Below, one piece after another: positions 1-64,000 of a DNA stretch of 64,000 bases; positions within the stretch are counted from its first letter, which is position 1; each line of letters opens with the position of its first letter. The position numbers and the translations under genes are program-made. The stretch is taken from the NCBI RefSeq assembly GCF_018350175.1, contig NC_058368.1, positions 50,593,815-50,657,814 on the forward strand, written 5' to 3'. This DNA comes from Felis catus (taxonomy: Eukaryota). The notes below the pieces were generated by a model, which saw nothing but the letters and a program-made list of their open reading frames with translations, searched no databases and had not been told where the DNA came from.

Positions 1-821
1 CAGTTACTACATGACAGAATTGGAAGAAATATGAGGATATCTAAACTATAAACTTTCTAAGTCTACAAATTGTGGAATTTCAAGAGTATATAGCTTTGGG
101 TTTACTGGACACTCCGAAGTTATTGGTTATGGTAAAATGTTACTTTAGTTTGCAGCCTTTTAGACCTTTGGTTATTTGTATTAAATGTTCCACAGTGTCT
201 GCCAAGGTATATTTTCTACCTTGGTATTCTTCAAAATGCTAATTCTATGCTTTATGCATGCTTCATGGGCAGCAAGAAAAATTTATAGCCTTCAGATAAA
301 ATTATAGGTGTGAAACATTCCACACATAGCAATAATTTACCATATCATTTGACTTTTTTTCTTAAAATATTGCATTCATGGAATTTTAAGTTACCAAATC
401 AACAGGTTTTCTTAGTAAGAAGAATTATTTCATAACTGTCTTTTAAAAGGTTTTTTTAAGAAAAATAAATACAACCTGAACTTGTGAGATGAAGGTAATA
501 ATGGTTGTGCAGTATTTTGTAATCCTTGGTCATCACTCCTTTGCTGCATTTCTGATCTAAGGTCTACATGGATGCTCCAATTAGAGTGCGTTTTAAAGGA
601 AGATAATTTAAAGATAAGCTAACAACTAGCATGGAAGCTACGTTACCAGAAATTTAATGACATAGGGAAGTATGAGTTTCCTATTGCTACTGCAGCAAAT
701 TACTAAAATTTAGTGCTTATAACAACATAGATTTTTTATAGTATAGTACCAGAGGTCAGCAGTCCAATATAGGTCTCACTAGATGTTTTTGTTAGCTAGG
801 CTACCATAACAAAATACCACA

Positions 822-1050
822 GGGGTGCCTGGGTGGCTCAGCTGGTTAAGTATCTGACTCTGGATTTCAGCTCAGGTCATGATCTCACAGTTCATGACTT
901 TGAGCCCTGCATTGGGCTCTGCATTGACAGCTGTGGGGCCTGTTTGGGATTCTCTCTCCATCTCTCTGCCCCTCTCCTGCTTGCTCTCTCTCTCTTTCTC
1001 TAAGTAAATAAATAAACTTTAAAAAATGTGCGATTGAAATATTAAAAAAA
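822..1050 (+). mobile_element. Can-SINE (SINEC)
   Basis: ggggtgcctgggtggctcag head, CT tract, A-tail; TSD aaaataccacag/aaaatatcacag. Confidence 0.95.
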
Positions 1051-1331
1051 ATATCACAGACTCTGTGACCTAAACAACAAAAATGTATTTTCTCACAGTT
1101 CTGGAGGCGGAAAAACCAAAGATCAAGGTGCTGGCCAGTTTGATTTCTGATGAGAGCTCTCTTCTTGACTACCTTCTCTTTGTGTCCTCAGATGGTATTG
1201 AAAGAGAGCGCACTTTTATGAGGGGTATCAGCCCTATGACTCCATCCTTATGAACTCATTTAACCTTTATCACCTCCCCACAGACCCTGTCTCTAAACAC
1301 AGTCACACTGTGGGTTAGAACTTTGGCTTAA

Positions 1332-1470
1332 GTAGGTGCCTGGGTAGCTCAGTCAGTTAAGCATCTGACTCTTGGTTTCAGCTCAGGTCATGATCTCTTG
1401 AGTTCGTGAGGTGGAGCCTGGCATCGGGCTCTGTGCTGACAGCATGGAACCTGATTGGGATTCTCAATCT

Positions 1471-1518
<48 letters not shown>

Positions 1519-1588
1519 CCCTCTATCCCTCCCCTACTTCTGTCCTACCTCTCTCTCCCTCAAAATAATACATAAACTTAAAAAAAAA
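1332..1588 (+). mobile_element. Can-SINE with expanded (CT)n
   Basis: ggtgcctgggtagctcagtcagttaag head, (CT)n 1477-1515, A-tail. Confidence 0.95.
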
Positions 1589-1766
1589 CATGTATTTGCG
1601 GGGGACACAAACATTTAGTCCATAACACAGAGCTAAAATCGAGGTGTCAGCAGGGCTGTATTCCTTTCTGCAGACTGTTGAGGAGAAGCCATTTCCTCTT
1701 CTTTTCCAACTCCTAGGGGCTGCCCACATTTATTGGCTCTCTGATCCCTTCCTTCTTGAAACCCGG

Positions 1767-2240
1767 TGTCTTAGTTTCCTAGAGCTGCCATAACAAAGAA
1801 CCACAGTATGGGTGGCTCACAATAACAGCAGTGTATTGTCTTACGGTTCTAGAGGCTAGAAGTCTGACATCAAGATGTTTGCAGGTTTGATTCCTGCTGT
1901 GGTCTGTGAGGGAGAGTCAGTTCCATGCATCTCTCTGGCTTCTGATGGTTTGTTGGTAATTTTTGGTACTTCTTGGCTTGCATATGCAACTTCAATCTTC
2001 TACCTTCACATGGTGTTTTCCCTGTCCCTTCACATAGTCTTCCATCTGTGCATGTGTCTCTGTGTCCAAATATCCTCTTTTTATAAAGATGCCAGTCATT
2101 AGGGTGAGCCCTAATGACTCCATTTTAATTTGATTACCTTTTCAAAGACCATATTTCCCAATAATACCATATTCTGAGGTACTTGGTGTTAGGACTTGAA
2201 CATATTTATTGGGGGCGGGGCACAATTAAACCTAGAGCAG
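1767..2240 (-). mobile_element. MLT1B/C-like MaLR LTR nested in the outer MLT1
   Basis: 'tgtcttagtttcctagagctgccataacaaa...ggggcacaattaaacc'. Confidence 0.8.
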
Positions 2241-2919
2241 TTAGCAATGGCTAATAAAGTTCATCTCACATTGTATCGCATCATTCTTACCTCCTCTTCT
2301 TCCTCCCTCTTCCACTTTTAAGGACCTGTGATTACACTGGGCCTACTAGATAACCCAGGATAGTCTCCTATTTGAAAATCAGCTTATTAGCAACCTTAAT
2401 TCCGTCTACTACCTGAGTTCCTTTTTCTATGTAATATAATGTATTCACAGGTTCCAGGATTTAGGATGTGGACATTTTGAAGGGTTGTTATTCTGTCCAC
2501 CACACAGAGAAATTGCCATTTGCTAAAACCTTCAGAAAGATTCTTGGATGTGGCTTCAAGGAAGAGTTAGAAAATGTACTTAGGCTTAAAGATATGCAAG
2601 TGATGTGACTCTGCATGGGCTGTGGTTGCTAAACTGCCTTCCAAGAAGCAGGGTTTTTGAGCTTTGAAAGAGCCAAGCACATCTGGTGCCAACATTAAAG
2701 TATTGGTAATAGAAGGATGGTTGAGCATTTCCACCAGCATTCTTGCATAGAACACACTTCAATCTTATACAAAGCACCAACTTTTCATTTAAATAAAGGT
2801 TCAACAGATCATAGGATTAAGTTTGAGTTAGTCTTATATTTTGTGCATAAATGTGTACTAAAATGATAAAAGTTCAATTTCAAAGAATAGCCTTTGGTTA
2901 TAAGGGTATATATAGTCTT

Positions 2920-3158
2920 AGGGACACCTGGGTGGCTCAGTTGGTTAGGGACACCTGGGTGGCTCAGTTGGTAACTGTTGATTTTGGCTCAGGTCATGGT
3001 CTCATGGTTCATGGGGTTGAGCCCCATGTCAGGCTCTGGGCTGACAGTGTGGAGCCTGTTTGGGATTCTCTCCCTCCCTCTCTCTCTGCTCCTACCCCCG
3101 CTTACTCCCTCTCTCCCCACCCACACTCTCAAAATAAATAAATAAACATTTTAAAAAA
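2920..3158 (+). mobile_element. Can-SINE with tandemly duplicated head
   Basis: 27-bp ttagggacacctgggtggctcagttgg occurs twice; TSD tagtcttag. Confidence 0.95.
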
Positions 3159-3213
3159 GGATGTAGTCTTAGAATTACATGACAAAACCTCCTGTACCCT
3201 TACCTCATCCCTG

Positions 3214-3214
<1 letters not shown>

Positions 3215-3261
<47 letters not shown>
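3215..3261. repeat. (CA)n microsatellite
   Basis: Perfect AC run. Confidence 0.98.
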
Positions 3262-3264
<3 letters not shown>

Positions 3265-3699
3265 CATTGCTACTCCATTGGTAAAACAAAGGAGAAAGAG
3301 AATAGGGCCCTTTATATTGCACTCACTTAAAACCTATTCCTCTTCCTGAATCAGGTGGATATTTGGAATTCTGGTATGGTTTTCTCCATACTCAAGCCTG
3401 TTCTCACCCTCATGGAGTATGTAGAATTTGCTTTATAGCTTCCCCATAATTCATACAGTTAATAATATTTATTTCATATCATCAAAATTTTATGAGACCT
3501 CTTATATTCATTCTGTAAATTTATTCAGGAAAACATAGATGCCAATTCCCTGAACTTGCAAACTGAATCGAGTATCCCATTTGGGATACCTGTAAAAGAA
3601 GAGGAATTATTTTAAAATATTGTGAATTCTTTCCAAGATCATCTCTAGAATCACTGTCAATTGCTGTAGATATTGGAATTTTCTTTCAAATTATAAAAC

Positions 3700-4000
3700 A
3701 GAGGGGAGGGACACAACAAAGTGAAAGAACAAGTAAGCAAAACAATATACAGAGGAAAGAAAGGAAGAATAATGGAAATAAAAAAAGAGAAGAAATCTCC
3801 AGAGGCTGAAAAATTAAGAGAGATTATTGAACAGAGAAAGATTCTGAATCCTAAGAAAATACAGACCAGACTCTGGACAGAGGTATACAGAAAGAACTAA
3901 GGAAGGAAGTAATTACAAAGAATGGTAATTCTACTATAAAAATAAAGAGGAAATGGAAGAGAAATGAAAACAGGAGCAAGGAGAGAGGAAAGAGAGCATA
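3700..4000. repeat. A/G-rich low-complexity tract
   Basis: Strong purine bias on the + strand. Confidence 0.5.
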
Positions 4001-4762
4001 ACCTGCGGTTGAAGATATTCTTTATTACTCCATCATGTACATTTTTATTTCAGTGTAAAGGGAAGAAAAAAGAGAATGTATGATTAGTCTCTGAAAAAAA
4101 GTGAACAGATGATGGCAGCCAGAGAGCCAGAAGTTTCTCAGGCCACTTGGAGGATGCTGCATTCTGACTTTGAACATTGGCTGGAATTCATTCTTGCTAA
4201 CGTGAATCCAGGGATGACAAATCTCGGGGTGCTTTGCACCAGCCTGAGACTCATTAATCACACAAAGACTCCACACATGGGCTTTTATCAGTGATTCTCC
4301 AGGCATAGTAATCATGGGCTATGCAGGAAGAAAAGTGGGATTGGGGCCTGCCAGGTCTTTCGCGGCAATTTTCCTGTGTGAAGTTGTCCTGTGTTTGGAG
4401 TACTGTCCCTTACTGAGGCACTGCCCATTTATCTGCCACAAGTTTGTAAAGGTTGTTGGATTTTTAAGTGATTTCCAAAGGTTTCAGCACATCGTTTTTA
4501 AAGAATTCTAGGAGAACTCACAAATTAACATTTCAACCCTATATAAAGATTTAATGACATGTGTGTTTAGGAGATGGACCAGAAAAAAAGTAGTAGAAAT
4601 TGAAAATGTAAGCTCTGAATGTGTGACTATTCAACCACATGCCCCAGGGTCTTCTGTTTAAATTTGATTTTACTCTGACTCCAGAAACATGCAATCAATG
4701 TGTATGAATTTACAATTGAGTGGTGATCTGTATTGCAAAATCTCCTTGCTTTCCTAGGCAGG

Positions 4763-4850
4763 GTGTGTGTGTGTGTGCGTGTGTGTGCGTGCATGTGTGT
4801 GTCTGTGTGTGTCTGTGTGTGTGTGTCTGTGTGTGTGTGCATGTGTGTGT
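4763..4850. repeat. Imperfect (TG)n microsatellite
   Basis: TG repeats with interruptions. Confidence 0.95.
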
Positions 4851-5410
4851 TCAAGATACTACCTAGACCTAAGATGGTTCTGATTTACTTACCACTAAGA
4901 AAGGAAGTCTTATAAACTACATGTATTTCCAAAGATATAGCCTTTTCAAATAAATATCTTTTCATTAAAATGTGTAAGTTAAGAAGTACTTGGCTATTCT
5001 AGATACCAAATTGGTGTAAAATAAACAGAAAGGGAGAATTTCTATTTCAGGCACTCCAGGATCATCTGTCAAGAAATCTTTTTAGCACAAAGTAAAAATA
5101 AATGAAGCTGGTGAACAAGACAATGTCTTACCAAATGAGTCAAGTTCCAAGTTAATGTTACACAAATATTGCCATTTTTGTTGTCGTTGTTATTAGTAGC
5201 AGTCGGTTGGATGTTTAGGCCTCTTCAGGAGCAATACAAAAGGATGAAAGCCAAAGAACCCAAAACAATTTAAAACAATTCAAATTCTGTGTTGCCACCA
5301 GGCAGCATTGCCACAACTGTGAGTCAAAGCATTGCATTATCTGGATCTGAGCCAAGAAAATATGACATCTGAAACCCATAGCTGGGAGTCTCTATAGAAA
5401 TCCTTCTTTA

Positions 5411-5620
5411 TTTAAAAATTTTTTAATGTTTACTTATTTTTGAGAGAGAGAGAGAAACAGTGGAAGCAGGGGAGGGACAGAGAGAGAGGGACACACAGTC
5501 TAAAGCAGGCTCCAGGCTCTGAGCTGCCAGAGCCCAGTGTGGGACTTGAATTCACAAACCATGAGATCATGACCTAAGCTGAAGTCAGACACTTCACCGA
5601 ATGAGCCACCCAGGTGCCCC
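5411..5620 (-). mobile_element. Can-SINE (SINEC_Fc)
   Basis: Ends gagccacccaggtgcccc; TSD tagaaat(c/t)cttcttta. Confidence 0.95.
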
Positions 5621-6184
5621 TAGAAATTCTTCTTTAAATGTTGAGTCATGGGGGAGAAAGTGCAGAGAAAACAGAAGTGGTGAAAGAAGGAAGGAGGCAG
5701 GAGACCTAAAATGAGTGCATTAAGTGCCGGATAAACATATTGCATAGTTGGTGTATGGTTATGAGTTTGGAGTAAAGAAATAATAAAAACCTCCATCACT
5801 TGCCTGGAATAAATAATTCCAGTTATTTAAAATACTTACTTGTCATATGCTTCTTATTAGATTACAAACAAACTGCCTTTGACAACTACCTTAAGAAATC
5901 TCTTTAAGTGTTTTCCTTTCCTTTTCATAATGGGACATCGTATCCATTACAGAAGCTACATTGCAAACAGACACTTCTTCCTTGAGATAAATATTAAAAA
6001 CTGAAAAGCTGTAGAAGAAATCTCAAGTGTTACTCTAATTTATTATTTATTTAGTTAATTAATTTGAAACCCTGTGGTGGGAATGGCAAAAGATAAAACT
6101 GAGCTCTGGAATTCAGAATATTTTCAGATACCTTGAAACATTTCATATAATTTGGACACTGAGTATAATTTTCTTTGGTGTTAT

Positions 6185-6400
6185 TTTTAAAAATTAATGG
6201 ACTCTATTTCTTAAGCAGTTTTGCTGAGCAGAAAGCACAGAGAGTTTTCACTGACCGTCCTCCCCCAGTTTTTCCTATTATTAACATCTTGCATTAGTGT
6301 GGTACATTTGTTACAATTAATAGCCAAGAGTGATATGTTGTTATTATTAATTACAGTCCATCATTTACAGCAGGGTTCACTCTTTATGTTGTGTTATGTT
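6185..6400 (-). mobile_element. Old L1 (L1MB/L1MC-type) 3' end fragment
   Basis: 'ttattaacatcttgcattagtgtggtacatttgttacaatt'. Confidence 0.65.
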
Positions 6401-6689
6401 TGTTATAAAAATAAATGGCAAGAGTAGAGCCCTGGTATTCCCAGAGGTTCTGTTGGTGGAAATAATGGAACTGCAGTAATGCTGTTACCATGTGGCCAGA
6501 AGAGAGTGACGTGAAGGAGTAAGTAGGAGAGGAAGGGCAGACAGAAGGAATGGGGAGCTAGTGAAGCCATTCAGCTCATCATGGAATCCACTGGAGGCGG
6601 CTGCCAATTAGTTACTTTGTATTTAGATATATGAGGCAGTGTGCTCTGCATTAGGCATCATCTAAGTAAGTACTTGTATCCTACTGTTT

Positions 6690-6812
6690 TCATCTTTACC
6701 GAGGTATCACTGACATATAACATTGTGTAAATTTAAGGTATCCGATGTGATGATTTGATATTCATATATATTGCAAAATGATTACCATAATAAGATTAGT
6801 TAATACATCAGT
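6690..6812 (-). mobile_element. L1MA-type 3' end fragment
   Basis: 'aacattgtgtaaatttaaggta...gattaccataataagattagttaa'. Confidence 0.7.
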
Positions 6813-7246
6813 CAGTTCTTGCATCTTGAGTACATGCCCCTTGTAGAGATTTCCCCTCGACATTTGCTTGGAAGAAGTCTGTGGGAAAATATCAGTCTCT
6901 GGTATTTTCAACATTTCCAATGAAGTGATATACAGAATACACAATGAAAGCCCTGCGCTTAAAATTGAGCTCTTCAACAAAAAAATTTTAAGTTATTTTA
7001 AAGAATACATCCTCTTTGTTTTTATTAAATAGGGGCATTTAGCTATTAAAAACTCTGATGCCCAAGTATACTGTACCCTCCATATGTAACATCTTTTCAT
7101 AGACCAATTGTTACTATTAGTATCTACCTTTTATTGAGCGCTGTAAGTGGAATGGATCCTGGAAAGAGAATAGGAATAAGCCCTCTGTGTTACGTTTTTC
7201 ATTTTGTAGCAAAATTTAAAGGTATTTTTTTAGTTCTGTTCATTAT

Positions 7247-7658
7247 TGGTATAGGTTGAATTATGTACACGCCCCAAATATAATAGTCCTAATCACAGTA
7301 CTTCAGAATGTGACTTTATTTGAAAATAAGGTCTTTACAGAAGTAATCAAATTAAAATGATGTCATTAGGGCAGGCCCTAACCAAAGAGGACTGGTGTCT
7401 TTATAAAAAGGGGAAATGCAGACACAGAAAGAGACACTGCATATAGGAAAGACAATGTGAAGAGACACAGGTAGGGCCATCTATGGCCAAGGAGAGAGAC
7501 CTAGAAAATATCCTTCATCACATACCCTAAGAAGGAATCAATCCTGCTGGCACCTTGATTTTTGGCTTCTAGCCCCCAGAACTATGCAAAAATAAATTTC
7601 TGTTGTTTAAGCCACCAAGTTTGTGGTATTTTTATGGCAGCCCTACAAAACTAATATA
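7247..7658 (+). mobile_element. MLT1B-like MaLR LTR
   Basis: 'cagaatgtgactttatttgaaaataaggtcttt...aataaatttctgttgtttaagccacc'. Confidence 0.85.
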
Positions 7659-8830
7659 ATTATGTTTTTTTTTTTTTATTTTTAGTGTGGTCTGTGTGTG
7701 TGTGCCATATGTAGAATTCTCATTTTAAATGTAAAATATTTTAGGTTGGTAAATATGATATCCCATGATTTGGACTTTTGAAAATTGTAATAGTAATTTC
7801 CATCCAAAGTATAATTTATGAAGCATGTGTTGCTATATATACGTAAGATATTTAATTTTATTCCAGAAGTTTTTAAAAAAGATTTTGAGTAGCAACTTTT
7901 TGGTGTAGAAGACACATATAAGGGTAATTTCACAAAGGACCAATGTACAGGCTGATTCAAGTCCATTCTTTTTTCTCTTGATTTTCCTCAAGGAAAATAG
8001 GCTCATACCTCTGAGATTGTGGGAAGCCCTGACCTTCAGATTTTCTGTTTTCTTCCATTTTTGGAGCCATATATCTATGTATTTAATGCATATTTGTATA
8101 CCAAATATTCTTGTTCCTGCCTTGGGTGATAGGATGACCATCCTTTGTACCAAAAATAATGCAAATCGTCTTAACTATCCTATCGCAATACAGCTTTCAA
8201 AAGCAGCTAAATCTGTCGGGCAAATGATAACAAAAAAGAACACATTCTTACTTATACCCTTGTAAGGACCACAGTGAAATTTGTCATCTTTCCATACTCA
8301 TCATTATCCAATGAACAAAACTTACGTCACCAATTCCAGTCATTGAGTCAGTATGGGGACAGATTTATGGTTGCTAAGGAGGCAACCTGACATACCATCA
8401 AGTACAAGATAGTGTTGGATTGGGTTCTTGTGTTATGAGAAGGACACTGGTGAACTCTAGCCATAAACATTCTCTAGCCCAAGCCCACTTCTTCCTTTTT
8501 CTGAGATGTGAAGTTTGGAGCTTTAACTAGGTCATAGTTCAGACTCTGGTGAGTAGATCTAAAGTTGTTTATTGAATAATGTTTTAGACTTGCCTGCTGG
8601 GTCTTTTTGCTTGTTTGTTTTTTGTTGTTGTTGTTTGTTTGTTTTTTTATAAATTACCTCTGTCTTCCCAAACAACATTCCTCTTAAATAATAAAGTATG
8701 AATTTTGGCATCTCTTTAGCTGGTTTATAGGAGACAAGTTTCTCCTTTCAATGTATTAAACAAAACACCTAAACTTCAGGCATTTGTTTGAATCTATACT
8801 CACAATAGGTTCAAAAGGCAAAGTCTAATG

Positions 8831-8990
8831 CAGTGGTTCTTAAACTTGACTCTGAGTTACATAAATCCAGGGGTATTTATAAAACTAAGAATTCTGGGCC
8901 AAATAAAAGTCGTGTGTTTGACCCTATAAGGTTTGTAGGTTAGGTTAAGTATCTTTAATAACCCACAAATGGTCTTCTGCAGTCAGTCTG
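8831..8990. mobile_element. MER5-like hAT-Charlie fragment
   Basis: 'cagtggttcttaaactt...attctgggcc'. Confidence 0.5.
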
Positions 8991-9149
8991 GCACTGCTTC
9001 CGGCAGCCAGACTGGATGCAATAAGTTTTACCATTGGTAGAACCCTGAATATTCTGATGAGAGCACTGTAATTTTTATAACCTAAAATTTCTTAAAAACG
9101 AGGAAACTCCAAAAACAGGTGTTAGTGAAAAGAGATGGGCACCAGGCTC

Positions 9150-9310
9150 AAATAAACCTTCATCAAGTAACTGAACTTCTCTAAGTTTTCTTGTTTTTGA
9201 GTGGGGATAATAATACTTTTCTTGCAAATAGACTGGAGATGGTGTGTATTAAATGCCAGCCCAGGGCCAGGCACATACTGACTGCTCAATAACAAGAGAG
9301 TTCTTATTAT
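9150..9310. mobile_element. MIR fragment
   Basis: 'aagtaactgaacttctctaagttttc...ggggataataatac' core-like. Confidence 0.55.
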
Positions 9311-9690
9311 TATAGAAGAGGTATGAACGAGTCCTCTAGGGGAGAGAAACTGTTAGATTTTCCTATCTTTCCCTGTATTCATGAGAAGAGCAGAAAATTA
9401 GATCCTTAAACTGTATTGTTTTCTATCTCTACGAAAACAGTTTCAGAGAATCATCATATAACAATATGCTTTTAATTTTTACTCAGTTGTATGAAAAAGA
9501 AAGCTATACAATTAATTCTGCACCTTGTGCTGAAACACTGAAAACATTGTGTATTGACTCAGTATAAAAGTTTACCCATTGGAGTTAAATACTAGGAAAT
9601 ATATCACTCATCTAACATACTAATATTCTTCCAATTATAGATAACGTTTGCTGTAGCCACCACTGCCAAGAAGCTAAATTCTGACTTAAA

Positions 9691-9939
9691 GTTTTTAACC
9701 TGTGTATTTATTTATTTATTTTTGAGAGAGACAGAGAGAGACACAGAGAGAGACAGAGAGAGAGAGGGAAAGTGCACAAGCGGGGAATGGGCAGAGAGAG
9801 GGAGACACAGAAACTGAAGCACACTCCAGGCTCTGAGCTGTCAACACAGAGCCTGACGTGAGGCTTGAACCCACAAACTGTGAGATCATGACCTGAGCCA
9901 AAGTCGGTCACTAAACTGACTGAGCCACACAGGCACCCC
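9691..9939 (-). mobile_element. Can-SINE (SINEC_Fc)
   Basis: Full SINE; TSD tctgacttaaa. Confidence 0.95.
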
Positions 9940-10129
9940 TCTGACTTAAATTTTTAATTTAATCTCAGTAATTGTTCTTATCCTGGGTATTTTTATATAA
10001 TTATGTGCATAGATTCCTTTCTTTGCCCTTACTCCCCAACCTTTGTTATTCTTTCTGTGTCAATATTTTCATTGTTTCTTTTCCCCCAAGCTAATCTTTA
10101 ACTGAAGAAGCAGAATTCTAATAAACTTT

Positions 10130-10330
10130 GGGCTTCACCTGGATAACTCAGTTGGTTAAGCATCCAACTCTTGATTTCAGCTCAGGTCATGATCTCACAG
10201 TTCATGGGTTCGAGCCCTGCACCAGGCTCTGTGCGGACCGCATGGAGCCTGCTTGGGATTCTCTCTCTCCGTCTCCCTCTGCCCTTCCCCCACTCATTCT
10301 CTCTCTTTCTCTCTCTCTCTCTCAAATAAT
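10130..10330 (+). mobile_element. Can-SINE
   Basis: Diverged head, gctcaggtcatgatctc body, CT tract. Confidence 0.9.
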
Positions 10331-10399
10331 TGTGACTACTAGCACAGTTGAGTAGTTCTGATTCATTGTGAGGAACCAAAAGTTTGCCCATCATTGCTT

Positions 10400-10540
10400 C
10401 TCATTGTTAGTGCAAATGTCAATATAGTACAAAAGGCAAATATCTTCATATTATTAAGGAAATAGCTCTGACCTCACGGATCCCCTAAGAGTCTCATGGA
10501 AACCCCCAAATAGCCCCAAACCAGACTTTCAGAACTGCCT
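10400..10540. mobile_element. hAT-Charlie DNA transposon terminal fragment
   Basis: 'gaaatagctctgacctcacggatcccct...ccagactttcagaactgcct'. Confidence 0.55.
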
Positions 10541-10812
10541 ATGAAAAAGATAAAATCACAACCTTTAGTTTCAAGTTATTTATTTCTTTGGGTATTGTCT
10601 TTTCTTCCTTAAAATGCAAACTCCAGCAAAACAGCTCTTGTGCCTGTCTGTTCTCTCTTGTATCTTAGAACCTACTACCATAGATGGATGACCTGGGTCT
10701 AATGAAACTATATAGATGTAGACATACATAAATATTTTAATACTAAAAATCAGGTGAACTATGTATTTTTAGAATGCTTGTGTTTGTATGGCATATACCT
10801 ATACTAATATTT

Positions 10813-11016
10813 CTTTTATTTTAAAGTTTATTTATTCTGAGAAAGAGAGAGAGAGCATGAGAGGGGAAAAGGAAGAGAGAGAGGGAAAGAGAGAATCCTA
10901 AGGAGGCTTGTCAGTGTGGAGCCCGATGTGGGGCTCAATCCCACAAACCATGAGACCATGACCTGAGCTGAAACCAAGAGTCAAACACTTAACCAACTGA
11001 GCTACTGAGGTGCCCC
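10813..11016 (-). mobile_element. Can-SINE
   Basis: T-tail, GA tract, ends ggtgcccc. Confidence 0.92.
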
Positions 11017-11438
11017 TATGGTAAATATTCCTTAAAGCAAATAAACTATGTTTAAAGTTTTACATTATATATATTTTAACAATCAATAATAGTTAAAAAA
11101 AATTGAACCAAACATGTTAGAGGAAAGTTTATAATTTTTCTATTCTTTCTATATAGTCTTATAAAATCACTGCCATTTAAGAAATAATTAAAGATGCTAT
11201 AACCAAAATATATAGAAAAAAATTTGGAGAGTTTGGAGAGTTTAGGCAGTTACCTCATTCAAATATTATGTTTTTTTTCTGAATTTTGTAATATTTTTCA
11301 GATTTAAAATTTTATATTTTTATTATCTTTTATTCTAAACAAAATTTTTAATAACTAATTTGATATTCTTGTTCTTAAAAACCTCACTACCACCACCAAT
11401 TGCATAAGTTTTAAGGACTAAAATGTGAGTCCACTTTT

Positions 11439-11654
11439 TTTTTTTTAATTTTTTTTTCAACTTTTTTATTTATTTTTGGGACAGAGAGAGACAGAGCATG
11501 AACAGGGGAGGGGCAGAGAGACACAGAATCGGAAACAGGCTCCAGGCTCCAAGCCATCAGCCCAGAGCCTGACGCAGGGCTCGAACTCACGGACCGCGAG
11601 ATCGTGACCTGGCTGAAGTCGGACGCTTAACCGACTGCGCCACCCAGGCGCCCC
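11439..11654 (-). mobile_element. Young SINEC_Fc (CpG-rich)
   Basis: Many CpGs retained, long T-tail, perfect 12-bp TSD gagtccactttt (11427-11438/11655-11666). Confidence 0.97.
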
Positions 11655-11712
11655 GAGTCCACTTTTATCTAAAGTAGTAGTACCTTATGCAGAATAAGTG
11701 TATCCTAAGTAC

Positions 11713-11916
11713 GGGGACACCTGGGTGGCTCAGTGTCCAACTCTTGATTTCAGTTCAGGTCATGATCTCATGATTCATGAGTTTAAGCCCCCTGTCGGGC
11801 TCTGCTCTGTCAGCACAGAGCCTGCTTGAGATTCTCTCTGTGCCTCTCTTTGCCCCTCCCCCACACATGTTCATGCTCTCTCTCTTTCAAAAACAGACTT
11901 TAAGAAAAAAATAATA
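11713..11916 (+). mobile_element. Can-SINE
   Basis: ggggacacctgggtggctcag head, A-tail. Confidence 0.93.
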
Positions 11917-14150
11917 AACATATATTAAGTGTTGATTGTCTAACTGGATCTATTCAAGTATTGTAGTAGAGCCTAAACCTCTAATTGAGCTCTAAAAATT
12001 TTTATTTGGAACAAAGAGAAAGACAACTTATATAATGATGATGGATGAGAACATGCAAGATACACTCCATGTATTTCAAGACGGATGTTTATACCAAATA
12101 TAGTACAATGTGTACTGAAAAGGGGCACCTGGCACCCAAGAGAGGTGGTAAAATGTACAGAACAAAGAACCGATTTACACATAGGGCTATTGCCATCCCT
12201 CTCTCAATCTCTATCTCTCCCTCTCTCCATAAGATCTGAATAACCTTACCTAATTTCCCTGAATTTGCTGACAACTCTTGATGCTTACAGTCCACATTCC
12301 CTCCACTGGAGACCAATTCTCCACTGATTTAACTTCACACACTTCAGTTTTATTAACAAAAATCTACATGTATTTCACTACACATAAGTTTTGATTTCTG
12401 AGATCATATTTTAGGAAACAAAGTGAAAGAATTTAAGTTGAAATGCCTAACAGGAGAGACATGAAATTATTTCTTACAAAAAAAAAAAAAAGACTAGAGC
12501 AACTGGCTTTTATTTTAAGGCAAACATATTCAGAAGACATGGAAAGGGGCAGGTAACCATGGATTACAAAAGATAACATAAATCTGTAGAGATAAGTTCA
12601 GGGAGACCAAGAGCCAAATGAAATGTGACCTGCTCCCAACTCCCAACATACCAAAGAGAATGTATGATACTCATCTTCATATACTCACTATGGAGATCAA
12701 GAGAGAGAGAGAGTGGCAAATGAGAAACTAATGTGTATGAAAGAGGACAGTGTCAAAGAGGATTAGATTTAAGTAAGCCAGAGGTTGGATTTGGAGCTGT
12801 GGTGAAAACGCTATACAAAAGTACAAAAGAAGGCCTTTTTTTTTTTCCTATTTCTCCCTTTTTGCATTTGATATTCTGACTTCAAAGTTAACATTAAAGG
12901 CATAAAGGAGAAATTTAAAATTACCTAAGTTATGCAAAATCTTGATCTCTATCCTATTTAGCTTTTTTATAATGCTTTATTTAAAATTTAAAAAATTACA
13001 TTTATTCACCTATACTTTGCTTTATGGAGATATCAGAGGAGTCTTGGGGACTGGATGGGAAGTTGGACCATTTTATGTTAAAGACCCTTACCAAATTTTA
13101 GACTCCAGAAATCTTTTAAAATGTATTATGGGCTTTATTTGGTGCAGTGCTAAATACTATTAAATATTATGAAAGTTTTAAAGCAACCAATGAACATAGA
13201 CGGGCATTTTTTAACATCTTTGGCTATTAAAATTCTTTATTATAATTATATGTACAAGATATCTAGATACCCACACACACTTTCATATATTCAGTCCATA
13301 GTTATCATAGCTGTTGAAATTACCAGAAGGCCAATGTTCTAGGAAAATAAGCTAGTGGACATTTTACAGAATGTCTCTGGAAGTTAAGTTTTTCGGGATG
13401 CAGGAGATCTGTCACATAGGAAAACCTTTTGGCGTTATCACTTTCTGTGTTTGACAGGTTTCAAAGTCTGTCATCTAAGCAAGTAGATCCAAGCCTCTCA
13501 TGAGAAGATTTTGTCTCAGAAGAAAGTCTCTACCCTCCCATGGCAATGTCCACAATGCAGTTCTTCGTACTGCTATGCCTTCTTTTTCTCTCAGCTTACC
13601 AGTATAGCCATTATGTTTATGAACCATTGCTAAAAATGTTTTCACTTGGTAATATTCTTTTTTTTATTAAAATATCCCCTTTCTAACTGAATAACTTTTA
13701 CGTACACTTGAGAGAAGAAAAGTTATCCATGAACATATACCTCTGTTCTCTTCCCCCCGTCCCACCAAATAATTCAGAGGTGTAGATCTCCGCAGAAAAA
13801 CTGACAAATTCAGCTCTGCAGACAAAACTGTGCCAAAAAAAAAATGTATCCTCATCTAAATGCTAGCTCCATGACACTTGAGGGAAGAATGGATTTGATT
13901 TCAGTCTTGTCATTAACTTGTTCCTCACTTGAGACTGGTGTTCTGAAGAGTTATTTAAAACTCAATTGTACAAACCAAAGAGGCTTTCTGTGACTGCCAC
14001 AGATATTTGTTCTTACATTCTCTTTCCATTTATCCTACTTTCTCTGTACTGGTTCAATTCCTTTCCCTGTAATTAATATATTTTGAAACCTGGTAGATAT
14101 TACTCTTCTCAGGCCCTGTAATAATGCTTAGTAGCTTCAAACATTATGAC

Positions 14151-14190
14151 TATCCAGACATTTCAAGACATATCCAGACATTTCAAGAAA
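14151..14190. repeat. 20-bp tandem duplication
   Basis: tatccagacatttcaagaca / tatccagacatttcaagaaa. Confidence 0.9.
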
Positions 14191-14747
14191 TCTACATTTT
14201 ACTTGTTACCAGGGAGAAATTTTATAATTTAGATTAATAATTATCTATCATGGTGCATTGAGAACTTTTACTTAGAAATTATTTATCTAAATATAGATTA
14301 AGATTGTGAAAAAAAACCAGATAAATGTCCATACAATTGTAATTAGTACAGTCAGTGTGCAAGAATACCTGACTGGCAAGAAAGCATATAAACTTAGAGA
14401 ATCTAAATGAACTTTAGAGAATTTGATTAAAATGTTTGCAGCTCAGAAAAAAGGAAAATAAGATATTTTTGAAGTAGTTCTTACATCAAGTACCATCTTT
14501 TCTTAATTTAGGGATTGTATTTTTATTTTCCTGTTACTAGTGACGAGGTTGCCTCCGACTTTAACATACTGTTGAGTCAGAACTAATCTAGTGTCAAAAT
14601 TCACATTCACATTCACATTCTAATCCTATTTCTCCAGTGGGGCCTTGGCCAAATCCAAGACTCATTATTGTCAACTGAAATGTATGGGACTCTAGTAGGT
14701 GACGTGTAAGTGTCCTCCCACTCTACTGTTATAAGATTTTAAGAGGA

Positions 14748-14975
14748 GGGGCACCTGGGTGGCTCAGTTGGGTAAGCATCCAACTTCAGCTCAGGTCATG
14801 ATCTCGCAGTTCGCGTGTTCGAGCCCCGCATTGGGCTCTGTGCTGACAGCCCGGAGCCTGGGGCCTGCTTTGGATTCTGTGACTCTCCTTCTCTGCCCCT
14901 CCCCTGCTCACATTCTCTCTGTCTCTCTCAAAAATAAACATTAAAAAAAATTTTTTTAAATAAAATAAAATAAAA
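14748..14975 (+). mobile_element. Can-SINE (SINEC_Fc)
   Basis: Full SINE; TSD aagattttaaga. Confidence 0.95.
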
Positions 14976-15120
14976 AGATTTTAAGAAGAATCATCTATGG
15001 ACAAAATTGGAAAACCAAGTGGGCTGATAATAATCATTGAATGAAGGAAGAAAGTGAAAAGAATGAAAGTAAGGATAGAGGAAATATGAGAATAAAATAA
15101 TCTGAATAGCTAGAAAGGGC

Positions 15121-15478
15121 TTTTTATTTTAATTCCAGTTTAGTTAACATAAATTGTCCTATTATTTTTAGGTGTACGATACAGTGGTTCAACAATTCTA
15201 CAAATTACTCAGTGCTCATTATGATAAGTGTACTTTTAATCCGCTTCACGTACTTCACCCATCCCTTCACCCACTTCCCCTCTGGTAACCATCAGTTGTT
15301 CTCTATAGATGAGAGTCTGTTTTTTTGGTTTATATCTTTTTTCTTTGTTCATTTGTTTTGCTTCTTTACTTACATATAGGAGTAAAATCATGGTATTTCT
15401 CTTCCTCTGACTGATTTATTTCACATAGTATTATACTCTCCAGATCCGTTTTGTTGCAAATGGCAAGATTTCATTTTA
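15121..15478 (-). mobile_element. Carnivore-type L1 3' end fragment
   Basis: 'aattccagtttagttaacata...ctctggtaaccatcagttgttctctatag...gttgcaaatggcaagatttcatt'. Confidence 0.85.
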
Positions 15479-17618
15479 TGTATGCATGTATGTACGTATA
15501 CATTTTTAATTTCCAGTGAGTTAACATACAATGCAATATTACTTTCAGATATACAGTTTAGTGATTTGACACTTATATACAATACCCAGTGCTCACCATG
15601 ACAGGTTCACTACTTAATTCCCATCACCTATTTAACCCATCTCCCCAACCACCTACCCTTTGGTAACCATCAGTGTGCTCTTTGTAGTTAAGAGTCTCTT
15701 CCTAGGTCTCTTTCTCTCTTTTTTCTCTTCTTTGTTTTGTTTCTTAAATTCCACGTATGAGTAAAATCATATGATGTTTGTCTTTCTGTCACTGACTTAT
15801 TTTACTTAGTATTATGCTCTCCAGCTCCATCCATGTCATTGAAAATGGTACTATTTCATTCTTTTTATGGCTGAGTAAAATTCCATTCTCTCTATATATA
15901 ATATCTTTATCCATTCATCTATCGGAATGGACACTGGGCTGCTTCCATAATTTTACTATTGTAAATAATACTGCAAAAAACATAGAGATGCATGTATCTT
16001 TTCAAATTAGAGTTTTTATATTCTTTGGGTAAATACCCAGTAATGGAATTACTAGATCATATGGTAATGCTGTTTTTATTTTTTTGACAAAACTCCATAT
16101 TGTTTTCCACAGTGGCTATACCAGTTTGCATTCCCACAAACATTGCAAGAGGGTTCCTTTTTCTCCACATCCTTGTCACCACTTGTTGTTTCTTTTGTTT
16201 CTGATTTTAGCCATTCTGACAGGTGTGAGCTGATATCTCGTTGTAATTTTAATTTGCATTTCCCTGATGATGAATGATGAATTTTCATGTGTCTGTTGGC
16301 CACCTGTACATCTTTTTTGGAGAAATGTCTCTTCATAACTTCTGCTTATTTTTATTTGGGTTATTCGAGATTTTTGGTGTTGATTTGTATAAATTCTTTA
16401 TATAGTTTGGATACTTTATGTATTTTGCACTTGTTTTTTCCCATTCAGTAGGTTATCTTCTAGGTTTGTTGACTGTTTACTCTGCTATGCAGAAGCTTTT
16501 AATTTTGATGCAGTCCCAATAATTTATATTTGCTTTTGTTTCCCATGCCTCAGGAGACATATCTAGAAAAATATTTCTATGGCCAGTGTCAGAGAAATTA
16601 CTGCCTGTCCTCTCTGCTAGGATTTTTAAGGTGTCAGGTCTCACATTTAGGTCCTTAACCACTTGACTTTATTTTTGTGTATAGTATAAGAAAGTGATCC
16701 AGTTTCATTATTTTGCATGTAGCTGTTTAGTTTTTTCAACACCATTTGTTGAGGAGACTGTTTTTTTTTTTTTTTTCCATTGCATATTCTTTTCTTTTTG
16801 TCTCTTTTGTGGAAGTGTAATTGACAATATAATCATGGGTTTATTTCTGGGTTCTCTATTCTGTTCTGCTGATCTATGTGTTTGTTTTTGTGCCAGTACC
16901 ATACTGCTTTGATTACTACAGATTTTCAGTGTAACTTGACATCTGGGATTGTGATACCTCCACAGTTTTTTTCTTTTCAAGGTTGCTTTGGCTATTCAGG
17001 GACTTTTTTTGGTTCCATACAAATTTTAGGATTATTTTTTCTAGGTCTGTGAAAAATGCTCTTGGTATTTTGATAGAAATTGTATCAGATCTGTTGATTG
17101 CTTTGGGTAGTATGGACATTTAAACAATATTTGTTCTTCCAATTCCACGAGCATGGAATATCTCTCCGTTTGTTTAAATGGAATATTTTTTTTATTTGAT
17201 TTGTATAGTTTTCAGAATATAGGTCTTTCACCTCCTTGGTTAAGTTTATTCCTAGGTATTTTATTCTTTTTGGTGCAATTATAAATGGAATTGTTTTCTT
17301 AATTTCTCTTCCTGTAGGTCATTATTAGTGTATAGAAATACAACAGATTTCTGTATATTATTTTTTTTATCCTATGACATTACTGAATTCATTTATCAGT
17401 AGTCTTTTGGTGGTGTCTTTAGAGATTTCTATATATAGTATCATGTCATCTGCAAATAATGAAAGTTGTACTTCTTCCTTATCATTTTGGATATTTTTAA
17501 TTTCTTGTCTGATTGCTATGGCTGAGACTTCTAGTACTATGTTGAATAAAAGTGGTGAGAGTGGAGATCCTGGTCTTATTCCTGACCTTAGGGGGAGAAC
17601 TCTCAGTTTTTCACTATT

Positions 17619-17825
17619 TTTTAAGTTTATTTATTCATTCATTTATTTATTTAGAGAGCATGAGCAAGGGGCAGAGAGAAAGGGAGAGAGAAAATCCCAA
17701 GCAGGCTCCATGCTGTCAGCACAGAGCCTGACATGGTGCTCAATCCTATAAACTGTGAGATCATAACCTAAGCCAAAATCAAGAGTCAGTTGGTCACTCA
17801 ACCAACTGAGCCACCCAGGCACCCC
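17619..17825 (-). mobile_element. Can-SINE inserted in L1
   Basis: TSD gtttttcactatt. Confidence 0.95.
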
Positions 17826-18168
17826 TGTTTTTCACTATTGAATATGATGTTATCTATGGGATTTTTATATATGGTTTCCTTATGTTGAGGTATGTTTCCT
17901 CTAAACCTACTTTGTTGAGGGTTTTTCTCATGAATTGGTGTTGTACTTTATCAAATGCTTTTTCTGCATCTATTGAAATGATCATATGGTTTTTTTATTT
18001 CTCTTGTTTATGTGACATATCAGACTGATTGAGTTGTGAATATTGAACCACCTTTGTATCTCAAGAATAAATCCCACTTGATAGTGGTTAATGATTATTA
18101 TAATGTATTTTAGATTTGATTTGCTAATATTTTGCTGAGGATTTTTGCATCTATATTCATCAGGAATA

Positions 18169-18422
18169 CAGTAAAATCTTGGTTTGAGAGCATAATTCAT
18201 TCCAGAAACATGCTTGTAATACTTGTATTACACTTGTAACACTTGTATATCAAAGCAAATTTCAAGAACCATTGGCTCAGTTGTAATCATGTGACATTCA
18301 GCATCATGTACTACTCATATTGCAAGACGTCATTCATTTATCAAGTTAAAATTTTTTAGAAATGTTTGCTCATCTTGCAGAATACTTGCAGAACAAATTA
18401 CTCACAATTGAAGGTTTTACTG
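18169..18422. mobile_element. Non-autonomous Tc1/mariner (pogo/Tigger-type) MITE, 254 bp, inserted in L1
   Basis: TA TSD on both sides; imperfect TIRs CAGTAAAATCTTGGTTTGAGAG ... CTCACAATTGAAGGTTTTACTG; L1 is contiguous across it. Confidence 0.88.
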
Positions 18423-20565
18423 TATTGGCTCGTAGTTCTCTTTTTTGTATATTTATCTGGTTTTGGTATCAGGGATATGCTGGCCCCATAGAATGAATTT
18501 GGAAGTTTCCCTTTGTATTCTATTTTTTTGAAAAGTTTGAGAAAAATAGCTATTGACTCTTTAAATGTTTGGTAGAATTCACTAGTGAAGCCATCTGTTC
18601 CTGGACTTTTGATTGTTGGGAGTTTTTACATTACTGATTCAATTTCATTGTTGGTAATCCTGTGTTCAGATTCTATTTCTTCCTGATTCAGTTTTGGGAA
18701 ATTATATGTTTCTAGGAATTTACCCATTTCTTACAGGTTGTCCAATTTGTTGGCATATAACTTTTTTCATAATATTCTCGCATAATCCTTTGTCTTTCTG
18801 TGGTTTCAGTGGTTATTTTTCCTCTTTCGTTTCTGATTTTGTTTATTTATAAATTTTGTTGATCTTTTCAAAGAACCAGCTCCTGGTTTAATTGACTTGC
18901 TTTATTTTTTGTTTGTTTGTTTTTGTTTTTTGTTTCTATTTTGTTTATTTCTGCTCTAATATTTATTTATTACCTTCCTTCTACTGGTTTGGGGTTTTGT
19001 TTGTTCTTCTTTTTCTAGCTCCTTTTGGTGTAAACTTAGATTGTTTATTTAAAATTCTCTTGCATCTTGAGATAAGCCTGTATTACTATGAATGTCCTCT
19101 TAGAACACCTTTTGCGCATCCCAAAGATTTCTGTTTTCATTTCCATTTGTCTCCATGTATTTCTTGATTTCCTCTTTAATTTCTTGGTTGACTCATTATT
19201 GCTTAGTAGTTTGGTATTTAACTTCTGTGTATTTGTGTTCTATCTGGGTTTCTTCTTGTTGTTAATTTCTAGTTTAGTAGTTCTGTGGTAAGAAAAGATG
19301 CATGTATGACTTAAGTCTTTTTGAATTTGTTAAGACTTTTTTCATGGCCTAATATGTGATCTCTTATGGAGAATGTTCCATGTGCCCTTGAAAAGACTGT
19401 GTATTCTGCTGTTTTAGAATGGAATGTGCTAAGTGTATCTATTAAATCCAACTGCCCCAATTCAGGCCACTGTTTGCCTGTTGACTTTCCATTTGGATGA
19501 TCTCTCCATTGATGTACTATAGGTTGTCAAAGTCCCTTACTATTATTTTATTAATATCAATTAGTTCCTTTATGTTTGTTATTAGGGGCTTTATGTATTT
19601 ATGTGCCTCCATGTTGGGTGCATAAATCTTTACAAATGTATCTTGTTTGATTTTTCCCTCTTTGATTATATAATGGTCTTCTTTTTATCTTGTTATGGTC
19701 TTTGTCTTAAAGTCAATTTTGTTCCATACAAGTATTACTCCCTCAGGTTTTTTTTTCCACTTCCATTTGCATGATGAATGCTTTTCCATCCCTTCACTTT
19801 CAATCTGCATGTGTCTTTAGGTCTGAAATGAGTCTCTTGTAGGCAGCAGATAGATGAATCTTGCCTGTTTGTCCATTCTGTCACCCTGTATCTTTTGTTT
19901 GGAGAGTTTGGTTCATTTACATTCAAATTAATTATTATGTATACTTATTGACATTTTGATACTTGTTTTGTGGTTGTTTTTGTAGTTTTTCTCTGATCCT
20001 TTCTTCTCCTGCTCTCTTCTCTCACGGTTTGCTGGATTTTTTTAGTGATATTCTTGGACTCCTTTCTCGTTACGTTTTGTGTATATATCACTGGTTTTTG
20101 ATTTGTGATTACCGTTAGGTTTGTATCTAATATCTTATACATTTAGCAGTGTATATTAAGTTGATGGTCCCTTAAGTTTAAATTCATTCATTAACCTCAA
20201 CACCACCACATTTTTTATATATGCTATCATACTTTGCAAGCTTGTTTTGTGAATCCCTTGACTGATTTTTATAGATCACTTAATTTTACAGTTTTTGTGT
20301 TTCTACTATTCTTACTCCTACTTATGATCTTTCCTTTCCATTCAAAGAGCCACCTTTAATATTTCTTATAGGGCTGCTTTAGTAGTCACGAATTTCTTTA
20401 ACTTTTATTTGTCTGGGAAACTCCTTATCTCTCCTATTTTGAATGATAGGCTTTCTGGGTAGAGTACTTTTGGTTGCAGGTTTTTTCTTTCAGCACTTTG
20501 AATATATCATGCCACTAAATATATTAATAAACTGAGTATATTGCTTCATTTATAGAGTCAGAACA

Positions 20566-20792
20566 AGAGTGAACAAACTTCAGCCTAAGCCAAATCTGAC
20601 CCATGATCTATTTTTGTAAATAAAGTTTTACTGGAACATAGTTTCATTCATTTGCTTACATATGGTTCATGGCTGCTTTTGTCTTATAATAGCAAAGTTG
20701 ATTAATCATGACAAAGCCTGGATAGTCTGCAAAGCAAAAAAAAAAAAAAAATTCATCTCTGGCCTTTAACAGAAAAAGTTTGCTTACCCCTG
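20566..20792. mobile_element. MER58A-like hAT-Charlie
   Basis: 'tttttgtaaataaagttttactggaaca...tggcctttaacagaaaaagtttgcttacccctg'. Confidence 0.85.
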
Positions 20793-23279
20793 GTCTGAAA
20801 TTATAAGCAAATCATGACTAATTAAAATAAGATGACTTAAATCAATAGTAAAAGCCTAACACTTGTATCCTTTGAACTTAGTTTTGTAAAGATCACAATA
20901 TTATAAAAGAATCTTACTACAGTTAATAAAGAGGTTTCTCTTTTGTTATTTACAAGTCAAAACTTTAGCCTTTGTTTTTTCTGTGCATAACCATGGAAAT
21001 TTTATGTTAAAAAATGCATTGCATTAATCTGGCTTCTGGAAATCTGTATCTCTCACACAAGTGATCCTTTTCATGTATTGTTTAAAGAAGTTTAATCTCC
21101 TCCCTGGTTTCAGTGAATTGACTGCGTGGTATCTGCTTGTGCACCCAGATGCCCATAAGCTTCTCACTGCCAGCAGCATCATGTTCAGCTTCTTGCTGCT
21201 TCTTCCATAATGATATTTCATGATTAATAAGAAAATTAAGTAAAAGTAACAGGAAATTGGCATTGCAAATGGGCTAAGATACAGAGAAGAAATCATGTGA
21301 TATTTTCTTGCTTGGAAATCCCTAGACAGGTTTTAGGAACAGTAAACAACAACAGAATTAAGAAACTTGTCACATTTGAGGACCATGGTAAAGGTGGCCC
21401 AAATTTTGTTCCCACAATTTTTTTTGATTAAATGATTTAGAGGCACTTAGGAAGATGAATAAGGCAATGTCTTAAATACCAAAAGAAGATGAGAGAAGGA
21501 TACTCAGAGCCCCTGGATGTTGGCCAGCATACCAGGCCAAACCATGGTGTCAGTGCTGGCTCTTTTGCTCTGTGTTCCTTCCACAAAATGTAACTCCTAC
21601 ATAATAGATGCTGGGAACTAATTAAGAAATCAAGGGTAAACATGTGGGAGTTGATGCTTACCAACATGAGCATCAAAAAAGCATAACCCTCTGCTTAAGT
21701 TTTTTGGGGAAAATTAACATAGAAAAAATGTATTTTGAAAAATATCCATAGCAAAAAGAGAACTGTGAAATGACTCTGAATAAATGCCCATTTATTAATG
21801 TCTTAGTAGGCTTCCTATTGAAATACCCTACAGATTCATTTTAGCTGTAGTTTACTACTTCTTCATAAAAGAAAAAGAAAAAGAAGCAGAGCAGTCTTAA
21901 TATGTGTATCAAGTAAGTAAAATGATTAAGCTTATTTGTACCAGAAAAGTTCTTATCCAGGGGGTGTCTGGTGTTTAAGAAGAATTTTGAGGAGAATGCT
22001 TTGTATTAAAAATATAGTTGGAAACAACTTTACTGACTAAAAAGTCTGTTCTTAAAGGAGAGTCTCATATTTCTGATCATATTTTCTTTCTAATGAGGGA
22101 TTTATATGCTTTTTTTTTGGCAAGGGGTACTTATATGTCTTTCTTCTACAAAGATTCAATGTATTTTCTCTGTAGATAAAAAATTACGTAAGATACTTTT
22201 TAAAATAAGAGTGATGTTTATATGTCTGTGTACATTTATTTTTGTGTTAGCTATCAAAAATATTTGTGAAAACATTGTCCTTTATATCACCTGGATCTCT
22301 CTCCATAATTTCCAGTGAGAGAGATCTAGCTTTTTGAGTTTAAAGAAATATTTGTATTCACTGTTATTTTATAAGGTTTGAGTAACTTTTTATATTTCTA
22401 TACTTTTTATGTCTCCTGAAAACTCAAAGCTAAATTTTATGGTCAAATATGATAGCTGTTTTTTTTCCTTCTATTTGTCATGGTAGCTTTTATTTCTTTT
22501 CCAAACCTGATATTTCCCTTGTTCTCCTTCCCTCCTCCTCCGCTTCATTTTTTTAACTTAATTTTATTCTCCTGATTTTATAAGATGTTTTAAATCTTTT
22601 TTCTCTGTTAAAAAAAAGTTGATGAGTACTGGACCCAGACAAGCATCAATCAAATACCCTATGTATGCTATTTAAAAAAAAAAATTACTGTTTTCCATTC
22701 TGTGACACCCTTCCCCTTATGAGCCAAATGAATTCCTGCTCATCCTTCAGGCTGGGCTCAAGTGTCTCTCCTACTGTGTCTCCTGATCTCATCCAAAAAG
22801 CAGAGTGGATCCATTTGCAGCAACAGTTTATCTGCCTTTGTGGCCTCACTCATCACACAACACCCTTCTGTTTGCATCTGTCTCTATTCACATACTGTTA
22901 GGCTTTTTAGAGCAGCAGTTGCACTTTTCATGTTTCTATGCCTAATACCTAGTCTCCATGCCTGGCTTGCAGCCCAATACCAGGCAAAGAGTTGATATTA
23001 ACCATTGTGTGTAGATGAGACAAATGAATTAATGAATTTGAAAATTATGAAAAAATACAGTATTTTGAAAGTGTTTATGAAGATAGTCAATGTATTGATT
23101 GCCAAGCTCCCATTGTGTTCCCTCTAAGTAACTAATACCAAGCTATGCACTATTAGAGGGTAGAGGGAGACCTATGAGGGAGATAAAACTCCAATATGTT
23201 ATACCTTCAGGGGTTTGAGAAGTGGATAAAATTTAAGACTTGAAATGGTCTTAATGTTTAGCTAATTCTTTCAATCTGG

Positions 23280-23720
23280 GTAGTGTGTCAGAACAATGAA
23301 CACGGCTTATTCAGGAAGGCCTGTATGAAGGACTTGAAGGGTAGGGGACAAAGATTAATAGACAATATGCTTACATAAGTAGTTGTGTGGGAGGATGGAA
23401 AGTAGGAGTCAGATTCTATGACAGTCTTAAAATTCTCAAAAAGCCATTGATATTTGATATGAATAAAAGCTGTAGTTCACTTTAGAACAAGAGAATGACA
23501 ATGAAAAGTATTTGCAACAGTATAAATAATAAATTAGAGCAGTGTAAACCAGAGGCAGGATGATTATATAGGTGGCAGAAGTCCAGGCATGGGAAGGGGA
23601 GGACCGAGATGTTTGTAATGTTAATAGAAGCAAAAGTTTCTATAGGAAAATGTTTCAAGGCAAGAATCAGGAGCCTTATTACATGATACTGGGTGAGTGA
23701 AAAATGAGCCACAGGTTTTT
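23280..23720 (-). mobile_element. L2 fragment (decayed)
   Basis: 'gaggcaggatgattatataggtggcagaagtccaggcatggga' L2-like. Confidence 0.45.
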
Positions 23721-24011
23721 AATTAGAATTAAAAATTTTACCACACAAATATTCAAAATGAACAAATTTTATATATGCTGTACTAGTGTTGAACTTTAAA
23801 ATTATGAATCACTAGAAAGGATGTAATTCTCATGTAATGGAATCTATGATGATATTACACATTCATCTTTTCCTGAGGTAGTTCACCATGGATAATTCAC
23901 ATGCATTCTAATTTTAATGTTGATTATTTGTAAAGCTGTAGTTTATAAACTTTGCAAGTGACTATAACAGAATTATTAATCTGTGCATGACATTGCCACC
24001 CAGGAAAGCAT

Positions 24012-24368
24012 TTGTATTAGCTTGGTAGGACTGACATAAGACAATAACACAGACTGAGTGGCTTAAACAGAAATTTATTTTCTCACAGTTCTGGAGGCTA
24101 GAAAGCCAAGATTCGGGTGTTGGCAGATTTAATTTCTTCTGAGACCTCTCTCTTTGGCTTGCAGATGGCCTCCTTCTCACCCCTCACTCCTGGTGTCTCT
24201 TTCTTGTAAAGGCACCCGTCCTGTCGTGTTAGGGCCCCACTTTAATGGCCTCATTTTAACTTATTCACCTCTTTAAAGATCTTATCTACAAATGTGGTTA
24301 AATTCTAAAGTACTGAGTGTTGGGACTTCAACATGAATTTGGGGGGAACACAATTCATCTGTAATAGG
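24012..24368 (-). mobile_element. MLT1A-like MaLR LTR
   Basis: 'tgtattagc...ggcttaaacagaaatttattttctcacagttctggaggctag...ggggaacacaattca'. Confidence 0.85.
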
Positions 24369-24712
24369 ATTTTTGGCAGACATTTTCAACACAATAGTCT
24401 GTGTTTCATTTCTTCTTTGATGGCTCTAATACTTATTAAATGCTTCTTCATATGATATAAAATTGTTTTCAGAAACCCAAAAAACCTCAAAAATATGCTT
24501 ATGTTACTCATCAGGAAAAAGAATTTTGCTCTTTTTCCTCCGCTATGGGAACTAAATTGAGTCTGTTGAATTTACAAATTTTGACCTCTAAATTGATACA
24601 TACTTATCCTCTCCTTTATAGTAACTAAAAAAATAAGTAGTCTCATATTAATTAATGTTTTAGATTTTAATCATTTTCCCTCAAACTTTTTTTAACTTTA
24701 GAAAATCATTAA

Positions 24713-24918
24713 AATTTTTTTTCAATGTTTATTTTTGAGAGAGAGACAGAGCACAAGCTGGGGAGGGGCAGAGAGAGAGGAAAACACAGAATCCGAAGCA
24801 GGCTCCAGGCACTGAGCTGTCAGCACAGACCCCGATGTAGGGCTCGAATCCACGAAATGTGAGATCATGACCTGAGCTGAAGTCGGACACTTAACCAACT
24901 GAGCCACCCAGGAGCCCC
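24713..24918 (-). mobile_element. Can-SINE (SINEC_Fc)
   Basis: Full SINE; TSD aaaatcatt. Confidence 0.95.
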
Positions 24919-24989
24919 TATAAAATCATTTTTGATTTTAAAAAAAGACTTCACAAAAGTCAGACTGGCCTCTCTGGATGTGTACATTT

Positions 24990-25105
24990 GGGCATCCTAC
25001 TTAGTTTCTCTGTACCTCAGTTTTGTACTCTGTGAGATAAAAAATATTTACCTCTTAGGATTGTTGTGAAGCTAAGATACAGTGTGTGAATGTATATGCA
25101 CAGGG
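24990..25105. mobile_element. MIR fragment
   Basis: 'tttctctgtacctcagtttt...taggattgttgtgaag'. Confidence 0.6.
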
Positions 25106-25848
25106 TTTAACTCCTTTCTCATGTCATGTCCCAACCCACTCTTATTAAACCTAAGAACAAGAAACAAGACCTTTTCTCAAAAAATCAAAGTCTCAAGATC
25201 CCTGCTGAGAGCACTGATTATTTTACTGTATTATAATAATGATTCCTCATGCCTTTTGAGGTTTGTAGGGCTGTTTGTAGGACTGTTTGTTGCATAGAAA
25301 TGTCCCAGGTTTCTATGCAATGTTTTCAATTTTATATTTGTTTTTAATTTTTCTCGTATTGCTTCCTGCACATCAGTTTACCAGCTGTCACTTTTTATCA
25401 AAATCAATGCAACTTCTTCTATCAGCCTCCCACGATTTAATTCGCTGTTTCAGATAACTTGTGAGGTGGAAAATCAGATGATCAAGCCTATTGGAATTGG
25501 GGGACATGTAGGAGAGTAGTAATTATCGAATCCCAACTCTGGACTCAGTTTTATGGTGGGTAATTGCTTGGTGCTGGCCTCAGCCTTTTGATAGTAATCC
25601 TATTGGCTAGAAATGCCTGGGGCCCTCACCTGGGCCTTGGTGAGCTTGCCACAGACAACTCCCCTTTCCAATCCAGTATTATGACTGCACTGACCTTTGT
25701 GTATCTTACTATGATTGTAAGGCACCCTTCAGCAACATTATCAAAATCTTTGATAAAATAAAGTTTTATTACTTCCAAGACCTGGAAATTACACAGCACA
25801 CAATGGGAATGTGGGTACAGAAGTAGAGACAAAGAGAGAGCGCGCATG

Positions 25849-26443
25849 TGTTGCAGGGTTTTCACCTCAGTATCCAGGGTTCTTTGTCTCACTGCTTCAA
25901 AGAATGAAGAGGTGGACACAAAATGAGCAGCAGATGAAAGTTTATTAGATTATAAGATTAGAAAGTAAGAATAGTAGGAAAGCTGTCTTTACAGAGAGGG
26001 GACATTCAAAAGTGAATGCCCAAGAACTATAGACAAGGGTCCTTGTTTTAAAAGGTTCTGGTCACCTCTCCTTCTCCCTCCCCCTCCTTCCTTCTCAGGC
26101 CCTACCCTCATTGACTTGATAGATCTAGGTGCTGGGTTGACCATTCCTGATTGGTTTGTTTCCATTGTATGAGGGGTGATCTATGACCATATCATTCTAG
26201 TGAGTTATACATTTTATGGTCTAGTACTTATTTTTAGTTAGTCTTTTGTCAAATTTCTGAGGGAAACCTGAGGAGGAATAGGTGGGTTCTGTTACATTCT
26301 TAAGAAGAACCTTACACCTGAGGGGGTTTGTCTTGGTCAAACACTCCCAACATTGTTCCCAAATTTGTCTTTCCTCACCCAGGGACCTCAGGTCCTAATC
26401 CTTCCCTCTCTGCCTATTTTATCCTATCTTTTCCTATCTTACA
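25849..26443 (-). mobile_element. Solo ERV LTR (class I-like, family uncertain)
   Basis: TG...CA ends, ~595 bp; AATAAA on the - strand at ~25941; 'ggttctttgtctcactgcttcaaagaatgaag' resembles ERV1 U5 reverse complement; no clean TSD. Confidence 0.6.
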
Positions 26444-26530
26444 TAGGGCCTGGAGTTCTCCTTTTACTGGGTCAAGGGTCAGGGCTTAGTGTTTGGGAGC
26501 TCACTCTTTATTGTTGAATTTAAAGCATAA

Positions 26531-26752
26531 GGGGGGGGGGCAGTGGGTGCCTTGGTCCCTTGGGAATAGGACTTCAGCTGGGCCATGATCTCACGGTTTG
26601 TAGGTTCGAGTGCTGCATTGGGCTCTGTGCTGACAGCTCAGAGCCTGGAACCTTCTTCGGATTCCATGTCTACCTATGTCTTTGCCCTTCCCCACCCACC
26701 TCATGTTCTGTCTCTCCTTCAGAAATAAACATTAAAAAAATTTAAAAAAATT
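26531..26752 (+). mobile_element. Can-SINE with aberrant head (G10 run, A-box degraded)
   Basis: SINE body from gacttcagct onward, A-tail. Confidence 0.88.
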
Positions 26753-26758
26753 AACAAA

Positions 26759-26959
26759 TTTTTTATTTTTGAGAGACAGAAACAGAGCATGAGTGGGGTG
26801 GGGCAGAGAGAGAGAAGGAGACACAGAATCTGAAGCAGGCTGCAGGCTCTGAGCAAGCTGTCAGCACAGAGCCTGATGCAGGGCTCAAACCCACAAACTG
26901 TGAGATCATGACCTGAGCCAAAGTCAGATGCTCAACCGACTGAGCCACCCAGGAGCCCC
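26759..26959 (-). mobile_element. Can-SINE inserted antisense in the tail of the preceding SINE
   Basis: Ends gagccacccaggagcccc; flanked by caaatttt/caaaatttt. Confidence 0.93.
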
Positions 26960-26999
26960 CCCAAAATTTTAAACAAATAAAAAATTAAAACATAAGAGC

Positions 27000-27195
27000 A
27001 GAGGAGTGTCAGTTGAGCATCTGATTATTTCTGCTCAGGTCATGATCCCAGGGTTGTGGGATGGAGTCTTGCACCTGGCTCCACACTGAGCATGGAGCCT
27101 GCTTAACATTCTTTCTCTTTCTCACTGCCCCTCTTCCCATCCTCTCTTTCTCTAAGATCAAAAAATTAAAAAATTTAAAAATTTAAAAAAAAAAT
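27000..27195 (+). mobile_element. Older Can-SINE
   Basis: 'gctcaggtcatgatcccagggttgtgggat' body, A-tail. Confidence 0.85.
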
Positions 27196-27413
27196 AAGAG
27201 TGGGAATTTAAAGCAAGGGAAGAGAAAAGACAAGTAGCCCAAATGGTCAGTTATGAAAATCAACCAAGACCTCTAAAACAAAGGAGCTTCAGTAGGGGGA
27301 TGTGGCCTGGCTCTTTCTCTAGTCCTATGGCCTGCAGTATGTTTATTGAGGTAGCTGTTTTTGAAGTGGATCCCCCTTTGAAATGGATGCCACAGCAGTC
27401 AAAACTTTAGCCA

Positions 27414-27615
27414 GGGGTGCCTGGGTGGCTCAGTGGGTTAAGTGTCTGACTTGGGCTCAGGTCATGATTTTTGTGGTTCGTGAGTTCGAACCCCATGTAG
27501 GGCTCTGCGCTGACAGCTCAGAGCCTGGACCCTGCTTCGGATTCTGTGTCTCCTTCTCTCTGCCCCTCGCCAGCTCACACTCTGTCTCTCTTTCAAAAGT
27601 AAATAAACATTATAA
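27414..27615 (+). mobile_element. Can-SINE (SINEC_Fc)
   Basis: ggggtgcctgggtggctcag head, aataaa tail. Confidence 0.95.
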
Positions 27616-27699
27616 ACAACAACAACTTCAATTAGGCGCTTGCATTACAAAAAAGAAAAGAAAAAACAAATCAGGGCTTCCACTACCATGATTTGCTAA

Positions 27700-27865
27700 A
27701 TTGTAATATTTAATCCTTAGAATAACCCAGGAGGGAGGGGAAGTACTATTATTACTTTTCTTTTGTAGATGAGGAAACAAGACTGCAGGAAGTAATTTGT
27801 TCAAGGACAAATGTGTAGGAAGGAGTAGAGTCAACACCTGAAATCAGATCTTCCAACTCCAGCTT
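27700..27865. mobile_element. MIR fragment
   Basis: 'tttgtagatgaggaaacaagact...aagtaatttgttcaagg'. Confidence 0.65.
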
Positions 27866-28119
27866 CAGTACATTCCCATCTCGTGCCCGCAAGTGAGATA
27901 ATTCTATAAGGGATTACTAAGGGCCCAGATCTTGTTGCACTGTATTGATTTAGTTATGATTCTGTTTTATAGCACTTTTCTCAGTGGTCATAGGGACTTT
28001 TATGATATTTAATTAAACCCCATAGCATTTTAGCTCTACGCCAGTTTACATATGATAAAATTTAATCATGAGGTAAATCTTGGAAAATGAGGTCTTACTC
28101 AAGGAAATCTCTTATTCAA

Positions 28120-28350
28120 CAATAATAACAATGAAGCAGCTGTTTATTGAGTGACTCCTACATGTCCATCTTCACGCTACGTTTTTTGTATGTACTTTAC
28201 CTGGATTATCACATTTAACTTTCAAAAATAGTCTGTGAGGTAAATACTATTATTATGCCTATTTTGTAGGTGTGACACTAGTTTCAAGGATTTAAGTAAT
28301 TGGCGACCCAGCCAGTAACCATTAGAGCTAGGATTCAAATTCAGGCAGCT
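28120..28350. mobile_element. MIR fragment
   Basis: 'tttattgagtgactcctaca...ctgtgaggtaaatactattatt...ggattcaaattcaggcag'. Confidence 0.65.
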
Positions 28351-29671
28351 GAGACCAGTAAGAGAGCCAAAACCAGAGATGGTGCTTTAGCACAGTGCTG
28401 AAAAAACAGAAGAGGGTTCCAATAGCATTACTAAATATTCGTTGATGTGGTGCAGATTCACTGAGCAGAAACATCTTACCTTGATGAAGTTCAGTCTTAG
28501 AAAACCAGGAGTAACCATTTAGGCTATAGGTAGAACTAGAAGACTGGCAAATGGAACTTACCTATTTTGTCGGTTTCATTAGGAAGTAACCCGGATGTAC
28601 AGCTTCCTATGCTAACCTCCAAATTGTGTGTTGGCCCTAAATTTCTTTTCCCATGCTTTCCCTATCGAAGGGGTCTGGGGCTCATTGTATTTTGTGCACT
28701 CTGGATGCTTCCATCACTAATTTACTTTTTGTTTTGGTAAGTGGCTTTCCAACCATCTCCATAGCTACTCCCTTTCTTACTTTTGCCTTCTGCTTTCAAG
28801 GTATCACATCTTTGGCACCTTGGTCTCAGCCATCTTCTTTTTCCCACTTTCCCTCTACATCCTTCAGGACTCAACTTCTCAACTGAGGTTTTTAGCCATC
28901 CTCCACTAAACCTTGAGTTATATACAACTTTCTTAATTCCAAATCTGCAACCATAGTTCATTACCTTTCCCACTTTGTTATTACCTAATCCCCACTATAT
29001 TGGATATCTGGAGTACATCTAAATTTTCTGCTTATTCTTTTTCTTTTAACCCCAAGGCCTATTTTAAACTAATGGCCAAACCCTTGAGTCCAGAGATCTC
29101 ATTTGCATTAGAAGTAAATAAAACAGTAAAATTGCCATCAAGAAATGGGTCCTAAATGTGTAGAACATTAAACAGATAAATTGACCCAATAATTTTGCTT
29201 CCAATTATATGTGTAAAAAACTTAATGCATCCTTTAAATGGTACGCTTTTCTAAATTAAAGTCTAAAAGTCATCAAAATATCTTTTCATGTTTTGTTTTT
29301 GATCATAAAACGCATCTATAAAGTAGATACATAAAATTCTACCATATTATAAAATATCAGAGGGATGAAAGGATAATAGTAAAAGAAATTGGTTATGTAT
29401 CACTGTCAATAAACTCACTGTTAGGCATATAATTTTTACTGAAATAAATGTACTAACAGCAATAGGGAATATACGTAGTATGAAAAGGAATTCTCTGTAA
29501 AATATTTAAGAGTTTAAAATTTGTTGTATTAAACTCACTGTAACCTTGTAACCAGAAAAAGAAGTTGGCATTTTCTTTCACAGCCATGGGAATGGTGATT
29601 CTCAGAAAAAAATCCATAATGGAGAACTTCAAGTAATTAATCATTAAAAAAATTATGAAGACAATTCCTTT

Positions 29672-29892
29672 TTAAAAAAATTTTTAATGTTTTTATTTAT
29701 TTATGAGACAGAGAGAGACAGAACATGAGCAGAGGAGGGGCAGAGAGAGAGAGGGAGACACAGAATGTGAGGCAGGTTCCAGGCTCTGAGCTGTCAGCAC
29801 AGAGCCCGATGCGGGACTCAAACTCACGGACTGTGAGATCATGACCTGAGCTGAAGTCGGATGCTTCACCGACTGAGCCACCCAGGTGCCCC
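29672..29892 (-). mobile_element. Can-SINE (SINEC_Fc)
   Basis: TSD tgaagacaattc. Confidence 0.96.
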
Positions 29893-30326
29893 TGAAGACA
29901 ATTCTTTCTGAAGTAAAACACCTGAAAAAAAAAGTGTTAGTCTTTGGCAACCACAAAGAGCAGTAATTCCTGGTTTAAGAGCAAAGCAGAAACAGGAGGG
30001 AATTTTTGTTTGGTTTCTTTCATGTGAAACTGAACATAAAGTATAATCGCTATGAGCATCACCAAAAGGAAGAGGAACAGATACTAAGTGGCAAAAGCAT
30101 TATTTCCACATCAATAAAGCAGGGAATTTTGAGTGATAAAATAAGAGAAGTATGTGGATATGTATGTGGGATATGCAGGACAGCAAAGGACGATGGTGCT
30201 TCCTTTGATAAGAATACTCTAGAATCATATAATAGGCAGCTTTCTAGCCTTGAGGTCCCAAAAGACCTCCATACTGAGAAGCAACAAGCAGGGTATTGCC
30301 CTGTATATGTAGTAGAAGGAAAACTA

Positions 30327-30348
30327 TGACGTGGCCCATTGCACGTCA
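30327..30348. promoter_or_regulatory. Inverted pair of TGACGTG bZIP sites (UPRE/ERSE-II/HRE-like)
   Basis: TGACGTG-gcccattg-CACGTCA; motif match only. Confidence 0.3.
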
Positions 30349-31931
30349 ACTCAGTTTCCTGTCACTTGCAAAACAGTTACCTCCATCTACTTGCTTTCCA
30401 CCCCAAATCCCAAATGGATTCTCCATTTCACTAGGAAATCTGAAAATTACTTGTATTGAGGAGGGAGTGGAAAGTTCAGGGAGAATTAGCTACTAAACTT
30501 AGAGAATGTTTTGAAGCATAGACAAGAGGATCTCCTCATGGGACAGGGAGTCTAGAAATTCAGACTAGATCCATTGAGGACTACCCCATCCCCTTGCCGG
30601 ATGCACCTGTGGTACCAGGGAGGAGGTAATGGGGCACACACAGCTGCGTGAATGAGTGGAGAGGCAGGGAGACAATGTACCAGTATGGTAAAGTATGCCC
30701 TGGCCATTTCGTCAAATCACATTTGCAAGTGCCATAACCTCTCCTCTCTTGAATCTGTTGGAAGAAAAAGAAATACCATACCCTCTTCCCCCCAAATGAA
30801 ATTGAGAGAATGATTGATAATGTGTTTTTCATGCTTGCAACTCAATTCTGAGAAAGTTTCCATATAAATAGAATTTATGATTATTATAATACTGGTTGCC
30901 CAGGTTTCTTAATAAAGTTCGGAAGTTCTGCTAGGAGCAAAACTGGGGTAAGGCAGTTATGAAAAGCATTGTGAATACTTCAGACTACCCATGGAGCAGG
31001 CTTTGGGAAATATTTTTATTTCCTCCTGTACTTTATTCATTTCCTTGACACTAAAATGAACTTTAAAAATGACAGCATTTGTTGTCTGCCCATGAAAAGA
31101 CCAGACCTCAGATAATCTGTGAGACTTTTTGCTAAAATGAGATTTTGTTTGAAAACGTCTTCCTAAATGTAAAAAAAAAAAAAAAAAATCCCCTGAAAAG
31201 GTAAAAACCATAGTGAGGGACATCCTGGTGGCTAAAATTAGACCTGTTCCTATTAGCAAAGGCCAGGGCTCACAATGGGGAAATGTGGAGGCACCTTTGT
31301 TGAGAACATCTGAACCTTTTCATCATTGCTGGATTCCTAGGGAGCGACAGGCATTATATATCCTGCTTTCAATTATACTTTCTCATCTTCTGTGCTATCT
31401 TAATTTGATAGTTGGTAAGGCCATGAGAAAAAAACACTAACTGAGGTTTCTCTTTTAAGTATATCCTTCTAATGGGATTTTGAGATGAAAAATATAAATC
31501 CTGGTAATATTTTCTGTTAGTGTTTTTGTTTTTTTTTCTCTATCACAGCTAGAAATAAAAGTTTGGTGTTTCCCTCAGCCATTTTCTCTCACAAAACTGA
31601 AAATCTGAGGAAAATAATTTCTATGCTTTCTCATCTTCTCAAGGTTCAGGAAGCTGCAAAATCAGGAAAAAAGAGATTTTAGAATTAAACCACTTACGTA
31701 TATAAAAAAAGAATCACTTTTAAAAAAAGTAATCCTTTTTTTTAGTAGAGTATCCAGACAGGGCTGAATAAAACCAATTTCTAACTTTCCCTCGATTTTT
31801 CCATGTCTTCAAAATAGAGAAAAATAAATAAAAATAACAGAAATGGCGTCACATGAAAACAAAGTTGGTAAAATGAACACAGTGGCCTTTAATGAAAGGC
31901 TTTCCAGCTTTCTCCTTAAAGATGTGGAAGT

Positions 31932-32235
31932 CTTTTTTTCCCCAGCTTTATGAAGGTCTGATCGATAAATACAAATTGTATGTATTTAAGGTATACAATG
32001 TGATGATTTGGTATACATATACATTGTGAAGTGATTACCACACTCAAGCTAATTAACATATCCATCACCTCACGTAGTTACCAGTTTTTGATATCCGTTT
32101 GTGGTGAGAACACCTGAGATCTACTCTCTTACCAAGTTTCAAGTGTCTGCAGTCACCATGCTGTACATCAGGCCTCGAGAAATTGCACATAATTGAAAGT
32201 TTACCCCTTGATCAATATCCCCCCATTTTCCCCAG
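31932..32235 (-). mobile_element. L1MA-type 3' end fragment
   Basis: 'tatttaaggtatacaatgtgatgatttg...caagctaattaacatatccatcacctca'. Confidence 0.85.
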
Positions 32236-33144
32236 GTGTGGTAGTGTTTCATGGGAAATAATTTTTGTCATACTATAGTAAGAAGAGAAAAAATAAGCAT
32301 ACCTGTAGCATATTTCTAAAAGCAGAAAATATCTCCAGGGAAGCAATCAATCTGCAGCCCTGCTGTGGGAGGAAAGCCAATGGTATTTATTTCATCAAGG
32401 CATCTTTATGAAGATGGAGAAATTCAGTTTGTGAATCATGGCAGCCTTTCCCAAATAATGAGAGTATTCTGTGAGGCTCTGAGTTACCCAGAGAGGGTTG
32501 CTAATCAAACATCTATTCCATTTGCAAATTCTAAATTGGAAATTTTAATAAGATTCAACCACCTGAATTGCTTTTCTTGGCAGTGTTTTCTTTTTTTGGA
32601 ACCTAGGAATTGTGATTGCTACCATAGCCTCTTTACCGTAATAAAATCAGCCTTCGTTTGATTAACCCTGTGATAATCATATTAAATACTTTAATTTTAG
32701 TTTTATTTTAGTTATTTTATAGATGTCGACTTGGAAAATGTTTAGCAAAAGAGTGTATTTTGTTTTTTTAAGTGGCAGACCCCTGTCCCTTTCTGCTTCT
32801 GTTCTCTAACAAAAGGAACAAGAAACAGAAGCCAAACTAATAAATTGGAGATACTGGTAACCAGAACTACATTATATGTAGAAAGACTGTCAAATGCAGT
32901 GAAGGTCAGATAGAGATGAGGGAAGATGCTGAGAAAGCATGCCTAAAGCTAGAATTTCAAGCAATGGGACAGAACATAGTTCTGCAAAGTAGGTTTTATG
33001 AATTTAACCAAGTGAGCAGAGTTAATCCCAACAATAATGGCAAAAATGGACATCGTGGGCCTCTTGAGAAAAGCACACCACTATTCCTGCTCTCCCTTCC
33101 AAAAATCGCAGCCTGAAATTAATCATGAGGAAATAACCATACAG

Positions 33145-33227
33145 TGTAGACTGAGAGTATTATGGGCATCCAACAGAAATAACATGGACACTCACCCAGA
33201 ATTTGGTACCCATACTGAGATTGATAA

Positions 33228-33322
<95 letters not shown>

Positions 33323-33626
33323 AATGGTATGGAAAGGTTTATTACTCACATAATGAACTTTCTGGGTAAAGTGGGTGGCTCCCAAGCACATCCGAAAATA
33401 GAAAGGAACAAGAGACTGGCTTGGGGTTTTTATTGTGATTAGGAGTGTGGCAGAGGCAGGGTTCCTGCATAAGGGTAGGAGTTTACATTGTGTAAACCTC
33501 CAAATGCACCCAAAAATGGACTATCTGGGTTTTCTTATCAGCTGCCTACATATGGGACAGAAGGGGGAGAAGAGAGACTTAAAAGTTGTTAACAAAAATG
33601 AAAAAAAATTGTAAGACTCTGTTGCA
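33145..33626 (-). mobile_element. MER74-like ERVL solo LTR
   Basis: TG...CA ends; 'ggtatggaaaggtttattactcacataatga...agactggcttggggtttttattgtg'. Confidence 0.7.
33227..33321. repeat. Compound (CT)n(CA)n microsatellite
   Basis: Perfect runs. Confidence 0.98.
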
Positions 33627-34744
33627 AAGGGATGCTTTGCAAAAGAATTGGCTTAAGCTCTTATAAAATGTCAATATAAAGTGTAAAAGCATACAGAACT
33701 GTTCCCCATTACAGAACATTAAAAAGACATGACAACTAAATTCAATGTGTGATCTTGGATTGGAACCTGAACTAGAAAATAATGCTGTAAAATGCATTAT
33801 TATGGCAATTGGTGAATTTTGAATATAAATGATATATTGTAGTTACCTGGTAGCAAAGTCAAATTTCTTCAATTATACTGTGATTTTCTAAAGTATGTTT
33901 TTGTTTTAGGATATACATAAAGTATTTATGGGTAAAGAATCATGAAGTCTGCAACTGATTCAGTAAATAATATTTATATACATAATTACAGGTATGTGTA
34001 TACTTACACAGATAGAGAAAGCAAATGTATCAAATGTCATCAAATAATGAACGTTGTTAAGAAGTGTATATATACAAGTTTACCTTCTTGCAAATTTTCT
34101 GTAGTTTCAAATTTTTCCAAAATAAAAAAGATGAAATAAAGGTAGGGTGAAATCTTTTCACAGGAAATACAAAATGGGATTCACAGACTGACAGAAGGAA
34201 GTTTGTTGAGTCTTTTGAGTCACAAAGGAGAATATGAAGGGATCAGATGAATAAGGACACACACAGAGACTACTTTTGAAAGGTGAGAAGAGAGAATACT
34301 TTCAGAGCTACTACTTTTTGTTCAATGTAGACAAGAAAAAAAACTCATACGCTCACACACACCCTGGATCATATCAAAGAACTTCACTTCATACCAGGAA
34401 GAAAATCTACTAACCCAGATAATTTTCTTGCCCAATTTGAACATAATCTTGTGCCAACAGTAAGTTCACTTCATGTGATCACCATAGAGAAACCGACACT
34501 TTTTAGCCATGCAAATACACAATAACCAGTGTTTTTGAAGAGTCTCAGAGCTGTGGATGCAAATCTGAGCCTTCAGTCACTGTCTTCTTCAATCACTGCC
34601 TTCAGCTTTGCTGTGTCAAATTCCCTTTCCGGTTCCTTAAGGACACCTTGGGGAGATTCCATAAATTTTCAGTTATATTTAGCTATTAACACTTGAATCC
34701 CTTCTTACTATTTCAACCAGACATTCAAATTAAAATTCTCCTGC

Positions 34745-36608
34745 TTGTCAACACTTGTTCCTTCTTGTCTTCTTGATTTTAGCCATTCTGACAGGTGTTA
34801 AGGTTATAACTCATTGTGGTTTTGATTTGCATTTCCCTGACAGTTAGTAATGTGTAGCATCTTTTCATGTGTCTATTGGCCACCTAAATGTCTTCTTTGG
34901 AGAAATGTCTATTCAGGTCTTCTGCCCTTTGTTTAATTGGATTGTTTGTTTGTTGGTGTTGGACTGTTTAAAATATTGATACGTTTTGGATATGAACTCC
35001 TTATTGGATATACTATCTGCAAATATCTTCTCCCATTCAGTAGGCTGCAGTTTATTTCATTGATGGTTTCCTTTGCTGTGTAGACACTTTTTATTTTGAT
35101 GTAGTTCCAACCATTTATTTTTGCTTTTGCTTCCCTTGCCTCAGGAGACATATCTAGAAAAATGTCGCTACAGCCAATGTCAGAGAAATTACTGCCTATG
35201 TTCTCTCCTCGATTTTTATGGTTTCAAATCTCACATTTAGGTATTTAATTCACTTTGAGTTTGTTTTTGTGTATGGTATAAGAAAGTCTTCCAGTTTCAT
35301 TCCTTTGCATGTAGTTATTAAACTTTCCTGGGACACCTGGGTGGCTCAGTCAGTTAGGCGTCTGACTTGAGCTTAGGTCATGATCTCATAGTTTGTGAGT
35401 TCAAGCGCTGCATTGGGCTCTGTGCTGATAGCCCAGAGCCTGGAGTCTGCTTCAGATTCTGTGTCTCCTCCTGTCTCTACCCCTCCCATGCTAATGCTCT
35501 CTCTCTCTCCCTCTGTCTCTCAATAATAAATAAATGCTAAAAAAAAAAAAAAAAAACATTAAAAAAACTTTCTTGGAACCATTTACTGAAGAGATTATCT
35601 TCTCTTCATTGTAAATTCTTGCTTCCTTTGTCATAAATTAATTAACCATATAAGCATGGGTTTATTTCTGAGCTCTCTGTTCCGTTTGGCGTGTCTATTT
35701 TTGTGCCAGTACCATACTATTTTGATTACTGTAGCTTTGTGGTATATCTGGGAATCTGGGAGTTGCAATAACCCAGCTTTGTTTTTTTCAAGACTACTTT
35801 GGCTATTCAGGGACTTTGTGGTTCCATACAAATTTTAGGATTATTTGTTCTAGTTCTGTGAAAATTACTACTGGTATTTTGATAGCAATTGCATCAAATC
35901 TATGGATTGCTTTTAGTATGGACATTTTAACAATATTAAGTTTTCTAATCCATGTGCATGGAATGTCTTTCCATTTATTTGTATCATCTTCCATGTTTTT
36001 CAGCAATGTTTTAGTTTTCAGAGCACAGATATTTCACCTCTTTGGTTAAGTTTATTCCTAGGTATTGTATTCTTTTGGTGCAATTGTAAATGGAATTATT
36101 TTCTTAATTTCTCTTTCCACTACTTCATTATTAGTGTATAGAAATGCTACCAATTTCTGAGTATTAATGTTGCATCTTTCAACATTACTGAATTCATTTA
36201 TTACTTCTAATAAATAAGTTTTTTGTAGAGTCTTTAGGGTTTTCTATGTTATGTATCATGTCATCTGCAAATAGTGATAGTTTAACTTCTTTACCAATGT
36301 GGATGCCTCTTATTTCTTTTTCTTGTCTGATTGCTGTGGCTAGGATTTATAGTACCATGTTGAATAAGGGTGACAAGAGTAGAATCCATGTCTTATTCCT
36401 AATCTTAGAGGGAAAGCTCTCAGGTCTTCACTATTGACTATGATGTTAGCTGTGGGTTTTTCACATATGGTCTTTATGATGTTAGGCATGTTCATGTAAA
36501 CCCACTTTGTTGAGAGTTTTTATCATGAGTGGATGTTGAATTTTGTCAAAAGTTTTTTCTCCATCTATTGAGATGATCATATGATTTTTGTCTGTCATTT
36601 TGTTCATG
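34745..36608 (-). mobile_element. Inverted 5' segment of a twin-primed carnivore-type L1 (ORF2)
   Basis: Minus-strand ORF2 fragments '[26 protein letters not shown]', 'MSPEAREAKAKINGWNYIKIKS'. Confidence 0.92.
35330..35565 (+). mobile_element. Can-SINE inserted in L1
   Basis: TSD aaactttc. Confidence 0.95.
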
Positions 36609-37370
36609 TGAATTGGTACAGCCATTGTGGAAAACTGTATGGAGGCTCCTCAAAAATTAAAAATTCCACTACTGGGTATTTCCCCAAAGAAAATGAAAAC
36701 ATTAATTCAAAAAGATATATGCACCTCTATGTGTACTGCAGTGTTATTTACAATAGCCAAGATATGGAAGCAACCTAAATGCCATCAGTAGACTAATGGA
36801 TGAGAAAGATGTGGTATATACACACAGTGAAATATTATACAGCCATAAAATGGATGACATCTCATCATTTACAACAACATGGATGGACCTAGAGAGTAAA
36901 AGGCAGACTAAGAAAGACAAATACCATATGATTTCACTCATATGTGGAATCTAAAACCAAAGTAAATGAGTAAACAAAAAGCAGAATCAGGCCTATAAAT
37001 ACAGGGAACAAGCTGATGGTTGCCAAAAAGAAGGGAAGTGCGGGAGGGGCAAAATGGGTCAAGAGAAGTGGGGGATAAAGGTTCCCAGTTATGTAATGAA
37101 CAATTCAGGAGAATAAAAGACACAGCATAGGGAATATAGTCAATGATACTGTAATTGTTTTGTATGGTGACTGATAGTAGCTACACTTGTGGTGAGCATA
37201 GCATAACGTGTAGAGAAGTTGAATCACTATGTTGTACACATGAAACTAATGTAACATGGTGTGTCAACTACACTCAAATTAAAAAAAAATAAAAGTAAAA
37301 AAGTATTATCTAATAAAGCATCAAAAAATACAACAAAACAAACTAAAAAAAAAAAAAAGAAAGAAACAAA
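36609..37370 (+). mobile_element. Forward 3' segment (ORF2 end, 3'UTR, A-rich tail) of the twin-primed L1
   Basis: 'gtgaattggtacagccattgtggaaaac...gtgtcaactacactcaaattaaaaaaaa'. Confidence 0.92.
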
Positions 37371-37573
37371 GCTCTCCTTCCCTTCTATCCAAAGTAGACC
37401 AGACTTCAAATGGAGGAACCTGAAGTGAGGAGGGTAAGGAAAAAAGACACTCTTCCACTTCTCCTCTCTCTCTTTCCTAGATCTAACTAATCCAGCACTA
37501 AGGGTAGAAAGAAGGGAAAAGGGGAAAAAGCACTTGCCATTTATTCATTGGGAGACAGAGGTAATCCTCACTA

Positions 37574-37583
37574 TGTGTGTGCA

Positions 37584-37629
<46 letters not shown>
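37574..37629. repeat. (TG)n microsatellite
   Basis: TG run. Confidence 0.97.
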
Positions 37630-37630
<1 letters not shown>

Positions 37631-38277
37631 TGAGTCATTTCTGGCTAATACTGAGTGGTTATAGGTATCTTTGAGGTCTCAGGAGTCTATATGCTAGCTC
37701 ATACATAAGCTCAAATCTGACTTTGGTTCAACTTCTACCACATCCTTTCGATAACATGGTATACTGAGCAGCTGTTGCTATTGGGTCGCCCTCAACCCAA
37801 AGACAGCTATCTTAGAGGGGTGATACTAGGCAAACACTGAAACCCAGCTACCTTCCAAGTACCCTGAACACACTGGACATCTTGCCTTCTTGTCACATCT
37901 AGTAGAGCAGCCTACTCTCCCATGAATCCCTCTTTCTACTCCACCGTCTTCCTCTGCTGCCTAAGCAAGTGGCCAACTAGGAAGGACAATGTCAATCTTC
38001 CCTATCACGTGATTCTCTGCTAGCATTGCCTAAAACGTGGCTTTAAATTGGGTTAGGAAATAGCTTCCCACCACCAGCATAAGCTGGTGACTCTTTATGG
38101 TGATTTTTTTTTCCTTCTCTCTGGTCAGATAGAAAATGGCATGAACTGTGTATAACAAAAATTGTGAAAGAAAGGGGAAAATAATGTAGATGACAGTGTT
38201 AAGTATTGTGTCTTTCATGTAAAGAACCAGGGAATAAGAGAAAAGATTTCAAGTTATTAATCAAGAATAGAGATGTT

Positions 38278-38481
38278 GGGGCATGTAGGTGGCCTGTTAG
38301 ACATCTGACTCCTGATATAGGCTTAGATTGTGATCTCTTAGTCGTGAGATCAAGTTCTGCTTCAGGGCTGAGCATGGAGCCTCCTTGGGGTTCTGAATCC
38401 CTCTCTCTCTGCCCCTCTCCCACTCATGCTGAGCCCCTATATATATATATATATCTTTCTCAAAATAAATAAACATGAAAG
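38278..38481 (+). mobile_element. Older Can-SINE
   Basis: TSD aagaata(g/c)agatgt. Confidence 0.88.
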
Positions 38482-38499
38482 AAGAATACAGATGTAAGT

Positions 38500-40610
38500 A
38501 TATATAAAGATAAAAATGATAAATATCAAGAAAATGACAAAAAATGTAATATAAATAAAATATTAACTAGTGGAAGGAGGAAGGAGAACACAATAAAAAT
38601 CATTTTGTCAATGTTCATAGTGGCTTTAGAAATAGAAGTTTAAATACATAAAATTATAGCTATAAAGTAATATTTAAAGTACAATAAAAATAGAAACATC
38701 CTGAATTAAAAACGGAAACATAACAGGTTAAGAAACTATATCATGTAATAAAACATGAAAAATAAAAGAAGCATTAAAAAAATTTAACATAATATATGAA
38801 GACTAACTGAAATAAGTATATCATATCGATTAATGTAAATGGGCTAAAACTCTTCCTTCTGAATAATAAAAGCCAAACCAAATATTTCCAAATATAGAAT
38901 ATTACTAGCTCCTAAGTCAGAAGGAGTCCAGAAAAGTTGAAAATGAAAAGATGAGCAAAAACAAACAAAACAGGCAAATATAAACACAAATAAGAACTGA
39001 GATCTTAATGCCAGATGAAATTGACAAAGTAATTTTATAATGATAAAGGGTACATTTTATGGTAAAAGTCAAATAATTATATAACTGTCTTTTTCAAATA
39101 AAATGAACATAAAAATGAAATCAGCTACAATTATAGAAATACAATGTGAAAATACTAATGATAGTAAAATCTAATTCACCTTTCTTGATCTATAAAAGTT
39201 TAAAAGATGAGAGACTTAAATAAAAAATATTTTCTGATAATTATGTAACTCTATATTCTAAAAACAAAAACATCTTTTCAAGTATCCATGGAACACTTAT
39301 AAAAATTGATTACACATACAACAACAATGCAAACAAACATCATTAAATTTTAATACTCAGTGATCACAAAGCAGGAGAAAGAACCCTCAAAAAATTGGAT
39401 GTAAAAATAAAGTGTAAGTTAGGATGCCTCGGTGGCTCAGTCGGTTAAGAATCCACCTCTTGATTTTAGCTCAGGTCATGATCTCATGGTCATAAGATCA
39501 GTCCCCATGTCAGGCTCCATGCTGAGCATGGAGCCTGCTTAAGATTCTCTCTCTCCCTCTCCCACTGACTCTTGTCTGGTCTCACTCTGTCTTCCTGTAA
39601 AAAATAAATAAATAAAAATAAATAAAGTATAAGTAAAAATAACCATAATAAAAAATCTCCCTATCAAAATATTTGAGAACAATTAAAAGCAGTGGTCAAA
39701 AAAAACATAGAAAAATCCACACATCAATTCATAGAATGAAAATCCATTAATTGTTGAACTAAAGAAATTAAGAAAATAACATAGCAAAGTATAAAAAAGC
39801 CTACAAAGAGGAGGAAAAGTAATAGGGATAACTAGCAGAAGTTTATCAATTATCATACAGAAAGATGGCAAAACCACTGAATAAATCACATGTGGATATT
39901 AGGAGAAAATATAATAAAAAAATAAAGAATTACCAAACTTTCTCGGGAAAAGGGTGAGAGGGCACGCATAATAAATAAGAAATAAGAATGCAGAAATAAC
40001 CTCATGTGGCTAGAACATTAAAATATTCCTACAAGATCATGTTGTTCAACTCTGCACAAATGCATTTGAAAATATACGTGAAATAGATAATTTTCTAGGA
40101 AATTATAACTTTCCAAGCTTGCACAAGATGATAAAGAAAATCTAAAAGAACAACGCTGTATGAGATGCGGAGATGCCACGGTCTCCTCATAGTGATGGGC
40201 TTGCTATTTTAACTCTTCTGGAGTGTATAAGAAGAAAGCTTTCTAATTATTATTTAATGAAATGATCATGAAAGTAATATTAAAACCCGAGAGAGATAGC
40301 CCCCAAAGAAAACTGTAGACAACTCTCAATAATAAACAAAGAATTTAGCAACAAGTATCAATTAATTGAAAGACATCAATTAATGAAAGAAGTTACACCA
40401 TGACCAGATGTGGTTTAGGAAATAAAATGCAAGGTTATTTGAATACTAGGAAATTTTTTTATCTAATTCACTGTGTTTACAATGTAAAAGAGAAAAATAA
40501 TTTCTTAATATGTTGCTAAGACATTTAGGAAAATCCAACATTCAATCTTAAAAACAAGCTGACCAAAAAGCCTCAATAAAATAGGACTGGCTTGGTACCT
40601 CCTAAACACG
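38500..40610 (+). mobile_element. Ancient L1M ORF2 region (endonuclease to RT), highly decayed
   Basis: A-rich; 'taatgtaaatgggctaaa', 'ttttcaagtatccatggaacacttataaaaattgat', 'caccatgaccagatgtggttt'. Confidence 0.7.
39421..39620 (+). mobile_element. Can-SINE
   Basis: TSD aaataaagt(g/a)taagt. Confidence 0.93.
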
Positions 40611-41779
40611 GTATGTGTGTGTGTGTGTCCTTTTCTCTCTCTCTCTTTCTCATTATTCCCACAGGGAAACACTGAAAGCTTCTAGAGGGGTTTATAGGTG
40701 TGGCCCAAGAAGGGAATGTCAAGGCAGAAAGAAACAAATGGTGGAAAAATGATTTGTGTATGTATATAACTTCAACACAAATAATACAAGATAGATCAGG
40801 TTTATCATGTCATGTACTAGTTGACTATGAATTCCATTATGGAAAATAAGCTAAAATTTATTCCTATTTTTGTATTGAAGTGGTGGGGTTTGTATAAGGA
40901 GAGACTTAATTAGATGAGGTGCTTGATGGGAGCACCTACATCATTTAGAAGAAAATGATGAGATAAATACAAAAGGTTACTAATTACTGGCAGAACTCTC
41001 TCTCCTATAATGCAGATTAAAAGCAATGATATACCATGAAATTGCTTTACACATCTGTCAAAAGCAAACTAAAATGATTATATCCTATTTCATGCTGTTT
41101 TGAACATTGAGGTTATTTTTTAAATTCTAGAATCATAATCTTATTGCCATGACAGCATGATACCAAGTTCCACTTTAATGTAATGGGGAAAATAAAGAAT
41201 AATATAAATGAGTTATCAAAAAAGAGAATTTTGTTCAGGTAATAAGATGAATTGGACAAGGATGAAAAGAGCTAAATAATAAAAATACAAGTGATGCCCT
41301 CATTCTGGTATCGTAAATTCACATACTGTCAGTATATGAGAATTCTTAGCATTGTGTGTCTGTTAGAAAGATGTCTCCTCCTAAGTAGTATATAAAGCAC
41401 ATTAACATCATGGTCACAGCTTAACAGTTTCATATGACTGAATACACCTTAGAAATAGTTAATATAACTATATACATGTTAAAAATAGTAAATATATATG
41501 AAATATTGTTTCTCCTTTAAAATTTCTATAGCACTAAATAATACTCTCCTAGGAAAAGCTCTGCTCCTAACTTATTTTCATCTAGAATTGGTGAACATAG
41601 AACTCTGTGAAATTACGACGGAATGGAAATAAATAAATTTGCTGAATTGTAAGAGATGCAGATTTGGTGCCAAATACAGAGTGCTGAAGTGGGAAAGGGA
41701 GCCCCCAGAGTATAGAATTGTACATCTGTATCTCCAAAGAGGGGTCAGTCCTTTTTCAATGATGGTCAGCAATGCATCA

Positions 41780-42450
41780 GTCAGAGGGAAACACAGGGCA
41801 TTCCAGGCAAAGTGAACAGAAGCATGGAGGGGTGAAATGGGGCTGGCTTCTTGTCATGGGTGCTACAAGCAGTTCTGTATGACTGGAGTAAAGAGTCCAA
41901 GAAATTATACAAAGATAAGACTGAGGAGTAGATATGAATATCAGGGCTTCTGGTGCAATACCAAGAATTATGAACTTCCTTCAGACTAAAATGTGCAATA
42001 AAATTTTTAAACAGAAGAAGATGTTGAAGGTCATTTTGGTGATGGTATGGAGAGTAGATGGGGGTATGAGAGTAGAGGGAAAATAACTTAGCAGGAAATC
42101 ATTCTAAGAGATGATGAACCCTTGAACTAAGACAATAGAAATAAAGATGCTGGGAAGACACAGATTATTTGTGATGCTGTGGATATAGAGTCTATAGAAC
42201 TTGGTAATTGAGGGGCAATTATGAGAGTATCTAAGATACAGATGAATAATCTAGATTTCTGTCTTTGATGATTGGGTGAATGTTGGTCTTTTCACTGAAA
42301 TAAGGAATGCAAGTAGGTTCTAGGGAAACATGGGTTTGTTTTTTTTTTTTGTTTGTTTGTTTGTTTTTAGAAGTAAGAAGAGAATGTGGGCATCCAGCAA
42401 AGCATTTGGAGCTCAATAAGAGATCAGGCTGAGAGAGAGAGATTCATGGA
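41780..42450 (-). mobile_element. L2 fragment
   Basis: 'gggcattccaggcaaagtgaacagaagcatggagg', 'tttggagctcaataagagatcaggctg'. Confidence 0.6.
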
Positions 42451-42599
42451 GTTGTTTTGTTTTGTTTTCCAGCGGTTGGGAGTTAACACAGAATTTATTA
42501 ATAAGTCTTTTAATGATAGGTGTTGGTGAACAGCATTATTACTTTGAACTCACAGAGTACCAAGATCATACTGGTCTAAATGCAAACTCTTTACTGTAT

Positions 42600-43050
42600 C
42601 TAGGATACCCTGATTAATATGCCCCATCTGTGTCTCCAACTTCATTTCTCCCAATTTTTCGTTTCTCACTCTGCTCCAGCGACAATAATATTTCTTCGGG
42701 TTTTCAAGCAATGTTTTTGGTAACAAAAATTTGTCCATTCCTTCTGCCTGAAATTTCCTGTCTTCCTACCCTCCTATCACCAACAAACAAACAAACTTAA
42801 CCCTTTCTCATCCTCTCAGATACTTTATTTGATATCACAATCTAATATAGTTTCCTCCACGCTATTATTTCAGTCCCTTATTTTTTCATAATCTTATTAC
42901 TTTATAAATACCTTTAAAATCTTTTTCCCACCTACCCAACCAGACAATAAACTGATGTCTTGTGTACTGTTTTATCTTGAAGTCCTCTAGCAGTGCTGGG
43001 CACATACAAGGAATTCAATAAATATTGTAGACTAGAAAAATGAAAAAACA
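42600..43050 (+). mobile_element. L2 3' fragment
   Basis: 'ccttctgcctgaaat', 'ctagcagtgctgggcacatacaaggaattcaataaatattg'. Confidence 0.6.
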
Positions 43051-43711
43051 GTCATGAATCTAATCATTATTGAGGGAAAAATAGTCCTTACAGATTATGA
43101 AATTATCTTGGCAGGATTTAGGTGTCTCTTTAGCAAGTATCTAAACTTCTCATTAGTACACCTCCATTTTTCTCTGTGCATACAGGCTGAACATACAGCC
43201 ATCGGCAAGACTGGGAAAAAGCCACTCTCTTTCCTAGGTTCAGATACTGGAATTGAGATTATGTAACCTTGAACTAACTGCTTAACTTCTATAAGCCACA
43301 ACCTCCTCATAATCACATATGGAAAATAATATCTATCCCATGGTTCTGTGCTACAGATTAAATGATAAAAGAATCCAATCCCTGTTGCAGAGATTTCCTC
43401 AGAGTACGCACTCAGGCAAAAGGACAATTATCATACTGCTCACACTCTTGAAGCAAAAACACCTGTCAAAACAGGTGACTGGGACTTTTATTTTTAACTA
43501 CAAAAAAATTTCCAATTTAGGCAAAATCAGAGAAAATATGTGATAAATCACATGTACCTATCAAGACTTCAACAAATATATCCGCTCATGATCAAGGTTA
43601 TTTCATCTATAACTCACCTACTTTACCTCTTTTACATTATTTGAAGTACCTCTCAAATATCAGATTATTTTATCCATGTTTCTATATATATGTTTAAAAA
43701 TATTTCATACT

Positions 43712-43934
43712 GGGGCACCTGGGTGGCTCAGTGGGTTGAGCGGCCGACTTCGGCTCAGGTCATGCATGATCTTGCGGTCCGTGGGTTCGAGCCCCGTGTC
43801 GGGCTCTGTGCTGATAGCTCAGGGCCTGGAGCCTGTTTCGGATTCTGTGTCTCCCTCTCTCTGACCCTTCCCCATTCATGCTGTCTCTCTCTGTCTCAAA
43901 AAAAATAAATAAATAAATGTTAAAAAAAATTAAA
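43712..43934 (+). mobile_element. SINEC_Fc (relatively young)
   Basis: CpGs retained; TSD aaaaatatttcatact. Confidence 0.96.
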
Positions 43935-43953
43935 AAAAATATTTCATACTTTT

Positions 43954-44165
43954 GGGGCACCTAGGTGGCTCAGTTGGTTAAGTGTCCAACATCGGCTCAG
44001 GTCATGATCTCATGATTTGTGTGTTCAAGCCCAGCGTCAGGCTCTGTGCTGACAGCTTGGAGCCTGGAGCCTATCTCAGATTCTGTGTCTCCCTCTCTGC
44101 CCTCCCCCACTTGTGTGCTCTCTCTCTCTCACAAAAATATTTTTAAACAAATTTTTAAAAAATAA
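43954..44165 (+). mobile_element. Can-SINE
   Basis: ggggcacctaggtggctcag head. Confidence 0.94.
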
Positions 44166-44171
44166 TAATTT

Positions 44172-44382
44172 TTTAAGGTCTTAAATGTTTTACTTAATTA
44201 TTTTTGTGAGGGAGACAGCATGAGCAGGGGTGGGGGGGGGTAGAGAGAGAGGGGGACAGAGGACTTGAAGTGGGCTCAGCACTGACAGCAGAGAGCCCAT
44301 GTGGTGCTCAAACTCAGGAGCCATGAGATCCTGATCTGAGCTGAAGTCAGACGCTCAGCCAACTGAGCCACCCAGGTGCCCC
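44172..44382 (-). mobile_element. Can-SINE
   Basis: Ends gagccacccaggtgcccc; TSD aataattttt. Confidence 0.93.
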
Positions 44383-44464
44383 AACAATAATTTTTAACAT
44401 TATCAAGTATTCAGTCAATATGGTCACTATTCAAATGTTCCCAGTGATGATACACATGCACTGC

Positions 44465-44755
44465 TAGTTGCTTCTGGGTGGAGAGCAAGCTTTCTTGAGA
44501 GGAGCAGTGGCCTTCAACTGAAGCACAAGTCCCCCTGATACAACCTTACAAGGAAGGAACCTGGGCTTTATGTAAATAATAGGGTAACCGTCCAACGCCC
44601 CTCTGATCTCCTGTGACAATTCCTCATTGGCTGAACCCAACTGGAGGCCAGAGGGCACGGAGACCTTGTTAATATAGTCAATGCAGGTCAACCACTCAAA
44701 GCTGAAAGGGGTGAAAAGTAGATCTGGAATGGTAAACAACAATTTCAGTATGTCA
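44465..44755 (-). mobile_element. Ancient ERVL-type LTR fragment (LTR33/LTR41-like)
   Basis: 'cattggctgaacccaactggaggccagagggca...agtagatctgga'. Confidence 0.55.
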
Positions 44756-45089
44756 GTGATCCATGCGATCTTTCCAGAATTTACACCACACACACACACG
44801 CACACGCATGCACACACACACACTCACAATTATTTTACTAAATAATTTTTACTAAAGTATTTACTAAAGTATTACTGTTTCATAACAACACTGTTCTGAA
44901 TCTGTACATTGACATAATGAAGGACTCAAGAGCACATGGATTAAAGCAGGTCAGAGGAAAAATTGGGAAGAAAGACCATGAGAGAGAGTTTGAAAAGTTA
45001 GAAAATAAACCATTTGCAATTCAGCTTCATCACCTCATTAACATGTGATTCCTTGCTACAGGCGACTAGATGACTGCTTTTGTTCTCTT

Positions 45090-45520
45090 TTTCCTTTCTC
45101 TGCTGTGAAGTCTGGAAACTGCAAATACTTGCTCATCCAGCTTCTCTTCCAGCTAGGCATGGCCACGTGACACAATTGTAGTCAGTGGGATGGAAGTAGC
45201 CGGCACTGGGAAAGAACTTTGGGAAACTTCTTAAACGGAGCAGACAACTCTAGCAGCATATTCTCTGACTTTCCCCCTTTCCTCCTTTATTCCCGCTGGC
45301 AGCGGGCACAATGCCTGAAGGGATGGCAAACACATCGCAAGCATTAGGGTGAAAACCACCCAGGGATGCTGGTAGAGCAGGAAGAACAGAGGAGCCTGTG
45401 CTGTGAATGACATCGTGGCAGCTTCACCACACTGAGGCTGCCACAGCTTCTTCTGAGGGAATAAGAGCCCTTATCCACTAAAACTGGTGGTAGGTCTACA
45501 TTCTGGCATTTGAAATACAA
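45090..45520 (+). mobile_element. Ancient MaLR/ERVL LTR (MLT1I/J- or LTR16-like)
   Basis: 'ccagcttctcttccagctaggcatggccacgtgacacaatt'. Confidence 0.55.
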
Positions 45521-46989
45521 ATCCTTCCCAGATTAGGTGCTAGCCGATTTTCTTACTTTTAACAAGAACTGTCCATCAGAAAGTTAGGCTGTTGGTGGGT
45601 AGCCAGAGGACACTGGGATGCCTCCTAGAGTTTTTTTTATTCCTCTGAGATTCTGTTGGTTGCTCATTCTAGCTACCAGAGTTTTTACTACGATAAGCAG
45701 TGTGAGGTAATATGGTTTATTCACTCTGGATTCGTTCACTGAGAGAAAGTTTGGGCTCAGAACCAGATGGTTCTGCCTCTAACAACAAATATAACTATAG
45801 TTATAATGATTAAAACAGGTATCTGAGTTTCTTCCCAAAGTCTAGAGAGCTAGTTCATCAAAGAGAACACATCAGTACAATTCTATGCCACTTAGGGAAG
45901 TAGAGTTTCATATATGAAAGCAAAAAAAAATCACCTTTTAAGACGAGCTTTCAGATGTCTTTTTTGCCATCCACTTTATGCTCTCCTGATTTTGCTCAGT
46001 AATGTTAAAGGTACACTTCAGCAATCCAAGGCACTCCATGGGCCCAATGAAGAGCAATTACAGATTTTTCTAATTTAGTGCCTCATGCCAAGAGCCATCC
46101 TCCATCTGATTAAAGATGGTCCTTAAAGAAGTGGGATGCATTTTATGCTTAATACTTTAAAAAAAAAATTAAAATGTTTTAAAGTTGCTCAATTCTTAAG
46201 GCTGAAAATTTCGTATCATTTTGTCACTTTTATTTGCATTATTCACATTACCATTTTCATCAATTTTCACATATCTATAACTCCTTTTTCATACCACTGT
46301 TTTCTTAAAAATAAAATGGCACAAGAGAAAATCAGTAAATACTTGATTATAGACCCAGCTCTTCAGTGATCACCTTGGCCAAAGTGTAGCTGGCCTTGGC
46401 AGGGGATCTTTAGGAATGTTGCTTCTGAGAGGCATAGAAGCAGCAGTCTGGCTGGGAAGGGGAGATGGAAAATTTACTGGCACAATCCCTCAGTACCTTA
46501 TGGTGTAGTTATTTTGGAGATTGGAGGAAGTGCTAAAGCCCTCCTCGTCTCCCTTTGCCCACCACTGACCCTCCGCATCTTTATTTCCTCATTTGTAAAT
46601 TGCAGAGGCTGGCGTAAATATAAGCATTTTAAAATTCCAGTTCTACCTTGGGCTCTCTATTATTTCCTAATTTTCATCACATTCCTACCACTTACATACT
46701 TTTGATTCCAACTTTTACTTTCCTCTGGCAAAGTCACTATCAGTCTTTCCCTGACACATATAATCTGTACTATGTCATTACTGTGCCAAAGTCATATGTT
46801 CCTCAAAGCTTTTTTTATCTCCTGAGATTACTCTAGGCCAATTATACATATTTTATTTTTCATGATGTTTGATGAGTTCCAGAGAAGCTTGTCACAGAAG
46901 TATACTGTGCAATGGCTCTGACATATGAAGGTGGCCTGATTTTCAGAAATGAAAAACTCATTGAAACTTGTAGATCACTAAGTAACAAA

Positions 46990-47230
46990 AATGAGCATTT
47001 TTTAAGCTTTTTTTAATGGACCAGAGACTGTTCCCAGGTGGTTTTACATATATTATCTAGCTTAATGTTTTCATTACAAGTATTCTACTCGGTAGATATT
47101 ATTCCCTTTTTCACAGGCGAGAAATCAGGGGCTTATTGGTTGCATATCTCATCTCAGTTGATATGCATAGTGAACAGAATCATCCTGATTCAAGCCCAGA
47201 TCTCCTGGATAGCCTGGAGCCAGGATCTCC
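46990..47230. mobile_element. MIR fragment
   Basis: 'ggtagatattattccctttttcacaggcgagaaatcaggg...gattcaagcccaga'. Confidence 0.6.
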
Positions 47231-47302
47231 AATAGCCATCTCTTCCAGTCACAGGATTGCATTGCCCGCTAGGCTCTACCACTTTTTAAATTCATGTAAC
47301 CA

Positions 47303-47757
47303 TGCCAAATTATGGAAAGAGCCTAAATGTCCATCAACTAATGAATGGATAAAAAAATTGTGGTTTATATACACAATGGAGTACTACATGGCAATGAGAA
47401 AGAATGAAATATGGCCCTTTGTAGCAACATGGATGGAACTGGAGAGTGTGATGCTAAGTGAAATAAGCCATACAGAAAAAGACAGATACCATATGGTTTC
47501 ACTCTTATGTGGATCCTGAGAAACTTAACAGAAACCCATGGGGGAGGCGAAGGAAAAAAAAAAAAAAAAGAGGTTAGAGTGGAAGAGAGCCAAAGCATAA
47601 GAGACTCTTAAAAACTGAGAACAAACTGAGAGCTGATGGGGGGTGGGAGGGAGGGGAGGGTGGGTGATGGGTATTGAGGAGGGCACCTTTTGGGATGAGC
47701 ACTGGGTGTTGTATGGAAACCAATTTGACAATAAACTTCATATATTGAAAAAAAAAT
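47303..47757 (+). mobile_element. Young feline L1, 5'-truncated (ORF2 C-terminus + 3'UTR + polyA)
   Basis: 'AKLWKEPKCPSTNEWIKKLWFIYTMEYY...SLLCGS*'; perfect 15-bp TSD aaattcatgtaacca (47288-47302/47758-47772). Confidence 0.97.
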
Positions 47758-48328
47758 AAATTCATGTAACCAGCTCTGCTCACTTTTCTCCTTACTAGAT
47801 CAAAACTCTAAACAGACACAGCATTAACCATCTACTCCTATACTTTATGACTATCCTACCAGAGAGTATACCATTTTTGAGATCAAGTCTTCACTCCATA
47901 GACAAAGTGTTTCCAAAAAAATCAAGGTGATAGTGTCCAAGTTCTCACTCTAACTTTGTGCTGTGATAAAGACCTCATGGCCCAGGGGCAGTGTGGATTG
48001 TAGCAGTGCTCACAGAGGCCTTAACAGGGAAAACAGTTTTATTATTGGATAGCTGATACAGAACAACAGACTATATACTCAGCATACTTCCTAGAAGTGA
48101 TTTAGGGTGACTTCACATGAAAATGAACAGATACAATAAATTGCAAAAAAGAACACAGAGCTAATTCTTAAAATAAGTATAAGAGGTTCCACATACCATA
48201 AGGGAAATGGGAACATGGAGAGAAAAGTTGTGAGAGAAAAGATTTAGAGAGAAATTGCTGTAAGAAAGAGTAAAGCTTAATCCAAACATCTCTGAAAGCC
48301 CAGCTGGACAAGAAAACCTGATGTGATA

Positions 48329-48465
48329 CAGCGACACTTCTCAAACTCGAATGTGCATGTGAATCGTCTGGAGATCTTGTTCAAATGCAGAATCTGATCC
48401 AGTAGAACTAGGGTGGGGCCAGAAACTGTGTGTTTAACAAGTTCCCGGATAATGCAGACTATAAA
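48329..48465. mobile_element. MER5A
   Basis: 'ttctcaaactcgaatgtgcatgtgaatc..ctggagatcttgttcaaatgcagaatctga...aacaagttccc'. Confidence 0.8.
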
Positions 48466-48644
48466 TAGAAAAGAGCTACATTCATAGTCCAATAACCAAA
48501 AACCTAACCTAACAAAACAAAAACAAAAACAAAAACAGAATTTTATTGTTTATCTGAATGGTATGGGTTGAATTATATTATTCCCCTCCCCCACCACATT
48601 CATGGTTAAAGTCCTAACCCCAAGTACCTCAGAATGTTACCAAA

Positions 48645-48872
48645 GGGGCGCCTAGGTGGCTCAGTTGGTTGAGCATCTGAATTCGGCTCAGGTCTTGATC
48701 TCGCAGTTAGTGAGTTCGAGCCCCACATCGGGCTGTGTGCTGACAGCTCAGAGCCTGGAGCCTGCTTCAGATTCTGTGTCTCCCTCTGTCTCTCTCTGCC
48801 CCTCTCCCACTCGTGTTCTGCCTCTCTCCCTCTCTCTCAAAAAAATAAACATTAAAAATATTTTTAAAAAAA
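48645..48872 (+). mobile_element. Can-SINE (SINEC_Fc)
   Basis: TSD tgttacca. Confidence 0.96.
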
Positions 48873-49114
48873 GATTGTTACCATATTTGAAAATAAGGTC
48901 ATTGCAGATGTAATTAGTTAAGTTTAGGTTATTAGGGTGGGGAAATTTGGACACAAAGATACACACACAGAGCAAACACCATAGGAAGATGAAGGCAAAG
49001 ATTGAAGTGATGCCTCGACAAGCTGAGGAATACCAAAAGTACCTAGTAAACCACCAAAAGCTAAGAAAGAGTATGGAATAGATTCCTAGGAGGCGCCAAC
49101 TCTGCTGACATCTT

Positions 49115-49553
49115 TTTGTTCTTTAACATTTTTTAAAATTTTGATTTCACTATAGTTCACACAAAAGGTTATGTTAGTTTCAGGCATACAACATAGTGAT
49201 TCTATAGTTTGTATGTTAGGCTCTGCTCACAAGTATAGCTGCTGTCTGTCACCATACAATGCTATTTCAGTCTCCGCTATTACAATATCATTGACTACAT
49301 TCCCCATTTTGTGCCTTTTCTTCCTGTGACTTATTCATTCCTTAACTTGAAAGCCTGTATCTCCTATTCCTCTTCACCCATTTTGCCCATCCCCCCAAAC
49401 CCCTCTCTTCTGGCAACTGTCAGTTTGTTCTCTGTATTTATAGGTCTGGTTCTGCCTTTTGTTTGAAAAAAATCCTAGAAGAGATAACACGGACAATAAT
49501 TTCTCCGACATCAGCCATAGCAACATTTTTCTAGATATGTCTCCCAAGGCGAG
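49115..49553 (-). mobile_element. Short twin-primed L1: 3'UTR (-) plus ~88-bp inverted ORF2 piece (+)
   Basis: TSD tgacatctt at 49106-49114 and 49554-49562; strand switch at ~49465. Confidence 0.88.
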
Positions 49554-50421
49554 TGACATCTTGATCTTGATCTTAGACTTCTAACACCTACAATTGTGTG
49601 ATAATAAATTTCTGTTGTTTAAGCCACCCAGTTTGTTGTATTTGTTACAGAAGCCCTAGCAAACTAATACAGAAAGAAAATATATCTTTGTAGAAGGAAT
49701 ATTGCACCACATGTTATCCTTGACTGACTTAATGAGAACATCCTAAAGTGTCCCTGAGCTGTGGATATTTTGTCCTCTCCTCCTCAGGCATAGCTTTCTC
49801 TTGCAATCATTAGCATGCTTTTACTTTTCTGAGCTAGTTTCTGGGATATTCAGTCATCTGGGCACCAAGAATGATCAATGAATGGTATTCTGTTCTTTCC
49901 TGCCTGAATAGACTACTGTTGTGGTTTTCTGGGACCCAAGAAGAAAATGAGGCTGAAAAAAAAACTTGTCTCCCCACAATTACTTCCCCCAATGATTTCG
50001 AGCATAAAGAGCTCACCAATTTTGTGTTCTTCAAGATATGTGTATGGATATCTAACAAAGTCTTAGAGCTTGATTTTTTACTCTACCCTTTTTTCTTCTC
50101 CTATCATCAGAGAAGCAGACTGTAGAACTCATGTGTCCTTAGCTGTCACTGCCATTTTCATGGTCCTGTAGTTTCTTTGCCACTCCTATCCAGTTACTTA
50201 GTATGATGTCTGACTATGACCGATGGAGCTGATATCCTGTCCATCATCAGATCTACTGTACCATATAGCTAGTATATACTTTGCTCTAATATGTGATTAG
50301 CATAGTTGTTTCTCTTTTAGATAGATCACACATATGGTTTACTGCCCTTTTAGAAAGAAACACCAATATTAACAGAAGACCTATCCTAATCTGGATTCAT
50401 ATTTGAAAATAGATGAAATAT

Positions 50422-50610
50422 GGGGCACATGGGTGGCTCAGTTGGTTAAGCATCCAACTTCATCTCAGGTCATGATATTGTGGTTCTGGAGTTTGAGCCC
50501 TGCATTGGACTCTGTGAGGATGGCTTAGAGCCTGGAGCATACTTTGGATTTGGTGTCTCCTTCTCTCTCTCTCTCTCAAAAAGAAATACACATAAAAAAA
50601 AGAAAAAAAA
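50422..50610 (+). mobile_element. Can-SINE
   Basis: 17-bp TSD gaaaatagatgaaatat. Confidence 0.95.
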
Positions 50611-50674
50611 GAAAATAGATGAAATATAATAGAATACCACATGAGTGAATGTTTCTATAAAGTGCCCAGGACCT

Positions 50675-51223
50675 TGTATCAAAGCAAAAATTGTATTACA
50701 CAATGTGAACAGTTGAGGAAGATTTTATTCAAGCCTATTGCAATAGAAGAGAGAGAACAGAACTTAGTCTGACCTCAACTCCACAGAAACAAAGAGCTGG
50801 AGAATTTTCTAGAACTGCCATGGAGGGATCATAGGATACCTATGTTTAGTAATTGTCCTTTGCAAAGGAAACCTAAACTTGCTCATATCTTCAGAACAAG
50901 AGTTAGTTTAACAACTTAGAGCAAGGAACCCTCAGAAATTAGGCTCCTCCCCTCCCACAGAGAATGGGAAAAGGGTACACTATGGTCCTTGATGGTTAAT
51001 TACAAAGGGACGACTCCCATGTCCGTGAGAAAGACAGTTCAGGGTTGTAAAATTGGCAAAAAACTTTTTTAAAGATTTACATTTCAAATAGAAAAATAAT
51101 TTACAATTACATGTTTTCTACCACAAATGCTCTAAGGAAAGGGAGGTCAAGACCTAAAGACAAAGAAAAGGCCTTGTCTAAAGTTTGGGCAGGCTGAGGG
51201 AAATGTTAACGCTGTCTCGGTCA
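50675..51223 (-). mobile_element. MER67/MER31-like ERV1 solo LTR
   Basis: TG...CA ends; 'ggaagattttattcaagcctattgcaatag', 'tgtctaaagtttgggcaggctgagggaaatgttaa..ggtca'. Confidence 0.75.
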
Positions 51224-52949
51224 CCTGATACGCATGTGGGTAAGTGAAACATCTAGGAATATCTTGTAACTGCCTTTGCCCTGATGCAATTGAAAGCTCT
51301 CCTGTGTGGATCAGTAATTCCCAAAGGAGGTTGATCATCAAAACTATGTGAGAATTTTTCAAAGTACATATTCTCATATCCTGCTCCTGGATATTCTGAT
51401 TTCATAAACTTGAGGGGGCTCCAAAGAACTTGAGTTGCCATGTAACATCCCAAGTTATGAACAATCCAATATGGTTGGGAACCAATGGTTGAAGTTAACA
51501 TTGTGGTGACAACATGTCTCATGAGGCAATTGTGAGGTCTGATGCAGAATTTGTTCCTATCCATTCCAGTTTCCAGAATGATTTTTTTTAACATTAGTTG
51601 AATAAATTGATTTAACTAATTCAGACATGAGATAAAAATAGTTTATAGAAAAAAATGTATTGTCTACTATTTATAATTACTCTTACTGGCTTTTGGTTTC
51701 ACATCCTAATATTTCCAAAATAAAATTTATCAAATAAACAAGAATATTGACCTTTTGGATTTGTTATAAATTTACTAGTATCTTTTTAAGCGGAGAGAAT
51801 GAGTGACTTTGACCTGTCTGTCCAAACCACCCAGCCTGAGCCCTTTAGTTTGGTGAACAAACCAAAGACTGGCCCCTTCAGGGAAGGGCAGTGTTCCCAA
51901 CTCTTCCCCAGAGCCTGAATACCATTAGTGTGAGACCTAAAACACATCTGTTTTTCCTTATGAAATTCAAACAATTGCCTAACCTCTTGACTCTTAAGTA
52001 AAATGTTCAAGGGCTCGCATGACAATACTTTGTCATATATAACAAATCTGTTGTGTATAATGAATCCGTTGTAATAATATAATCTGTTGTATATAAAGAA
52101 ACTTAAACTGTTTTGCTAAAGAGGGGAAGAGGGGTATAAATAAATGCCTATAAAACATCTGGTTAGGATCTGCAGAAGGTTGCATTTTTTCCATGTCTCC
52201 AAAAGGTTTGTTCTATCTGTCACCCATTGCTTTGTTTGAGTTCCTGCAGGCAACAAAATCACATAGAAATACAGTGTCTGGAGTCTACTATGGCTTCCTG
52301 TTTGGCTGGAACTGTCATTGGTCTACGGACAGGCAGAAAGCAGCTGTGCAAGAATCTGTATTTAGAATAGTGTCGCTTGATAGAAACCAGTGCAACTCTC
52401 AGGTCTCTACAACACATCTCTGCTGCAATACTGTACAGTGTGCAAATTTGGTTTTCCAAGATTCAATTCTAGAAGTTTACTGGGGTTGTGTCAACAACAG
52501 AGGGAAAAGGTAAGGTGAAAAGATTCAGGGAAAAAAAACACCAGTGCTTTATAGTTTGCTCAGATGTAACTAATTACGTGCCAGAATGATTTATCTCGCT
52601 TTAATTTGATGCATGTGGGTGTATATGTGTGTGAAGAATTTAAAGGATGGAAACACTTCAGCCACTCAAAACTGAAAAACCTACGTATTTGGAGCGTGAC
52701 ACATTTTGAATTAATTACATGAAAATAAATTTCAGTTAGTTTCATCTCACAGATACTTTCTATACGTTTATCAGCACATGAAAGTGAATACTAACATATA
52801 GGGGAAAATACATAGTCAAGATGGCTTAAAATGCTCAATTTTAAGCAAGACCTTAGAGAACATACTTGAAGAATAATAATAGTAATAGCTTCGTTTCAAA
52901 GGTCATAAAAGTTTAGAAATTTAAGTTTTATAAGCCTGTATTTTCTTAA

Positions 52950-53140
52950 CTAATATACATTGAACATTTACTATAAGTCAGGGTGCTTTGTGAGGATCAA
53001 CTAATTTAAATTTCCCTGCATTGCATTATAATGGGATTATTCTACCCATTTTGTGGGTGAGGAAATCAAGGCTCAGAATGATTAATACCTTGAACAAAGT
53101 CAGCTTGTAAGTAACAGAGGATTCACCCTCCAGGCTTTTA
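52950..53140. mobile_element. MIR fragment
   Basis: 'cccattttgtgggtgaggaaatcaaggctcaga'. Confidence 0.65.
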
Positions 53141-54244
53141 ACCTCTCTCTGTCCCTAAATTAATTCCAGTGTCTGAATTATGTAAATTCACTTCATTTTA
53201 AGTGTTTAAACCCCACCAGGCCACCTGAGAGGCAAAAATATGCTTGTACTTCATGCTCAGCACAAACCAGTACAGCTTTGACCTGTGTTCTCTCTACCCT
53301 GTGTCTATTAATATTGGTAGAAAATGAGTGGTGATTTTTAAAAAATCACATATTTTTGCATAACAAAATTTTTCTATGAAAAATTGTCAGGGAATGGATT
53401 TAACTATTTACTGAATGATTCAAATGGGAGCTATCTAAGTCATTGCATTCTAAATTAACATGCAAAGTGACGTTGATGCTTAGCGTGCCTAAAATTCAAA
53501 AAGAGGAAGGAAAAAATTCTTGATTAGATAGACATTTCAGTCAGTTATTCGAGTTGGCTGGATTTTTTTCATGAAATTGCTTTGTTGATTTATTATTTGT
53601 ATTGGTGTGATGTAAACAGAGTATGTAATAATAGCTAAAATTTAATACAGCTTTAAATGTGTTAAACCACAGCAATATAAAGATGGAAGGGTTCTTATCA
53701 ATCAGTGAACCTCACGCAACACAGGGGCCCCTGTACAATGATTTATAGTCTAATCATTAAATACATGAGGAACCCGAGCCTGAGCTCATTTAAGTGATTC
53801 AAGGTCAGAAAAGGGTTAGGCCTCCGTCTTCCCAACTCTCAGTCCACTGTTCTTAATGTAATTGTGTTTCCTCACAGTGGCCTCTGCTTTACTGAATTAA
53901 TGTTGTATACAGTCAGCTACCGAATGGCACCAAAATATGAAAGGCAAAAATATCTGTATATGAAGTGAGATACAAGGTAGACTCTAAAGGGCATTCCATT
54001 TGGTATTCAAAAGTACTTAGTTTGAATCCCGTGTTCTCTATGACTTTACAACAGTACCCTTCTCCTGCCAAGCAGTGTGACACCCCCACATGTGTACAAA
54101 CACGCAAATCACAAAACTAACCTCCCATCCTGTATTCACCCTGTTTGTAGCTCCCAATCCCCTGATGTAATCCCCCTACTGTACCCATTGTTTTTTCTAC
54201 AAGCACAGTGGTGGCATTTCCAGGATCTTTAAAACTTTATTTTT

Positions 54245-54434
54245 GGGGCACCTGGGTGGCTCCGTCAGTTAAGCACCAGACTTTGGCTCAGGTCATGACC
54301 TCAAGGTTCATGGGTTTGAACCCCACGTGGGGCTCTGGGCTGACAGCTCAGAGCCTGGAGTCTCATGCTTCAGTTTCTGTGTCTCCTTCTCTCTGCCCCT
54401 CCCCCCCCCCAAATAAATAAACATTAAAAAAATG
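54245..54434 (+). mobile_element. Can-SINE (CT tract deleted, C-run)
   Basis: TSD aaactttattt. Confidence 0.94.
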
Positions 54435-55199
54435 TTTAAACTTTATTTGCATCTCCCGGAAAGAAAGCAATCCTGGTCATAAGGAATAAATGGGTGCTAT
54501 CAGGGTCAAGACAGTAAGCAGCAGATTCCATAAGACCCATGATCAGAAATAATGGGGTTGACCAGATGCACAGGCAACATAAGCCATGTTCCTAAAGCTG
54601 TGCGAATAGCAGGGATGGGCTCCAATACACAATTCAGAACTTCTCACAAATTCTGAGTCCCTCAATACTTGCTTCCAAATTCCATCCAGTTGAAGCTGTT
54701 ACAATTTACTAAAACTCTATTTTATTCAATTCTTAAGTAATAAAAGTGATTTAATAAAGAAATATAAGCTCTTACACCCAAGTCCCTATCATTATTAGAT
54801 TCTCATTCAAGTTAATGGCTTTGATTATTTGTGATGCAGAACAACCCATGTGGGAGTGAAGCTTAAATTGAGCTTGGTGTCATGTAGTTGTTCTTTGCAG
54901 TTGGAGATGCTGCTGATACTGGCATTGTTTCCTACGCTAAGCTTCTTACCATTAGCTGTATTTCTCCATGACCTGTTTTTTTAGCTGAACTTGGATGTAT
55001 CTTTCAGCACTGTTTGCATTAACTTGTTACATTGGAGATTAATGACAACTTGAGTAAATGTTAGTCTGTAGCTAGAGGCATTTTAAGGTAATCATAGTTT
55101 CTAAAGCTGTATTTTCCCTAGGGTCTATGTCACAGTGAGGGTGTCATTAAGGGCATCATTCATATTAGCAGCGTTAGGGCTTTAAAGATATTATTGGCT

Positions 55200-55255
55200 G
55201 CCTTCTTGTTCCCTGAGTTCCCTTCTTGTTCCCTTCTGATTCCCTTCTTGTTCCC
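55200..55255. repeat. Short imperfect tandem repeat (ttcccttcttg-like unit)
   Basis: ccttcttgttccc occurs three times. Confidence 0.75.
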
Positions 55256-55589
55256 AAGGGTCTTCCTTGGGAACCAAGTCCACCATAAAGGGCGTGAGGC
55301 TATTAATTTTACTCTTTCCTCAGCTACCGTGAAAGCAAAGTACTGTCTGTTCTAAGGTATTATTTCTATCCTGCATGTGTTCACTTTCTTTAGAGTCATC
55401 TTTTAGATGTCAGTATTTTTTAAGCAGTTTTACACAGGATACTAGAGACAATTTAGTGGTTTCCTACTTCTGATAATTTCTGAAAATCTATGGTTGTAAA
55501 TTGTTCATCAGGGGGCTCATTTAGAGTGTTTCAGATGGATTTCCCATACTTTCTTGTGCATCCTACAACTGACATAACTGGGAAATGTG

Positions 55590-55825
55590 CCACAGTGGAT
55601 GGAAGAGGCCTGGATCTGGAAGCCAGCCACGATTGCCCAAGCTCTGCAGTGCTGCTCACTAGACCTGTGGCCCTAAGAATTCTACTGTACCCATTTGAGC
55701 TAAACTCCTCCACCTATTCAACCCATGTATCAAACACCAACTTCATAGGATGGTTGTGGGACTAGAATTGAACAACGCAGGTGAAAGTGCCTAGCACAAA
55801 GAAAGCATTTAATAATTGTGGCTAA
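55590..55825. mobile_element. MIR
   Basis: 'cttcataggatggttgtggg...gtgaaagtgcctagcaca'. Confidence 0.65.
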
Positions 55826-56114
55826 ACAAATAATGATGATATTTAAAAATACTTTAATTTACAGCCCACATTTATAAAGAGTCATTATATTGGTCCTTCT
55901 GCATCATTTGAGGCAGGTGGTTAACATTATGATTTCAACATTAGCCTGGGGAAAGCAAGTCTAAAAGGAATTAAAGGATATTAAATTCTTTATTAAATAT
56001 GAAAGGAGTGAAATTCATAAGCACTCAAAACCAAGCCTTCTGATTTTCACCTTTACATTTGTTTGAGGTGTGACTCAAGTAAGCAACTAATAAGTGTTGA
56101 CTGAATAGCCATAT

Positions 56115-56745
56115 CTTTTTAAAAACTCTTTATTATAGAAAAATTCAAATGAACACAAGAGTAGATAGAATAATATAATGAATCTCCAAATACCTTTCAC
56201 CTAAATTCAACAATTTTCAATATTTTTCCACTTGTTGCTGTGCGTTGCCCTGTTTATTTTTATTTTGGCTCTTTTAAAGAAATTTTCAGGCATAATTTCA
56301 TTTCACTCATAAATACCTTAGTATGCACAATAACTTTTAAGGAATTTTTTATTGTATCCACCATTCCTGGATCTTGTCTGATAATTTTTTTTTAAAGCCT
56401 TGCTGTTGTTCAAATTTTGCTCATTTATCTCAATGAATTTTCTTTCATTTGGGTGATTTGTTTGAACTGAAATTAAAACAAAATCTACACATTGCATTTG
56501 TTTTTGTAACTGTTAAAGATCTTTTATTCTGTGAAATTTATCTTTCATTTTGATTTCATGTCATTGGTTTATTAGAGATACTTGGTTTTTTTTTATTCCA
56601 AGACATAGAGAATTGTGCACATTCTGAATTGAGCTGATTGCTTCCTAATGGTGCCATTTAACTTGCTCTTCTGTCAACCCAGTGTTCCCACTAACCACTG
56701 TTTAGATGCAGATTCTTGATTAGATTCTGATTCAGATTTTTAGGT
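56115..56745 (-). mobile_element. Old L1ME-type 3' fragment
   Basis: 'tttattatagaaaaattcaaat..acacaagagtagatagaataatataatgaa'. Confidence 0.7.
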
Positions 56746-58456
56746 GTCAGGGATGATTAACACCTCCTTGTTCTGAAGCTTGGTTTCTAGCCCCTCACTC
56801 CCCATATGCATTTCTTGTTGATTTCCACTGATTCATTTCTTATTTCATCCTGACTTCATCTATTGGTGGCTTTACTCCTTCTCAGAATATGACATTTCTA
56901 CTTTAGTTCTCTAGTAGTGGCTCTCATGTTGCCAGTCCCTACTGCAGTTTTGCCTTTCTCTGGCTCTAGTTTGTAGCATATGCCATCCCCTTTTCTTCAC
57001 AAAGCGTCTTGGAGGGTCTTCCTAGTATTTTCACCTAGGACCTTAATTATAATGGAACATACACAGGTGTCTGAATATTTAGAATATATTTAGAATCTAT
57101 CCCTCAGGGGACATGTTTTATTCTGTTTGTCTCCCACATCTTACCCTCTACAAACTCCAGAAATTTCTCTATATAGTGCTCTCCTATCAACACCTTACCC
57201 TGAAAATTCTACCTGCCACGGTCTCCTTTGACACCCACCTCTATCTCCCCCATTCAGTGTGTTCATTGAACTCTGCCTGGATTTCCTCTCCCTGAACCAT
57301 GGCCTGGAAACTCTCCAGGCAATAAGCTGATAGAATTGTAGAGCTCACTGAAATTGTTTCCCATCTCTAAGGAATTCTTATCCTTCCTTGTCAGTTATAT
57401 TTAGTGTCTTAACAAGCATTGCATCATTCATTTTGTCTGTATCTTAGTTATCTGGTCTGTGTTACTCCAGATTTAAAGCAGAAGTCTCTAGTCTGTTATG
57501 GGAAGACTTTGGGATCAAGCTTTGTAATAATAAGGGGATATTTCACTGGTGATCTAAATCACTGAAGGAAATTCTGTTTTGCTTTATTTTAAACCATGAG
57601 AACAAGATGAGAAATGGCAAGGATAAATTGTAAAGCTGGGTAGAGTACTAGAATTTTCTGTTCCTATTTTGATAAGGTTGTGGTTGTTTTTCTTGTGTGC
57701 TTTATGACTCAGGCTAATGGTGGAATTTAAGTACAGTGTGAGGGACTTGACAGATGTGATAAAACTAACTGTGGCAACTGACTATTTGGAAACAGACAAC
57801 ACCAATGAGGACCAGGCAGAGACTGGACTGAGGTTCCCAACCTCAAGCCACAGCACAAAGGTTCTGGGAGCCCTTATGGGGCGGGGGCGGCTCCTTGCCT
57901 CATCTCCAAATGAATGCTGAAATGACATTTAGAATCATAACTGTGTTCTCCTCTATAGTCCCAACATTTGCTATTTTTCTCCATAGGAAAAAATATGTAC
58001 ACATTAAAAATTCATAGTTATATGAATTGTGAAACATAGCAATGATTTTATTTGTTTTGTAGCAGTGCAAAATAGACAAATACTTATAAAGATAGAAAAT
58101 AAAATCACAAAAACAAACAAAAATGATGAACAATAACACAACTACCAATGATGCTTTAATTGCACCATCACATCCACATAAACCTGTTTATTCATTTCCA
58201 TACCATACATCTTAGACATACTTTGTTTTTGCTTTCCTCTTTTCTTTAATATTTAGACATTTTATCTAGCTTGTTTCTAAATGTGATATACTTTCTAAAC
58301 AGCTATAATTATTTGGAAACAAACAAAATCAGAAGCTTCTAATAAAAAAGTTCCTAGAAAATTAGGATACATGAATAAGTAATATATATTTGAAACTATT
58401 GCTTTTGGAGTCAAAACGAATTTTGCGATGGAACTGTTAGAGATAAATGATATTGC

Positions 58457-58628
58457 AGGCGCACCTGCGTGGCTCAGTGGGTTAAAGATCCTACTCTTGA
58501 TTTTGGCTTAGGTCATGATCTCACAGTTCATGGGATCAAGCCCCACCCCAGGCTCTGCACTGACCACACGGAGCCTGCTTGGGATTCTCTCTCTCCCCGT
58601 CTCTGTCTGTCCCTTCCCCACTTGCTCT

Positions 58629-58674
<46 letters not shown>

Positions 58675-58694
58675 ATAAATAAACATTTTTTTTT
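58457..58694 (+). mobile_element. Can-SINE inside the transposase fossil
   Basis: SINE body, (CT)n, tail. Confidence 0.94.
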
Positions 58695-58709
58695 AATGAT
58701 CTTATTTCA

Positions 58710-58920
58710 GGGTTGCCTGGGTGGCTTAGTCAGTTAAGTATCCAACTTCAGCTCAGGTCATGATCTCACAGTTCGTGAGTTGGAGCCCCATGTCAGGCTC
58801 TGTGCTCACAGCTCAGAGCCTGGAGACTGCTTCAGATTCTGTGTCTTCCTCCCTCTCTGCCCCTCCCCTGCTTGCACTCTGTCTCTCTGTCTCTCTCAAA
58901 ATTAAATAAAACATTAAAAA
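58710..58920 (+). mobile_element. Can-SINE inside the transposase fossil
   Basis: gggttgcctgggtggcttag head, A-tail. Confidence 0.94.
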
Positions 58921-60000
58921 ATGATTTAATTGCAAAAAACATATCCAAGGAGTTGGAAGAAACCTAAAATTCAGAGTTGAAAAATATTTGTTGGGAAATG
59001 GTGTTTACTGTTAAAAGAGTATGATGAGTCTATTTCATTTGTAAACAAAAGCACTTTTTTTCATTTGTTGGAAATGAGGGGTAAGAAAAAAATATTTTTA
59101 TTTACAAGCTCACAGGTTGATTTGAACAATTTTCTAGGCAGAAAAATAATAGTATCCAAATAATACAGAATGTGTGAATGATTGTTTCCCTTACCTCAAT
59201 AGAGTTCATGCAACAAACGACGGGGCAACAGTGGAATGGCTGTCAATTAGTATCAGAGGTTCTCATAAAGCATCGAAGATTATCTTAATTAAAGAGAGCA
59301 TTTCAATTTTAGTTTTATTGGAAAGATGACTGAGACCAATCTCAACAGAGATACAAGATTTTATCTGCAGTAAATCATAGTTGATTTTAACATAATTGAG
59401 CAGGCAGAAATGTAATAGTACTGATAACACGAGTGGAACATTTAATAGTTTCCCCAAAGTTTATGAAGAGAGATAGAAGACCTTTATATATGCACTGCCA
59501 TGATCACCATTTAATTTGGATGAGATTCTATCACCGAGTAGAACTCCAAAATTCTGTGAATATTGATAATTCTTTCAACAACAGTATTCAGATACCTGCA
59601 AAGAGATTGGCAATATTTCAATACATTATAAGCCAAGCAAACATAATATATTGAAGAACCTATGCAGCTTATAAAAATAGGTTGAACGGCATGTTAACAG
59701 ACACTGCAGCCCTGTCTCAAAAATTTCAATATATATTGAAATATTGGAAGTGGCATCAATGAATATTTCAGATACACAGGTGGCTGGTGAATTAAATTGT
59801 TTGCTGAATTTGCTTTCCAAATGAGAAATTGTTAGATCTCTAAAGAAATTAGCACATGTTAAGTACAAGGGACTTCAAAATAAAGCTATTTTTATTTAAA
59901 ACTGAAATAATTCTGTACTATTTATCATCTTAGAAAAATGGTGAATATTTCAAAACAATGTGTGACAGCAGATAAGAAACTATACTTTCTGACTTCCTTT

Positions 60001-61091
60001 GTATTTATTTATTTATATTTAATATGGAATTTATTGTCATGTTGGTTTCCATACAACACCCCAGTGCTCATCCCAACAGGTGCCTGCCTCAAAGCCTATC
60101 ACCCACCCTCCCCTCCCTCCCACCCCCAATCAACCCTCAGTTTATTCTCAGTTTTTAAGAGTCTCTTATGGTATGGCTCCCTCCCTCTCTAACTTTTTTC
60201 TTTTTTTTCCCTTCCCCTCCCCCATGGTCCTCTGTTAAGTTTCTCAGGATCCACATAAGAGTGAAAACATATGGTATCTGTCTTTCTCTGTATGACTTAT
60301 TTCACTTAGCATAACACTCTCCAGTTCCATCCACGTTGCAACAAAAGACCATATTTCATTCTTTCTCATTGCCAAGTAGTATTCCTTTGTGTATATAAAC
60401 CACAATTTCTTTATCCATTCATCAGTTGATGGACATTTAGGCTCTTTCCATAATTTGGCTATTGTTGATAGTGCTGCTGTAAACATTGGGGTACAAGTGC
60501 CCCTATGCATCAGCACTCCTGTATCCCTTGGGTAAATTCTTAGCAGTGTTATTGCTGGGTCATAGGGTAGATCTATTTTTACTTTTTTGAGGAACCTCCA
60601 CACTGTTTTCCAGAGTGGCTGCACCAGTTTGCATTCCCACCAACAGTGCAAGAGGGTTCCTGTTTCTCCACATCCTCGCCAGTATCTATAGTCTCCTGAT
60701 TTGTTCATTTTAGCCAGCATCTATAGTCTCCTGATTTGTTCATTTTAGCCACTCTGACTGGTGTGAGGTGGTATCTCAGTGTGGTTTTGATTTGTATTTC
60801 CCTGATGAGGAGTGACATTGAGCATCTTTTCATGTGCCTGTTGGCCATTTGGATGTCTTCTTGAAAGAAGTGTCTATTCATGTTTTCTGCCCATTTCTTC
60901 ACTTGATTATTTATTTATTTTTTTTTGCATGTGGAGTTTGGTGAATTCTTTATAGATTTTGGATACTAGCCCTTTGTCCGATATGTCATTTGCAAATATC
61001 TTTCCCCATTCCATCAGTTGTCTTTTAGTTTTGTTGATTGTTTCCTTTGCAGTACAGAAGCTTTGTATCTTCATGAGGTCCCAATAGTTCA
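60001..61091 (-). mobile_element. Young feline L1, 5'-truncated (~1.1 kb)
   Basis: ORF2 C-terminus '[25 protein letters not shown]...LLCGS'; 13-bp TSD tctgacttccttt (59988-60000/61092-61104). Confidence 0.97.
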
Positions 61092-61997
61092 TCTGACTTC
61101 CTTTTTAAAGCCTTGTTTGAGATTTGAAAAAAAACTTCAAAAGGAATAACATTTCTAAAATATTCCACAATATTTTTTCTTACTTCATCAGAATATTATA
61201 CAACACATATTCATATTTCTGAATGCTCTACATGGGATGAAAATGTAGTTTGAATAATAATCACATGTGTATAAAAACTGTATAGACTTCATGTCTTTTA
61301 TAGACTTAAAAAAACTTATGTAAGTTTTGGCTTTTTCATGGGACATGATCAATGATGCTCTGTGCTTTTGAGAGCTGTTGCATGTTGTGTTGTCTTGATG
61401 AATCTCGACATCTGCACAAAATGTTCATTTTCTACTTTGTGTTGCAGAAAAATACTATTCCCCACTACAAAGACAGAGGAGAGGGTCAGTGGTCTGGAAC
61501 TGAGGATTCTCGAGTAGAAATTGGCAACCAATTTATCTAGCTTGAACGGCTCTCTCTTCCTGGAGGAAAAAAATTGCAACATCAGTTTGGACAGGGATAA
61601 TACAGTATTTTCCAAAACTTAATCATAAACATTTTACACCACATTTACTTCATATACTGTCCTATTTAAATTTCCAACTTTTAATGATAAGTTTGAAATC
61701 TTCTGCTCCATTTTTGGTTTTATGCAATGTTGGCTTTTTTCAAGACAATGTGCTGGAATTAACATGTTATTTCATGAAAATAATACATTATTATTCAAGA
61801 TAATCAATTTGAAAAATTTCAACATAAAACTGCTCACAAAGCTACTTGCTTATTAGTGGTTATTCATGGAGAAATTTTTCTCTACCTGTCTGTATAATCT
61901 GCAATCTCAATTACCATTTCAATAATGCTACACTTTGGGTCTAATAATTAAAACTTTGGCAGCCCAAGCATTTTCAACTTCTGTATGCCATTTGTTC

Positions 61998-62387
61998 TGT
62001 TATGGACTAATTTGTGTCCCCTAGAAATTCGTACGTTGAAGCCCTAATCCCCAATGGGACTATATTGGAGGTAGGGCCTTTAAAGAAGTAACTAAGTTTG
62101 AATGAGGTAGTAACAGTGGGGCCCTAATCCAATATAGCTGGTGTCCTTAAGAGAAAGAGATACAAGGGGTGTGAGTGCACAGAGAAAAGGCCATCTGAGG
62201 ACACAGTGAGAAGACAGCCAAAGAGAGAGGAGAGAGGAAGCCAAACAGAGAGGCCTCAGGAGAAACCAAACCTGCTAACACCTTGACCTTGGACTTCTAG
62301 CCTCTAGAACTATAAAAGAATAAACGTCTGTTATTTATGCCTCCTAGACTGATATTTTGTTATAGTAGCTCTAGCAAACTAATCCAT
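61998..62387 (+). mobile_element. MLT1A0-like MaLR LTR
   Basis: 'tgttatggactaatttgtgtccc...gttgaagccctaatcccc...caccttgaccttggacttctagcct'. Confidence 0.88.
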
Positions 62388-63075
62388 GTCCCAACAAGTG
62401 CTAACCTCATTTTCTGTTCATTGGACTTCTATTACATGCCTGATTTATATAAGTAAATATTTCTTACCTATTTCTTATAGATATTCCCAACTGTAAAATG
62501 GGAATGCATACACCAAATAAGTGGGCTATTCATAAACTTAATAATTAGACATTTTGTCTCAATCTAGATAAATTATAATTGTTTTGAAATTAGTCTTCTT
62601 CAATCACTTCTTTTATTGCCTTAACTAGGTGTTACAGAATCAAAATCTATTCACCAAGTGTATATTTTCCCAACATATGGATTGAGTTCACAAGACATCT
62701 TGGACATCTCAGGCAAAAAAAAAATACTAAAAATGATTCTGAGTCTTGTTTTGTCTTGTATCTCTATCATGGAGTATATTTGAAGCAATTTCTATTGGTA
62801 TTCCAATTTGGGATTTGTTATCTCTGAGCTAGCCGGAAGTATCTTCACATTTTTCTCTAATATGCCCATGTAGTTTCATTTCACAACACAAAGATAAAAA
62901 ATAAGGGAAAGAACTTTATTTGATATACAGTACAGAGAAGGGAAACTACAGAAATACCTTCCTCTCACTCCCATTGATAAAGTTCAATTAATTTTTCCCA
63001 TATTTGGTCCCAAAGCAGGCTACCCTTATGTCAATGGCACTTCCCCTCCTAAGATGGAAGTTGTCAATAATAGAG

Positions 63076-63230
63076 TTTTTTAAAAATGTTTATTTGAGAG
63101 AGAGAGGGGGGAGTAGAGAGAGGGGTGGGGGGAGAGAATCCCAAGCAGGCTCCATGCTGTCAGCACAGAGCCCGAGCAGGGCTCTATCTAATGAACTGTG
63201 AGAATACCTGAGCCAAGATCAACAGACACT
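63076..63230 (-). mobile_element. Can-SINE lacking its head, cut by an L1
   Basis: 'gagaatcccaagcaggctccatgctgtcagcacagagccc...acctgagcc' then an abrupt switch. Confidence 0.85.
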
Positions 63231-63231
63231 A

Positions 63232-64000
63232 GGGGAGGAGACAAGATGGCAGAATAGCATGGAAGTTTTTTGTGTGTCGCACATCCATGAAATACAGCCA
63301 GACCAACACTAAACCATCCTGCACACCTACAAAACTGATCTGAGGATTAACACAACAATCTGCACAACATGAAACACAGAATTAAGCAGGTACATGGTGT
63401 GGAGAGGTGAACTTGGGGAGAGAGAAGCCACGGAGGGGAGGGAGCCACTTTTGTGTGCAGAGTGAGGACGGAGATGAGGAGGGAGGCGGGTGGAGAATAC
63501 AGGAAATGCACCCCTCCCCAAAGGAGCTGGAGAGAAAGTGGAAAATTGGAAACAGCCACAGGGACTGAACTAAAAAGGGAGAAAGGAGAAACGAGACAGT
63601 TTAAATTCCATTAAGACTGTAAACAAGGGGGGCTCAGAGTCTGAAACTCTGCAGCTTGATACCTGGAGTTGCTCTGGTGGGAAGGGTGAATCTCCAGGAG
63701 CAGAGTGGGGTCTGGGAGGTTCTCAGGCCACACGGGAGAAGCGGTTCCACTGCTGGAAGGACATTAGGTGGAGGCTGTGAGGCCACCTGGTCCCAGCAGA
63801 CCCCAGAGAATGGCCACATTTGCTGGTGCTGGAACAAGGTTGTTGGGGGTAAAGCCTGGTGCCAGATGTGCGTTGTGATTTTCCATAATCCCTGAGGCAC
63901 TGCTGCTACACTGTCTTGTGAACTTTTTCTGGGGTGGGCTGGCACCTGGCCACAGTCTCTGGGCATCAGCAGCAGCATGGTCCCACAAGCGCTCATGGGT
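63232..64000 (+). mobile_element. L1 5'UTR/internal promoter (start of a probably full-length L1; continues beyond the window)
   Basis: Starts ggggaggagacAAGATGGC (YY1-type motif typical of L1 5' ends); abrupt rise in GC content. Confidence 0.75.

Follow-up and report, generated by a model that had tools for sequence, protein, structure and literature searches.

A long-dead hAT transposase gene in the cat genome with its nearest detected relative in the C-terminal part of ZMYM1

The analyzed stretch of 64,000 nt of cat DNA (the window) contains a genuine but long-dead transposase gene, which is broken and non-coding. The nearest relative found for this fossil is, as judged from sequence comparison, the C-terminal part of ZMYM1. 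We lean slightly toward the interpretation that it represents a defunct member of the hAT family from which ZMYM1 was domesticated, inserted on the placental stem.

Homology of the fossil to ZMYM1

After in silico excision of two SINEs and one L1, the + strand from 58345 to 61555 was found to be collinear with amino acids 436–1060 of cat ZMYM1, with 218 of 537 residues identical (about 40%), 16 frameshifts, and 14 stops. The frameshift-aware scores with ZMYM1 were 386–395, compared with 36–44 for the controls. Langur ZMYM1 (P0003) scored 386, the reverse strand 44, and 8 shuffled sequences 36–44, and a tblastn search of the whole 64 kb with P0003 yielded collinear matches with a sum E value of 5e-16. 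The scores of 7 ZMYM1 orthologs were 362–422, the top single score being that of jackal ZMYM1 (422), whereas 10 full-length hAT transposases reached only 38–74. The original prediction had described a ZMYM1-like hAT fossil, and the frameshift-aware comparison with ZMYM1 that it proposed revealed this kinship in a collinear alignment with scores far above those of the controls and the transposases. The “Tip100” label that it attached to the fossil is kept here as an assumption. Homology to a transposase with an RNase H-like core and a C-terminal dimerization region is given via ZMYM1, with its DUF4371 domain (aa 484–659 of the cat protein), its Dimer_Tnp_hAT domain (aa 990–1049), and the collinear alignment.

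The peptide blocks on which the prediction was based were all recovered in the three + frames, at their places and in their order. One of them, “RQERVSGL”, is present as TEERVSGL in frame 2 and does not form a single frame, its RQ coming from frame 3. The 73-aa frame at 59433–59654 is present in the list of open reading frames, and the ZMYM1 peptides cited in the prediction agree with P0003 almost completely.

A fossil-seeded search returned ZMYM1 alone (2 of 188 candidates). When one fossil frame was compared with 1.84 billion representatives using phmmer, the only match was a 51-aa fragment (P0001), and not even ZMYM1 was retrieved, showing that single frames are too decayed. A Pfam scan of the six single-frame translations gave no hAT domain. 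One 60-aa fossil piece gave 0 of 9 candidates in a word search and only scores below 0.9, and thus no lead, in the ESM Atlas. PDB searches returned nothing relevant, the viral and phage collections contained no match, and 8 of 8 matches in a metagenome pattern scan for ZMYM1-like DNA were due to chance.

A contig from another public run is identical to 58920–59869 without gaps, and therefore, the breaks in this region are not assembly errors. The window contains one copy of the fossil. In two raw RNA runs, of which 1–2% was sampled without a positive control, 0 reads were found. The fossil is without coding function today, and there is no sign of a present function.

Parts of the fossil and inserted retroposons

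The following features were assigned:

58123–58215, + strand: candidate start of the transposase frame, suggestive only; the frame comprises two ATGs and 30 codons, followed by TAG
58257–58444, + strand: decayed N-terminal zinc-finger region, together with the first part of the ZMYM1-like body, firm from 58345
58445–58919, + strand: two stacked carnivore-type SINEs with one target site and one target-duplication copy; two 72-nt copies are 78% alike
58920–59987, + strand: main body, DUF4371/RNase H-like core of the dead transposase, ZMYM1 consensus columns about 200–585
59595–59609, + strand: PAKRL, corresponding to the hAT transposase motif S[AP]KR; the frame is free of stops here, and the surrounding alignment contains neither gaps nor frameshifts
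59651–59692, + strand: LKNLCSL*K*VERH, by alignment probably what is left of the LxxLCxTRW..R motif of transposases
59988–61091, − strand: 5′-truncated L1 (3′ end of ORF2, 3′ UTR, polyA) and one target-duplication copy, as seen from a direct repeat
61092–61555, + strand: C-terminal part with deletions; 61313–61555 is a remnant of the hAT dimerization region (32 of 80 residues identical to ZMYM1 columns 710–790)
Peptide block starts, + strand: FWSQN 58403, GKWCLL 58993, LSISIR 59240, RPLYM 59478, YIEILE 59732
Peptide block starts, + strand: GLQNK 59870, GEYFK 59940, ELLHV 61372, SFSTL 61425, EERVS 61476

The frame at 58123–58215 contains a P-x-x-P...FP box like that at the N-terminus of hAT transposases. 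At 58159–58209, 9 of 17 residues match transposase L026, with a score of 56, and 150 random windows scored 42 at most; L026 was the top match among 12 proteins, and a transposase profile scores at chance there. From 58345 onward, 19 of 35 residues are identical to cat ZMYM1 aa 436–470, and 58257–58344 could be aligned only under permissive gap costs. The fossil does lie in the predicted span of 58160–61600, but clear homology to ZMYM1 starts at 58345 (permissively at 58257) and not at 58160. We presume that the zinc-finger region (58257–58444) is of the TTF type.

The splitting of the fossil by two SINEs and an L1 had also been predicted, and repeats and target duplications place their bounds at 58445–58919 and 59988–61091. 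The copies of the SINE target site start near 58445 and 58919, and the transposase frame resumes across this cut; the family name of the stacked SINEs is our assumption. The L1 is flanked by a 13-bp direct repeat (59988–60000 and 61092–61104) and contains a minus-strand frame of 158 aa (60244–60720), which we take to be L1-derived.

The D-D-E triad, the CxxH box, and the RW motif have their roles in hAT transposases. In the fossil, the position of the first Asp is CAT (59207, located by ungapped extension), that of the second Asp is AAT (59414), and that of the catalytic Glu is CAA (61417). The CxxH-type box reads HCHDH (59493–59507), and the likely RW site has a Lys followed by a stop. The triad and the likely RW site are not intact, and the fossil is a dead copy. 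At the PAKRL site, the KR pair is found in 9 of 10 transposases and in none of 34 ZMYM1 sequences, which have S-G-E-M and variants there. At the LxxLCxTRW..R site, ZMYM1 has KKHTSQSCWTVH; the register of 59651–59692 requires indels, a second frame (with a stop at 59683) fits the W-T..R-T-L of ZMYM1 equally well, and the site was excluded from the statistics.

hAT elements are described as having short terminal inverted repeats of 10–25 bp and an 8-bp target-site duplication (PMC3942097). The search for inverted repeats between 56800–58200 and 61560–63050 had a best score of 19, and 6 control pairs scored 18–21; short ends are usually lost at such divergence. Around the fossil, no 8-bp target duplication above chance was detected, and neither polyA nor a convincing direct repeat follows the end of the frame. 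The upstream linker of ZMYM1 scored 23 and 28 on the two strands (null mean 24.5), and tblastn revealed no trace of MYM fingers in the 64 kb, although a 5′-truncated copy would lack the fingers and the linker too. The prediction, too, had noted no visible MYM zinc fingers, polyA, or clear terminal inverted repeats. A 5′ inversion, with the ZMYM1 upstream part on the minus strand, was looked for and not found. A left-end candidate (57817–57832) presumably resembles the termini of Tip100-type elements in mammals, but the pattern had been modeled on this very site and hence provides no test. The alignment of this candidate with a possible right end near 63005–63041 is weak. Further upstream features are the ATGs at 58123 and 58126, tracts resembling splice acceptors (about 57987 and 58062), and a GC-rich patch at 57860–57900.

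Transposase-diagnostic sites and comparison with ZMYM1 orthologs

The fossil has transposase states at the KR pair (59601–59606) and at E237, and its codons at columns 212, 383, and 389 are one step from the transposase residue and two from that of ZMYM1. According to a mixture fit with outgroup transposases that are distant (23–32% to ZMYM1), about half of the sites diagnostic for transposases are transposase-like, and the pure-ZMYM1 null reached this in 0 of 2000 cases. Under 15 settings, the null reached it in 0–19 of 1000 cases, and the transposase share climbed with site conservation from 0.16 to 0.68. A null with prior protein drift reached it in 0–2 of 2000 cases and permuted states in 0 of 2000. 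Much of this signal comes from the KR pair, as its removal let the null reach the value in 11–103 of 2000 cases. Identity at universally conserved sites (26 of 52) was no higher than at ZMYM1-private sites (29 of 61). A processed pseudogene of crown ZMYM1 is expected to carry ZMYM1 residues wherever these differ from the transposases, and this is not what was observed. ZMYM1 states are also present, namely at columns 367, 417, and 726 and in the S-T that follows the second Asp, a place at which all 10 transposases carry G-A.

The identity of the fossil to 34 placental ZMYM1 proteins was about equal (42.0–45.9%; cat, 44.1%), and the orthologs are at least 81% identical to the langur query. The feliform state was found in 0 of 10 aligned diagnostic columns (3 have the other-mammal state, 7 neither) and the laurasiatherian state in 0 of 3. 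The carnivore state is present in 1 of 3 columns (poorly aligned), and the boreoeutherian state in 3 of 7 aligned columns, with the atlantogenatan state in 1. Near column 740, the fossil lacks one residue, similar to the deletion in carnivores, and this gap adjoins a frameshift. The near-equal identities, the lack of feliform and laurasiatherian states, and the excess divergence indicate that the fossil is likely not a copy of the ZMYM1 of any modern lineage.

Divergence and phylogeny

Under a neutral model, the divergence of the fossil is 0.47 (0.41–0.54) per base. With a neutral decay of 0.15, an identity of 73% would be expected, compared with the observed 46%. The number of stops (7 in 377 codons, compared with 15.6 expected if all change was neutral) and the better fit, by 15 log units, of a two-stage model (20% protein change, then d of about 0.3) are soft results, because stops are avoided during alignment and wrongly aligned columns look like protein drift. 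The mismatches are hardly more conservative than under neutrality (32% versus 29% positive).

Grouping of the fossil with transposase L025 was rejected (p-AU 2e-8), as was grouping with cat (p-AU 0.003), and grouping with cat and hyena was not (p-AU 0.09). A quick mixture-model tree placed the fossil inside the ZMYM1 crown, which is itself unresolved (support 85, branch 1.24), and a simpler-model tree placed it on the ZMYM1 stem (support 48). Taken together, the trees do not decide the origin of the fossil.

Origin of the fossil

Because the fossil keeps motifs that are lost in 34 of 34 ZMYM1 sequences, it is likely a leftover of the parent element of ZMYM1 and not a copy of modern ZMYM1. A DUF4371-type hAT family would have been active in early eutherians, and the capture of one copy behind the duplicate of a MYM zinc-finger gene would have given rise to ZMYM1, from which the S[AP]KR and RW motifs would then have disappeared before the placental orders split. 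Another copy, with a protein roughly 80% like proto-ZMYM1 and with the motifs still present, would have landed at the fossil locus and decayed neutrally by about 0.25–0.3 changes per base, and the two SINEs and the L1 would have arrived later. The homology, the breaks, the insertions, and the retained KR motif are directly observed; an origin from a transposon rather than from a gene, the age, and the order of these events are what we infer. The original prediction had left the choice between a copy of ZMYM1 and a copy of its transposon family open; diagnostic sites and divergence argue against a crown-type ZMYM1 copy, and the results lean toward a copy of the transposon family or a pre-radiation offshoot.

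The mosaic of ZMYM1 and transposase states would be explained equally well if proto-ZMYM1 had given rise to an early retrocopy or duplicate on the placental stem, between domestication and motif loss, and if this copy was 5′-truncated and hence without MYM fingers. Such a copy would also fit the absence of inverted repeats and the single copy seen. The missing polyA or convincing target duplication after the frame, the lack of an upstream match to the ZMYM1 linker, and a frame that seems to have a start ATG of its own and a proline box like that of transposases speak against it, each being a weak test at such an age, and we regard this origin as unlikely. Still less probable is a second gene that was independently domesticated from the same transposon, functioned in early placentals, and then died as a unitary pseudogene. 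The deficit of stops (7 versus 15.6) would suit such a gene, as would the ATGs at 58123/58126, the tracts near 57987 and 58062 that resemble splice acceptors, and the GC-rich patch at 57860–57900, given that domesticated hAT genes are described as often gaining 5′ UTR introns (PMC3257199). However, no intact counterpart turned up, phmmer yielding one 51-aa fragment and the fossil-seeded search only ZMYM1, and the mismatches are close to neutral (32% versus 29% positive); the 0 reads in the two RNA runs, sampled at 1–2% without a positive control, are not a test.

An ordinary processed pseudogene of crown-type ZMYM1, formed after the radiation (e.g., carnivore-specific) and transposase-like by chance, is very improbable. 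The nesting in the crown in the quick mixture-model tree, the tolerated grouping with cat and hyena (p-AU 0.09), the carnivore-like gap at column 740, and the best score with jackal ZMYM1 (422) would all be in line with it, but a divergence of 0.47 (0.41–0.54) per base is far too high, feliform and laurasiatherian states are absent, the diagnostic-site null was rejected, and so was grouping with cat alone (p-AU 0.003).

Relation to known hAT systems

ZMYM1 (cat P0042, langur P0003) shares with the fossil the collinear region of aa 436–1060 at about 40% identity, many non-motif residues, the S-T after the second Asp, and L-S-W ahead of the last catalytic motif. In contrast to ZMYM1, the fossil has no MYM fingers or linker, is disrupted by 16 frameshifts and 14 stops, and has kept A-K-R and probably the LxxLC/RW-type motifs, which 0 of 34 ZMYM1 proteins have. 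DUF4371-type (“ZMYM1-like”) hAT transposons such as L020/L025, which we take to belong to the Tip group, resemble the fossil in domain order, S[AP]KR, and CxxH-type boxes. L020/L025, which comes from DNA of animal type within a public MAG, is a true hAT element: two copies of it agree at 99.9% over 2982 bp, and they have inverted ends of 11 bp and different 8-bp target duplications. It is 32% identical to ZMYM1 and scored 74 with the fossil, which, unlike it, has no detectable ends.

Dead hAT copies are common in mammals, and Arthur1/MER69C and Zaphod are of eutherian age. By their description, these are dead hAT transposase copies like the fossil, for which a eutherian age is likewise probable. 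Both are reported as mammalian hAT-Tip100 repeats with coding remnants (PMC5753468). The fossil may be a copy of an Arthur1/MER69C- or Zaphod-type listed family or of an unlisted one.

ZMYM1 has been described as eutherian-only, with a hAT-derived C-terminus closer to plant hATs, e.g., HAT-1_Mad, and only distant plant elements are named there as its relatives (PMC3212892). The relevance of the fossil lies in transposon domestication, the hAT origin of the ZMYM1 C-terminus being already known. It is possible, though doubtful, that the fossil goes back to a eutherian hAT family not yet catalogued, or to a sister gene since lost, and that it is about 80% ZMYM1-like with the full transposase motif set kept. 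If so, orthologous copies across mammals would make it possible to reconstruct the element captured by ZMYM1 and to order the loss of catalytic motifs. A fossil between ZMYM1 and working transposases would identify the donor family and date the capture, and it would show that the loss of S[AP]KR and RW accompanied domestication, ZMYM1 having kept D, D, and (mostly) E.

Repeat content and integrity of the fossil

The window consists of mammalian DNA rich in repeats, in which no exons were seen upon inspection by eye. The names SINEC, MLT1, L1, TTF and Tip100 are used here as provisional labels, and the SINEs are presumably of a carnivore, cat-like type. The fossil and its surroundings comprise:

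57813-57900: stretch beginning with CAG, then a GC-rich patch, with a weak counterpart at about 63005-63041, not above chance; it resembles the left terminus seen in hAT-Tip100 elements of mammals
57970-57987 and 58045-58062: two pyrimidine tracts ending in AG, splice-acceptor-like, just 5′ of the ATGs
58123/58126: ATGs, directly followed by a weak, transposase-like proline box
58345-61555, plus strand: the fossil, a broken hAT-type transposase gene
58445-58919: two stacked SINEs in one target site
59988-60000 and 61092-61104: 13-bp direct repeats flanking an L1 on the minus strand
60671-60740: 35-bp tandem duplication within the L1 insertion
about 62000-62385: LTR, presumably of MLT1 type
63230-64000: presumed L1 5′ end

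All peptide blocks quoted in the original prediction were found in the claimed order. It had also reported no visible polyA, clear terminal inverted repeats or MYM zinc fingers. Searches around the fossil for inverted repeats, a target duplication and polyA yielded nothing above chance, and no match to the ZMYM1 linker or the MYM fingers was found.

Single-frame searches were nearly blank because the frames are too decayed: Pfam gave no detection, and phmmer against 1.84 billion proteins returned solely P0001, a 51-aa fragment from a 934-bp Logan contig with 82% identity to 59759-59893. P0001 has a residue opposite the window's stop at 59822 and, by eye, has a six-residue deletion relative to ZMYM1 in common with the window, and therefore it probably represents the same locus in a different species. 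One contig from another run matched 58920-59869 identically.

Kinship with ZMYM1

The proposed ZMYM1-like identity was borne out by frameshift-aware alignment. With the insertions excised, the fossil was collinear with amino acids 436-1060 of cat ZMYM1 (215/536 identities, score 386; 218/537 with refined excision boundaries), and the same procedure scored 44 on the reverse strand and 36-44 on 8 shuffled versions. When pieces of the fossil served as seeds, a search kept 2 of 188 candidates, both ZMYM1, and the tblastn matches were collinear (sum E 5e-16). The fossil scored 362-422 against 7 ZMYM1 orthologues and 38-74 against the transposase outgroups. These outgroups were taken from animal-type DNA within public MAGs and comprise two partial frames and 10 distinct long ones, the latter with 23-32% identity to ZMYM1. 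The ZMYM1 kin compared were drawn from the best 120 of 255, and the remaining 135 could include closer kin.

The nearest outgroup, L020/L025, is a genuine hAT element, since its ends are inverted repeats and its target sites show 8-bp duplications. Two near-identical complete hAT elements with 8-bp target duplications are present on contig G004:C3. Three public prokaryote MAGs (G001, G003, G004; loci L009-L049) contain a large amount of animal-type DNA with hAT transposases, with 89 matches in G003; this DNA most likely entered the bins as contamination from the host.

Retained transposase states

The DDE, CxxH and RW motifs have functional roles in transposases. Among the 15 ZMYM1 orthologues listed, the first two catalytic Asp positions are kept in 15/15 and the Glu in most, with losses in aardvark, manatee, elephant and armadillo; the R of RW and the KR motif occur in 0/34.

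Positions 59592-59621 translate as IPAKRLAIFQ, and S[AP]KR is found at this site in 9/10 transposases and 0/34 ZMYM1. Diagnostic columns, at which transposases agree and ZMYM1 differs, were picked blind to the fossil in a ZMYM1-guided alignment, with the ambiguous columns 452-487 excluded. A mixture fit assigned about half of these sites to the transposase state, a result that leans on the KR pair: over 12 sites, the fit yielded a transposase share of 0.54, attained by the null in 0/2000 cases (0-19/1000 across 15 settings; protein-drift null, 0-2/2000; permuted states, 0/2000), and in 11-103/2000 when the KR pair was dropped. One frame of the excluded region reads LKNLCSL*K*VERH, near the transposase LxxLCxTRW..R, and was left uncounted because a second frame there fits ZMYM1.

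A purely transposase ancestor was rejected under most settings; V367, R417 and C726 are ZMYM1-like. S379 and T380 are likewise ZMYM1-like, and carry little weight because a single transition would turn either into the transposase state.

Distance from living ZMYM1 lineages

The fossil was compared with 34 orthologues from the best 120 of 255, covering all four placental superorders, over about 333 well-aligned columns. Identities were 42.0-45.9%, with cat mid-ranked. Feliform states were found at 0/10 aligned diagnostic columns and laurasiatherian states at 0/3. A neutral codon model required 0.47 (0.41-0.54) changes per base, and a copy with 0.15 changes per base would be expected to retain 73% identity. 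Judged from these comparisons, the fossil does not appear to be a recent ZMYM1 copy. Counting against this are a carnivore state at 1/3 columns, where the alignment is poor, boreoeutherian states at 3/7 (atlantogenatan at 1, the sole column with complete fixation), and a gap close to column 740 that resembles the carnivore deletion and adjoins a frameshift.

Origin of the fossil

The trees left the origin unsettled. A quick mixture-model tree placed the fossil on a long branch within an unresolved ZMYM1 crown, and a simple-model tree placed it on the stem (support 48). The AU test rejected groupings with cat (0.003) and with L025 (2e-8), and did not reject fossil+cat+hyena (0.09). Stops numbered 7 in 377, versus 15.6 predicted under pure decay. 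A fit in two stages, the first with 20% change at the protein level prior to death and the second with about 0.25-0.3 changes per base, was better by 15 log units; aligner bias makes these figures soft.

ZMYM1 is described as eutherian-only, with a hAT-transposase-derived C-terminus nearer to plant elements (PMC3212892). Three further papers describe hAT size, inverted repeats, 8-bp duplications and the Tip group (PMC3942097), catalogue human hAT families (PMC5753468), and report many fossils of such type uncovered by frameshift-aware searches (PMC9004415). ZMYM and Tip100 were absent from one supplement of the latter, the full fossil tables of which may include the human orthologue. Nothing on the locus was found in the portions seen of PMC3257199, PMC4028971 and PMC11522082, and a term search of PMC10368747 gave nothing useful. 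Literature searches turned up neither a ZMYM1 pseudogene nor a donor family; this silence is weak evidence for novelty because the literature covered excludes most papers behind a subscription and every repeat database.

An ordinary retrocopy of later date would fit the few carnivore and boreoeutherian states; the identity and the absent feliform states make it improbable. An early copy of proto-ZMYM1 would accommodate the mixed diagnostic states, and is a possible, clearly less favored origin. A sister gene, since lost, could have undergone protein change before death, and is rather unlikely. Under every reading, the fossil is non-coding today. The simplest account, to which we lean by a modest degree, is that a hAT family supplied the C-terminus of ZMYM1, and that the fossil would be a copy from this donor family that inserted on the placental stem and later died.
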